From Mizuhopecten yessoensis (Eukaryota): a stretch of DNA of 64,000 bases. Shown piece by piece: positions 1 through 64,000 of the stretch. The stretch covers positions 1,113,144 to 1,177,143 of the forward strand of contig NW_018408922.1 of the NCBI RefSeq assembly GCF_002113885.1. The letters run 5' to 3'. The position numbers were made by a program, and so were the translations under genes. The notes beneath the pieces were generated by a model, which was not told the origin of the DNA, searched no databases, and was given only the letters and a program-made list of their open reading frames with translations. The stretch's first letter is position 1; the number at the start of each line of letters is the position of its first letter.

Positions 1-1257
1 TATGCATCAGATACGATAGCAAAGTGGTACGGTATGCATCAGATACGATGGCATAGTGGTATGATATGCATCAGATACGATAGCAAAGTGGTACAGTATG
101 CATCAGATACGATAGCATAGTGGTATGATATGCATCAGATACGATAGCATAGTGGTACGGTATACATCAGATACGATAGCATAGTGGTACGGTATGCATC
201 ATATACGATAGCATAGTGGTACGGTATGCATCATATACGATAGCATAGTGGTACGGCATGCATCAGATACGATAGCATAGTGGTACGGTAGGCATCATAT
301 ATGATAGCATAGGGGTACGGTATGCATCATATACGATAGCATAGTGGTACGGTATGCATCATAAATGATAGCATAGGGGTACGGTATCCATCAGATACGA
401 TAGCATAGTGGTACGGTATGCATCATATATGATAGCACATAGTGGTACGGTATGCATCAGATACGATAGAATAGTGGTACGGTATGCATCAGATACGATA
501 GAATAGTGGTACGGTATGCATCAGATACGATAGAATAGTGGTACGGTATGCATCATAAATGATAGCATAGGTGTACGGTATGCATCAGATACGATAGCAT
601 AGTGACACGGTATGCATCAGATACGATAGCTTAGTGGTACGGTATGCATCAGATACGATAGCACAGTGGTACGGTATGCATCAGATACGATAGCACAGTG
701 GTACGGTATGCATCAGATACGATAGCATAGTGACACGGTAGGCATCAGATACGATAGCATAGTGGTACGGTAGGCATCATATATGATAGCATAGGGGTAC
801 GGTATGCATACGGTATGCATCAGATACGATAGCATAGTGGAACGGTATGCATCAGATACGATAGCATAGTGGAACGGTATGCATCAGATACGATAGCATA
901 GTGGAACGGTATGCATCAGATACGATAGCATAGTGGGACGGTATGCATCAGATACGATAGCATAGTGGTCCGGTATGCATCAGATACGATAGCATAGTGG
1001 TACGGTATGCATCATAAATGATAGCATAGGGGTACGGTATGCATCAGATACGATAGCATAGTGGTACGGTATGCATCATATATGATAGCATAGGGGTACG
1101 GTATGCATCATATACGATAGCATAGTGGTACGGTATGCATCAGATACGATAGCATAGTGGTACGGTATGCATCATATACGATAGCATAGTGGTACGGTCT
1201 GCATCATAATTGATAGCATAGGGGTACGGTATGCATCAGATACGATAGCATAGTGGT
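1..1257. repeat. 32-bp minisatellite (consensus TATGCATCAGATACGATAGCATAGTGGTACGG), ~39 copies, running off the window start
   Basis: Head-to-tail 32-bp period read directly (units at 1, 33, 65...), with point variants only and no unique spacers. Confidence 0.97.
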
Positions 1258-1434
1258 AGTGTACAGTATGCATCTGAAACCATAAGGACTTCTGCTGATA
1301 GCACGCAAATTAAGTTATAGGTTTATGTTTCACATGATTAATCAACATCAGTAATTGTACTATGATGGGCTGGTTTTAAATATAGACATGTTTGGAATCG
1401 AAGTAATAATTGGAATGTGTTTCTCACGGACAGT

Positions 1435-1620
1435 CTGGGTGACATAGGACTAGTAGTTAGAGCCTGATAGGACAGCACCTGCGAATTCCTAAAATTATTA
1501 CAGATTAATTTATATGCTAATTGTATTGATTGTATAAATTGTATATCTACATGTATGTACTGTAAACCTCTTTAGAACGGCTTATTCTAACTAGATAGGG
1601 CGCTATATCAAATGTTGTAC
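1435..1620 (+). repeat. Dispersed repeat copy, probably the 3' tail of an L2/CR1-type LINE or related SINE
   Basis: Shares CTGCGAATTCCT...TTGTATATCTA...TGTAAA...GGCTTATT...CTAGATA...AAATGTTGTA with 11745-11920. The TGTAAA...CGCTATAT..AAATG ending is L2-tail-like. Confidence 0.55.
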
Positions 1621-2335
1621 ACTTTATTTTACTTATTCAATTAAGGAATTTGATAATAATTGTGTAATTGAAAAAAGTGTTTGTGCTATAATACGACCGA
1701 AACTTTAACAGTGACATAGATGTTAGACAATGCAGTCCTATTTGTCATAAAATGAATTCTGAAACAAAACAATCTTGATCTTAACTTCCTTATATATTTA
1801 TACATTTTGCGTAGGCTGACGCTAATATCAAATCTCCATGGGCGGTTGGTTTGATTGCTACAGTACATATTAAAATACCCAGAAAGACTATTCTAGTTAG
1901 TAGGATATGGACACTCAAACGTTATCAAACCATCGGGTCCGACTACTTTGAATTATACGTGATGCATTTACAAAATTGAAATTACCCGATGACCAATTCA
2001 TTGATATTATTCCGCACGTTGGGTTTTTCAGAAATATTCAGTAATCTAACAGTATTTGTTTCTGGCTAAACCTCATTGTCGAATGATAGGTACAGTAACA
2101 AAAGCAATCTGAATTAGCGTAAGATTATTTCACATTTTGGAGGTTTAAGGTCACAGTGAAATTATTTTTTAGAATTTATAAACATATGTGTATGTGTCAG
2201 AGGGTCACTACTAGTACTGCTTTTAAGGTTTACATCGAACTTATGTTTCTGCTTTTATAATATATAGCACAGGAGCTCGTTACGATCATTAGAATATATT
2301 GATCGAAACGAGGTCATGTACAGTGTATATGTAGG

Positions 2336-4151
2336 GTCATCCCCATACTTACGTCTTACTATCGTCTACTAATTACATATGTATATAACCTCCACATGTA
2401 CCGACCGGCATGTGTATAAAGTCATATTTATCACGTTAACCCGGTATGTTTACGCTCTCCTCAACGGAAGATGCACGCGTGATCAGTAGGTTAGATCTAC
2501 GCATCCTCTGGACCAATCGAGTACCGAGTAGGCGATATTTAATTTCAGACAGGTTTTAAGAAGTCATCCCCATACTTACGTCTTACTATCGTCTACTAAT
2601 TACATATGTATATAACCTCCACATGTACCGACCGGCATGTGTATAAAGTCAGATTTATCACGTTAACCCTGAATGTTTACGCTCTCCTCAACGGAAGATT
2701 CACGCGTGATCAGTAGGTTAGATCTACGCATCCTCTGGACCAATCGAGTACCGAGTAGGCGATATTTAATTTCAGACAGGTTTTAAGAAGTCATCCCCAT
2801 ACTTACGTCTTACTATCGTCTACTAATGACATATGTATATAACCTCCACATGTACCGACCAGCATGTGTATAAAGTCATATTTATCACGATAACCCGGTA
2901 TGTTTACGCTCTCCTCAACGGAAGATGCACGCGTGATCAGTAGGTTAGATCTACGCATCCGCTGGACCAATCGAGTACCGAGTAGGTGATATTTAATTTC
3001 AGACAGGTTTTAAGAAGTCATCCCCATACTTACGTCTTACTATCGTCTACTAATGACATATGTATATAACCTCCACATGTACCGACCAGCATGTGTATAA
3101 AGTCATATTTATCACGATAACCCGGTATGTTTACGCTCTCCTCAACGGAAGATGCACGCGTGATCAGTAGGTTAGATCTACGCATCCGCTGGACCAATCG
3201 AGTACCGAGTAGGTGATATTTAATTTCAGACAGGTTTTAAGAAGTCATCCCCATACTTACGTCTTACTATCGTCTACTAATGACATATGTATATAACCTC
3301 CACATGTACCGACCGGCATGTGTATAAAGTCAGATTTATCACGTTAACCCTGAATGTTTACGCTCTCCTCAACGGAAGATTCACGCGTGATCAGTAGGTT
3401 AGATCTACGCATCCGCTGGACCAATCGAGTACCGAGTAGGCGATATTTAATTTCAGACAGGTTTTAAGAAGTCATCCCCATACTTACGTCTTACTATCGT
3501 CTACTAATGACATATGTATATAACCTCCACATGTACCGACCGGCATGTGTATAAAGTCAGATTTATCACGTTAACCCTGAATGTTTACGCTCTCCTCAAC
3601 GGAAGATGCACGCGTGATCAGTAGGTTAGATCTACGCATCCTCTGGACCAATCGAGTTCCGAGTAGGCGATATTTAATTTCAGACAGGTTTTAAGAAGTC
3701 ATCCCCATACTTACGTCTTACTATCGTCTACTAATGACATATGTATATAACCTCCACATGTACCGACCAGCATGTGTATAAAGTCATATTTATCACGTTA
3801 ACCCGGTATGTCTACGCTCTCCTCAACGGAAGATGCACGCGTGATCAGTAGGTTAGATCTACGCATCCGCTGGACCAATCGAGTACCGAGTAGGCGATAT
3901 TTAATTTCAGACAGGTTTTAAGAAGTCATCCCCATACTTACGTCTTACTATCGTCTACTAATGACATATGTATATAACCTCCACATGTACCGACCAGCAT
4001 GTGTATAAAGTCATATTTATCACGTTAACCCGGTATGTTTACGCTCTCCTCAACGGAAGATTCACGCGTGATCAGTAGGTTAGATCTACGCATCCGCTGG
4101 ACCAATCGAGTACCGAGTAGGTGATATTTAATTTCAGACAGGTTTTAAGAA
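2336..4151. repeat. 227-bp tandem satellite, 8 complete copies
   Basis: GTCATCCCCATACTTACG recurs at 2336, 2563, 2790, 3017, 3244, 3471, 3698 and 3925. Copies are near identical. Confidence 0.97.
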
Positions 4152-7100
4152 AAACAATTCTACTTGCGGGGGTCAAATTCTGGGTTAAAAATCATGATTT
4201 TTTGCATATTTTGGTGTTTTTTGATATGGTAACGATGGTTTTCAGAAGTCCCAAATCTGGGGAAATTGCTTTTTGAAAAAAAAAAATGTTCTTCTAAAAA
4301 ATACCTATTAAACATGTAGTTTATGAATATATATATATATGTAGGTGTGTTGTGCAGGATGATTCCGCTATCCATGTTTATCCGAGAGATGCCATTTATT
4401 TTTAGGGTCAAGCCATTTCTACTGTACTCTGCCACCCCAGTGTCGTAGCATACATGCATGCTTGTATGCTCAAACATACACTAACACTTTCAAGATTTTT
4501 TATTCAAGATATCTTTATACATTTCATTTTTCATGATTAATATGGACCGTCCGTATCAATCATAAAAAAGGAAAGAAATGACAAGAATCTTCTTGAAAAT
4601 TTTAGTCTGCTAAAATAGTGTTGTTATGTTATGTCTATACACATTGACAAATCATCAAGATCTATGTAAATCAAAAACTACTTAAAGAAGTATAATATTA
4701 AACTGTATTCATATAAAAAGATCGGATTTTCATTGTTAATAATCAAAATAAAAGGAAGTCCCAGAACATGGGAGATTGCTGCTAGGGCCTAGAAGATTTT
4801 TTTTTCAGCTAGCATTCCCCCTATTCCGGCGCTATGCGCCTAGGACGGTCGACCGTCAGAATACACTCCGAAAAATGATTAGCTACGTCACTCTGACCGA
4901 GAGACGCCCATATTACCACTCTAAAAAATAATCTGCTGTTAACTCCACGTATATTTTCGTCTCTTCAGATGATTTTTATTTTTGGCCATTATTTTTCTTT
5001 TATTAAATCGACCATTTCCCTCTCCGTTGTATGATGTATTGAGTGAGTGTTAATAATTTCTCGTTTGGCAATGGTGCTTTTTCAGCGTCTCTTTGTTTTG
5101 TATTCATATAATCTATCGTACTGTTGCATGTGACTATCATTTGTATCGTCTATGACAAGGATGTGTACCCCACCTTTGTTGTTATAAAAAAGCAGAAGTC
5201 AATTTTACTTCTGATCTGTGTATGATTCAATTATTAAACCTATCATTTATTAAATGATCATTTTGCAACAATCACAGATTATTAGTTGTTTTCGTCACAG
5301 ATAACACTTCAACAAAAACAAGATTCGGTATCTTATTTTGTTTTGCAGACAAAGATAACATTTCAGTTCAAAGTAAAGGTGATTCCAAAATCGTCTATAA
5401 GGTGACAATGCAATTAGTAAAACAATGTACTTAAGACATATAATAGGATGCATTGTTATACCAATATCACATAAAATATGTAAGATTTTCGGAACAAACA
5501 TATAAAATAAGTTTCAATTAAATTCAAATATGCTATCCGATTAAAATATGAAATTGCACTTACGAAAAATTAAATCTTTCACATCTCATCACATCTAAAC
5601 AGTAACCATTTATAAAAGCGGAGGCATTTCAAACGTCGATTTATTTAAGTTGTTATAGTGGTATGCATCTGAAACCATAAGTTATTTTGCCGGTGTAATA
5701 TTGTTCGCAAATGACATAAAAATAAACAAATTAAAACTGAGTGAAAGTATATATACAAAATCTTACCGGCGTTGGTGTATCTATCAACTGGAGACATTCA
5801 TCAAACGGCATCTGTCGGAATTTGTATGTTGTCCCCAGTCTGTCCGTTATTTAACCTAAAGACTACTACCATATGTGAACATGTTCGCAAGTGTTTTCTT
5901 AAAACTCTTTATTTCTTGTAATCAAACAGTGACAACTTTGATACGAATAATAAGGAAGATATTAATGTTTATAAACATTAAGTATACATTGGTTTCAAGT
6001 GATATCGTTAAAGCGTACATCTCCTTTCACCGGAAATGGTACATCGTTGTTGAGATGATTACTGACAGATCTAGAGGCCTTTGTAAATAAGATTGAATCA
6101 GTTACAACCATTGGTGATAAGTGCTCTCTGAAGTACTTGAAGCCCCATTTCTGCCAAATACGAATCGGCGTTTTAAACTTTTCTTTCCGAGAAAATGTTA
6201 ACGATTACGCGGCAAACGAATTGCCTACCTATCAGAAATGAGCAAGACCTTCATCATCACTGGTATTTAAGTATAGCTGTAAGTATCAGGTTCTAATATA
6301 GTGTCGTTTCTGGAAACTCTATTTGTTTTAGTTTTGTACACATTTTATGCTAATTTCAAACTAGCACTGTTTAAGTCAGTCATCCTCGGTACTCCAGGGG
6401 TTACACTGACTTACACTGTCTGAACCCTGGAATATGTCATGACGAAATTAAAGGCAGCTACACTGTATTGTATTAGACTAAGGTATGAAAAAAAAACAGA
6501 TCAATTTATAGGCTGATATCTATCCTCTGAAGATTTCCGAGGAGCGACACCAGACTTCAAAGCCTGTCAATTGAATCGTTACGCCTCCGCACGGTCCTTT
6601 TGCTGTTCATCAAGCGTTTGTTTTTTCATAGATGTGTTACTATGCTGAAGTCGAAACGATTTCGCCACCGCCTCTTAAACACCCTTCATATGCATCAGTT
6701 TATAAACATGTAAGTCGCGGTGAATTTCTCCATTCACATTACGAGCCATGAATACTACTACCCATAAAATCAAGCTTCTTGCGACGTCCATCTTAAGCCT
6801 TACATTGTCCTCGGCCGACCACTTTTCTTCTACATGTATCTTTATCCATATTTTGTTATTTTGCTAATATTTGACACCGTTACATAGGGTACATGTATTG
6901 TGTACACTCACATGCATTCGTTTTGATTTCTGTTTTCTACATAAATGATTATTGAAATTTTACACGTAGTAGTTAAAAAGAACTAGACATATTTAATCAC
7001 AAATATTATATCTTATAAAACTAAGTAATTTCCATCCGTATATTGTTTTGCGACGTTATAATAAATATACAGAGGATATTTTTTTTTCCCTTGAATACCA

Positions 7101-7236
7101 TACATATTTTACGCGTATGAATATCAACATTTTTCACTGGTACAAAGTGCCAAATTTTGTAGCGCGTAGTATTTGACGCCAGGTTCTAATGACGTCACGC
7201 TTGACAACAAAACTGAGTGTCGTTTTGTTAAGCATC

Positions 7237-7349
7237 GAACTGTTTTTGTATGGTATTTATGATCTATTTGAATGACACAGCTTTGCAAGCAAACAACATA
7301 ATGCGCGCTATGATTCAAATAGATCATAAATACCATACAAAAACAGTTC
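7237..7349. repeat. Perfect 37-bp inverted repeat with a 39-nt spacer (hairpin or non-autonomous DNA element core)
   Basis: GAACTGTTTTTGTATGGTATTTATGATCTATTTGAAT (7237-7273) is the reverse complement of 7313-7349. Confidence 0.9.
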
Positions 7350-7930
7350 AATACTTATATTTACGTTTTCTCTGCCTCTTATGTTCTTTTTTAACTTATA
7401 ATTTATATTTAAAATTAAAAATGCCCGCCTTATCGACAGTCCACACAATTTCGTTCAATAGTTTGAACAGCGTATTGTCGTGTGCTGATTGGCAAACAAA
7501 GTAGTACTTTGAAATTTTAACAAACACTTCAATTTTATTCCACAATTCAGTATCAATACAATTGCGTATGATATGTCTATAGGGTGATTTAAGTTTATCA
7601 ATAGAACTCTGAGCTGAAAGTAATATTTGAAATTGTTTCGATTTTTCCCCGAAACAAATTTCGCGCATGGACAAATACAGTGAACACCGTAAATCCGACC
7701 TTGCCCTCCACGAGGGAGTTATTTTTGGAAGTTAATTCGAACTTTTCTCTTTGCTCATTTTGTGAAGAATCCAGGCGTGAATTTATTTGTTGATTGTATG
7801 GGAACCTGACAACAGTCGGTAGATTCTATAACAGCCTCGTTATTTGACATGTCGTCAGAAACTGAGGAACCGTGGATGCGAGACGCGTGAAACTGATAGC
7901 GTTTGAAGTGAGTGATCTTGCGACGGAGCA

Positions 7931-8052
7931 CAGGTTCGTTACAAATGTCTGAAATGTTTATGTGTGCTGTGACTCATATCAGTAGGTCTGTAACATATGT
8001 GTCAGTAGGTCTATAGAATATGTGTATTTCAGACATTTGTAACGAACCCCTG
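7931..8052. mobile_element. Short MITE with ~25-bp terminal inverted repeats
   Basis: CAGGTTCGTTACAAATGTCTGAAAT ... ATTTCAGACATTTGTAACGAACCCCTG. A related copy lies at 45477-45880. Confidence 0.75.
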
Positions 8053-10759
8053 TTGATCAGTGCAGTGTAACAGACGATATTTCTGATAAATTGCATATGC
8101 GTTAAAATTGTTTCCATTGCCGGCATTGGTGATTTCAACCGATGTGCATTTTGTACGATATTGCAGACATTGGTCTTGTTTTCGTTGCAATAAAAGTGTT
8201 TTTATTTTATTTTTTTATTTTGCACATAAATTTACAATGGCATTGTCAAATCTCACAATGCCCAGCGATATTTCAGCAGCCGTCATGCTTATTTATATTG
8301 GATATTGTAGTTCCGGTCAGTATTGTATTAGTACGCTAAGAATTGCGTCTCGTGATGCATGGTAATTAAAGTCCCATCAACGACACAGCTTTCAAAGAGG
8401 CTATATAGTGACAATGCCATGCAAATGTAAATATAATGGGTTGTTCAACACAATTCTTCCGTTTGCTGCTTTCATGTGATTTCCACAAAAATGATATTAT
8501 TTGTGTTGTTACATAATATATGTTAAAAAACAACGACTTATTCTGCCGCCGCTTCATCACCACTTAAAATTGAAAGTCTACGCAGTAAATATACCGTTCT
8601 GATTTGACAATATTTATGTGATATCTTCACATGTGAAGATATAATATGTCGTATGCCTTTCAGTGAAGATATCAGCCTTTAACAATTGATAATTCATGAT
8701 GTTTAATAGTTAGAATGTAATAAAGTGTTTCAATTTTTGGAACCTGGAGATATGTATAAAAATGTTCTTCTCATAGGATAAAAACGTTATGAGAGGTGAA
8801 GGTGACACACACATAGATATAAAGGTTCTAACGAGAGCTAGTTAATTTTCATATTGTACGAAGACATTAGGTAGACTGAGTGCCTTTTACAATTTGAAAA
8901 AGATAACAAAAGAAAGTGAAAAATATGTACATATGATAACCAATCATCGCGTGTTTTGTGATTTGTTTCTCCGATAACGTTCTTATTCTATCTAGAAAAA
9001 CGTGTAGGAGAAGACAAGGGACCACATTCATGCTGATTAGTTATAATGTTTATTCAACTCTGTTAGGTGAATTCTGAGAAAACATGCATTAACAACATAT
9101 TTTGTGGGAGAAGTAAAAAAGACATGAAATAATTTGCCAAAATTTCAAAATACAATTAAGTAAATACAAAAATGATATTGTAAAATTTATAAAACAGTTG
9201 CAAAAGTTTCATTTATATAACACTTTATGATTTTTTTTTTATTAAAGCTCTTTAAAGATGAACAATATCTCTTTCTGTCACTCCTGACTTCGTTTTTGGT
9301 CTTTCTTTCTTTCTTTACATGTTCTCCTCTGTCACCAAAGCACCGTTTCCCTACTTCTCTATCATAATCAATTAACCATATTAAGTATAAGGAATACAGC
9401 TAGATTGTGTGGTTGATGCCTCGAATAACCTTTCTTACGACATATATGAATGCATTTTTTGAACAATATACCAGTGTACAGTAAAACCTTTTGATATCAA
9501 TACGTGTAAATGTACGACAATTCGGTTCAAATCATACAAATCTTTCGTAACTACTCTATATATCATCATTACGGCATTTGTTTGGACAATCACCAACGCG
9601 TTAAAGGATGTTTTACGAAATGATTTCATATTTGTTGTCAGACTTTGAATAAATGTCAGAAAATTATCATCTAAGTCCCCGGAACAAGATATATCCAAAG
9701 ATAAATTGTAGCTTGACAATTATTTTTTAAACATGACATTTGCTCGTCCTTTATGATATAACAAACCTGATAATATACATAGGTTGTCTTTCTTCAACTA
9801 TTTAACGCGGGTATTGACACAATGCAATATATGATATAGGGTATCTTGTCTGGAGGAAATGATTTCACGAGATTATTGAAAAATTGCGCCTTTTTCATGT
9901 TTGTGTGAATATCCATGTCTTTAAAAGACAACAAATGGGAAGAAGGCACATATCCTTTTGTAAATAATCGAACTTCCCTTCAATATACTTATCTAGATTC
10001 GAGATTCGACAACAAAACCCCCCAGAACGGGTGAAGTGAAGTCAGGAAAACAAATACCCTTGCAGTGCAAGCGGATTGCCCATTTGTTTTGTGTGTGTTC
10101 ATGATGACCTCCGTGCGCGTTGATGTTATGGTATGGTACTTTTTTCCAACAATGACTAAAACCTTTACAGTTACTGTATTTTACTCAGAAATGTAATAGG
10201 ACATAATCCATTCAAATGACATTTAGTTGTTAAATATAAAAGAATGACACGTCTCGCTCCACTTAGCGATTTGCATATAACAACACAACGCAAATATCTT
10301 TTTTTGCCTCTAGCTCACAGAAAGGACGTATGGCGGTGGGCGTTTAATCAGTATATGTACATGCACAACATTACTAATAATCCATGACAAAAACCAAAAT
10401 GCAATCAAAATACATATATACAAATAACCCCTCGTACATATACCGATAGTTAACAGCTTGCCGTCATCTGACGTGAAAAAAACATTTACACCGCAGTCTG
10501 ACGTTGACTGCGCGAAACGACAATAAAGAGACACCTCGATCATCGAAATCAACCTGCACGCCCAGGAAAAACCGGAGATATCCCCCGGAAAACGGTAACC
10601 AAAAGCGGGACAAATATTATTTCCCTGCAAGTCCGATTTCTCTGACGTGACAGTTGGACCGCTGTCTTCTCTTCTATAACAGACCTACTGAACCACCCTA
10701 AGAAAAAAAACGAAAAAAAACCTATCCATCCTTAAGTTTAGAATGAATCGTACGCTTAC

Positions 10760-11610
10760 CTGCTAAATGACTCGCATTCTGCTCTACGTAACTTTTAACA
10801 TGAACAGGTGGTTCCTCACCAGCTCCGTGTACAAATAAGCAAGTGCGCTCTGACACATCTCTACTGTATCCGTGTCGTTTCCAGCTCGTTGTTGTCTGTG
10901 TTACACGTTGAGTTTAAAAGCACATTAGTGCATGGCCCATCCTGAACAACGGAAGCGGTCCGAATGGTTTGCAATGAAGTTTTTCTCCACTCTGATACCT
11001 TTGCTTGAATACTATTATACATTATGTAATTCAATTTTTCTCCGTCCATGCATATCTCGATTGTTTCCCCAGCAAGTATCAATTTCCAAATATGTCCGGA
11101 ACAATGGATTGACACCCCACTTGATACAGTTTGGTCAGTTTTCAGGATATTCTGGAAACTTTTAGCCCATGTTAAATGTGTAATGTCATTAACACAATAA
11201 TTCAGTGTAGTGTCATTTCCATGAGATAAGCTTATGGTACCTTTGTCGTTTGCCAATCGAACATAGGTTGTATAGTCCAAATCGGAATCTGACGTGTTTG
11301 TAGTTAACTTCTCAGTTTGTTGCAAGCTAAGTTTTTTCAAAAGCTGATTCCATTCGATCTTGAGATGTGTTGATACAAAGCCGTCTGTTTCATGCTCAAC
11401 TGTATCGAGATCTAAGGAAGCCCGAAATGAGAAAGGAAATAGATTAACTGTTTGTTCACTTTGGAGTTTAATGACAAAAAATAGCAAGTCCACATAATGC
11501 AATCACACATATGGCTACGACACCAACCACACAAGAGCACCATCTACGTCCAATCTTGGTATACGCGTTGTAAAAACACTGACGAACAGCTGAAAGGCAG
11601 GTTCTTGATC
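10760..11610 (-). pseudogene. Paralog A of the TM/beta-domain/alpha-beta-hydrolase family; two frameshifts, hydrolase domain truncated
   Basis: Begins after the acceptor ttcttcag (~11611). TM segment RRWCSCVVGVVAICVIALCGLAIF joins VIKLQSEQ (ORF 10861-11502) if one T is removed from the T6 run near 11476-11481. The ORF matches the beta domain of the paralogs (IEWN..LSLQQT, YC..W..FQNIL, CSGHIW, C.DG.KL.YI.Y, V.EW). Another frame gives RTCLFVHGAGEEPP (C codon 10841-10839), then a GTAAG donor-like site at 10759. No HSMG motif was found downstream. Confidence 0.85.
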
Positions 11611-11744
11611 CTGAAGAAAAAGAACATTCTTGAGAACTATTATCATTACCTTAAACTAAATATTGTCTTTGAAATAATTTAGATTGAGTAAATACACAAT
11701 GCATCTCAAGCACACACGCATGCGTACACACATAGGGAGATATT

Positions 11745-11920
11745 AGCCAGGTGGCATAGTACTAGTGTATAGCGACTGATAAGGCAGCTTCTGCGAATTC
11801 CTCAAAATTGTATTGATTAATGTTGTATATGTGTATTGTATTGATGGTATATATTGTATATCTATGTAATGTAAAGCGCGTTAGTGTGGCTTATTATAGC
11901 TAGATAAATGTTGTATATTA
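11745..11920 (+). repeat. Dispersed repeat copy (L2/CR1-like tail), homologous to 1435-1620
   Basis: Visible similarity to 1435-1620, including TGTAAAGCGC and a TA-rich tail. Confidence 0.55.
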
Positions 11921-13299
11921 TTATATTCATATGACTATTAATACATTTTTGAAAAAAAGAGACTTAATTGGTTTGTACTTGTAATACATCTTAAATGGGT
12001 TTTCAATTGGAAAATATGAAGCAATTTATAATGTTTACTTGTACCCTCGGGACGTTTCACATATCGATAGAGAGCGTGTGTACATTGTATAAAATAGGTT
12101 ACTGGTAGGGTGTAGATCTTGCCCCAAATATACAGAGAAAAAATGAGACAGAAGAAAAGCGATGGGAGCCAAACCTTATGTAAAGGCTGGGTCACAATAA
12201 CATACGTTATGGTACGTCTGAGGCGTTTGTCCAGATTATAAGGAAACACCATTCCAGGACCCCTATGAGACCATTGATAATACTAAGACAGTAGTCATAC
12301 ATTAAATAGAAACTAGAAGGAGTTGAGATACACAGATACACATCTGGAAGAACATCAAAAGGACATAGAGAAAATAAGCAACACCAAGTTTACCACAATC
12401 ACACGCAAAACATACGCCGCATGATACAATAAATCGGCATTAACAGATCACAGGAAACACCATTTCTGTATTTAAGAAAATATAAAAAGTTCAGCTTAAA
12501 TATGTAGCTAGAATAAAGAAACATACTTTTAAAAAAAGGCTATATGTTCAAACACGAAACCGTATATACATGTATTGTTAAGCCATTCCTCTATTTACAC
12601 CAACCACGATTGTCATCGCTCAACGTCCATCGTCCGTACAAATGTGTGCAAGCAATAATCGTCCAGATTTCTATCGTTCCCACATCGTGCACACACCGTT
12701 CGCACATCGTGTAACATTGTGCGTTCCCACAACTGTATATTCAATTAAATTTAGCTTTAAATTACCATATATCTTGTTAAATAGTGCCTGTTTAAACAGA
12801 TTTCGCTCTTTTGTTGGAGTTAAAATAGCAGTTCTTTAAATCTGCGTCATATCTTTTTTTTTATCGCCAGGTGTATGCAATCGCTGTCTAAATAAACTTG
12901 ATCAACGAAATTAAAAACTCCACGAAAGTTAGTGATTACTCCGCCTACTTTGCATTAACTGAGTTATTTCCATCATTTTTATTGTATTTACTTCAATCCC
13001 TCTTTACATAGCAGACAATTCACGATTCATGTTCTTATTAAGCGTTTGGGTGATCACATCTTCCTCGTTGAAGGCAGGAGGCCTGGGAACATTGATGGAC
13101 ACACCTGACATTGACTGGTATTGTGCGCTTACGTGTATCTCGGGATCTTTTACCGAGTTCTCTTTTCAATCTGTGACCCTTACAGTGACTTAGTTACATC
13201 TACCATTTCGTTGATTGAGTCCCATCCTTCATACCATTCCTTTATACAGTAGGCGTTGCATGATCAGTGACCTGTCTATCATGTTACACAAAATCTTTT

Positions 13300-15222
13300 A
13301 TAAAAATACTTTCAAATTCAATTTGTTTGTGCTCTGGCTTTATACATTTTTTTTTTATATATTTAGCTTTTGAACCGAAAGTTTGATACCACTTGTTAAT
13401 TTACATATCTCCTGGAGTCAAATGAGCAATGTAACATGTAACTTTAAATATGTATGTTTCAGGAGAAAAAGTCAATTTATCCGGTTGCTCAAGTTTTGTA
13501 GTGAAAACAGTACGGCATGCAATGATGGCTGTGGCTATTCATCAAATCGCCTTATTTATATGATCCGGGTATGCTCTATCCATTTTTCTAGAAATACCCG
13601 ACAACATTCTAGGTATTTGACATAACAAATACTTAACCGGATTATCTGTCGCGAGATCCGGCTTGGCTTGGCTTGATCTTTATTTCAAGGTTGACTATTG
13701 TGATATTGAAAAGAAGAGACCAGTTCCTTTGACGTATTTCCTGTAACAACCTGACATGTTCATTCTCAGAATCGTCTCAACTTTTGTACATGTATGATAT
13801 ATATTAGTTAAATAGCATTCAGTAAACTGACATTAAGCTGATTCTTAGTAGCCTGTGAAGCTTCAAGATGAACTCCGGTGAACACCCCCTCATTGATTTT
13901 TACTTGAACATTAAATCTTTCATTAAATTGTAATATGATACTATCTGCAAAACGTGTTATGAAGGTTATGATTTCATTTCATTTTTGTTATTCATAATAT
14001 AAAGATACTTTTAAATTCAATTTTTTTGTACTCTGGCTTTATACATATTTTTTTATATTTGGCGTTTGAACCGAAAGTTTGATACCGTTTGTTAATTTAC
14101 ATATCTCCTGGAGTCAAATGAGCAATGTAACATGTAACGTTAAATATAAAGGGTTTTTTTCAGGAGAAAAAGTCAATTTACCCGGTTGCTCAAGTTTTGA
14201 AGTGAAAACAGTATGTCATACAATGATCGCTGTGGCTATTCATCAAATCACCTATTTATATGATCCGGGTATGCTCTATCCATTTTTTCTAGAAATACCC
14301 GACGACATTCTAGGTATTTGACATAACAAATACTCAACCGGATTATCTGTCGCGAGATCCGGCTTGGCTTGGCTTGGCTTGATCTTTATTTCAAGGTTGA
14401 CTATTGTGATATTGAAAAGAACTAGTTATAATAGACCGGTTCCTTTGACGTATTTCCTGTAACAACCTGACATGTTCATTCTCAGAATCGTCTCAACTTT
14501 TGTGCATGTATGATATATATTAGTTAAATAGCATTCAGTAAACTGACATTAAGCTGATTCTTAGTAGCCTGTGAAGCTTCTAGATGAACTCCGGTGAACA
14601 CCCCCTCATTGATTTTTACTTGAACATTAAATCTTTCATTAAATTGTAATATGATACTATCTGCAAAACGTGTTATGAAGGTTATGATTTCATTTCATTT
14701 TTGTTATTCATAATATAAAGATACTTTCAAATTCATTTTTTTTGTACTCTGGCTTTATACATATTTTTATATATTTGGCGTTTGAACCGAAAGTTTGATA
14801 CCACTTGTTAATTTACATATCTCCTGGAGTCAAATGAGCAATGTAACATGTAACGTTAATTATAAAGGGGTTTTTTTCAAGAGAAAAAGTCAATTTACCC
14901 GGTTGCTCAAGTTTTGTAGTGAAAACAGTATGTTATACAATGATCGCTGTGGCTATTCATCAAATCACTTATTTATATGATCCGGGTATGCTCTATCCAT
15001 TTTTTTCTAGAAATACCCGACAACATTCTAGGTATTTGACATAAAAAATACTCAACCGGAATATCTGTCGCGAGATCCTGCTTGGCTTGGCTTGGCTTGA
15101 TCTTTATTTCAAGGTTGACTATTGTGATATTGAAAAGAACTAGTTATAATAGACCGGTTCCTTTGACGTATTTCCTGTAACAACCTGACATGTTCATTCT
15201 CGGAATCGTCTCAACTTTTGTG
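13300..15222. repeat. ~700-bp tandem triplication (2.7 copies; periods 696 and 716 bp) immediately upstream of paralog B
   Basis: Homologous positions at 13383, 14079 and 14795. The third copy ends at 15222, about 110 bp before the ATG at 15330. Confidence 0.95.
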
Positions 15223-15329
15223 AGAAATGCAATGGTTGTTTATCGGTATGTGCTATTTTTGGGTATAATTCATAAATACCTCACGTACATAAATGCTCTC
15301 CGAATGCTATATAAGCTCTGACCAGGATA

Positions 15330-17066
15330 ATGGTTTGTATAATGCACTTGTACACCATGGAGGATAAGGATAATACGCCTGTGACGGCAGATGAAAGAGA
15401 ACAACCAAATATACCATGCAGTCAGAAGATTCGTGAAGACCAGCGACCTCAATGGAACGCTGGACAGGGGTGGAATTTGCTTAATATACAACCTTTGTAT
15501 GTTTTGATAACAATAGTCATTGCTTTACTGTCCGCTATCGTGGTAGCAACAGTTACATATACCGACACATCGTCAAAAAAGCAGTTGGCAACACGAAATG
15601 CACTGAGCGTGTCCTTTAAAGCAACACTCGTCATACCGAGCCCGAACAGTAAGGGCAGGGTTAAAACTTTTCTCGATGTTGAATGGAACGCTGAATACAA
15701 GAATATCAGTTTTCAAAAAACGTCTGAATATCGTCAAAGCCATCAGAATAGCGTAAAGGAATTTTCAACAAGAGTCATCATTGCAGATAACAAAGCCGCT
15801 ATGGGGATGTTACATAAAGACGAAAAACACTTTCACTGTTTTCAGCACGTTAAGCACTCGCTGTGGCTAAGTGTTTTTCAGTTAATATTGACAACTCCTT
15901 CATCGTTTGATTCGGTTAACAAGGAAAGCGGCTCTAGCGGGACAAGCTACAGGTGGAACGGTTCTGAAATATATACACTGCTGGAGTACTTCATAGAAGG
16001 ACCAAGACTGAAATATATAAAATACAATGGTGCACAGGCAAATGTTACTGACTGGAGCATCAGCAAAGAACGAACCATATTTGTACCAGACAATACAGAA
16101 AACGGGCCTTGCGAAGAATTTCGACCATCAACGTCGCCGGTCTATCAAGATTTCATGTTTTCTGACCACAGCAGTTCTGTTGAAAAATACAAAGTCGAAA
16201 AGAAGGAAAAAATGAAAGAATCAAAAACGTGTTTGTTCATACACGGAGCCGGAGAGATCCCAAGTGGTGACTGGAACCTTACTAGCCTTCCAAGCTACTG
16301 GGGCGATATAAAACAGTACACGCCGGACTGTGCCTTCCATCGATTCATCCATTACGACAGCGTTCACAACGCCTGGGATGATGAAAAGTTACAAGAAAGG
16401 ATATGTGATTTTGCAGCTACAAATGGCATCATTCAGGACAAGGTGATATTCACTCATTCTATGGGAAACTTAGTTCTTGCTGCCGCTCTGCATATGAAGA
16501 AATGTGAGTTTGATAAATCAAATAGTCGTTGGTATTCTATACAGGGGCCATGGAAAGGCAGCCGGGAAGCTGATAAACTAATTCAGATATGCAAATCAAA
16601 GAAAGAGTTCGACGAAATACTACGATTTATTTTGCACGAACTACATTATAACAATTACTGCAATAGCACGACCCTTCAGGCAATGCCGGCTTACCAATCT
16701 CTGACAAGCACATATATGAAATCGAATAAAATCGATTTTGCTTGTTTGACTCAAATAGCGAATTCGTTTATATCAGGCGTGATGTGTGGTACTAGTGCAC
16801 TAGGACTGTGGCGGCAAGATGAATTCCATGCTGTTGCCCTAATGGTTATACAAAACTTTGCAGGACTTGAAGAACCAAACGATGGTATGGTGGCTTTTGA
16901 GAGCTGTTCTATAAAAGGCGAATTTGATAATGACTGGAAAAATAAATTCTACAAGGGGGATTTTAATCACGAACAGGGCACTTGTCGGTTCGGAAAGGTC
17001 AGTGATTCGTTTCGCAATTCACATAAATATCCCAATCCATGTATGTGGTTTTCTGAGATGCACTAA
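15330..17066 (+). CDS. Paralog B: intact single-coding-exon type II membrane protein with C-terminal alpha/beta-hydrolase (lipase-like), 578 aa
   Basis: Uninterrupted ORF. TM LYVLITIVIALLSAIVVATVTY; CLFIHGAG (oxyanion region), YWG, FTHSMGN (Ser codon 16458-16460), GPWKGS, GVMCG, NDGMV, FNH, terminal PCMWF. AATAAA overlaps the stop and recurs near 17316. The true start may be a downstream Met. Confidence 0.92.
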   Translation: MVCIMHLYTMEDKDNTPVTADEREQPNIPCSQKIREDQRPQWNAGQGWNLLNIQPLYVLITIVIALLSAIVVATVTYTDTSSKKQLATRNALSVSFKATLVIPSPNSKGRVKTFLDVEWNAEYKNISFQKTSEYRQSHQNSVKEFSTRVIIADNKAAMGMLHKDEKHFHCFQHVKHSLWLSVFQLILTTPSSFDSVNKESGSSGTSYRWNGSEIYTLLEYFIEGPRLKYIKYNGAQANVTDWSISKERTIFVPDNTENGPCEEFRPSTSPVYQDFMFSDHSSSVEKYKVEKKEKMKESKTCLFIHGAGEIPSGDWNLTSLPSYWGDIKQYTPDCAFHRFIHYDSVHNAWDDEKLQERICDFAATNGIIQDKVIFTHSMGNLVLAAALHMKKCEFDKSNSRWYSIQGPWKGSREADKLIQICKSKKEFDEILRFILHELHYNNYCNSTTLQAMPAYQSLTSTYMKSNKIDFACLTQIANSFISGVMCGTSALGLWRQDEFHAVALMVIQNFAGLEEPNDGMVAFESCSIKGEFDNDWKNKFYKGDFNHEQGTCRFGKVSDSFRNSHKYPNPCMWFSEMH

Positions 17067-17919
17067 TAAAGTTCGAATCTTGAAAATGAAATCTGAAAAT
17101 GTCATGAAATACCAATATTATGTTCATGTTCAAAATTGCATTTCAAACTTATTCAGGATTGAAAAAAATGTGACAAGTCATGATTTTCTTGACGCCAAAA
17201 CGCGTCAATGCTTTTTTAAATTTCTAAATAAACATGCAACTACGGTGACTCTTTTCGAAACTGTAACATTACATTCGGGTTAATATACGTGTACATTGTC
17301 TGACATGTCGTATGAATAAATACAAAGATATTCTCATTTATTCATAAGCTATGAATTCTGACAATACCAATTATGTTTATAACTATGAAATCATATATCT
17401 GGGCAGTGAATATGACGTCATTACAATGATGTATAATATTATGATAGCATTGGCTCTACTTTCTGTTGCTATTTCCATGCATTACGATGCCAATACAAAC
17501 AATAACTTGTATATTTTGTCTTTGAAAAGTATGTTAAAAATATTGTAGATTGAAGACATCAATATAAAACTTGGCGAGACACATTATCACATCCACGGGC
17601 CTCATGTGGAACAATATTTGCTAAACGCTTTCATTTGATTTGAACATAAATTGTAATTAAAAACTAATTTTGAGAGCTTTCTAAAGTAGTCTGCTTAAAA
17701 GATATCTTTTAACAACAGTTTTATAAGTATGTTTTTTTTGTGTGAACATTTTATATCCAGGACAAACTTTTTCAGCGTTTTGGTATGTTTTAGTTATATT
17801 TTCGCGTTTTTGTGTTTTTAACTAACGTCTGTCTTTTATGATTAAATCTTTACTGCAGTTATAATTATTGTGTTGTTTAATTATTTATATTTTGACTATG
17901 TCCAGTATAATTTGAACAT

Positions 17920-18223
17920 GGCACGGTAGTCTAGTGGTAGGACGCCGGGCTCGTGACAGAAGGGTTGCGAGTTCGAGTCACGGCACAGCACGGCACTGTG
18001 TTGTTCCAGTCTACTCAACTGTAAATGAGTATGTGGTTGGGCATTGCTAGAATTGTAGAATGCTGTGAGCGCCGAAATGGCAGCACCGGCTGAATGCTCC
18101 CCAGGGAGTTGAGAAAGAAATTGGCTATAACCACGGATAATAATTTGTGAACCGCTTTGAGACGACCTACAAACAAGGTTGTGATAAAGCGGTATATAAG
18201 AACCTCGAATTATTATTATTATT
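17920..18223 (+). mobile_element. tRNA-derived SINE with central conserved domain and L2-like tail
   Basis: A box TAGTCTAGTGG and B box GAGTTCGAGTC in a tRNA-like head. Central TGCTCCCCAGGGAGTTGAG motif (Deu/Nin-type from memory). Tail GTGAACCGCTTTGAG...AAGCGGTATATAAG followed by (ATT)n. Confidence 0.85.
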
Positions 18224-18966
18224 GTGTATTGTGTATTGAAATACTCTTTACGTGTAAACTGATACTTATGTTCTCTATCATACACGCAACCCTGGCTCAA
18301 TACTTATTCAGGTGACATCAATGTATCTGAATACTTATATGTTAATCTTTGTATATATTAATCTTTGTATATATTATATTTGTAATGATATGGTACACCT
18401 GTACCAAGAATTCAGTTGAATATTTGTATATGTACATTGACATTGATGCTGCATACATCAACATTATTGTAAACACATGTACTCTTGGCTGGAGATCTAT
18501 AACGCTACGCTGAATAAATATTGAATGGAATTGATTTTGTTTTAATTATTTTTGTGTGTGAATATTTTATACCCAGGAGAAATTTATTCATCTGTTTCTT
18601 ATGGGTTTGTTATGTTTCGAATTTAAAATGAACAACACTTAATCCGAGCACGTACATATGGCATCATTTGACGCTATGGGAAAGATAAAGTTTCGCGGCA
18701 ATCATTGATCATGTTTACAGTGCCTTAGATAATATCAAACAAGACTAACATGTGTTTCCCGAGATACATTATAACATAGGCGGCCCACATGTGGTGCAAA
18801 CAAATGTTTACACTTCCGGAACAACTGTATTTGATTGTATTGATAAGTTTATATTTTTTATTTTTTATTTTTTGTAAGTGCTTTTTTACATATACAAAAT
18901 ATAGCACGTTCTCTCACACTCACATCTACACGTTTCAAAAAACCTTGTCATCATCCTTCACCTGAT

Positions 18967-18967
<1 letters not shown>

Positions 18968-19037
<70 letters not shown>

Positions 19038-19423
19038 TAATATATGAATATCATCATACACCCTACTCTTACAGCATCGTCATCACATCACTGTCATCAT
19101 CATCGATAGCGACATATTGTCGTTGTCATCATCCTCATTCAACACTATCATCAACTTATGATCATCATCATCATACATCATCATCTTACCTCCTCATCAA
19201 CAATACATCATCATCATCCACACTATATGATTGTCATTATGATCATATACAATCATCTCAAATCCTCATCAATAACATATTGATCAGCAATATGTGATGA
19301 TCATCATTATCGTCATCACTGACTATCATTTATCACCATCATCACCATAATCACCATCATCAACCATGTATGATCATCCTCAACATTATCTTCCATCATC
19401 TTTCATCATCAACAATATAACAT

Positions 19424-19464
<41 letters not shown>

Positions 19465-19465
19465 A
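18968..19465. repeat. (ATC)n microsatellite: perfect tracts at ~18968-19035 and ~19425-19464 with degenerate ATC-rich sequence between
   Basis: Read directly. Confidence 0.95.
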
Positions 19466-20029
19466 TTCTCATCAGATGAACACAAATGCTTATATCTTTT
19501 AATGACATATATACAACAAAATCTTGTAGTTTTTTCACTCTCGCACCACACACTAGTACATCATCAGGGGCGTTTCTAGGATATTTTGAAATGCACTAAA
19601 GTAACGGTTCCTGACTTGGAGCATGTATATTTTATAGTTAAAGTGTCGGGGTTTGACATTTTTTATGCCGAATTCTCTCCATTAATTGTCTATGGTATAT
19701 CAAAATGATTGAATGGATCTTGGGATGATTTTAAGGTCTTTTGACGCTTTGATAACGGAGAAAGACGAAATAGCTGTAAGATGCAGTTTTATTTAATTTG
19801 GCTTGCTATCTCTATTACCAAATTTGAAAGGTACTTGCTCAGTGGAGGATCTGGGGGAGGGGGCTCATCCTGTCGTAAGAATGGTAAAACTTATACCCCG
19901 GCTGCGCTGAGAACTGCAGAAATAGTTTTTGAGAACATTTTTATATCAACAAGCCAAAATATTGCAAGAAGGAGATATCTAGTCTTCAACCGGTTATGAT
20001 ATCTTTGTACAACTATCTCATGATAAAGA

Positions 20030-20300
20030 CCACAGATGCGTACCTAATCTGGTTACTCCAGGTTGCTCCAGGTACCTCCCAAGATGTTCTTACATACCAC
20101 ATCTGGTTGCACCAGGTGAAAAAAGTATAGAAATTATGTCCAATGTTTACTTTTTCAAAGGTTGAGGTCAAAGTATAAAAGTATATGGTTTATAGGTCAC
20201 AGTGAGCTTCTTTCTGTAATTGACACTCCGCCATCCCAAAATATACTTGAATATCAAATCTGGTCACTCAATGTGAAATGGTATAGAAGATATGCCTTGT
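20030..20300. repeat. Degenerate remnant of ~160-bp bivalve satellite/HINE units
   Basis: AGGTCAAAG..AGGTCACAGTGA..GACACTCCGCCATCCCAA..AAATCTGG..GTATAGAA motifs, partially repeated about 170 bp apart. Confidence 0.4.
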
Positions 20301-22459
20301 TTTGATTTGTCTGAAACTCGATGGGATGAAAGATTTACACATAGAACACTGGCAATACATCTAACACATATACTACATGTATTTCAAATCGTCTAGCTGA
20401 ATTGCCTCATTTTATTTTTTATATTTTGTAGTTGTTGTATACCTTACTTCATGGTTCTATCCTTTTAACTACTTCGTGTAACAGCAGCAGGGTTGAACAG
20501 GGGGCATTAATGACTTGCATAAAAATAAAAATAAAATTATAGCAATTTCTCTGTTTAATATATCATTAGGGCATCGCTTGCCTATTATTAATTATTTCTG
20601 ATTGACTTTTTAATAAGAGCATTGTATAGCTAAAAATAGCAATTAAATATTTATATATGTTTTTATCTCCCCTATACCATCTGCTATATATGCATTGGGG
20701 GTTTATGCTATGATGAAATGAAATATGCCTTTGTTGCAGAGGTATAAAATTGTTCATTTTCTTAACCTTAAAACGTCAGAAGAAAAAAGAAATCAGCTTT
20801 GCTCTGTCTGACGACACATATAACATAAATTCTATAATTCTTAGAGTGAAACAGTACTTATTCAAAAAGAGCCAATTTCAGAGTTCATATATTCGTTTGA
20901 AAATGAGTGTAGAGAACAAAATTCTTTAAAAAAATAAATACATTAACAATAATACAAACAAAATACACATAATTTAAGTTTTGAACACTGTTGCAAGGGT
21001 TATAGTTTAAGATGCCTTTATATATACCCCCCCCCCCCCCCCCCCCCAACGAAGTTAGGTGTATACTGACTGCCTGCCTGACCATCCACCCACCCGCTTA
21101 CCGAAAAACCAGGCGATTTCAACAAAACTTCACATGTATGATCGGTACATCATGTATTGTTTAGTTGCTAATATTCACGAGGTTATTTAATTTCGCGAAT
21201 TTACGAAATTAAAACCTTCGGTAATATTTTGAGATCTTCGCCATAACGTCCCCGTTTCACACGTCCGTGATATCAGTTGAGCTGAGGCTACTTGGTGAAA
21301 ACATCATTTTGAAGGAAGTACACAAGATGAAAAAAGTTCACTTATGAATAGGCATTAAAAAACAGTAATACACGATAGATGAATCCTTCAGTCTAAGTTT
21401 ATTGTAGACCACAACGAATCTATGTATGCATACTATCAACACCGTAGGCATTAGTAAGTAAGCTTACACATATATACTTAAATAGGACAAGCATAACAAA
21501 GAAATGGGTACAGTTTAAATCCCGGCAATCGAGAAAGCCCTTTTCAGCGTTTCTTTGTCCTGCTAAAGTTTTTATTTTTCGAGGTGGTCCGAAACAGACC
21601 TACAGAAATTGTGATTCGCGAAATTTAACCCAAGAGAATAAGTTCCGGACACAAAATCGCGAAATTTTAATTCCGCAAAATTTAACATACTCACCTGACA
21701 TAAACATTTCGATTTGGACTTTTTTCTAGAGTTATTTCCCTTAGTCTGTCTAGTCATTTATATAATTAAGCTCTGTCCACATTTATCCTCCAAAAATATG
21801 TTCAAAATGAAAAAAATAACACAAAAACACACTTCTGTGGTTGAGCGAGGTCATTGATGCCTATGGTTTGCATTCATAATTTTTTAAAGCTTCCATTTAA
21901 ATTCTTTGGAAAGGTGAAATGTATGATGAAAGTGCTAAATTTGAACTTAATTTGTTATCCCATTATATTTGTTATTTGGCTTACTTTCAACGAAAAACTT
22001 TGATTTAATTTTTTCCACCGAGTAACATAAATATAATATGCTGGAATTGTTTATGAAAATTGTTTGTATCAATTAGATAATTTCTATTTACGAAGCTTTT
22101 CGTTTGAAATCGACATGTTTAATTCGTTTGAATAATTGTCAGATTGACTTATGCATTAACTATGTCCGTCGTATACCTTTTAACTGAATTATATTACGTA
22201 ACAGGATTAACTGTTCTTATCGGGTTGATAGACTGCATTCAGTTTCAGACAAAGGACAGCTAAATTGGCTTACCTGGTTTGGTACGGCCTCGGTATGAAT
22301 GTCACTCAAAAACTAATAACTCTGTTTTTACTTAGCGACATGATTATGTTTGTAGTATCAGTTAGGACCCAGGCCTCGGACTGTACGGGTGTGTGTTTTT
22401 GGATAACCAGAAGTCACTCAACGACCTAGAGAAACTTATTGTAATAACTTACTAATTAT

Positions 22460-25400
22460 TAGGATTACAGCAGTGGTTTCATCTACCACCACAGTTATAT
22501 AGGGCTACACTAGTGAGTAGGATTACAGTAGTGGTTTCATCTACAACCAGTAGTGTTATAGGGCTACACTACTCAGTAGGATTACAGTAGTGGTTTCAAC
22601 TACAACCAGTAGTGTTATAGGGCTACACTATTGGGTAGGATTACAGGAGTGGTTTCATCTACAACCAGCAGTAGTGGTTTCATCTACACCTACAGTGTTA
22701 TAGGACTACACTAGTGAGTAAGATTACAGTAGTGGTTACATTTACACCCACAGTGTTATAGAGCTACACTAGTTAGTAGGATTACAGCGGTGGTTTCATT
22801 TGCACCCACTATTATTATAGGGCTACACGAGTGGGTAGGATTACAGTAGTGGTTTCATCTACACCTACAGTGTTATAGGGCTACACTAGTGAGTAGGATT
22901 ACAGTAGTGGTTTCATCTACCACCACAGTGTTATAGAGCTACACTAGTGAGTAGGATTACAGTAGTGGTTTCATCTAAACCCACAGTGTTATAGGGCTAC
23001 ACTAGTGAGTAGGATTACAGTAGTGGTTTCATCTACACCTACAGTGTTATAGGGCTACACTGGTGAGTAGGATTACAGTAGTGGTTTCATCTACAACCAG
23101 TAGGGTTATAGGGCTACACTATTGGGTAGGATTACAGTAGTTTCATCTACAACCAGTAGTGTTATAGGGCTACACTAGTTGGTAGGATTACAGTAGTGGT
23201 TTCATCTACAACCAGTAGTGTTATAGGGCTACACTAGTTGGTAGGATTACAGTAGTGGTTTCATCTACACCCAGTAGTGTTATAGGGCTACACTACTCAG
23301 TAGGATTACAGTAGTGGTTTCAACTACAACCAGTAGTGTTATAGGGCTACACTAGTTGGTAGGATTACAGTAGTTGTTACATCTACACCCACAGTGTTAT
23401 AGAGCTACACTAGTGAGTAGGCTTACAGTAGTGGTTTCATCTACACCCACAGTGTTATCGGGCTACACTAGTGAGTAAGATTACAGTAGTGGTTACATCT
23501 ACACCCACAGTGTTATAGGGCTACACTAGTGAGCAAGATTACAGTAGTGGTTACATCTACACCCACAGTGTTACAGAGCTACACTAGTGAGTAAGATTAC
23601 AGTAGTGGTTACATCTACACCTACAGTGTTATAGGGCTACACTGGTGAGTAGGATTACAGTAGTGGTTTCATCTACACCTACAGTGTTATAGGGCTACAC
23701 TGGTGAGTAGGATTACAGTAGTGGTTTCATCTACAACAGTGGTGTTATAGGGCTACACTATTGGGTAGGATTACAGTAGTGGTTTCATCTACACCCACAG
23801 TGTTATAGGGCTACACTAGTGGGTAAGATTACAGTAGTTGTTACATCTACCACCACAGTGTTATAGGGCTACACTAGCGAGTAAGATTACAGTAGTTGTT
23901 ACATCTACACCCACAGTGTTATAGGGCTACAATAGTGAGTAGGATTACAGTAGTGGTTTCATCTACAACCAGTAGTGTTATAGGGCTACATTAGTGAGTA
24001 GGATTACAGTAGGGGTTTCATCTACAACCAGTAGTGTTATAGGGCTACATTAGTGAGTAGGATTACAGTAGTGGTTTCATCTACCACCACAGTTATATAG
24101 GGCTACACTAGTGAGTAGGATTACAGTAGTGGTTTCATCTTCACCCACTAGTGTTATAGGGTTACACTTGTGAGTAGGATTACAGTAGTGGTTTCATCTT
24201 CACCCACTAGTGTTATAGGGCTACACTAGTTGGTAGGATTACAGTAGTTGTTACATCTACAACCACAGTGTTATAGGGCTACAATAGTGAGTAGGATTAC
24301 AGTAGTGGTTTCATCTACACCCAGGAGTAGTATAGGGCTACACTAATTAGTAGGATTACAGCGGTGGTTTCATTTGCACCCACTATTATTATAGGGCTAC
24401 ACGAGTGGGTAGGATTACAGTAGTGGTTTCATCTACACCCAGTAGTGTTAAAAGGCTACGCTAGTGGGTAGGATTACAGTAGTGGTTTCATCTACAACCA
24501 GTAGTGTTATAGGGCTACACTATTGGGTAGGATTACAGTAGTGGTTACATTTGTACCCAGTAGTGTTATAGGGCTACACTATTGGGTAGGATTACAGGAG
24601 TGGTTTCATCTACAACCAGTGGTGTTATAGGGCTACACTATTGGGTAGGATTACAGTAGTGGTTTCATCTACACCCAGTAGTGTTAAAAGGCTACGCTAG
24701 TGGGTAGGATTACAGTAGTGGTTTCATCTACAACCAGTAGTGTTATAGAGCTACACTATTGGGTAGGATTACAGTAGTGGGTTCATCTACAACCAGTAGT
24801 GTTATAGGGCTACACTTGTAGGTAAGGTTATAGTAGTGGTTTCATCTACAACCAGTGGTGTTATAGGGCTACACTATTGGGAAGGATTACAGTAGTGGTT
24901 TCATCTACAACCAGTAGTGTTATAGGGCTACACTTGTAGGTAAGATTATAGTAGTGGTTTCATCTACAACCAGTGGTGTTTTAGGGCTACACTATTTGGT
25001 AGGATTACAGTAGTGGTTTCATCTACAACCAGTAGTGTTATAGGGCTACACTAGTCAGTAGGATTACAGTAGTGGTTTCATCTACACCCAGTAGTGCTAT
25101 AGGGCTACACTAGTCAGTAGGATTACAGTAGTGGTTTCATCTACAACCAGTAGTGTTATAGGTCTACACTAGTCAGTAGGATTTCAGTAGTGGTTTCATC
25201 TACAACAGTGGGGTTATAGGGCTACACTATTTGGTAGGATTACAGTAGTCGTTTCATCTACAACCAGTAGAGTTATAGGGCTACACTAGTCAGTAGGATT
25301 TCAGTAGTGGTTTCATCTACCCCCAGTAGTGCTATAGGGCTACACTAGTCAGTGGGATTACAGTAGTGGTTTCAACTACAACCAGTAGTGTTATAGGGCT

Positions 25401-26131
25401 ACACTATTGGGTAGGATTACAGTAGTGTTACATTTGTACCCAGTAGTGTTATAGGGCTGCACTAGTTGGTAGGATTACAGTAGTGGTTTCATACACACCC
25501 AGTAGTGTTAAAGGGCTACACTAGTGGGTAAGATTACAGTAGTGGTTTCATCTACAACTAGTAGTGTTATAGGGCTACACTATTGGGTAGGATTACAGTA
25601 GTGGTTTCATCTACAACAGTGGTGTTATAGGGCTACACTATTGGGTAGGATTACAGTAGTGGTTTCATCTACAACCAGTAGTGTTATAGGGCTGCACTAG
25701 TTGGTAGGATTACAGTAGTGGTTTCATCTACAACCAGTAGTGTTATAGGGCTACACTAGTCAGTAGGATTACAGTAGTGGTTTCATCTACAACCAGTAGT
25801 GTTATAGGGCTACACTAGTCAGTAGGATTACAGTAGTGGTTTCATCTACAACCAGTAGTGTTATAGGGCTACACTAGTCAGTAGGATTACAGTAGTGGTT
25901 TCATCTACAACCAGTAGTGTTATAGGGCTACACTAGTCAGTAGGATTACAGTAGTGGTTTCATCTACAACCAGTAGTGTTATAGGGCTACACTACTCAGT
26001 AGGATTACAGTAGTGGTTTCAACTACAACCAGTAGTGTTATAGGGCTACACTAGTCAGTAGGATTACAGTAGTGGTTTCATCTACAACCAGTAGTGTTAT
26101 AGGGCTACACTACTTGGTAGGATTACAGTAG
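22460..26131. repeat. 58-59-bp minisatellite (TAGGATTACAGTAGTGGTTTCATCTACAACCAGTAGTGTTATAGGGCTACACTAGTCAG), ~62 copies
   Basis: The 59-bp period is evident at 25740-26100, with more diverged 58-bp variants toward the 5' side. Confidence 0.97.
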
Positions 26132-27221
26132 TTGCTGTTTCACCCAGTGTCAGATGATCTTTAGGATATAATACAAAAACACTACAAATCAGGCGTTGCA
26201 TTCCGAAAACATCTCATTCTTCACATTATCCATCTTTGTGTTCTCATACGGTATTTAGTTATTATATACTCAATCACGATCTTATTTGGAATCATACCAT
26301 TTCCTTGTGCATTATGAATATCAACTTACCAACTTTATTTATTATTCTCATTAGCGTATTCTTTGAGGACATGACATTCTTGGATGTGACCGATGCGTCT
26401 ATATACCAGAAGATTAATATCCTTCCAGATCATCTTCTCTTCTTACTCATTTACTTTTTCATCAGTTTTTTTAAAATAAAATATCGTATTTAAGTTTTAA
26501 TTCGAATTACTTAACTTGCATCCGTATTATCTTGTTTTTTGAAAAGAGGATACGATAGAACGTATATGCCGAGGATGCAATGTCTTGACCAAAATATCAT
26601 AAACGATCTTGCCTCACACCACCAAAAGATCATTATCAAATCTACAAAAGATGATCTTTTACCTTCATTGCTTTTCATTTACCTTTATATGTACTATTAC
26701 ATAGTCTCATGTTTTAGAAACTTTTAAACAAGAATACTGTGGTTTTTCCCCCCAAATAAAATGATAACTATAAGAAAAAAACATACCACCAGAGTTTATC
26801 TTTGGACTATTATTGATGTGATTTTGTTGTCGTTAAATCAAATTTATATCAAGTTCCTTAAAATTAACACGTCGTTTTCCTGACTTTGCTTTTTACATTC
26901 TATACAGTTTAATTAATTAAAATTCTCATAAATTTTATTTCATTTCAATATTTTTCTTGAAAAATCAAAAGGAATAGTCAACAGGTAACAGAGAACCTCT
27001 TCTAGCCAGAGATATGTACACACCTTTATACACAAATACTGATTCATAATATTCATAACGATCAACGATCCACCGAAGTGTTTAACTAAAACTTTATCAA
27101 ACATCTAAGGATTCCGAGTCTTGTCCAAAAGAATCAACCCAATACCGCTTGATGAGCCTCATTGCAATATTTTGAACTTCGCCAATAGCAAATTTTAAAA
27201 GAAACACAACATTAATGTCTC

Positions 27222-28122
27222 TTATGAACTCAGGCGAAAGCCAGTAAACATTGACCGTGCAGGATATGTATATCGGATCCACTAGCATGGTCAGCTACAC
27301 GTGCCCACACCTCATCCCCGACCTCCGGGTGTGCAGCGGCTGTTGCAGATCCTGCACCTCCGTAACCCGTGCCTTGGGCAATTTCCGCGGAACCAATAAT
27401 GGCAATGATGCATATTAAATCAGAATCAATAAACTGATGCCCAGACACATATTTCAACCAAGAGAATACATGAACTCCAGACCTTGTACATGTAAATACT
27501 CCAGTGTTGGTGCTGTAGTGGGCGCCTCCAGAGTTTGTGATAAAGTGATCATAAATGACTGGTGAGTTTTGGACTGGATCGTAGATTGTGTGAGTTAGGA
27601 TAATATGGAACGCCACAACGTTGTCAGACGGACCTGTTAAGAAAGGAAATTATTAGTTGTAAAGGGCAGTCGAAAAACTATATTATTATTACATATTACA
27701 GAGCTCAACACGTAGGCAACATAATTAATCACTGACCCAAAATTTTTTTACAAGTTTGTAATTTTTAAATCACTTCATTTAAATAGAATGGTGGTTACAT
27801 GAAGAATGGAACACGAAAGAATGTTAATAAGCAACATTAAACTGCCACTACTCACTGACACGAGCAATCTTTCTGTGATGTCTCGATTGGATCCGAGTTC
27901 ACCTACACGTCTCTTCAGCTCGTTCACATCTTTGGAATACAGATGCTCCAATTCGTCCATTCGTTTGGTCAGCTTCGCAAGTTGGTCATTAGTGGAAATG
28001 GTTTGGTCAATGGAAACAGGGTGAACCATTGGGTATTGGATCATGTAGGCAGTGGTCATTATTTCACTCATTTCTAAGATCAACATGCACAACATCCATA
28101 TTACCGTTTTTGTACATCCCAT
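27222..28122 (-). pseudogene. C1q-domain-containing (signal peptide, coiled coil, gC1q) two-exon gene, apparently frameshifted
   Basis: Exon 1 (28122-27856): MGCTKTVIWMLCMLILEMS, heptads LAKLTKRMDELEHL..LKRRVGEL, GTGAGT donor. Exon 2 (from 27633): VAFH..VIYD..TNSGGAHYSTNTGVFTC..GVHVFSW..GDEVW, classic gC1q motifs. The canonical end YPARSMFTGFRLSS* (stop 27224-27222) is out of frame, and the donor (phase 0) and acceptor (phase 1) are incompatible. Confidence 0.85.
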
Positions 28123-31100
28123 GTTTGTCGTTAATGCACATATACACACTAATATTAAAATCCCCTTACTCTAGATTTTTCAATGGCTTGCACTGATAAA
28201 GGGGTCGTATTTATCTGTAAAAGAAGGGGAGTGGCATTTTCTCTATGACGTATACATTTCAAGATATGTCACTTGTCCTGGTCTCATGGAGATTAGTCAA
28301 CTTTACCGTCGAATGGATAACTAGGACAAATGGAATCAAGACATGATCAACATGATAACCTCTCTACGTAACTGCGATCTTTTTATTGGATTGAGATAGT
28401 CAATATTGCAACAATGCTCTTGGTTCCAATTTGTATGGTTAAAGGATTTTAAACATCCAACGTAATGGAGATATTATCGAATAAAGTGTACAGCTTAACA
28501 CTGGTAGAAACAGAATCACCCTAGTTCTAATTCTAGCCTTTCAATCAAAGTAAACACGTGCTTATCTTTGTGACCAACTGATATATCAGAGTTCATTCAT
28601 TGCTTTAAGGAAACCTTAACTTTCTATGTAAGTGTTGAAACATCTTAACTTATCGATAACCTTGGAAATCAGTGGGCAAGTGGAGCAATAAAGCAAATAA
28701 TGGTAGGAACACGATCAAACATATTTAGAAAAAATAATCGCAACTGACACTTTGACGTTGAAACCTAGTTTAGTAGTATGCGCATCGCAGTTCTGTTCGT
28801 TACTACGATTATTCAGATTTTTGAAGCTAGATTTTGAATCATTATTGAAAAACCAGTCTATGTTGTGTTCAGTGCTGATCACATGAATTTTACTAGCTTT
28901 CTGGAGTATTCATAGCATCTTGCTGGCTTTTATTTTCACCTCAATTTGCCCGATTTTATTATTATCATTATTTCCTAACCGTTCATAATTGACACCACTT
29001 AATTACTTAAGAATATCCATATGATTAAAACGGAATCATCACTACATGTGTGATAAGGTGTGATTTGAAGATTACAGAAACATATCTAGAAACCCAAAAA
29101 AGGCATTGACTATTTTGATTTTTGATTTTGATGCAAAAAGCCAAATAAAGTAAGAATTTAAAATGAATTTTTATATTATTATGGAGCCATATGGTAGTGA
29201 TGCCAAATTAAATACCTCGACACAGGTTCAAAGCTTGGGTGGTCATTAACAATAATATGCTGGTTCTGTAAACGTAAGAAAGAAAAAATGATATAGATTC
29301 CTGTTAAAAGTTATATATATTTCATATATCAGATACACATATGTTACATACTCTTTAAAACACAGGAAAAATTATAAAACATTGCATAGTTTTTATATAA
29401 TATCAACATTTCAGTGTTCATCTTTTCTATAAAAAATACATCGTTAATTTCACAGCAATGACATAACCGTTGCCTTATTAAAAAAGACCAACACAATCTT
29501 CCTGTCTGTAAGTGATCATTTGCAATACAGCTGATTGTAATTACCAGACGTTTCCTCGTTGTTCACATCGACACTTGAATATTTCATCTTGCATGTTTGT
29601 TTTCAGTCTAATGTGCTGATTTTAATGTGTTGTTCCGGGTAAGAGATAGAAAAATGAAACAGGCTAACGTATTCTCCTTGAGAAATAAATGTGTTCGTTT
29701 ACATTAGATTACGTTGTTTTAACTGCCTTGATTTGTGTATTATCTGTAATTTGGAATATAATAGATGCCTTGTCGACTCGTAAGGTATTGCTACCTTTAA
29801 TCTACAGTCATATCAGAGTTATTTCCGTTTTACTTTGTCAATGGAAATGATAGGTTCACTAGACTGGTTAGTTGGGTTTTGACGCGATGCCTTACGGTCG
29901 TATGTATGGGCAATAATTATTAATCTAACAATATTTAAGATAAGTATACGTAGGCCAAAAAACAATCTCCTTGACTCATGTGTCCCGAGTTAAAGAATTC
30001 TGTGCACTATATATGTCACATATGCTTTTGTCACCTTCACATTTGTTATTTTTATCTACGTTATGACAATAACATTTGCCTTAATACCAAACTACAATAT
30101 GATGTAAGCGTTATTCATTTATTTCACAACAGCTTTAACCGCCCCTCCAGTGTTTAGATTACATGTCGTAGACAACGCATTAATTCAGCATTTGTTTAAC
30201 AAGGAAAACACTCCGTAACGTTTTATCCTGTTGCCGGATAAATAAAGTAGCCATTGTTGTCTTATCAGAGAGACTTCAATTCACGCTGACTGAAGAAATA
30301 TTACGTTCTTCATCATTAGCTGCTTCCAAACTTATCTCACATCATCACAGATAAGTTACTCTGACTCAGACAGTTATAGATACGCCATCTAGACTGGATT
30401 TGACACAAGAGCATATAACGGGTAAACATCGGGTTCAGATTTGTGCAAAACTTGATGTGCTCTAATCTTCGGTATTCATCTCACTAAACGCTTCTTTATT
30501 ATTGGTTATCTATTTTATAGAATAACATATAATCTCCAAAACAATCCTGGTGACTCCGTATTTTCCCCATATGTATAGGCACTTTCATTTTATAGAACAA
30601 AATACTATATTACTTTTTTCCTGGAAAAAAAAGGTGTACAATACCATGAACTTTTTAATAAATTCAATCGTGAAAAACAAGGGCGTACTGTTAAAATACT
30701 GTTTTCACAGTTGGAACGCTTTAGAAATTTCAGTCGTTCACCTACTTTTTTAAAGTCATGCAAAACCTTTCCAACTTAAATATGCAATCAACCCCACTTA
30801 TGCATATTTTTTTTAAGTATTGAGATCATAAACTGAATGTTTTGCAAAAGATAAACCTCAGACACCAGGGCAGTTTGCTTATGACCTCTATACAGCTAAC
30901 TGTGTTGATAGTGCTGCTTGAATTTGAAGATATATCCTTGTGATAATGTGTTTCACTAGAATTTAATTAAGTCAACTTTTTACAAATGAGATACGCATTC
31001 TATTCTGATGCATGCATAATTTCATTACTTGGACGTTGAGTTATAGTTTGAATTGACTTTGTTTGGAAATTCACAGCTTGCCTGGACATTACTACAACTA

Positions 31101-31649
31101 TTTTAGATATGAGCATATATTCTTCAAATCCAGCAATAGATTTGGATTCCAAAGTGTATTCAATTAAATCAGACGTTTGTTTTCACTGTTACCCTGCTGT
31201 TGTAAATGTGTTAAGAGATTGCGTCAATGAGTTGTTATAATGACTGCCTTATCCTTTGTCTAAATGTCTATACTAAGTAAGGAGGGACGTCAGTGAATTT
31301 GAAAATTTGATTCTTGACCTAAGTAGAAATTATATACTTTTTTTTATAGAATATCAGAAATAGCATATTAAGCATTTATTTTAAATATTTTTCAGGTATA
31401 ATTAATCACTAAAATTCAGATTTTCAATATATCAATATTGTTTAATAATCAAATGTATAAGAACAATCGATTACACTTTAAGATAATCACTTTTTTGACT
31501 AAAACATATTTTGCAATATTTTGTCGTTGGTTCATTATATGAAAAATACATATTCAGTTTTTAATTATCACAAGTGCAACTCAATTAACGGTGACAATCA
31601 AGGCAGTATGATGAAAAGATTCATGTAGCACAACCAAAAAGTGTTTCTA

Positions 31650-31701
31650 TGTGACATATCGATGATTAGTACGATATGTACTCTGTCACCTTCATCAGAC
31701 A
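31650..31701 (-). ncRNA. Degenerate minimal hammerhead ribozyme motif (Penelope-type)
   Basis: Minus strand reads TGT-CTGATGA-A-GGTGAC-(long loop)-ATCATC-GATAT-GTC-ACA. GAAA is mutated. Homologous to 44771-44810. Confidence 0.45.
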
Positions 31702-32354
31702 AATTATGAAAATGTGAAGGGTCAATTGTTGATTCTGTACCTTCACCACTTATTAGAGCACATCCAATGATAGCCTTGTTACATTTCTAAGTAGGATAGA
31801 ATAGTCAGGATGTACATTTACAAATTTTCACAAAAACGATACGCTTACTCAAGCCTTGTGCAATGGCGCCTGATTTATGCTGTTTCGTCTCCTCGTTATT
31901 TCACGTTAAAAGGAAACGCAAGAACAATAAATACTGTTGTCTCGCTGCGAAGGAACGATACTTAGTGCCTCTTTTCACCCTCTGAAACATGAATGTGACG
32001 AGGCGAAATTTGTTTGTTCCTTCGCGATCGTTAAACGCGAAAAAACCAAAGAGACGAAATGACACAATAAGCCACCATTTTGTACAGATAAACACTTGGG
32101 AGTTTGTACCGTAGCAGACGCCTTCGATGTTGGTGTTAGGTCGGACGGTTCTGATGAGGTGGATTGATGCTGAACTAGTATGTATAGAACAGCACGCTGT
32201 CATCAGACGGATCTAAACAATTAGTGAACAAAGTTGTAGAACAGGTATAATTTCAGGGGGAATTATTTTTAAATGGCCACAATGAGCCCTTTTGAGTAAT
32301 GACATGGTTCATAGTATACACACTATAAAATATTCATATCTTATTTTGAAACTC

Positions 32355-32880
32355 ATAAATTAAGGAGTTTAACGCACCGTTTCAACAGTAGTTTAAACTT
32401 ACTCGATTTCCAATTTATTTTTTGGCCTTAAGCATCACCGATGAGTCCTAGAAGGACAAAACAGCTGTATGATGCAGTGTAATTCATTTTGAAATATACT
32501 GTATCTATTACCAAATGTTTAAGGTGCAACGGCTGTGTGTGTGTTACGATCATCTTAGAAGATACAAGGTACACGTCCATGTAGTAGACTCTGCTGGTGG
32601 ATACCACAGTGATCTCGTTTTTTAGTAGTGGCGTGGTTCATAATTTTCACATTATACAAATTGTTTTATTTTAAATTAACCAGCACACCTTTAAAATTTC
32701 AAAATTATAAAGTAACGGGTTTTACGCCTCTCCTGTTTCAACAGTGGTTTAGGCCTATTTGTAATTCCAACATTTTGGCCCCTAGCATTATCGATGTGCT
32801 CTAGAAGGACAAACTGCTGTAGGATACAGTGTCATTTATCCTCAGCATACTGTATTTAATACCTAATACCTATGTTTGTG
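32355..32880 (+). mobile_element. Decayed tandem of ~353-bp units, each with a type I hammerhead-like motif (non-LTR retrozyme remnant)
   Basis: Homologous blocks start at ~32360 and ~32713. Hammerhead scaffolds at 32432 and 32785 are 353 nt apart. Confidence 0.65.
32432..32475 (+). ncRNA. Type I hammerhead ribozyme scaffold with two core mutations
   Basis: Stem I GCATCA/TGATGC; core CCGATGA (canonical CTGATGA); stem II GTCCT-AGA-AGGAC; AAAA (canonical GAAA); stem III AC-AGCT-GT; GTA cleavage triplet. Confidence 0.7.
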
Positions 32881-33842
32881 TTATAGTCATCTTTCACGAG
32901 TTAAGTCAATTAGACATCCGATTCGAGTTCAAACATAAAAGTTCAGTAAGAATTTTTCTTGATACTAATGTCAAAGGGGTATTCATCTGATCGCCACCAG
33001 TATGCATTCTAAACGAATTCCATGACTGAAACTACATGAATGAAGAGTTCTATTGAATTATTTATACCCCTTTTCTAGAGACATTTAAAAAAACATGTAT
33101 ATGATCTGCACTAAATAATTTGGTGCATCCTATAACCCAACCTCAGCAGGCAGAGGGTTGAGGAAAACACTCCATGTAAGAGGCTACTAATGTGGAACGC
33201 CCTTACAGACTGGGAAATGTGCATTTGTGCCTTCTACTTGGGGACGAATAAGTGACCAAAAGCAAAGCTGCTGCTATTTAACAAAATATGGTTTCTTTGT
33301 TTTACAAACCATTAAATTATTGCGCTGAATTCCCAATTGAATAAAATTATCTCAACAATTTATCCTAAATTTACAGTATTTCTTGCGAACAAGTGATGAC
33401 ACTTAGGAGAAAGAAAAACAAGAAACTATATAATTGTCAAGTACTAATATGTTGTACATGTATTGATTACTTATAAAATGAACAACCCAAACATTAAGAG
33501 CAGGACCAGGTTTGGGTCGGACATTGGTCATCATCGGTATGGCATAAACGTTTACCGTGTTGTGGTTTCATTATAAATATTTGTGTTTGTTTGTTCGAGT
33601 GGTTTACGTCAGCTTCACAGCAGACGAATATAATATTTTGAGTTGGAAGGGTTTATAAAGAGACTATGCCCTATAATTGTCATAAACCGAGCTCCATACG
33701 ATCATAATCAGCTCAGCTCCATAGACAAACAATGACGTAAGTAAGTGGACAGGTCAGAATGGCTACCAAGGGAGGTTTTGGATTCTCTTTCTTTCATATT
33801 AAAGACAAACGAAGGGGAATAGTTTATCGTTTATCCGTTTAT

Positions 33843-36611
33843 CCCAAATTTAACAAAATCCTGTCATTCGTAAAGAAGATGAAAGATTTTGAAGAATATG
33901 ATATTTTTCCGCTATTGGGCCCCGCCATTCCAGGCCTCAGGGGATCCACACCCACCATTTATACAAAATTGATTTCCCTTCCAAATATGATGCTACTGTT
34001 CAAATTTGGTCAAAATACCTTCATCCTCACGAAAGGAGAAAAAAAAAACCAAGCTATTCCTCTATATCACTTAATGGGACCCCGCCTCTGTGCCCCCAGG
34101 GGGGTCAGACCCACCGTTTATATAAAATTGCTTCCCCTTCACCCAAAGATGCTTCATACAAAATTTGGACAAATCCTGTCATTCCTCCAGAAGAAAAAGG
34201 ATTTTGAAGAATTTGCTGTTTCCCCTATTTGGCCCCGCTCCTCAGCGCCCAGGGGGGCCACACTCACTGTTTATATAAAATTTAGTCCCTTTTGTCCAAG
34301 GATGCTCCAGACGAAATTGGGATGAAATACCTTAATCCCTATGGTAGAAGAAAGATTTTAAAGGTTTTAACTCTATTTCCCCTATTGGGCCCCGCCCCTC
34401 TGCCCAAAGGAGGGCCATACCCACCATTTATACAAAATTAAGTCCCCTTGGCCCAAGGATGCTCCAGACTAAACTAGGATAAAATCCCTTAATCCCTACG
34501 GTAGGATAAGGATTTTGAAGGTTTTACCTCTATTTCCAATATTCGGCCCCGCCCCTCTGCCCCAAGGGACCACTATTTATACAAAATTGATTTCCCTTCC
34601 AAATATGATGCTAATTCTCAAATTTGGTCAAAATACGTTAATACCAACGGAAGAAGAAGGAAATTAAAGCTATTCCTCTATATCACTTATTGGGCACCGC
34701 CTCTCTTCCCCCAAGGGGGTCAGACCCACCGTTTATACAAAATTGCTTCCCCTTCACCAAAGGATGCTTCATACCAAATTTGGACAATATCTTGTCATTC
34801 CAACAGAAGATGAAGGATTTTGAAGAATTTGCCATGTTTCCCCTATTTGGCCCCGCTCCTCAGCCCCCAGGGGGACACACTAACTGTTTATACAAAATTG
34901 AGTCTGATTTGCCAAAGGATACTCCAGACCGAATTGGGATGAAATCCCTATGGTAGAAGAAGGATTTAAAAGGTTTTAACTCTATTTCCCCTATTGGGCC
35001 CCGCCCTTCTGCCCCGGGGAGGGCCACATCCACCATTAATACAAAATTTAGTCCCCTTGGCCAAAGGATGCTTTAGACTAAATAAGGATAAAATCCCTTA
35101 ATCCCTACGATAAAAGAAGGATTTTTAAAGGTTTTATCTCTATTTCCCCTATTGGGCCCCGCCTCTCTGCCCCAAGGAGGGACACACCCTCCATTTATAC
35201 AAAATTGAGTCCCCTTGACGCAAGGATGCTCCAGACCAAATTGGAATCAAATCCCTTAATCCCTACGATAAAAGAAGGATTTTTGAAGGTTTTACCTCTA
35301 TTTCCCCTTTTGGGCCCGCCCCTCTGCCCTTAGGGGGCCACACCCCCATTTATACAAAATTGAGTCCCCTTGAACAAGGATGCTCGAGACCAAATTGGGA
35401 TGAAATACCTTAATCCCTATGATAGAAGAAGGATTTTAAAGGTTTTACCTCTATTTCCCCTATTGGGCCCCGCCCTTCTGTCCTCAGGGGAGCCACACCC
35501 AACCTTTATACAAAATTGAGTCCCCTTGGCCTAAGGACGCTCCAGACTAAATAAGGATAAAATCCTTTAATCCCGACGGTAGTAGGACTTTTAAGGTTTT
35601 ACCTCTATTTCCCCTATATGGACTCGCCCCTGTGCCCCCAGGGGGGGGGCACACCTAACCTTTATACAAAATTGAGTCCCCTTGACCCAAGGATGCTCCA
35701 GATTAAATTATGATAAAATCCCTTAATCCTCAAGGTAGGAGAATGATTTTGAAGGTTTTACCTCTATTACCCCTGTTCAGCCCCGCCCCTCTGCCCCAAG
35801 GGAGGCTACACCCACCATTTATACAAAATTGATTTCCCTTCCAAATATGATGCTACTGTTCAAACTTGGTCAAAATACCTTCATCCCAACGGAAAAAAGG
35901 AAATTAAAGCTATTCCTCTATATCCCTTATTGGGCACCGTCTTTCTGCCCAAAAGAGGGTCAGACCCACCGTTTATACAAAATTGCTTCCCCTTCACCCA
36001 AGGATGCTTCATACCAAATTTGGACAAAATCCTGTCATTCCTACAGAAGAAGAAAGATTTTGAAGAATTTGCTATGTTTCCCTCTTAGGCCCCGCTTCTC
36101 AGCCCCCAGAGAGGCCACACTCACTGTTTATACAAAATTGAGTCCCTTTTGCCCAAGGATGTTCCAGACCAAATTGGGATGAAATGCCTTAATCCCTATG
36201 GTAGAAGAAGGATTTTAAAGGTTTTACCTCTATTCCCCTATTGGGTCCCGCCCCTCTGCCCTCAGGGGGGCCAAACCCAACCTTTATACAAAATTGAGTC
36301 CCCTTGGCCTAAGGACGCTCCAGACTAAATAAGGATAAAATCCTTTAATATACGGTAGAAGGATTTTAGAGGTTTTACCTCTATTTCCCCTATTGGGCCT
36401 CTTCCCTGTGCCCCAAGGGGGGCCACACCAATCATTTATACAAAATTGAGTCCCCATGACCTGAGGATGCTCCGGACCAAATTTAGTCAAATTCTACTTG
36501 GCCGTCCAGGACTAGTAGCGTTTTAAAGGAAAAATTGACAGACGGACGGACGACGGACGCTGCGATATGGCATAAGCTCACCATGGTCCTTCGGACCAGG
36601 TGAGCTAAAAA
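33843..36611 (-). mobile_element. HINE/Helentron-type non-autonomous element carrying ~17 internal ~155-bp satellite units
   Basis: Minus-strand 5' end TTTTTAGCTCACCTGGTCCGAAGGACCATGGTGAGCT (subterminal hairpin) followed by a (GTCC)n-like microsatellite at 36535-36560, then a ~155-bp tandem array (CCAAGGATGCTCCAGAC, GGCCCCGCCC). No 3' box was seen at the left end. Confidence 0.85.
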
Positions 36612-37708
36612 CTAAATACTAACGTAACTGACAACAACGAAACAGTCTTATACTTTTGTCTTGTTTCTATTAGTTTACGATACATTTTAAACAAATAGGT
36701 ATACCAAAGTGTGGAACAGTCATTTTGTTTTTCATGAGCAATGTCGTGTTTTCTGTGGTTAACATTTTCGTCTGACAAACAAACAAACAACTCAAATAAG
36801 AATTCTTCGAAGAATTTCCATCAAGGTTTTAATTTGATGTCATGAAACGTGGTCCCGATTACATTACATTTCGTGTGGCGGACATACCTGAACAAGTTTC
36901 CGATTGGAATGCATTCACAAGTAATATATGCCTCAGTGTTATGAATTCACAGCTACATTTACAGTTGAGAATTCAGACACTGTACACTGAAACGTAAATA
37001 TTTGTTATTGATGCACGTGACACTACTGAATGTTACGACTGTAAACATTTCATTTGAATACAATAATATAACTATTTGAATGCGAACACTATACTTCTGA
37101 TTGCAAATGACTTGTTTTTCAAGGCAAACGTTATGATTTGAATGAAAATGTAAATATTAAACAGTGCAACTCTTGACATATTGCATATGAATCTACACCC
37201 CCCACCCACCCACCCCCGGGACATAATCTGACCTGTATGGGAGGGAACAGTTTCCTATACTAAATATATTATAAACGGCGGGTGTAAAGCAATATATTTT
37301 GATCATAGAGTCAGGCAAACGTGTTTCGCAACACCAGAGCCAGAAGCAGAGATTCACATGATCTATTGTTAGTTTAGAAGAACTAAAATGTCACAAGTGC
37401 TGGTATCAAATGTCAAATTTGAAAAGGAAAAACACAAAACTCATCGAAAAACAATTGCCTTCCTTGATGTAGGTATTTTATTAAATAATCTATTAAAAGA
37501 GATCCGAGTACAAAATAAATAAAAGATGTAAATTAATTGACATTGTCATTGGTATTGGTTTTACCTATGAATCACAATATTATGAACTGATTCCAAAAGT
37601 CAGAACAGTAATCGTACATACACATAGAAAATTGCAATGAATGATATTCGAACTCTAATGGGATGTTAAAATGTCACAACCTTAAGTTGTCGACCGTTAC
37701 ATGTATAC

Positions 37709-39358
37709 TCAATTTTTGGAGTACCATTGACATGGGTGTTGATTGGATGTCGTAAAACAACGCCGCTCTCCGAAACGACATGTTCCTTCGGCGTGATTGA
37801 AATGTCCACTGTAGTAGTTGGCGGTTGGTTTATTTTCAAAACTGCCTGTGATGTTGCAACTGTCGAACGCAACTAAACCGTCGTTTGGGAGTGGCAAGTG
37901 TGTGTACGCGGACACAAGGTGTAAGCGGGCACTCATAGAAAGAGACAGACCCATTCCGAAAGCGCTATTACCGCACACAGCCCCAGAAATATAACGTCGG
38001 GCCGTCCTTATAAGGTCTTTATAAGACACACCAGTCGGTGAAACGTACGAGGTGTTCATCGACATGTAGGCCTGTGCCGGGCGACTTTTGTTTACGTCAC
38101 AATAATGTAGTTCCTTCAGCACAATGTAGGTTATTTTTGTTTCTAGGTTCTTTTTTGAGCAAAGGGAATAAAGTTCTTTTGAGACCTTACTCCCTCTCCA
38201 AGGCGCTTGTATAGAGTACCATTCACTAGTGCTATGGTCGAACTTACAAAAGCGTCTGTGGAAAGCCGCAGCAACTACCAGATTCCCCATAGAGTGTGTA
38301 AATACCATACTATGCGAAATAGGCCGACTCGAATTACCGATTGCAAATTCACAGAACATCTTATGTGATTCTGTATCGTCCCAGCCACGGTTAATACTGT
38401 TGTACCACATGAAGCGTCGTGTAAGGCACTGTGGAGTGTATCGTTCAATGTGCCCCCAGTAGTGCAGTAGTTCTGGCATGTCCATGTATCTGTCTGTTTC
38501 CGGGTGCTCACCTGCACCGTGAACGAACAAACAATGTTTCTTTGGTTTTCGTTTTAGGAGTGACTTTCCTGATTTTGTAGTAAAACTGTCTGCTAACGAC
38601 ATAGCGTCTTCCAAAAGTGATATATTTGGGTACACAGCATTGCACTTTTCTAACTGTTGAGGTAGTTTAATTACATTAAATGGACGTGCATTCCATTCCG
38701 TCACCGTGGCGCGTGTTCCAGCGTGGTCAATGTACACCAATCGCGAGTCTTGGATACAGAAGAAGATCGTTTGACCTGCTATCCTTGTATACAATTCGTT
38801 TCCGGTACAACTCTGATCATTTCCGCGACTTCCGGTGTATGACTTAGCCTGTTTCTGCAGAATGATTTGAAACACTGTGAGCCATTCAACCGACTCTGTG
38901 TCATTTTGACAAAACCATTGCTCTTCCTTTTCATACATGACGCCTAACACTGCTGAATTGTTGGCATAAATGAACCTGGTAATGGTTTTGTTCCCATGTT
39001 AAAGTGAATGTGATTCACTTGTTCGAGTTTCTTGATATGTAACAGAACGCGTATCGGAGTTCCAGTCAACATCAATCGATATGTTTGTATCTTCGGCTTC
39101 CTCCTGTTTATTTTTCGATAGCTTTAATTTTGCTTTGAAGGAATGTGAAAATATGTGCTGCAAAGTTGTATTTGTTGTGGCGCGTGTGTCAGTAACGTAT
39201 AAGTGGGCAAAATGGAGACAGACGAGTATACCCACTGCGGCGACTCCAAGACAGAGGACGGCCAAAGCCAGTTTACAGTACGGTCGTCTGGAGGGACGTC
39301 TTATCTGCGTTTGTAGAAGCCCAATTCTTTCCGGGTCCGCCATTTTGATATTCTTCAT
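37709..39358 (-). pseudogene. Paralog C: full-length (~549 codons) TM/beta-domain/alpha-beta-hydrolase gene interrupted by one in-frame TAA at 39001-38999
   Basis: ORFs 38999-39358 and 37709-38950 share a frame: ...SESHSL*HGNKTITRFIYANNSAVLGVMYEK. TM LALAVLCLGVAAVGILVCLHFA; CLFVHGAG, YWG, FTHSMGN (Ser 38293-38291), APWRGS, GAVCG, NDGLV, FNH, PCQWY. Polypyrimidine acceptor ttttcttttcaag ends at 39384. Confidence 0.9.
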
Positions 39359-39563
39359 GGCAAAGCGTCTTGATCCAATTTACCTTGAAAAGAAAAGAAA
39401 AAGTTTAGACAATAGAACTCACCTTCCCGCGTACGACATATACACCTGGGTTTTATTAAGAACAGTTTCTTATTTAAGTAATGAAGATCATCTCCAATGG
39501 AAGTATAACGTAACGTACATGTACCTGAACTTACGGAAATTAAAAAAACCCACAGATACATAT

Positions 39564-50866: not shown

Positions 50867-52486
50867 ATGCCGTTGGCCAACGAAACCGAAAGTCTTCTGA
50901 GACCACAACAGACAAAATGGCGATATCGGAAGATGTTTGTCATTGTGATTTTCTTGGTCCTGTTATGTGTCGTTGCCAGTCTTACCTTTGGCTGCATATA
51001 CTGGATAAAAACTTTCAACAACAAAATCAATGTTGTTCATTTAAAAGATAAACTGCCCAGTTCGTTTGGAGTTTCGTTTAACATTCAAGCTGAAAATTCG
51101 TCTCTTCTTACGAGTACAAAGGACGTCACTGTCAGATGGGAAAAAGAGCCAAATCTCATGAGATTTCAACAAAAAAGCGTGGAAACGCCTTGGAACGAAA
51201 GCATCGTCACTACCGTCAGCATACTGGACCATAGAGCCGTAGTTTCGTACACTCTAGAAAACAAGACTAGCTGGATATGCGCTAACGATTTAAAAATCTT
51301 CGACTGGTTTTCAATTTTTCGCCTCATGATGATTTCCACTGAATCTAATCACACAGACGATAACTGTACCGGCCGTATATGGACAGTACCATACGAAGGA
51401 CAGAGGGTATTTATATGTTTAAGAGGAAATCGAATCGCTTACATAAAGTATGATAACAAAGTTGCTGAGCCTCAAGAATGGGTGGTCCCCTCCCGATCTT
51501 CCATCAAACTGCCCAAGGATGCACCCGAGTGTAGAGTAAAATACCCACAGGTGTCTTCATTCAGCATACTAGAACAGGGTAGTGCTAATTCAACTAGAAA
51601 CCAATATGATAATAGAAAAGGTGAAGTACTTTTGGGTCAACCAGAAATATTTGCTAGAAGTACAAAACCAGACTGTCTATTTGTTCACGGAATTGGTGTA
51701 GAGACGCCAAAAAGTGGATTCAGAACTCTCACTAGCTTACACTACTGGGGCCACATCGAAAAATACACCCCACAGTGTATATCGCACAAGTTTATTGAGT
51801 TCAACACAGTCGACAATGGCTGGGACTCTAAAGTTTTACATGAAATGTTCTGCGAGTTTGCCACTGGCTCAAAGTCAGGAGGAATCATTGTCAACAAGCT
51901 AATTATTTCCCACTCCATGGGAAACAACATCATTGCGGCAGCGCTTCACAGCAAAAACTGTATATTGGACAAGGCGTCCAGTCAATGGTTCTCCGTGTCT
52001 GCACCCTGGCGTGGAAGCAAGGTGGTGGACACGCTCGAAACTCTCTGCTCTGGTTACTTAAGATATAAGCCTCTCGGGAAAATGGTGGCATATATATTAA
52101 AGCACACAAAGTTTTGCACAGAGGACGGCAACATGTCTCCGGCCTACGCCACACTGGAGCCCACCTACAAGTCCAAAACAGGTATCACTTACGACGATCT
52201 TGTGTCCATAGCTAAACAGTATGTAAACGGGGCGTTGTGTGGCACATCGCCATGGGGTATCGGCCTGAATCTACCATTCAGCGGGGCTTTGGAGTTCATA
52301 CAAGATTACAGTAAACTCGAGAAGCCAAACGACGGGGTAGTGGCACGAAAAAGCTGTGACATTTTTGGCGGAAAATTTCAAAACTCCTCCCATAACAAAT
52401 TCTTTCTGGCCTCCGTAAATCATGGTGAGAGTTCTACCAAATTTGGCTGTTCTGTGAATCTTTGTTCGTGGTTTAGACACTTGTAA
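50867..52486 (+). CDS. Paralog D: intact single-coding-exon type II membrane alpha/beta-hydrolase (lipase-like), 539 aa
   Basis: Uninterrupted ORF. Cytosolic ETESLL, basic KWRYRK, TM MFVIVIFLVLLCVVASLTFGCIYWI; several N-glycosylation sequons; CLFVHGIG, YWG, ISHSMGN (Ser 51914-51916), APWRGS, GALCG, NDGVV, VNH, CSWF. Confidence 0.93.
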   Translation: MPLANETESLLRPQQTKWRYRKMFVIVIFLVLLCVVASLTFGCIYWIKTFNNKINVVHLKDKLPSSFGVSFNIQAENSSLLTSTKDVTVRWEKEPNLMRFQQKSVETPWNESIVTTVSILDHRAVVSYTLENKTSWICANDLKIFDWFSIFRLMMISTESNHTDDNCTGRIWTVPYEGQRVFICLRGNRIAYIKYDNKVAEPQEWVVPSRSSIKLPKDAPECRVKYPQVSSFSILEQGSANSTRNQYDNRKGEVLLGQPEIFARSTKPDCLFVHGIGVETPKSGFRTLTSLHYWGHIEKYTPQCISHKFIEFNTVDNGWDSKVLHEMFCEFATGSKSGGIIVNKLIISHSMGNNIIAAALHSKNCILDKASSQWFSVSAPWRGSKVVDTLETLCSGYLRYKPLGKMVAYILKHTKFCTEDGNMSPAYATLEPTYKSKTGITYDDLVSIAKQYVNGALCGTSPWGIGLNLPFSGALEFIQDYSKLEKPNDGVVARKSCDIFGGKFQNSSHNKFFLASVNHGESSTKFGCSVNLCSWFRHL

Positions 52487-53284
52487 AGAGGGCTTCACTG
52501 TACAAGTGTGTTTAGATAAGTTAAAGCTACTTTGATAATTTATTCTTATTTACATATCTGTATTATCTTTTAGATTTTGCAATAAGTGTACACACAGGCA
52601 CCGATCACTTTTCAAATTTGATTATAGACACAACGGACGTTTTGTCCATGTACAGCTACACCAAATATTCTGGTGACATGAATTGGCGATTTCCTAACTT
52701 GGCTATTTTTCAAATAAATCTTGGCAAAAATGACTTCTTACACAGGATAACTTAATGTCTATATTGTCACATTGATCTAAGTTCCTTAAAAATGTATAGT
52801 AAATACATTGTACATATATGTGAATTTCTAATTTGTTGTCTATTTGTTTCAGTGTTTTTGAAAAGTTCGTGTTCATGTAATAACAAACAATACATATTAT
52901 TATGTTCAAACAACAAACGCAAATTAACTGATATATGTATTCTGAGTTTTAGACACACATTATTTATATAGAGTATTAAGCGTTTATGAGGAATACAGAA
53001 TCAAAGGGAAGTTTGAATGGATAGTATATGTTGTATGTTACGGAGATTCAATTTTGTATATGTGTTTTCAATACCTTTTTTTGTGGTATTTGATGTTTTG
53101 GAAAATTAATAAAACATTGTGCAACAAGCTTACAATGTTTAACATAAAATACTGAATTAGAATATCTTTATTTGTTTACATATTTCTCTTATGATAAGAT
53201 GTTTATTAAACTTGTTGACAACCTCTACCACACATGGAAACATTGTTGCATTGAAAAAAAAAATCATTTATTTTATTTTATAAT

Positions 53285-53554
53285 AATATAATAATAATAC
53301 TAAAGGCTTTATTTATTCTTGACATCATATTGAGCATGAAGTTCATCTTACATATGGTCAAGATACAATGTATGATAAAATGTACAATATTTACAGCTTT
53401 AAGAAATATACATGTATAAAATACAGGATAAAAGAGGAAATCATAAATCATTTCAAGTAAAATTGCTTTGCAGATCTCTTAAATTCTTAAAATGAAGTAC
53501 AATTTCTAATGTGACTTGATAAAAGATTCTATGCAAGGGGTCCCTGATATTTAA
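53285..53554 (-). mobile_element. 3' end of a decayed CR1/L2-type LINE (continuation of 59260-59745)
   Basis: Minus-strand translation YQGPLA*NLLSSHIRNCTSF*EFKRSAKQF is the typical ORF2 C-terminus. It is followed by AATAAATAAA and an ATT-rich tail. Confidence 0.8.
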
Positions 53555-55120
53555 GGAGGAACAGGGTGTTATTTGTAAAAAAATCTAGTCAATTAATATT
53601 TTTCATTTTTTCCACATACATACATTTAGTTGTCCTCTGTAACATATTATAATATTATGGTCACTTTCTTGATATATAAGGGAGGTAATTCAATTTTAGT
53701 TATCTCCCTTGTCACAAAATTTTCAATATTCACAACAAAGTCATTTTCAACTGTATAAAATTTATTTTTCAAAATTTTCAAACACATTTTTCGAAAGTTA
53801 GGACAGAAGACATATTTTTCAAATGCAAAATGATAAATTTGAGTTTTGATTTTGGTAAATCTACCAAAACAGGAAAAAAATGACAAAATTTGGCAAATTT
53901 TGCATTTTCTAACAGGGTAAACTGGCAATTATTTTGAATATATCCTGAAAATCTGTCATTTAATAGTTTTTGAAACACTAAAATTATAAAGTCATTTGTA
54001 TTGTAAATATTTGATAGGAATATGAGATCATGTTTCTTTCTTACTTTTTAGTCTACAGAGTTGGGAATATAAAGACATGCTGCTGGAATGGTGCTATTTT
54101 TAGAACAGATTGTATATGAATGAGTTACAATTGTACATATGAACAAGATGTGTATTGCCAACACAGTCCCTTTCAAGGAGGACAAGTACTTCTGTAGTAT
54201 ATACGACCTTAAATCTTGAAATATGACCTTGACCTGATATAGTTTTGACCTTGACTTTCACTTGACCAAATTTGAAGTCTCTATCTCATGTATCGAGATA
54301 TAACCTTAAACTTGAAATATTACTTTGATCAATATATTTGAAAACATGGTTCGCACACATTTTAATTATCATTGAAAAAGATGTCAAAATAAAAAAATTA
54401 AATAAAAACTATGTAAAAAGCCTTTAAAAACCTTAAAAATCAGTAACTGTCTTGACAAACCCTAAAAACTAATGAAAACACTGTTATATCAAGGTTATGA
54501 TGCCACTTTGTGCATAAGATTTAAAGATATTTAAAAAATAAACGGTCGTGAAATGAATAAATGGTCGTAAAATGTATAAAACAAAATAAAAACAAACAAA
54601 AATGTGAGGGGGTATAATATTCCGGAAATCATCTACCGGCTTCTGTTTCCAATACTACTGATACTATTCCGGGTCATTATTACGTTTGATACCTTTGGTG
54701 TCCATACTTTAAATTTGAAGCTTCTTCGCGATAAAGATTAGGAAAAAACAATTGGACGAGCCGCATTCTGAACGAACAGTACGGTCAGAATAGGGAAAGT
54801 GTGCATTTAATCGGAAGTGGCTTGCGATCAATGGTTCGCCAGACCGACCAGAGAATTTAAAGGCGTCAAGGACGTGGCAAAATGTATCGTTCGCAACCTA
54901 GGCAAGATGGGGGAGCATGCATTACTGCTACAAACAAACCATTCTGTGGGCAAGCGATTCGAGCCCAGATTCGTTTTTTTTTTAAAGGAACACGCTAATA
55001 CTCAGCCTACGAAAACCCCCGAAACTACAGCGAATGCTTTAAGTACGTTTCTCGGTTTCAGCTAATGCTCGTGCTGCTGGTGACAAAGTGATTTTGTCGC
55101 TCTTAATAATTAGGTCCAGT

Positions 55121-55318
55121 ACACTCTGTCGGTTGAGCTATATAGCTATATCCATATTTAAATTATAGCTGCATTGTGCTATTTTTTGATTTCACATTTG
55201 AATTTTCATTAAATTGCAGCAAAGTCGCATAAAACATCTATTGAGGTTGCATTTCATGAAAATAGCTAAAAAAAAGCAGGTAGGACTTTACAGCTATATA
55301 GCTCAACCGACAGAGTGT
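55121..55318. mobile_element. MITE with 27-bp perfect TIRs nested in the Kolobok-like element
   Basis: ACACTCTGTCGGTTGAGCTATATAGCT (55121-55147) pairs with AGCTATATAGCTCAACCGACAGAGTGT (55292-55318). Confidence 0.8.
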
Positions 55319-55319
55319 G

Positions 55320-55880
55320 TAAAACCTGCTAATACTCAACATGTACGTGCTGAAACACTTTTGACTCTTGATTTGCAAACAGTAAAACAGTTCTTTGACA
55401 TTTCTAAATTATTTCCCCTCATGTTTCCTGACGGTAACATTGCGAACAAATTCACATGTATATTATAGCTGCCTTCAGAACAGCAGAGCATTTGTTAGTG
55501 AATGATCAGAAGATAAATACTCAGTTCTTTTTGACAAATTGCTTGACTCGCAGGCTAATAAACACATGGTTATGCATGTAATGTTTGATTTTTGGATGAA
55601 GAGGAAAATTTTCTAAAAACAAGATATTTTGATTATCAATTTCCTGGTCATGCCACAGCAAATGACATGTAACTCAAGAAGGTGTTATTCATAGTGAACT
55701 GAATGCAACTGCAAGTAAGCTAGTGCAGATTGGAATGGATGGACCCAATGTAAATTTCATTAACTCATTTCTGACATGTTAAAAACTGATTTTAACAATA
55801 CATTATTACAAGTGTACCATAGGATCATGTGGTCTTATTATAAACTATTCATAGCAGATTTCAAGCAGGAGGTGTAGCCA
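55320..55880 (+). pseudogene. Decayed hAT-like transposase fragment inside the Kolobok-like element
   Basis: Broken frames give VRAETL, KLFPLMFPDGNIANKFTC, KTRYFDYQFPGHATAND, KLVQIGMDGPNVN and IGSCGL, motifs of a hAT-type transposase family as I recall them. Confidence 0.6.
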
Positions 55881-55924
55881 TTCTTGAATTATTTGGGCTA
55901 GACACCAATATACATATTAGGTTA

Positions 55925-58900
55925 TCATTCCTCTTTGTTTGTTAAGAAACTTGTGACAGCCTTGACAGTTTTTGCATTAAATCCATGCTCTGACAACACA
56001 TATCTCAGTCCATTTTCAGTATCTCTCTTGAATGCTAACTGAAGGTGTCTCAGGCAAAGTCCACATTGTGCTAATCGCCTAGCTGTTGGTTTGGTGATAA
56101 GAGATGCTCTCATTAATGGGGTGAAAGTGTCCGTCAATGCTGTCACATTGAAAGCAAAAATATCTTTTTCAGAATAGTTCAGCTGTCCAAGAAGTTCATG
56201 AAGACTTGTTACATCAGCACTTGCATCATGTGCATCATATTCTTTGCCAAGTAATTTTGAAACAAGATTCTGTTGCTTGTAATTTCCAACTTCACTTTTG
56301 CTAAACTTTCTTCTCGCTAATTTCAATGTGTCAATGCAGCCTGTTATATGTTGAAGAAATTCTGACAGCAAATGACTTTCTTGTAACTTTTTCAGTAAAA
56401 CTGGTACATCATAAGCTGCAATGTTATGACCAAAAAGGATTGGTTTCTTCTTCTTACTAAGGTACTCGATGAAGTCCAACAAAACAACACGAACATCTTT
56501 ACTGATGACTGGTTTTCCATGATGATACATCTGGTTTGAATGGAAATCATAAGTCAATCCTGTTATAGAAGAAGCTGTTGCAGATACTTTTTGGCATGGC
56601 ATTATGTACTGATTAAAAATGTCGCTGCCGTCGTATGCTGCCAGCTGAGTAATGTCAGAGTTCCTTGATAAACCTGTAACAGAAACAATGGAACATAAAT
56701 TTGTTTTACTATGATAGCACACAGGGTAGGTTTTACTTAACAAGCCAGATATATATTATGGTGCCTGGTTTATATGCATGGTAAAAAGCAGTTTGGAGAG
56801 GGGAGGAGGGATTGAGAATGATTTTTTTTTTTAAATTCAACAGACAACAATAATGGATTGAATGTAATATAACTCACATGGTCCTTTCATTTATACAAAT
56901 ATGATAAAGCACAATATTTTGTCTTTATTATTACCTGTTGTTTCTAAATCAAACACTACTGCAGATTCTTCACCAGTAAGTTTGATCTTGGAAGGAATTG
57001 TCTCTGTATCTATTTGTCCTTGGACTTCGATTTCCACTCCATAAGTATCGCCCTCCTTCACAGATTCTCCCTTATCATGGCAAACCTTCTGAATCTTTGT
57101 AAAATGCAGAAAAATGAAACTTTGTTCAAACATTTCGTCAAAATAATATGCAGGAAAATGGTGTATTCAGTCTTGGTACAATTCACTCAAAACTAGACAT
57201 TTGTATTTAACTATTTTGTTTGTTTGACAAAAAAAACACTTTGTTTTACAGGTCAGGCTGACTATTTTAACAAGTTTATTAGAATTGCAANGTTTAGAAG
57301 CCTGTCTGTTCTATCTTTGTATATCTGTGTCAGCTTTTGTAATTCCTCTTTCAACATGTCTCCAGATAGTGCCTTTCCATTTGGTAAATGTTTGTATCTG
57401 TAAGGCGTATTGAATATAACGATAGAGGATAAATTTGTTATTTCATTTCTATGAGTCAAGACCTATAAGTATATGTAAAGAAAGATGCAATAAAACGTTT
57501 TTAGACAAGCTAATACACTGATGATCCATCAATTACTGTTGTATTAATAATAACTGTATGTGTAATGTAGCTTTTGAAACGATTTTCAAATAACCATGTT
57601 CTATAACGTGGTGGCTATGTCATATATTGGGGGAAAAAAATGAATTTTTTTTAAAGGAAAGTACTGCAGAACCATTCAGAATAAATAAGATGTAGATAAA
57701 TTCCTATAAAATGGTGTTACTATATAAAATGTAAACAATATAATAATTATTACCTGAACTTTGCTGGATCCTTATTATATGTGCACCAGGATGGTGAGCA
57801 CAGAGAACACAAAGCTGACTTCCAATCCATCAGAGACTGAACAGTCAAGTTCCTCCTTCTGTGCATCATTACAAGATGTTTCTGCAGCACTTATGACTAC
57901 TGGGGCAAGTTTCTTCTGTATTTTGCGTAGTGTAGAGGCATCTACAGGAGGTATGTTACAACCAGAAAGAAACTTAACCACTTGATTGGGTCCCATTCCT
58001 GCATTTAACATAGCTGAAAAATGGAAGGTTATATTAATTTAGTTCAAATTTAATCATACTGTAAATATCTAGAAGGATTATCAGCATTTTGAATAACATG
58101 CTTATTATGTATAAACAATTGTTATACTTATGTGTATATAATTATAAGGCCATACATAAAATAGTGTTTGTTTCCTCCTCTATCTATAGCTACATACCCA
58201 CCAAAATAGCCCCTACAGAAAAATATTGTACTGACATTTTCCAGAAAGATATCTTTTTTATATTTGTTAATTGTTTAAAAAAAAATCTCACCATGTATTC
58301 TGTTTGAATTTTAATTACTTACAATATAAATAAAAATAAAATTGAAAAAATAAAATAATTTCCTTACCAACCTACCCATGATTTTATGATTTGTAGCTTG
58401 TATTTAATACCAGAGCTAAAATCAAATGCCAATGTTGTATTTGTGTACATAGTGGATTTTGGATTTTAGCTCAGGTATTAAATACCAGATACAAGTGCCA
58501 GCTGTGGTTAAACTAACTTATAATTTGAGTGGGGGAAACTCTTTCTCTCTCTCTGGGGCGAAATATCTTATAATAGAGAAGCTGAGGCCAAACTGGAAAA
58601 GGACCGAATCGTCTTGCACAGAAGATAGAAATCACATGAAAAGAAAAGAAATCAAGAAAGATTAGGTTTTGTTACTTACCTAGATACACTTTGGAGTTGA
58701 CGTCAAAGCCTTTGTTTGAATTTCGTTTTCCTGTGGGTACCAAGTTGACATGCTGGCATGCACTGTTCGGACATGATATGTAAAGGTAACTTGCCATACC
58801 GTAAATTACCTCGTCAACAATGTCAACAAACCTAAGCCACGAATTGCATTTGGCACAATTCATATTTTCGGACAGCACTGCTAGCTCAACCACCCTTCGT

Positions 58901-59157
58901 CCCTGAAACCATGGTTTCGTTGGTCCGATTTCCACGTTCTCGCTGACATGAATATCTCGATCTTGAACGGTGTGTGATGAAATAGTACTGTCAAGTCTGT
59001 GTTGTGGAATCGCCACATAATCGTGGTCTTGGTTGCTGGTACTGTAACTCTTCTCGTTCAAAAAACGCATATTTTCTGACCTATTCACAGTCCCTTTCTT
59101 TGCCAGTCTTCCCTTTACCCTGATATAACGGCGACTACCGCATCTGTCGTCTGCCAT
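55925..59157 (-). CDS. Spliced transposase-DEDDh exonuclease fusion gene of the Kolobok-like element (transposase core deleted, exonuclease intact)
   Basis: Exons 59157-58680 (GRRVVEL, CAKC, CPNSAC), 58013-57754, 57397-~57291 (N gap), ~57110-56935 and 56673-55925. The GT-AG junctions are phase-compatible (YL-A-MLNAG; KF-R-YKHLP; DLETT-G-LSR). Exo I FDLETTG, Exo II GHNIAAYD, IDTL, Exo III AHDASAD. Confidence 0.82.
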
Positions 59158-59184
59158 ATTTGTTTACCTCGGCTTCCTGACATT

Positions 59185-59243
59185 TGTACTTCCGGTTCTA
59201 TTTTTATGATTGCGGTCACGTGATTTTTCAAAATCACGTGACC
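59185..59243 (-). promoter_or_regulatory. Candidate transposon promoter: palindromic twin E-boxes plus an ETS site
   Basis: GGTCACGTGATTTT-TC-AAAATCACGTGACC (59214-59243) is a perfect 14-bp-arm palindrome with two CACGTG. ACTTCCGG at ~59188. Both lie between the TIR and the ATG at 59157. Confidence 0.55.
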
Positions 59244-59259
59244 ACTACCCTGCTTCCCC

Positions 59260-59745
59260 TTAAAAGATTTTCTAAAAATGTTTGTCTTATGACATGGCAA
59301 GTAAAACACATTGGTAGATGATGATCTTGTAGTTCTACCCTGAACATCAGACATATACGTAAAAATCATTCAAATTTTGTGGAGCTAAATTATTAAGTAT
59401 CATGTACATAAAAAACTACTTGATTGTATAACAATTCTTTTTTGAAAGGTAACCAATTTAGTTTTTTGAACATATCACAGGAAGGTGTGGAAAAATCACA
59501 TTTTAAAATAAATCTGGCTGTTCTCTTTTGCAGGCGTTCTAATTTTACAATATTATTTTTTGAACTGTTACACCAAACAGTTGAGCAATAATCCAGATGT
59601 GTGTTAACAAAGCAGTTAAAAAAGGTCATACAAGATGACTGGCTCAAATAGGGTCTCAACTTTTGAATCTGAATAATTTGACATGATATCTTTTTGCAGA
59701 CATTTGTAAATTGAATGTTCCAAGAGAGACAATCATTTTATAATA
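59260..59745 (-). mobile_element. CR1/L2-type LINE ORF2 C-terminal fragment, 5'-truncated and frameshifted
   Basis: RPYL..FVNTHLDYCSTVWC..KLERLQKRTARFIL..MFKKLNWLPF, then TTRSSS..FYLP..KTNIFRKSF. These are hallmark post-RT motifs. Confidence 0.88.
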
Positions 59746-62700
59746 ACTCTTTTAAAATGGATAATATATTAGTATATTCAGAAACCGATGACCGCTCTAA
59801 TTTAACCCTGGTTTGTAAATATTTTAAAACGCTGTTACACTTGTATAATTGTTATTTTGGGAAAGGGCCTAGTAAGTTGTAAGAACTTGTGCCCAATTCC
59901 TTTGACTACACAGCGTCAATAAACTATGGTTGAATGAATTGGATCAATATTTAACTGCCTGTTTACAGATGTGGTTTAGTCCGTCTTATTTGTATATTGG
60001 ACAAGTTACACATTTGGTAGGTAGAAACAATAAACATATCTTAAATTTATTGTTTCTTATGACGGCAATAGTTCCACAAGCTTTGTTTGAGTTGTTTAAA
60101 TTCAAATGCAACCTGTTTCAGAATAAATCTTTGTAATACCTTTTATTACATACCTGGAGAGGAGAGCATTATTATGTTGATACAGTCCAGGCCATGCATT
60201 AAAAGGTTATGCATTTCAAGCTGTGATAAAAAATACAATAGATTACCCCTGTAACCGTACTTCATTTTATGATGGAACTAGTCGGTTGTTGTCCACTAAT
60301 TAAATCAACAAAATCGAAACAGTAACGAGATTCAAAAACATGAATCTCCATTTCAGGCCAAGGAAGTACAACGTGACGTCATTATTTCGTCCTCGACGTC
60401 ATTTTGACCACTATTGTTGTTTGGTTATTAATTTTTTCGGACAGAAAATTGAACATTAAAATGAAGTGATGATTGATGATTTGAAGGAAATGTATTCATA
60501 TGAAAAAAATTCTAAATATGTTATGAAAAAAAGCAATACATTTATGTTCGTCTGACGTCTAATAGGACACTCGTTTATTGTGTGAATGAACATACTTCTT
60601 TCGGGTTACAGCCCTCGTGAACACCCTCGTGGAATATATCCATACTCGCAACGCAATCGGGCGATCCGAATGTTTTGTAACTTGGTGAACATTCAATGAT
60701 GCATTGTAACAGTTTCAAAATTGATATTCAACTGCACGTGACAATGTTCTTTTATGATCTCCAGTTAGTTTTATCTATTTTTGATTATGTTTATAGGATC
60801 TTCCTTTTCGTTGTTTCTATTTAAGCAATAACTGATATTACTATGCATAGCATATACTCTAATTCTGCTTTTTTTGTAAAAATCTATTCAACCAGCTTTA
60901 AATTGTTATACATTGTATGACTTGTTTCAGAATAAAATCTCTATAACCTATTTTTATGTATTGGTGTCTTCATTATTTTTTCACAGATTCAAAGTCAGAA
61001 TTGCTTTAAGTCGCTGAACGCTTAATACACCATTGTAAGTCACCGTAATCACTATCGAAATACAATTAGTAAACTGCGCTTTAGTCATACCTTTATTTTA
61101 CATATATATCATAAAAGAATTGAATAAACTTTAAATCTGCTGTGAAACATGAAATGTTTAGAGAATTTTTTCTTCGTTGATTGAAGTTATTTAGATCATT
61201 TCGTGGTGCAAACTTTCGTAGACACTCCAAATAAATAAACAGTGGCAAAGTTTATCAATTAATTATTTTGTAGTCATTTTCGTAGTTTGACAGCAACCAG
61301 GAAAACCGCGAATGTTTATTCACAACGAATAGTTCATGTTAAACAATGTACGGATTATTTACTACTGGTATAAAATGCATTTTTATAGTAAGACACATTT
61401 GAAATAAACAATTATACTGAAAAATCAATCTTAAGGTGGTATACCCATTTTCAAACAAAGTAGTGTTATCAACAATCACAACAAAGTGTAAAAATAAAAT
61501 CTGAGTATAAAAAGACCAGTAAGTACGTAAAAGTCAGTGATGGATAATTGACGCATCAGTTGTTGACGTGATAACTCGCCTAAAAATGAAACACATGACC
61601 GATCGGCCAGACGTCTAGTACGTGTAAAGGTAGGCTTAGGTCCAAATACCGGAGTCGGGCTCCGCTTGTATTCGATACCGTACGGCAGGACATATCCGTG
61701 GGGATGACATTTCGCGATTTCGCCGGTCAAGAACGTGATCGCGAAAATATAATTCACAGAATAATAAGACAAGCGTTATAGCCGCGATAATGAACTACAT
61801 AACCATAATTTCGTCGTGAAACAGCGAACATGTGGTTGTGACGATCTGTATTGATATAAAGTAATAATGTTTGAAAATAGGTTATATCCCACACCAAATG
61901 GTTTTGTTAATGATTGATTTAACAAAATACATTCACTTGTTGCTGATCAATATGCTGTCATAAAGCTTTATCATTTGAATACGTGACAATTGATATGCCG
62001 AGCGTCCACCAGTCCCTGTGCTGATAAACCAAGAGAGTGCAGTTCCTTCACAGGTCTAGATCGCGAAATTATAATCCCCGTAAATTTAATTTTCTATTTG
62101 TTTTTGTTAAACCCGTAAACTGAGTCTTACAATAATTGTAGAGACATTGTCAATCTCTGGATAACCTTTGGTAAGATCATTGATTTATTCATGTCATATT
62201 TACATTAATTAAACCATTTCAACCTTTTCACAAAAAGGTGGTTTTAGCTAAAAAAAGAAAACTGGCTGGAATGGCTGTATATGTTTGCACGAATTAAACG
62301 TATGTATCAATTAATATTTGTATTCATGTACATCATGTATATACACGATTGAATAATAGAAATTAAAATGGATGATAAATTTGGGTCTTCCAATGTTTTC
62401 AAGTGAACAATGGCAAAAAAGGTGACCATACAGATGTGCATTGAGGCCAGAATGCTTAACTCCGTCTATCCTATGGTGACGTTAGACGGAGCTACACGTA
62501 CTTGCTAAGAAAAAAACAGCGCCAAGAGAATACCGAAGTGTCAACAGAACCATAATACGAACTCAACATTGATAAAACTAGGGCAATATATAAGCATAGG
62601 AAATAATTACAGGGATACCCTAGAAAAAGTACAAGGATAAATCACCAGGTGCTACGAAAGGGTTAACGTCTTCTGCTTCACCGATAACACCTGCCCTGTA

Positions 62701-64000
62701 AATCTATGTAAACTAACCTGATATGGGATGGGTCGCAATCATTTGTTGTTAGAGACAACCAAATGCAGTTCCAGTCCCAAAAGGAGAGCAAACGGATACA
62801 TATGTAACAGAAAATCAAGACTGGCTGATACGAGTTTCGCACTCTGTAGTAAAAGCCTTATGAATACATGACCGATGATGATAACGTTTTGCGTCTTGAC
62901 AGAAGATACGAACACGGTAATAATTATTTTTAAGTGAAGGATCAAGAACCACATTGATCTGATGAGGATGTTGATAAGCACATCTCGATACTTAAGTTGA
63001 TGAAATACAGATTTGGTATACAATTATGTTTTATCTTAGAAAACGAGTTAAAAAACACGATAGATCAATATTTTCTCATTCTCTATTTATGGAGGAAATA
63101 ATTCCAGAACATGGCCACACACCATTAGTCTTTAAGTGTACAGCTTTTTCCGCGACTGTAAAGCCAAACAAAATGTGAAAATAAGATATCAGGAAAGTGC
63201 TCACCAATTTATATAAAAAGGGTAAAACTTAAGGACATTATGTCCGCTTTGATCTGTTGAGGAATATTGTGGATTTAGTTTCGATTCTAGTCTTAGATGT
63301 TGAATTTGAGTTTCAATATGTGTATCAATAATATTATTCATTTTTGTATAACCCATAACTCCATTACGGATATGATAACGACACATGATACGCCTATCCT
63401 GCGGCTAATAGGAGTCGATCGTCCTGGAATACCAGGTGTACACGTTATGATACAATTTTCCAAAATAATAGGCCAGAGGCCATCACGTTTTACAGTTTGA
63501 ATAAGTTCTTCCTGTATTTTTCTACCAAGGTAGCTAGATGTTTTTATGAAAAATAACGCAGTGATAACATGCTGTTGCTTCTGTAGTTATCTTTTGTTAT
63601 AAGGAGAAAATTATAGCGAGTGGATAGGCCATGCAGGTAAACTATTTTCATTGGATTGAGTGTTTATACCAGACCTGGATAAGTTATTATTTGAACGGTT
63701 CAGAAATGAGTATTTCTGGACAGCAACTAATACTTTTTTTTCACACAGTTTGTATACACACATTTAGACGTGTTTTACTGAGAAACTACTGCAATGTGTC
63801 TGGGCTGATTTGTTGGAATACGTTTACGGGGACAGTTAATATTTCACAATTCAAGCGAGCCTAGAATTTAAAACTTGTGTAAGATTTTTTAATGTATTAT
63901 ATGAACGATTATAAGTTTTAACAGAAGATTATTCCAACTGTTTTTATTCGGCAGAATTTAACACCAGAATATTTAAATGAATTTCACGATGTTTTTTTGT

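Follow-up and report, generated by a model that had tools for sequence, protein, structure and literature searches.

Within the window analysed here, a stretch of 64,000 nucleotides (64 kb) from the scallop Mizuhopecten yessoensis, four paralogous genes encode proteins of one plan, in which a cytosolic tail and one transmembrane (TM) helix are followed by a Cys-containing domain of ~170 amino acids, referred to here as the N-domain, and an alpha/beta hydrolase. The question is what kind of domain is placed between membrane and enzyme, and whether it could serve the hydrolase as a lipid carrier, as the original prediction had supposed. In bivalves, the gene family is annotated just as “uncharacterized”. 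Table 1 gives an overview of the four genes and their features.

Table 1. Features of the four paralogs in the window; A, B, C and D denote the genes at 10861, 15330, 37709 and 50867, respectively.
Feature	Position	Strand	Remarks
Paralog A	10861-11502	-	keeps the N-domain and only the first hydrolase residues
Paralog A, N-domain	10930..11454	-	four Cys at the family positions; from alignment
Paralog B	15330..17066	+	intact, 578 aa
Paralog B, TM helix	15492-15560	+	about aa 55-77; followed by N-domain, linker and hydrolase
Paralog B, N-domain	15588..16112	+	aa 87-261; lacks the pre-beta7/beta8 Cys pair; from alignments and BLASTP
Paralog B, hydrolase start	16230	+	Cys301
Paralog B, triad Ser of HSMGN	16458-16460	+	
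Paralog B, triad Asp of NDGMV	16881-16883	+	
Paralog B, triad His of FNHE	16968-16970	+	
Paralog C	37709-39358	-	reading frame with one in-frame TAA
Paralog C, N-domain	38642..39166	-	aa ~65-239 of the 37709-39358 frame
Paralog C, in-frame TAA	38999-39001	-	within the N-domain; remainder (lipase domain to 37709) open
Paralog D	50867..52486	+	intact, 539 aa
Paralog D, N-domain	51038..51532	+	aa 58-222; sequence used for AlphaFold2
Paralog D, N-domain Cys	aa 138, 167, 184, 222		from alignment

An unnamed domain with a motif pattern common to all four paralogs had been proposed at 15600-16110, which corresponds to aa 91-261 of the 15330 ORF and fits the limits in Table 1. The pattern itself is borne out by the alignments, in which SFxAxL or SFxVxF, [VI]xW, xFQ, CxG, IC, LxYIxY, [ED]W and a late Cys fall into register, and by BLASTP with the N-domain alone, which connects paralog with paralog at E-values of 1e-10 and 9e-24, a resemblance well beyond chance. 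Some details had to be corrected: the domain comprises ~165-175 rather than ~200 residues, the spacing given as C-x6-W aligns as C-x8-W-x3-F-[QR], and the range aa 90-265, ascribed to paralog B as ORF 10861-11502, fits the 15330 ORF instead. Word-index searches returned Pectinidae only, to which an exhaustive search of 1.84e9 proteins with an N-domain profile then added Unionida and Logan runs. In this search the orthologous domains scored E-values between 1e-9 and 1e-56, all of them in bivalve proteins of the same architecture (scallops, freshwater mussels and Logan runs), and yielded no second architecture containing the N-domain. A lone match in a protein of 3957 aa (E 1e-4, 33 residues) was judged spurious.

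The structure of the N-domain was predicted with AlphaFold2 (AF2) using the domain of paralog D alone (173 residues) and an alignment of 22 sequences. The model obtained (mc4b405faaf23) has a pLDDT of 89.2 and a pTM of 0.83, the pLDDT of the five models being 86-89 throughout, and consists of six strands, a hydrophobic lid helix at residues 89-97 with a short strand, and then four to five further strands. It shows the open antiparallel sheet expected in the original prediction and is neither helical nor disordered, nor does it match an unrelated known domain; in the AF2 model of the full-length protein the secondary structure of the N-domain is the same. Every fold search led to LolA, LolB, LprG, VioE or EPDR over residues 1-166 of 173, as the proposed LolA/ependymin-like fold would have it. 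The top 50 Foldseek matches in the PDB are nearly all LolA, LolB, LprG, VioE, EPDR1, EPD-BCP1 and RseB, with probabilities of 0.98-1.00 and modest values otherwise (E 1.7e-3 or weaker, TM 0.41-0.50 against solved structures). An exhaustive scan with VIA-align gave VioE as the best match (Z 11.1, 151 aligned residues, 3.4 A), followed by LolA (Z 9.6-8.7), sponge EPD-BCP1 (9.3), mouse EPDR1 (8.3), LprG (8.0) and LolB (7.3); the 13 matches with Z>=8 belong, by PDB title, to the LolA/EPDR superfamily except for an uncharacterised Thermus protein (2yzy). Matches in the ESM Atlas were LolA (TM 0.63) and a molluscan ependymin (TM 0.62), and a fold search with the full-length model likewise returned the LolA/EPDR superfamily for the N-domain. 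The strand layout is that published for EPDR1, with strands 1-6, the lid loop L7 and strands 7-11 (PMC6363788).

Since the alignment holds only 22 sequences, the Foldseek values are modest, best Z values of 7-8 in VIA-align are common without a true match, and outer-membrane barrels occur among the matches from Z 6.8 down, the assignment might be an artefact of a shallow alignment, with a match to no more than a generic curved beta-sheet, in which case the N-domain would be an unrelated, new beta fold. However, this is highly improbable in view of the agreement between the five models and with the separate full-length run, which repeats the strands, and of a top Z of 11.1, with more than 85% of the domain covered in the Z>=8 set, which is one superfamily bar the Thermus protein. 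Moreover, Foldseek, VIA-align and the ESM Atlas concur, and strand order, lid position and the beta6-to-tail Cys positions fit the published EPDR topology (PMC6363788). Judged from these models, the N-domain is very probably a member of the LolA/EPDR fold superfamily.

The cysteines were considered separately. The N-domain has four Cys across the family with the exception of paralog B, in which the CxG Cys and the IC Cys are both gone, in line with the earlier assignment of these two Cys to A, C and D only; in two orthologues the beta6 Cys has moved by three residues while the count is still four. One Cys closes beta6 as its last residue, another, which is invariant, lies 16 residues past the last strand, and these positions match the most conserved disulfide of EPDR (C113/C210 in human EPDR1). 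No Cys precedes beta1, and the other two are located just before beta7 and in beta8. As the latter two were lost jointly in paralog B, the Cys at the end of beta6 would pair with that of the C-terminal tail, and the pre-beta7 Cys locally with that of beta8, two disulfides that probably stabilise the N-domain. In EPDR, by contrast, the second pair (C42/C172) connects the N-terminal segment to shelf II.

At the sequence level, no such kinship is recognisable. Pfam searches with 13 N-domains at E<=10 gave neither PF00811 nor any other relevant match, NCBIfam at the same threshold gave nothing relevant, the PF03548 profile of bacterial LolA was likewise absent from the matches of both databases at E<=10, and no match was obtained in a profile search of PDB sequences. 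The weak match to DUF3839 (E 0.051) and one to Anti-TRAP were dismissed as noise. When the scallop genome itself was searched for the ependymin family, ependymin genes turned up elsewhere, with no N-domain among the matches, and a sequence relationship between N-domain and ependymin was discarded on the basis of an hhalign probability of 0.2% against a profile of six scallop ependymin exons. Because no sequence method ties the N-domain to Pfam Ependymin/LolA, it represents a new sequence family of the predicted LolA/EPDR fold; the fold is already known, and the sequence family and its pairing with a lipase appear to be new.

This partner domain is a predicted lipase resembling the bacterial families I.1/I.2. 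In the full-length model it has a pLDDT of 60-94, and Foldseek aligns it with Pseudomonas aeruginosa LipA (1ex9, E 8.2e-7), 4lip (2.8e-6) and 1ys1 (9.8e-6), with TM by target of 0.42-0.57; over the family I lipases as a whole (1ex9, 1ys1/4lip from Burkholderia, 4gxn from Proteus), E ranges from 8e-7 to 1e-5. Shared with these enzymes are the Ser elbow xHSxG, the Asp in NDGxV with the Cys that follows it, and a His near the C-terminus. The triad of paralog D (Ser350 in HSMGN, Asp489 in NDG, His519 in NH) does not vary among 10-12 sequences that cover two bivalve orders and has the canonical order Ser-Asp-His, with the Ser in a small-x-Ser-x-small elbow. Pfam gave a weak LCAT match at the nucleophile elbow and nothing else. 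Unlike the bacterial enzymes, to which it is 13-17% identical, the scallop hydrolase is eukaryotic and membrane-anchored, carries the extra N-domain and is rich in Cys, of which ten are conserved and nine are invariant across Pectinidae and Unionida.

In paralog D, the tail with an ExxxLL motif, TM helix and N-domain are followed by a disordered linker (aa ~227-265) and the lipase domain. A signal-anchor TM helix takes the place of a signal peptide, with a basic cluster N-terminal of it; the protein has 14-16 conserved Cys, and 5-9 sequons are located C-terminal of the helix. From this we infer a type II (N-in) single-pass protein with an exoplasmic N-domain. Motifs of the ExxxLL type are seen in many tails of the alignments, and this conserved acidic dileucine suggests an endolysosomal site of action. 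The linker, ~40-50 residues long, has a pLDDT of 26-30 over aa 230-260 of the full-length model.

Bacterial lipases of families I.1/I.2 require a membrane-anchored steric foldase. As the hydrolase's nearest structural relatives depend on such a helper, and 2es4 and 9g8u are among the PDB matches, the N-domain might be a pro-domain, acting as intramolecular chaperone, tether or inhibitor, that is cut off in the linker, so that the enzyme works alone or as two chains and no lipid cargo is involved. The disorder of the linker would suit such a cut, and in one subfamily a dibasic K-R immediately before the hydrolase core is conserved (KVKRDS / KIKRDS, KKKRD); however, the dibasic site is not kept in D-type or unionid proteins, and the present data contain no sign of cleavage. 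Moreover, the Lif foldases have a helical structure that bears no relation to the LolA/EPDR fold. For the LolA-like part of the 26/29-kDa peptidases it has been said that its role “might be different” from lipid binding, although hydrophobic-ligand binding is the one property that unifies the fold (PMC6363788). Taken together, we regard a pro-domain as unlikely. The “propeptide” lipase BlEst2 was considered as a precedent and dropped, its extra domains being C-terminal beta-sandwiches.

Among known systems, the EPDR1/MERP proteins (PF00811; 6jla, 6l9x, 8i34) likewise have a eukaryotic secretory-pathway LolA-fold domain of ~170-200 aa with four conserved Cys, and in both EPDR and the N-domain sequons lie in the lid region. 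For EPDR1, a lysosomal protein, a role in activating or transporting lipids has been proposed. EPDR proteins differ from the scallop protein in that they have a cleaved signal peptide in place of the signal-anchor TM helix and can stand alone or precede a cathepsin, whereas the scallop N-domain is joined to a lipase. The 26/29-kDa peptidases, which combine EPDR and cathepsin, show the same design of an N-terminal LolA/EPDR fold and an endolysosomal-type hydrolase in one chain; unlike in the scallop protein, the hydrolase is of the papain family and the EPDR part can be identified from its sequence. LolA/LolB and LprG/LppX (PF03548 and relatives) have an 11-stranded open antiparallel sheet, a helical lid and an apolar cavity, and the modelled N-domain is alike in sheet and lid, with one lid helix compared with three in LolA. 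Their cargo consists of the acyl chains of lipoproteins, glycolipids or triacylglycerides. However, these proteins are without disulfides, soluble or lipid-anchored in the periplasm, not fused to an enzyme and dissimilar to the N-domain in sequence. VioE of violacein biosynthesis (3bmz, 2zf3), a cytosolic bacterial enzyme, is 4% identical and alike at the level of the fold only; unlike the scallop protein it lacks a Cys pattern and is neither anchored in a membrane nor joined to a partner domain. In the literature, we found no description of a LolA/ependymin-type domain paired with a lipase.

Strands b1, b2, b3 and b5 have one face that is 0.8-1.0 apolar and an opposite face at about 0.15. Apolar character is also conserved in the lid helix, and the residues of the apolar face are kept from scallops to freshwater mussels. 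The property common to the superfamily is the binding of hydrophobic ligands (PMC6363788). In the proposed mechanism, the apolar face of the curved sheet would form a hydrophobic groove with the lid helix as its gate. At the surface of a membrane or particle, this groove would take up acyl chains or lipids that are otherwise apolar. The N-domain would then hand the substrate to the tethered lipase, or accept the products of the latter, as a built-in “activator protein” comparable to the role suggested for lysosomal EPDR1 and to the EPDR-plus-cathepsin architecture. Against a lipid groove, amphipathic strands are equally expected if the apolar face packs on the lipase or within a closed core. 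The best structural match, VioE, is an enzyme and not a carrier, which is a point against a carrier role. With these points considered, the chance that the N-domain binds or presents lipid, as read from the model, falls just short of even.

The N-domain could instead be LolA-like in shape with a job unrelated to lipid, such as that of a spacer that keeps the lipase at a distance from the membrane, a module for dimerisation or for recognising proteins, or a lid packing on the hydrophobic surface of the lipase. Its faster change, with a mean column identity of 35-43% vs 53% in the hydrolase, would agree with this, and the superfamily has members that are not carriers, namely the enzyme VioE, the regulator RseB and EPDR1, which dimerises (PMC6363788). 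However, RseB and VioE, too, use the cavity for hydrophobic ligands (PMC6363788), and both apolar face and apolar lid helix are conserved across the bivalves named above, which leaves a non-lipid function improbable in our estimation. For the explanation as a whole, an exoplasmic domain of LolA/EPDR fold that presents lipid to, or accepts it from, the tethered lipase, we have a slight preference.

Related proteins from marine protists and metatranscriptomes (L022, L025, L026) have N-regions of ~200 aa with four Cys, which fall into the Cys columns of the N-domain in a full-length MAFFT alignment. A direct comparison of these N-regions with the N-domain was not significant with hhalign, and with hmmsearch no better than with shuffled sequences. 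A broader reading, in which the bivalve proteins would be the first recognised case of a lipid-binding domain of LolA/EPDR fold fused to a lipase, with an in-cis activator lifting lipids from endolysosomal or food-particle membranes for the tethered lipase of bacterial type, and in which the protist-like N-regions have the same fold but have diverged too far for their sequences to show it, is held with considerable doubt. If it were true, the carrier-lipase module would be of ancient origin or would have spread horizontally among eukaryotes, and the proteins would offer a tractable system for the long-proposed role of EPDR as lipid activator.

Proteins of the EPDR/LolA fold are widespread in animals. 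The natural fusion to a lipase whose catalytic triad is intact would give an EPDR/LolA-type domain a built-in functional partner, and would be the second case, after EPDR-cathepsin, of this fold ahead of a hydrolase. The bivalve gene family is thereby provided with a predicted fold and a working hypothesis. In the scallop genome the family is tandemly expanded to at least nine loci, and the available paralog pairs are far diverged (at most 59-70% protein identity). Two of the four copies in the window (A and C) are damaged; the N-domain of paralog A is followed by a short ORF at 10722-10856, which reads CLFVHGAGE and then meets a stop, with no more lipase-domain similarity downstream of it. 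Paralog B, of which RNA was seen as a trace (one polyA run gave three reads, and two further RNA runs gave none, the RNA labels of the runs being guesses), forms a long branch in the family tree.

The window (G000:C5595:1113144-1177143), 64 kb with a GC content of about 35% and few long ORFs, lies on a 2.3-Mb contig of the Yesso scallop, Mizuhopecten yessoensis, and carries one gene family in four intronless copies, paralogs A to D (see table). The order of elements in the family is constant: a short tail, one hydrophobic helix, a motif region of about 170 aa, referred to here as the N-domain, a variable linker, and a hydrolase whose nucleophile elbow reads HSMGN. In the scallop's own genome, the N-domain profile recovers at least nine loci, of which the contig of the window carries seven. 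The 549 codons of paralog C are interrupted by a single in-frame stop, which falls within a variable N-domain loop, and its Ylistrum orthologue (P0007) is intact; the stop could reflect recent pseudogene formation, allelic variation or a mistake in the assembly. In paralog A (10722-11502, minus strand in total), the N-domain ORF with its four cysteines is intact, the hydrolase ends after about 40 residues and no more hydrolase similarity was found downstream. This is a copy in decay or else a gene for the N-domain alone. A 232-aa open frame resembling paralog A was seen at G000:C1566 (L015).

Location and state of the family members and of further open reading frames
Feature	Location	Strand	Length	Description
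Paralog A	10861-11502	-		N-domain ORF kept, then a short ORF beginning the hydrolase (CLFVHGAGE...), then a stop
Paralog B	15330-17066	+	578 aa	Intact; contains 15600-16110
Repeat-containing ORF	33759-34325	+	188 aa	About three internal repeats
Paralog C	37709-39358	-		Open apart from one in-frame TAA at 38999-39001
Paralog D	50867-52486	+	539 aa	Intact
L022 gene	Logan contig L022 (SRR27418475)		531 aa	Adjoins a frame-shifted tandem copy
L025 ORF	L025, metagenome-collection contig		557 aa	
L026 ORF	L026:91-1863, Ga0075496_1472208, metagenome-collection contig		590 aa	N-region with a Cys-rich hevein-like insert

The stretch 15600-16110 corresponds to aa 91-261 of paralog B and was delimited in this analysis as aa 87-261 (15588-16112). 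The motif pattern that the original prediction described for paralogs A to D is present as listed, apart from the C-x6-W-x3-F motif, which exists with the spacing C-x8-W. The ORF 10861-11502 cited there for paralog B is a slip. With the N-domain only, BLASTP aligned paralog B with D at an E-value of 1e-10 and with A at 9e-24, a sequence similarity well above chance. A profile of 13 N-domain sequences, scored against 1.84 billion proteins, gave ten matches at E<=1e-3, of which nine are proteins of 409-561 aa with the match at an equal position in the chain, one being the truncated paralog C of the window. The tenth match is weak and was set aside as spurious. The nine matches derive from scallops, from the freshwater mussel genera Potamilus and Sinanodonta and from Logan runs, and this sequence comparison shows conservation of the N-domain over two bivalve orders. 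The description of the domain as unnamed was correct, since it had no match in Pfam, NCBIfam or the PDB sequences.

An AlphaFold2 model of full-length paralog D from 12 sequences reached a pLDDT of 72, with the N-region predicted as ordered (pLDDT about 78-90) and nearly all beta. For the N-domain alone, folded with the 22-sequence alignment A3, which includes unionid and Logan sequences, the pLDDT was 89.2 and the pTM 0.83, and all five models were within 86-89. The model consists of six strands (9-18, 27-35, 40-49, 56-63, 66-73, 76-81), a helix (89-97) with a short strand, and four further strands (113-119, 122-129, 132-138, 141-149). Foldseek against the PDB returned almost exclusively LolA, LolB, LprG, VioE, EPDR1, the sponge ependymin-like carotenoprotein EPD-BCP1 or RseB among the top 50 matches (probability 0.98-1.00, E from 1.7e-3, TM 0.41-0.50). 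When 48,161 chains were scanned exhaustively with VIA-align, VioE scored best (Z 11.1, 151 aligned residues, 3.4 A), followed by LolA (Z 9.6-8.7), EPD-BCP1 (9.3), mouse EPDR1 (8.3), LprG (8.0) and LolB (7.3), with unrelated barrels from Z 6.9 downward. Twelve of the 13 matches at Z>=8, which extend over residues 1-166 of 173, belong to this superfamily by PDB title, the exception being the uncharacterised Thermus protein 2yzy. The ESM Atlas gave clusters of LolA (TM 0.63) and of molluscan ependymin (TM 0.62), and the search with the full-length D model also returned LolA. For the predicted models, three independent structure searches thus converge on one superfamily, and the strands follow the order published for EPDR1, with strands 1-6, lid loop L7 and strands 7-11 (PMC6363788). 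Together these two results support the LolA/ependymin-like fold originally proposed, and the N-domain very probably has the LolA/EPDR fold. A fold produced artificially by the modelling is unlikely, because the models and the search engines agree.

No sequence method linked the N-domain to Pfam Ependymin or LolA. At about 480-590 kb past the window, the same contig carries a cluster of at least five genes or exons for scallop ependymin (PF00811; G000:C5595:1654467-1700949; L001, L002, L004, L005), and hhalign of A3 against A5, a profile from six scallop ependymin exons, detected no similarity to the N-domain (probability 0.2%). The N-domain therefore forms a separate sequence family; as judged from its model, this family is new within the LolA/EPDR fold, and its combination with a lipase is a new architecture. 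Its four cysteines are the last residue of beta6, one before beta7 (C-x-G), one in beta8 (I-C) and one in the tail, 16 residues past the last strand. In paralog B the second and third, and no others, have been lost jointly while the first and fourth are kept, and two orthologues in which the beta6 cysteine is displaced by three residues still have four in total, which implies pairing of beta6 with the tail and of the pre-beta7 position with beta8. A linkage from beta6 to the C-terminal tail (C113/C210) has been described as the best-conserved feature of EPDR proteins in eukaryotes, and bacterial superfamily members have no disulfides (PMC6363788; PMC6280359). The cysteines thus point to the eukaryotic EPDR branch. 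The second putative pair departs from the EPDR pattern.

For the C-terminal 275 aa or so, Foldseek found Pseudomonas aeruginosa LipA (E 8e-7) and then Burkholderia and Proteus lipases (bacterial family I.1/I.2), and Pfam gave only a weak LCAT match over the nucleophile elbow. Nine cysteines and the residues corresponding to Ser350, Asp489 and His519 of paralog D are invariant from scallops to unionids, and the encoded chains show the N-domain covalently joined to a hydrolase whose triad is intact. The tail is basic beside the TM helix, conserved cysteines and 5-9 N-glycosylation sequons follow on its C-terminal side, and AlphaFold2 predicts one long helix (aa 17-51) in full-length D, from which we infer that the protein is oriented as type II and that both domains are exoplasmic. 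Many of the tails, which would be cytosolic, contain an acidic dileucine-type motif, ExxxLL/DxxxLL (ETESLL, ERTSLL, DRITLL, DRVDLL; window 50882-50899; alignments A1, A4), which is kept in the D-type, C-type and unionid proteins and missing from paralog B and the short-tailed group of 495-498 aa.

The concave face of the N-domain may form an apolar groove for acyl chains or other apolar lipids, which would serve the tethered lipase either by removing substrate from the surface of a membrane or particle or by accepting product. This is suggested by hydrophobic-ligand binding as the unifying trait of the superfamily (PMC6363788), by strands b1, b2, b3 and b5, in which one face is 0.8-1.0 apolar and the opposite face about 0.15 (22 sequences), by the conserved apolar lid helix (D-W-F-S-I-F-R-L-M in D), by the known eukaryotic architecture with an EPDR domain ahead of cathepsin, the sole precedent found in literature searches, and by lysosomal EPDR1, proposed as an activator or transporter (PMC6363788). 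Hand-off from carrier domain to enzyme is a reasonable hypothesis. The apolar face could instead be packed on the lipase, with the N-domain in a non-lipid structural or recognition role. Alternatively, the N-domain could act as a pro-domain, as a chaperone or as a tether and later be cleaved off: the linker is disordered, and one subfamily (P0008-P0013, P0011; A1) has a conserved dibasic K-R in it just upstream of CLFVHG (KVKRDS / KIKRDS, KKKRD), possibly a proprotein-convertase site that would part N-domain and lipase. Family I lipases also depend on a membrane-anchored foldase; however, that foldase consists of helices, and the dibasic site is not found throughout the family.

Beyond bivalves, shorter metagenomic and Logan proteins with 25-36% identity were found with a profile restricted to the lipase domain. 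In some of them (P0030, P0034, P0042) the lipase directly follows a signal peptide or lipobox; in others (L022, L025, L026) a TM helix or signal peptide precedes a four-Cys N-region of about 200 aa and the lipase. In the full-length alignment, the four cysteines of the L022, L025 and L026 N-regions fall in the bivalve Cys columns; hhalign and hmmsearch with shuffled controls gave no significant similarity of these regions to the bivalve N-domain. In the maximum-likelihood tree, the bivalve proteins form a single clade separate from these three, and paralog B has a long branch (1.1), consistent with the loss of its putative second disulfide. The L026 insert resembles a hevein-type chitin-binding module (C-x-G-x-x-C...W-G-W-C-G). 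The L022 tandem members (1858-3660, 5914-7509), the first broken by frame shifts, flank an unrelated 532-aa protein, leucine-rich by eye, and come from an organism whose genes are intronless and closely packed.

Paralog B showed trace RNA, with three reads within the ORF in one polyA RNA-seq run, none in two other RNA runs, and low-depth fragments in one small assembly whose RNA origin is only guessed, an amount too small to establish expression. Logan contigs of about 2 kb contain complete orthologues with short flanks and are compatible with transcripts; no poly-A is present at their ends. The 188-aa ORF, with repeats of about 60 aa each (...PRG..PT.YIKL...), lies in a stretch of raised GC content (0.44) and is probably no gene but a repeat element.

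Follow-up and report, generated by a model that had tools for sequence, protein, structure and literature searches.

The stretch of the scallop (Mizuhopecten yessoensis) genome analysed here, 64,000 nucleotides long and referred to below as the window, contains at positions 53551 to 59263 what looked like a transposon whose transposase runs into an exonuclease. This raises the questions of whether the locus encodes such a fusion, what kind of transposon carries it and to which proteins the exonuclease is related. The stretch is very probably a young copy, non-autonomous after internal deletion, of a low-copy cut-and-paste DNA transposon of the KolobokD type, the intact member of which has a nine-exon gene for an 852-amino-acid fusion protein. 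The transposon itself is ordinary: its architecture, KolobokD, has been in print since 2022, and the window copy is a dead derivative. What the locus provides is an RNA-supported nine-exon KolobokD gene model, from a young family that has an intact master copy and is probably still active, in which transposase and exonuclease are predicted to form one conserved chain. In addition, no closer relative of the Plex9/PML exonuclease module is known than the transposon exonuclease with its SAM-like tail.

Ends of the element

The window element is a real DNA transposon with terminal inverted repeats, TTAA duplications and GG..CC ends. Direct reading places the left TTAA target-site duplication at 53551–53554 and the right one at 59260–59263. 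Inside them are the left terminal inverted repeat, GGAGGAACAGGGTGT (53555–53569), which in the orientation of the gene is the 3' end, and the right terminal inverted repeat, ...CTACCCTGCTTCCCC (59245–59259). The window termini, GGAGGAACAGGGTGT... and ...CCCTGCTTCCCC, form an imperfect inverted repeat in which 10 of 15 bases are complementary. There are 14 distinct left ends and nine distinct right ends in the genome, each with different flanking DNA, and TTAA precedes 11 of the left ends and follows seven of the right ends. Because all these flanks differ and most carry TTAA, the boundaries are far beyond chance, and the data show that insertion is at TTAA, with duplication of the target. The duplication and the GG..CC termini had been proposed in an earlier sequence-only reading of this DNA and are repeated at the independent ends. 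By the terms of that reading, copies without the exonuclease would have spoken against it; all copies that are complete enough (L031, L032 and the older relatives C5556/C5318) have the exonuclease between the same ends.

Between the right terminus and the ATG there is a perfect 30 nt palindrome with two CACGTG boxes (59214–59243, direct reading). The part nearest the terminus (from 59236) is retained in all right ends, the diverged ones included, and the palindrome is a putative promoter or binding site. At the other end, 2.37 kb of non-coding DNA (53555–55924) lies 3' of the stop codon of the gene, which is on the minus strand. It aligns colinearly with L031 and L032, both full copies, and contains a hairpin at 55121–55318. 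The ORFs in 53647–55488 have no Pfam match and no usable Atlas match, and an Rfam scan of 53000–60000 found nothing. The impression that plus-strand pieces at about 55300–55900 are a decayed hAT-like remnant was unsupported.

The window copy is internally deleted

Exon E1 (58680–59157, minus strand) supplies the start codon and, as the N-terminus of the transposase, a CxxC...CxxxxCxH zinc finger. It matches positions 1–76 of PF20700 (E 2.1e-8), and its joint to E2 is present in RNA. The zinc-finger N-terminus was read correctly at the outset (CAKCNSW, 58837–58857; CPNSACQH, 58750–58773), and exons 1 and 2 together match the front of this Pfam "Mutator-like transposase" model (positions 1–141 of 357). 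Exon E1 is followed by a fused E2/E4 remnant (57754–58013, minus strand), recognized by comparison with the intact copy L031. Here 1817 nt of L031 are missing at window position 57805–57809 and five filler bases stand in their place. This loss takes out both catalytic D residues and breaks the frame, leading to a premature stop (57775–57777) after 238 codons. Of E5, only the first 35 of 56 codons are left (57292–57397, minus strand, by tblastn). A blastn comparison of the window with L031 shows a second junction at a single N (57289–57291, the N being 57291), where 1313 nt of the full copy are missing: the last part of E5, including the catalytic E, and the linker exons E6 and E7. Exon E8 (56935–57094, minus strand), delimited by the RNA joints E7|E8 and E8|E9, encodes linker and the first exonuclease motif, FDLETTG (D-x-E). 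The last exon, E9 (55925–56673, minus strand), was assigned from Pfam and the Plex9.1 match, with its acceptor set by an RNA joint. It encodes most of the DEDDh exonuclease (HNxxxxD and HxxxxD), the PML_C/SAM-like tail and the stop.

The window copy is thus a non-autonomous derivative without the DDE core, and it does not itself encode the fusion. The five-exon gene that had been read here is not a continuous open frame, because the 1.8 kb deletion brings a frame shift and a stop, and another 1.3 kb has been lost next to the N. It is quite improbable that the copy is full-length in the animal and that both missing segments are assembly collapses. The draft assembly is rich in gaps (the copies L036 and L033 are mostly N), and the second missing segment adjoins the N, with a junction seen in none of the RNA-library runs. 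However, the first junction is free of N, has filler bases typical of repair and is found, with the identical five letters, in a contig of the independent run X5.

The window copy would have kept both ends while losing the catalytic core, probably through abortive gap repair, as the five filler bases at the deletion junction suggest. Having lost the core, it could be mobile only in trans, through the full-length protein. It is 98.6–99.9% identical to L031 by blastn, and its E8 and E9 are 100% identical to those of L031 (for E9, at the amino acid level). The exonuclease exons would be intact only because the copy is young.

An intact copy encodes a predicted transposase–exonuclease fusion

The intact family member L031 is 8.85 kb long (G000:C5594:943326-952172). 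Protein searches were done exon by exon, and the continuity of the frame was followed from exon lengths and the translation of each exon. The gene has nine exons, all open and in phase, totalling 2559 nt and giving a protein of 852 amino acids. At the N-terminus of the predicted chain is a zinc-finger DNA-binding part; next comes the Kolobok DDE catalytic core, into which a CCHC finger is inserted, then a basic linker, and at the C-terminus a DEDDh 3'-5' exonuclease ending in the SAM-like (PML_C) tail.

Seven of the eight introns have minus-strand GT..AG joints in contigs from RNA libraries, which also contain unspliced sequence; the one run of raw RNA reads (X23) has only three reads over the element. 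The data show that the L031-type gene is transcribed and spliced. The eighth joint, E6|E7, was not seen in any of the four RNA-library runs, and its intron has a non-canonical donor (GC-AG). One contig is unspliced from E7 through intron 6 into E6, and retention of the intron would end the transposase seven codons later. This could mean that the two activities are made separately, with the transposase ending after E6 and the exonuclease made alone from a downstream start, the fusion being a construct of annotation. RefSeq models with E8 and E9 only do exist (e.g. P0001, 304 amino acids). We consider this reading improbable. The donor, AAG|GCAAGT, is the classic strong context for GC splice donors, and its GC is retained in a 75–80% diverged copy. 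The frame from E5 to E8 is open only when E6 and E7 are joined. Moreover, six homologues from different families read continuously through the E6|E7 junction and match it residue for residue (P0035, P0045, P0050, P0054, P0105 and P0116); one of the six is a 563-amino-acid ORF on a 2.9 kb Logan contig, and P0035 has PF20700, RNase_T and PML_C in a single chain. The comparison of predicted proteins shows transposase and exonuclease fused in one chain that is conserved in other bivalve families. The claim that the two are fused thus holds for the family, in the intact L031 and the bivalve homologues, but not for the window copy with its deleted core. Since the E6|E7 splice was not seen and one contig retains intron 6, transposase-only and exonuclease-only products might be made.

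The element is very probably of the KolobokD type

KolobokD is a lineage of the Kolobok superfamily defined by Kojima & Bao (Mob DNA 2022, PMC9587614), who describe it from molluscs, arthropods and cnidarians in one short paragraph. Its elements have a TTAA target-site duplication and end in 5'-RR..YY-3'. They encode a DDE transposase, in which the first D is followed by a CCHC finger, and a DEDDh (DnaQ) exonuclease, which the authors likened to Exuperantia, TREX and ERI1. The scallop element has the TTAA duplication, short terminal inverted repeats with RR..YY ends (GGAGG... and ...CCCC) and an encoded DEDDh exonuclease. The remaining features are found in L031, whose exons E1–E4 span positions 1–357 of PF20700. 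Its blocks SFDxGWQKRG, GHxxxIGxxTGK, CxxC..HxC, SSKxME, DNDxTT, FGDHSxC..WC and GSxQxNESxN are, as judged by eye, colinear with those of Kolobok-1/7/9_CGi in Data S5 of PMC9587614. In exon E3, a C-x2-C ... H-x-C directly after SFDAGW forms a CCHC finger downstream of the first catalytic D. On these features the element is of Kolobok type, as had been proposed, and by its architecture it is assigned to KolobokD. The earlier caveat that the architecture might be known was therefore right. Compared with the published description, the scallop element adds a nearest relative in Plex9/PML, the PML_C/SAM-like tail and an RNA-supported exon structure.

The TTAA duplication is also a trait of piggyBac, the matching Pfam model is named Mutator-like and bivalve homologues are named 'protein PML-like' in RefSeq, so a piggyBac or Mutator-like (MULE) element, or a host PML-like gene merely lying beside an unrelated insertion, might be considered. 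We give these readings almost no credence. The termini are GG..CC and not the CCC..GGG of piggyBac, and Pfam gives PF20700 and no piggyBac transposase family. MULE/MuDR elements have target-site duplications of 8–11 bp and long terminal inverted repeats, whereas here the duplication is the 4 bp TTAA and the repeats are about 15 bp. A host gene beside an insertion is contradicted by the exonuclease lying inside the same termini in L031, L032 and the C5556/C5318 relatives, and, in other species, sharing one chain with PF20700. Within Kolobok, the lineages KolobokE, KolobokP and KolobokH also combine the transposase with a second DNA-processing enzyme downstream. Theirs are a PD-(D/E)xK nuclease, a His-Me finger nuclease and a RecQ helicase, respectively, none of them DEDDh, and KolobokP has long terminal direct repeats that the scallop element lacks.

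The exonuclease is closest to Plex9 and PML

The last two exons encode a complete DEDDh exonuclease and a PML_C (SAM-like) tail, as first described: FDLETTG is at 56933–56953, GHNIAAYD at 56408–56431 and AHDASADV at 56210–56233, and the helical tail (56021–56080) falls in the PML_C match. The last exon matches PML_C (PF25244, E 2.7e-16), Exu_RNase_H_like (4.8e-10) and RNase_T (1e-4) in Pfam. The structure model of P0001 has a helical bundle at residues 232–301, and the catalytic H, N, D, H and D are invariant across 15 homologues.

The exonuclease matches Plex9.1 (9MRD) with an E of 4.6e-25, and its fold is like that of Plex9.1 (TM 0.86, rmsd 1.3–1.6 Å). Plex9.1 and the C-terminal DEDDh domain of fish PML-I (PDB 9MRC/9MRD) are about 38–40% identical to the scallop exonuclease over the EXO domain and share all DEDDh residues, and the PML_C tail is common to the scallop exonuclease, PML-I and the shark 'PML-like' protein P0095. 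Drosophila Exuperantia (PDB 5L80) has the same layout of EXO and SAM-like parts, with a Foldseek alignment of about 300 columns and the Pfam Exu_RNase_H_like match, but it is an RNA-binding pseudonuclease without the DEDD residues and its sequence similarity is much weaker (E 9e-7). TREX1 and TREX2 share the DEDDh 3'-5' exonuclease fold (Foldseek E 1e-8, TMt about 0.65), with marginal sequence similarity only (E 1e-3 to 2e-3), and TREX1 is without the SAM-like tail. The exonuclease had been grouped with both TREX1 and PML. The PML/Plex9 part of this grouping stands (E 5e-25) but TREX1 is not the nearest relative (E 1e-3). Zebrafish Plex9.1 is by a wide margin a nearer relative of the exonuclease than either Exuperantia or TREX1, a point that goes beyond PMC9587614.

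Role of the fused exonuclease

In lineages that are only about 30–40% identical the exonuclease is covalently tied to the transposase, and it would therefore most likely act inside the transposition complex. There it would act as a trimming enzyme on 3' ends, either those of the element after excision or those in the broken donor or target DNA, a role proposed by Kojima & Bao (PMC9587614). A less probable alternative is that the exonuclease does not serve transposition and, like Plex9 or TREX1, degrades retroelement cDNA or stray cytosolic DNA, either harming competing elements or hiding the excised transposon from DNA sensing. Its closest solved relative is Plex9.1, its catalytic residues are intact, and restriction of LINE-1 is established for both Plex9 and fish PML (Mathavarajah et al., 2023; PMC10123124). 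However, a covalent fusion kept across divergent families suggests that it acts at the transposition complex.

Origin of the PML/Plex9 module

The scallop module resembles PML and Plex9 in its intact DEDDh EXO fold and PML_C tail. In contrast with these proteins it has neither the RBCC/TRIM N-terminus nor pml synteny; a Kolobok transposase takes the N-terminal place, and the gene belongs to a multicopy mobile element of an invertebrate. The closest kinship of the transposon exonuclease to Plex9/PML makes the origin of the PML C-terminal domain testable. We tentatively propose, as a possibility somewhat short of even, that a KolobokD exonuclease, captured by a TRIM-type host gene in an early jawed vertebrate, gave rise to the EXO and SAM-like module that vertebrates have in Plex9 and in exon 9 of PML-I, and perhaps to that of insect Exuperantia. 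The PML C-terminal domain would then be a domesticated transposon gene. PML is reported to be a jawed-vertebrate innovation. Transposons are not mentioned in PMC10123124, and our literature search found no paper linking PML/Plex9 to Kolobok.

The transposon module with the PML_C tail is widespread and diverse in invertebrates. In a tree of the exonuclease, which is unrooted and has a weak backbone (81/89), the vertebrate proteins cluster together (97/96), separate from the group of the window sequence, and join in the middle of the invertebrate diversity. As the tree is unrooted, this arrangement could also come from a capture that ran the other way, or from a host gene ancestral to both. For annotation, the practical consequence is that many bivalve genes named 'protein PML-like' are transposon genes and not PML orthologues.

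Boundaries and copies of the element

Direct reading of 53300-59500 places TTAA target-site duplications at 53551-53554 and 59260-59263, and between them the element starts with GGAGGAACAGGGTGT and ends with CCCTGCTTCCCC. The terminal inverted repeat is imperfect, with 10/15 bases matching between the ends. Searches of the scallop's own genome (988 Mb, 82,659 contigs), using the complete element and both of its 150-bp ends as queries, recovered 14 distinct left ends and 9 distinct right ends. The flanking DNA differs for every one and TTAA directly adjoins most of them (11/14 left, 7/9 right); those without it mostly belong to older, diverged copies. The TTAA duplication and GG..CC termini proposed in the sequence-only reading are therefore real, as are the boundaries, and not due to chance.

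The family is low-copy, and the 99-100% identity among several of its copies suggests that it was active recently. An 8.85-kb copy at locus L031 (G000:C5594:943326-952172) is 98.6-99.9% identical to the 5.7-kb window copy and carries the exonuclease within the same TTAA-flanked ends. So does a 98% identical copy on contig C2148, in which exon 4 is broken. Older relatives on C5556 and C5318 (75-88% identity) contain stops but their exon order is unchanged, and none of these four copies lacks the exonuclease inside the shared termini. All exons are open only in L031 in this assembly. A 0.62-kb miniature derivative of the family (G000:C4949:389201-389823) has kept both ends, with TTAA on either side.

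The intact gene

In L031 the gene has nine exons (E1 to E9), all open and in phase, with a total of 2559 nt encoding 852 aa and a stop; E1 to E4 span positions 1 to 357 of Pfam PF20700. Splicing was checked by comparing L031:3790-9780 (5,991 letters) with contigs of two RNA-Seq libraries and of one probable RNA run, and with one raw-read run. Minus-strand GT..AG joints were found for E1|E2, E2|E3, E3|E4, E4|E5, E5|E6, E7|E8 and E8|E9. No E6|E7 joint was seen in these runs. It would need a GC-AG intron (AAG|GCAAGT), which one contig retains; a 75-80% diverged copy has preserved the GC donor as well. Homology closes this gap, because six bivalve proteins (P0035, P0045, P0050, P0054, P0105 and P0116) are continuous across the equivalents of E4 to E9, with the E6|E7 junction exactly as predicted. 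P0045 comes from a 2.9-kb contig with an ORF of 563 aa, and P0035 has PF20700, RNase_T and PML_C in a single chain. All similarity searches were made with single exons. In a 2.5-kb RNA-library contig (record 14 of run X5, L031:3790-6170), intron 7 (4551-4755) is the only one missing, with introns 5, 6 and 8 still present; the contig may derive from partly spliced RNA or from a genomic variant lacking intron 7.

Gene remnants in the window copy

The gene lies on the minus strand of the window copy. Exon 1 (58680-59157) together with the next exon matches PF20700, 'Mutator-like transposase', over profile positions 1-141 of 357 only. The last exon (55925-56673) matches PML_C (E 2.7e-16), Exu_RNase_H_like (4.8e-10) and RNase_T. 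The DEDDh motifs are all in place, with D-x-E in FDLETTG at 56933-56953, HNxxxxD at 56408-56431 and HxxxxD at 56210-56233, and the helical tail noted earlier is located within the PML_C match.

Every motif and boundary of the sequence-only reading thus stands, but its continuous five-exon gene does not. L031 holds 1817 nt where the window copy has five filler bases (57805-57809), a loss that takes away the last part of exon 2, all of exon 3 and the greater part of exon 4, including both catalytic D residues. The net length change of 524 nt shifts the frame, leading to a stop at 57775-57777 after 238 codons. The same five letters stand in a contig of the independent run X5, so this junction is a real deletion. 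A further 1313 nt are present in L031 where the window copy has a junction that lies two bases away from 57291, the only N in the window; this piece includes the catalytic E and a pair of linker exons. This second junction was in none of the runs compared, and the missing piece is either a real loss or an assembly gap. Whatever lies at the N, the window copy has no continuous open reading frame. Its intact exonuclease exons reflect youth and not selection on the locus. The copy would be non-autonomous and mobilised only in trans, and the filler bases suggest that the first deletion arose by faulty repair.

Classification as KolobokD

Kolobok elements are defined by TTAA duplications and 5'-RR..YY-3' ends, and the name KolobokD is given to the lineage in which a DEDDh exonuclease is encoded as well. 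Its members have a CCHC finger following the first catalytic D, and their hosts are molluscs, arthropods and cnidarians (Kojima & Bao, Mob DNA 2022; PMC9587614). The scallop family has all four features, the finger being C-x2-C...H-x-C in exon 3 of L031. Compared by eye with Kolobok-1/7/9_CGi in the supplement text of that paper (Data S5), the blocks of its transposase are colinear. The interpretation as a Kolobok fused to an exonuclease is thus supported at the family level, and the caution in the sequence-only reading that such an architecture may be known was right. Since these features match, the architecture has already been described and the scallop element is at most a new family. Our literature search found KolobokD mentioned only in that single paper. 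The termini and transposase family do not fit piggyBac, and the TSD and TIR lengths do not fit a MULE.

Relationships and role of the exonuclease

In a comparison with PDB sequences, the product of the last exon is closest to zebrafish Plex9.1 (9MRC/9MRD; E 5e-25, ~40% identity over 163 residues), followed by Exuperantia (9e-7). The earlier label 'PML/TREX1-like' holds in its first half, but TREX1 is far weaker (1e-3). An AlphaFold model (pLDDT 81, pTM 0.75) was made of P0001, a Mytilus homologue that corresponds to E8 and E9 and shares 66% identity with the last exon of the window copy. Foldseek placed Plex9.1 first (TM 0.86, rmsd 1.3-1.6 Å), an Exuperantia EXO and SAM structure second (~300 aligned columns) and TREX1 third. 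All 15 homologues compared share the catalytic H, N, D, H and D without exception. Several bivalve homologues are named 'protein PML-like' in RefSeq; in view of the fusion to transposase, they are transposon genes and not PML orthologues. A rabbitfish (Siganus) protein, P0049, has two tandem Plex9-like EXO domains.

The family inserts at TTAA, is transcribed and spliced, and encodes transposase and exonuclease in one chain, a conserved fusion whose catalytic residues are intact. Because this fusion persists in lineages sharing only ~30-40% identity, the most likely site of action of the exonuclease is the transposition complex, where the enzyme would trim 3' ends as suggested by Kojima & Bao (PMC9587614). 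The main rival is that this Plex9-related domain instead acts in a Plex9/TREX1-like manner, against retroelement or cytosolic DNA.

Possible transposon origin of the PML/Plex9 module

When 38 EXO(+SAM) sequences were placed in a maximum-likelihood tree, the eight Plex9/PML-like proteins of vertebrates grouped together (97/96), and this group attaches in the middle of invertebrate diversity. Transposase-linked sequences occupy two regions elsewhere in the tree, whose backbone is weak. As the tree is unrooted, with no outgroup, it does not give the direction of descent. It is possible from these sequence comparisons that the PML C-terminal domain is of transposon origin, a side lead that deserves a proper rooted analysis. 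Two PML papers (PMC10123124, PMC13659232) make no mention of transposons, and our literature search found no paper joining Plex9 with Kolobok. In P0123, which RefSeq lists as an isoform of a Mizuhopecten yessoensis gene, a mitochondrial EF-Ts N-terminus is linked to an EXO and PML_C module. It is a chimeric transcript of host and transposon sequence or else an artefact of annotation; if chimeric, it would be a small-scale parallel to a host gene capturing this module.

Other features

Between the right terminus and the start codon, positions 59214-59243 form a perfect 30-nt palindrome that contains two CACGTG (E-box-like) motifs. Its terminus-proximal part is retained in all right ends, diverged ones included, and the palindrome may serve as a promoter element or as a binding site for the transposase. 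The element also contains two hairpin-like inverted repeats, one in the 3' part (55121-55318; 30-nt arms, 97%, 138-nt loop) and one in intron 1 (58391-58494; 36-nt arms, 89%), where the C2148 copy has ~570 additional bases. Short open pieces on the plus strand of the 3' part (54817-55900) look by eye like the decayed remains of a hAT-like transposase; this region has no match in Pfam or Atlas. Just beyond the element, an 88-aa ORF (59393-59659, minus strand) resembles by eye the C-terminal region of a non-LTR retrotransposon ORF2 and, if it is such a remnant, the element inserted into an older repeat.
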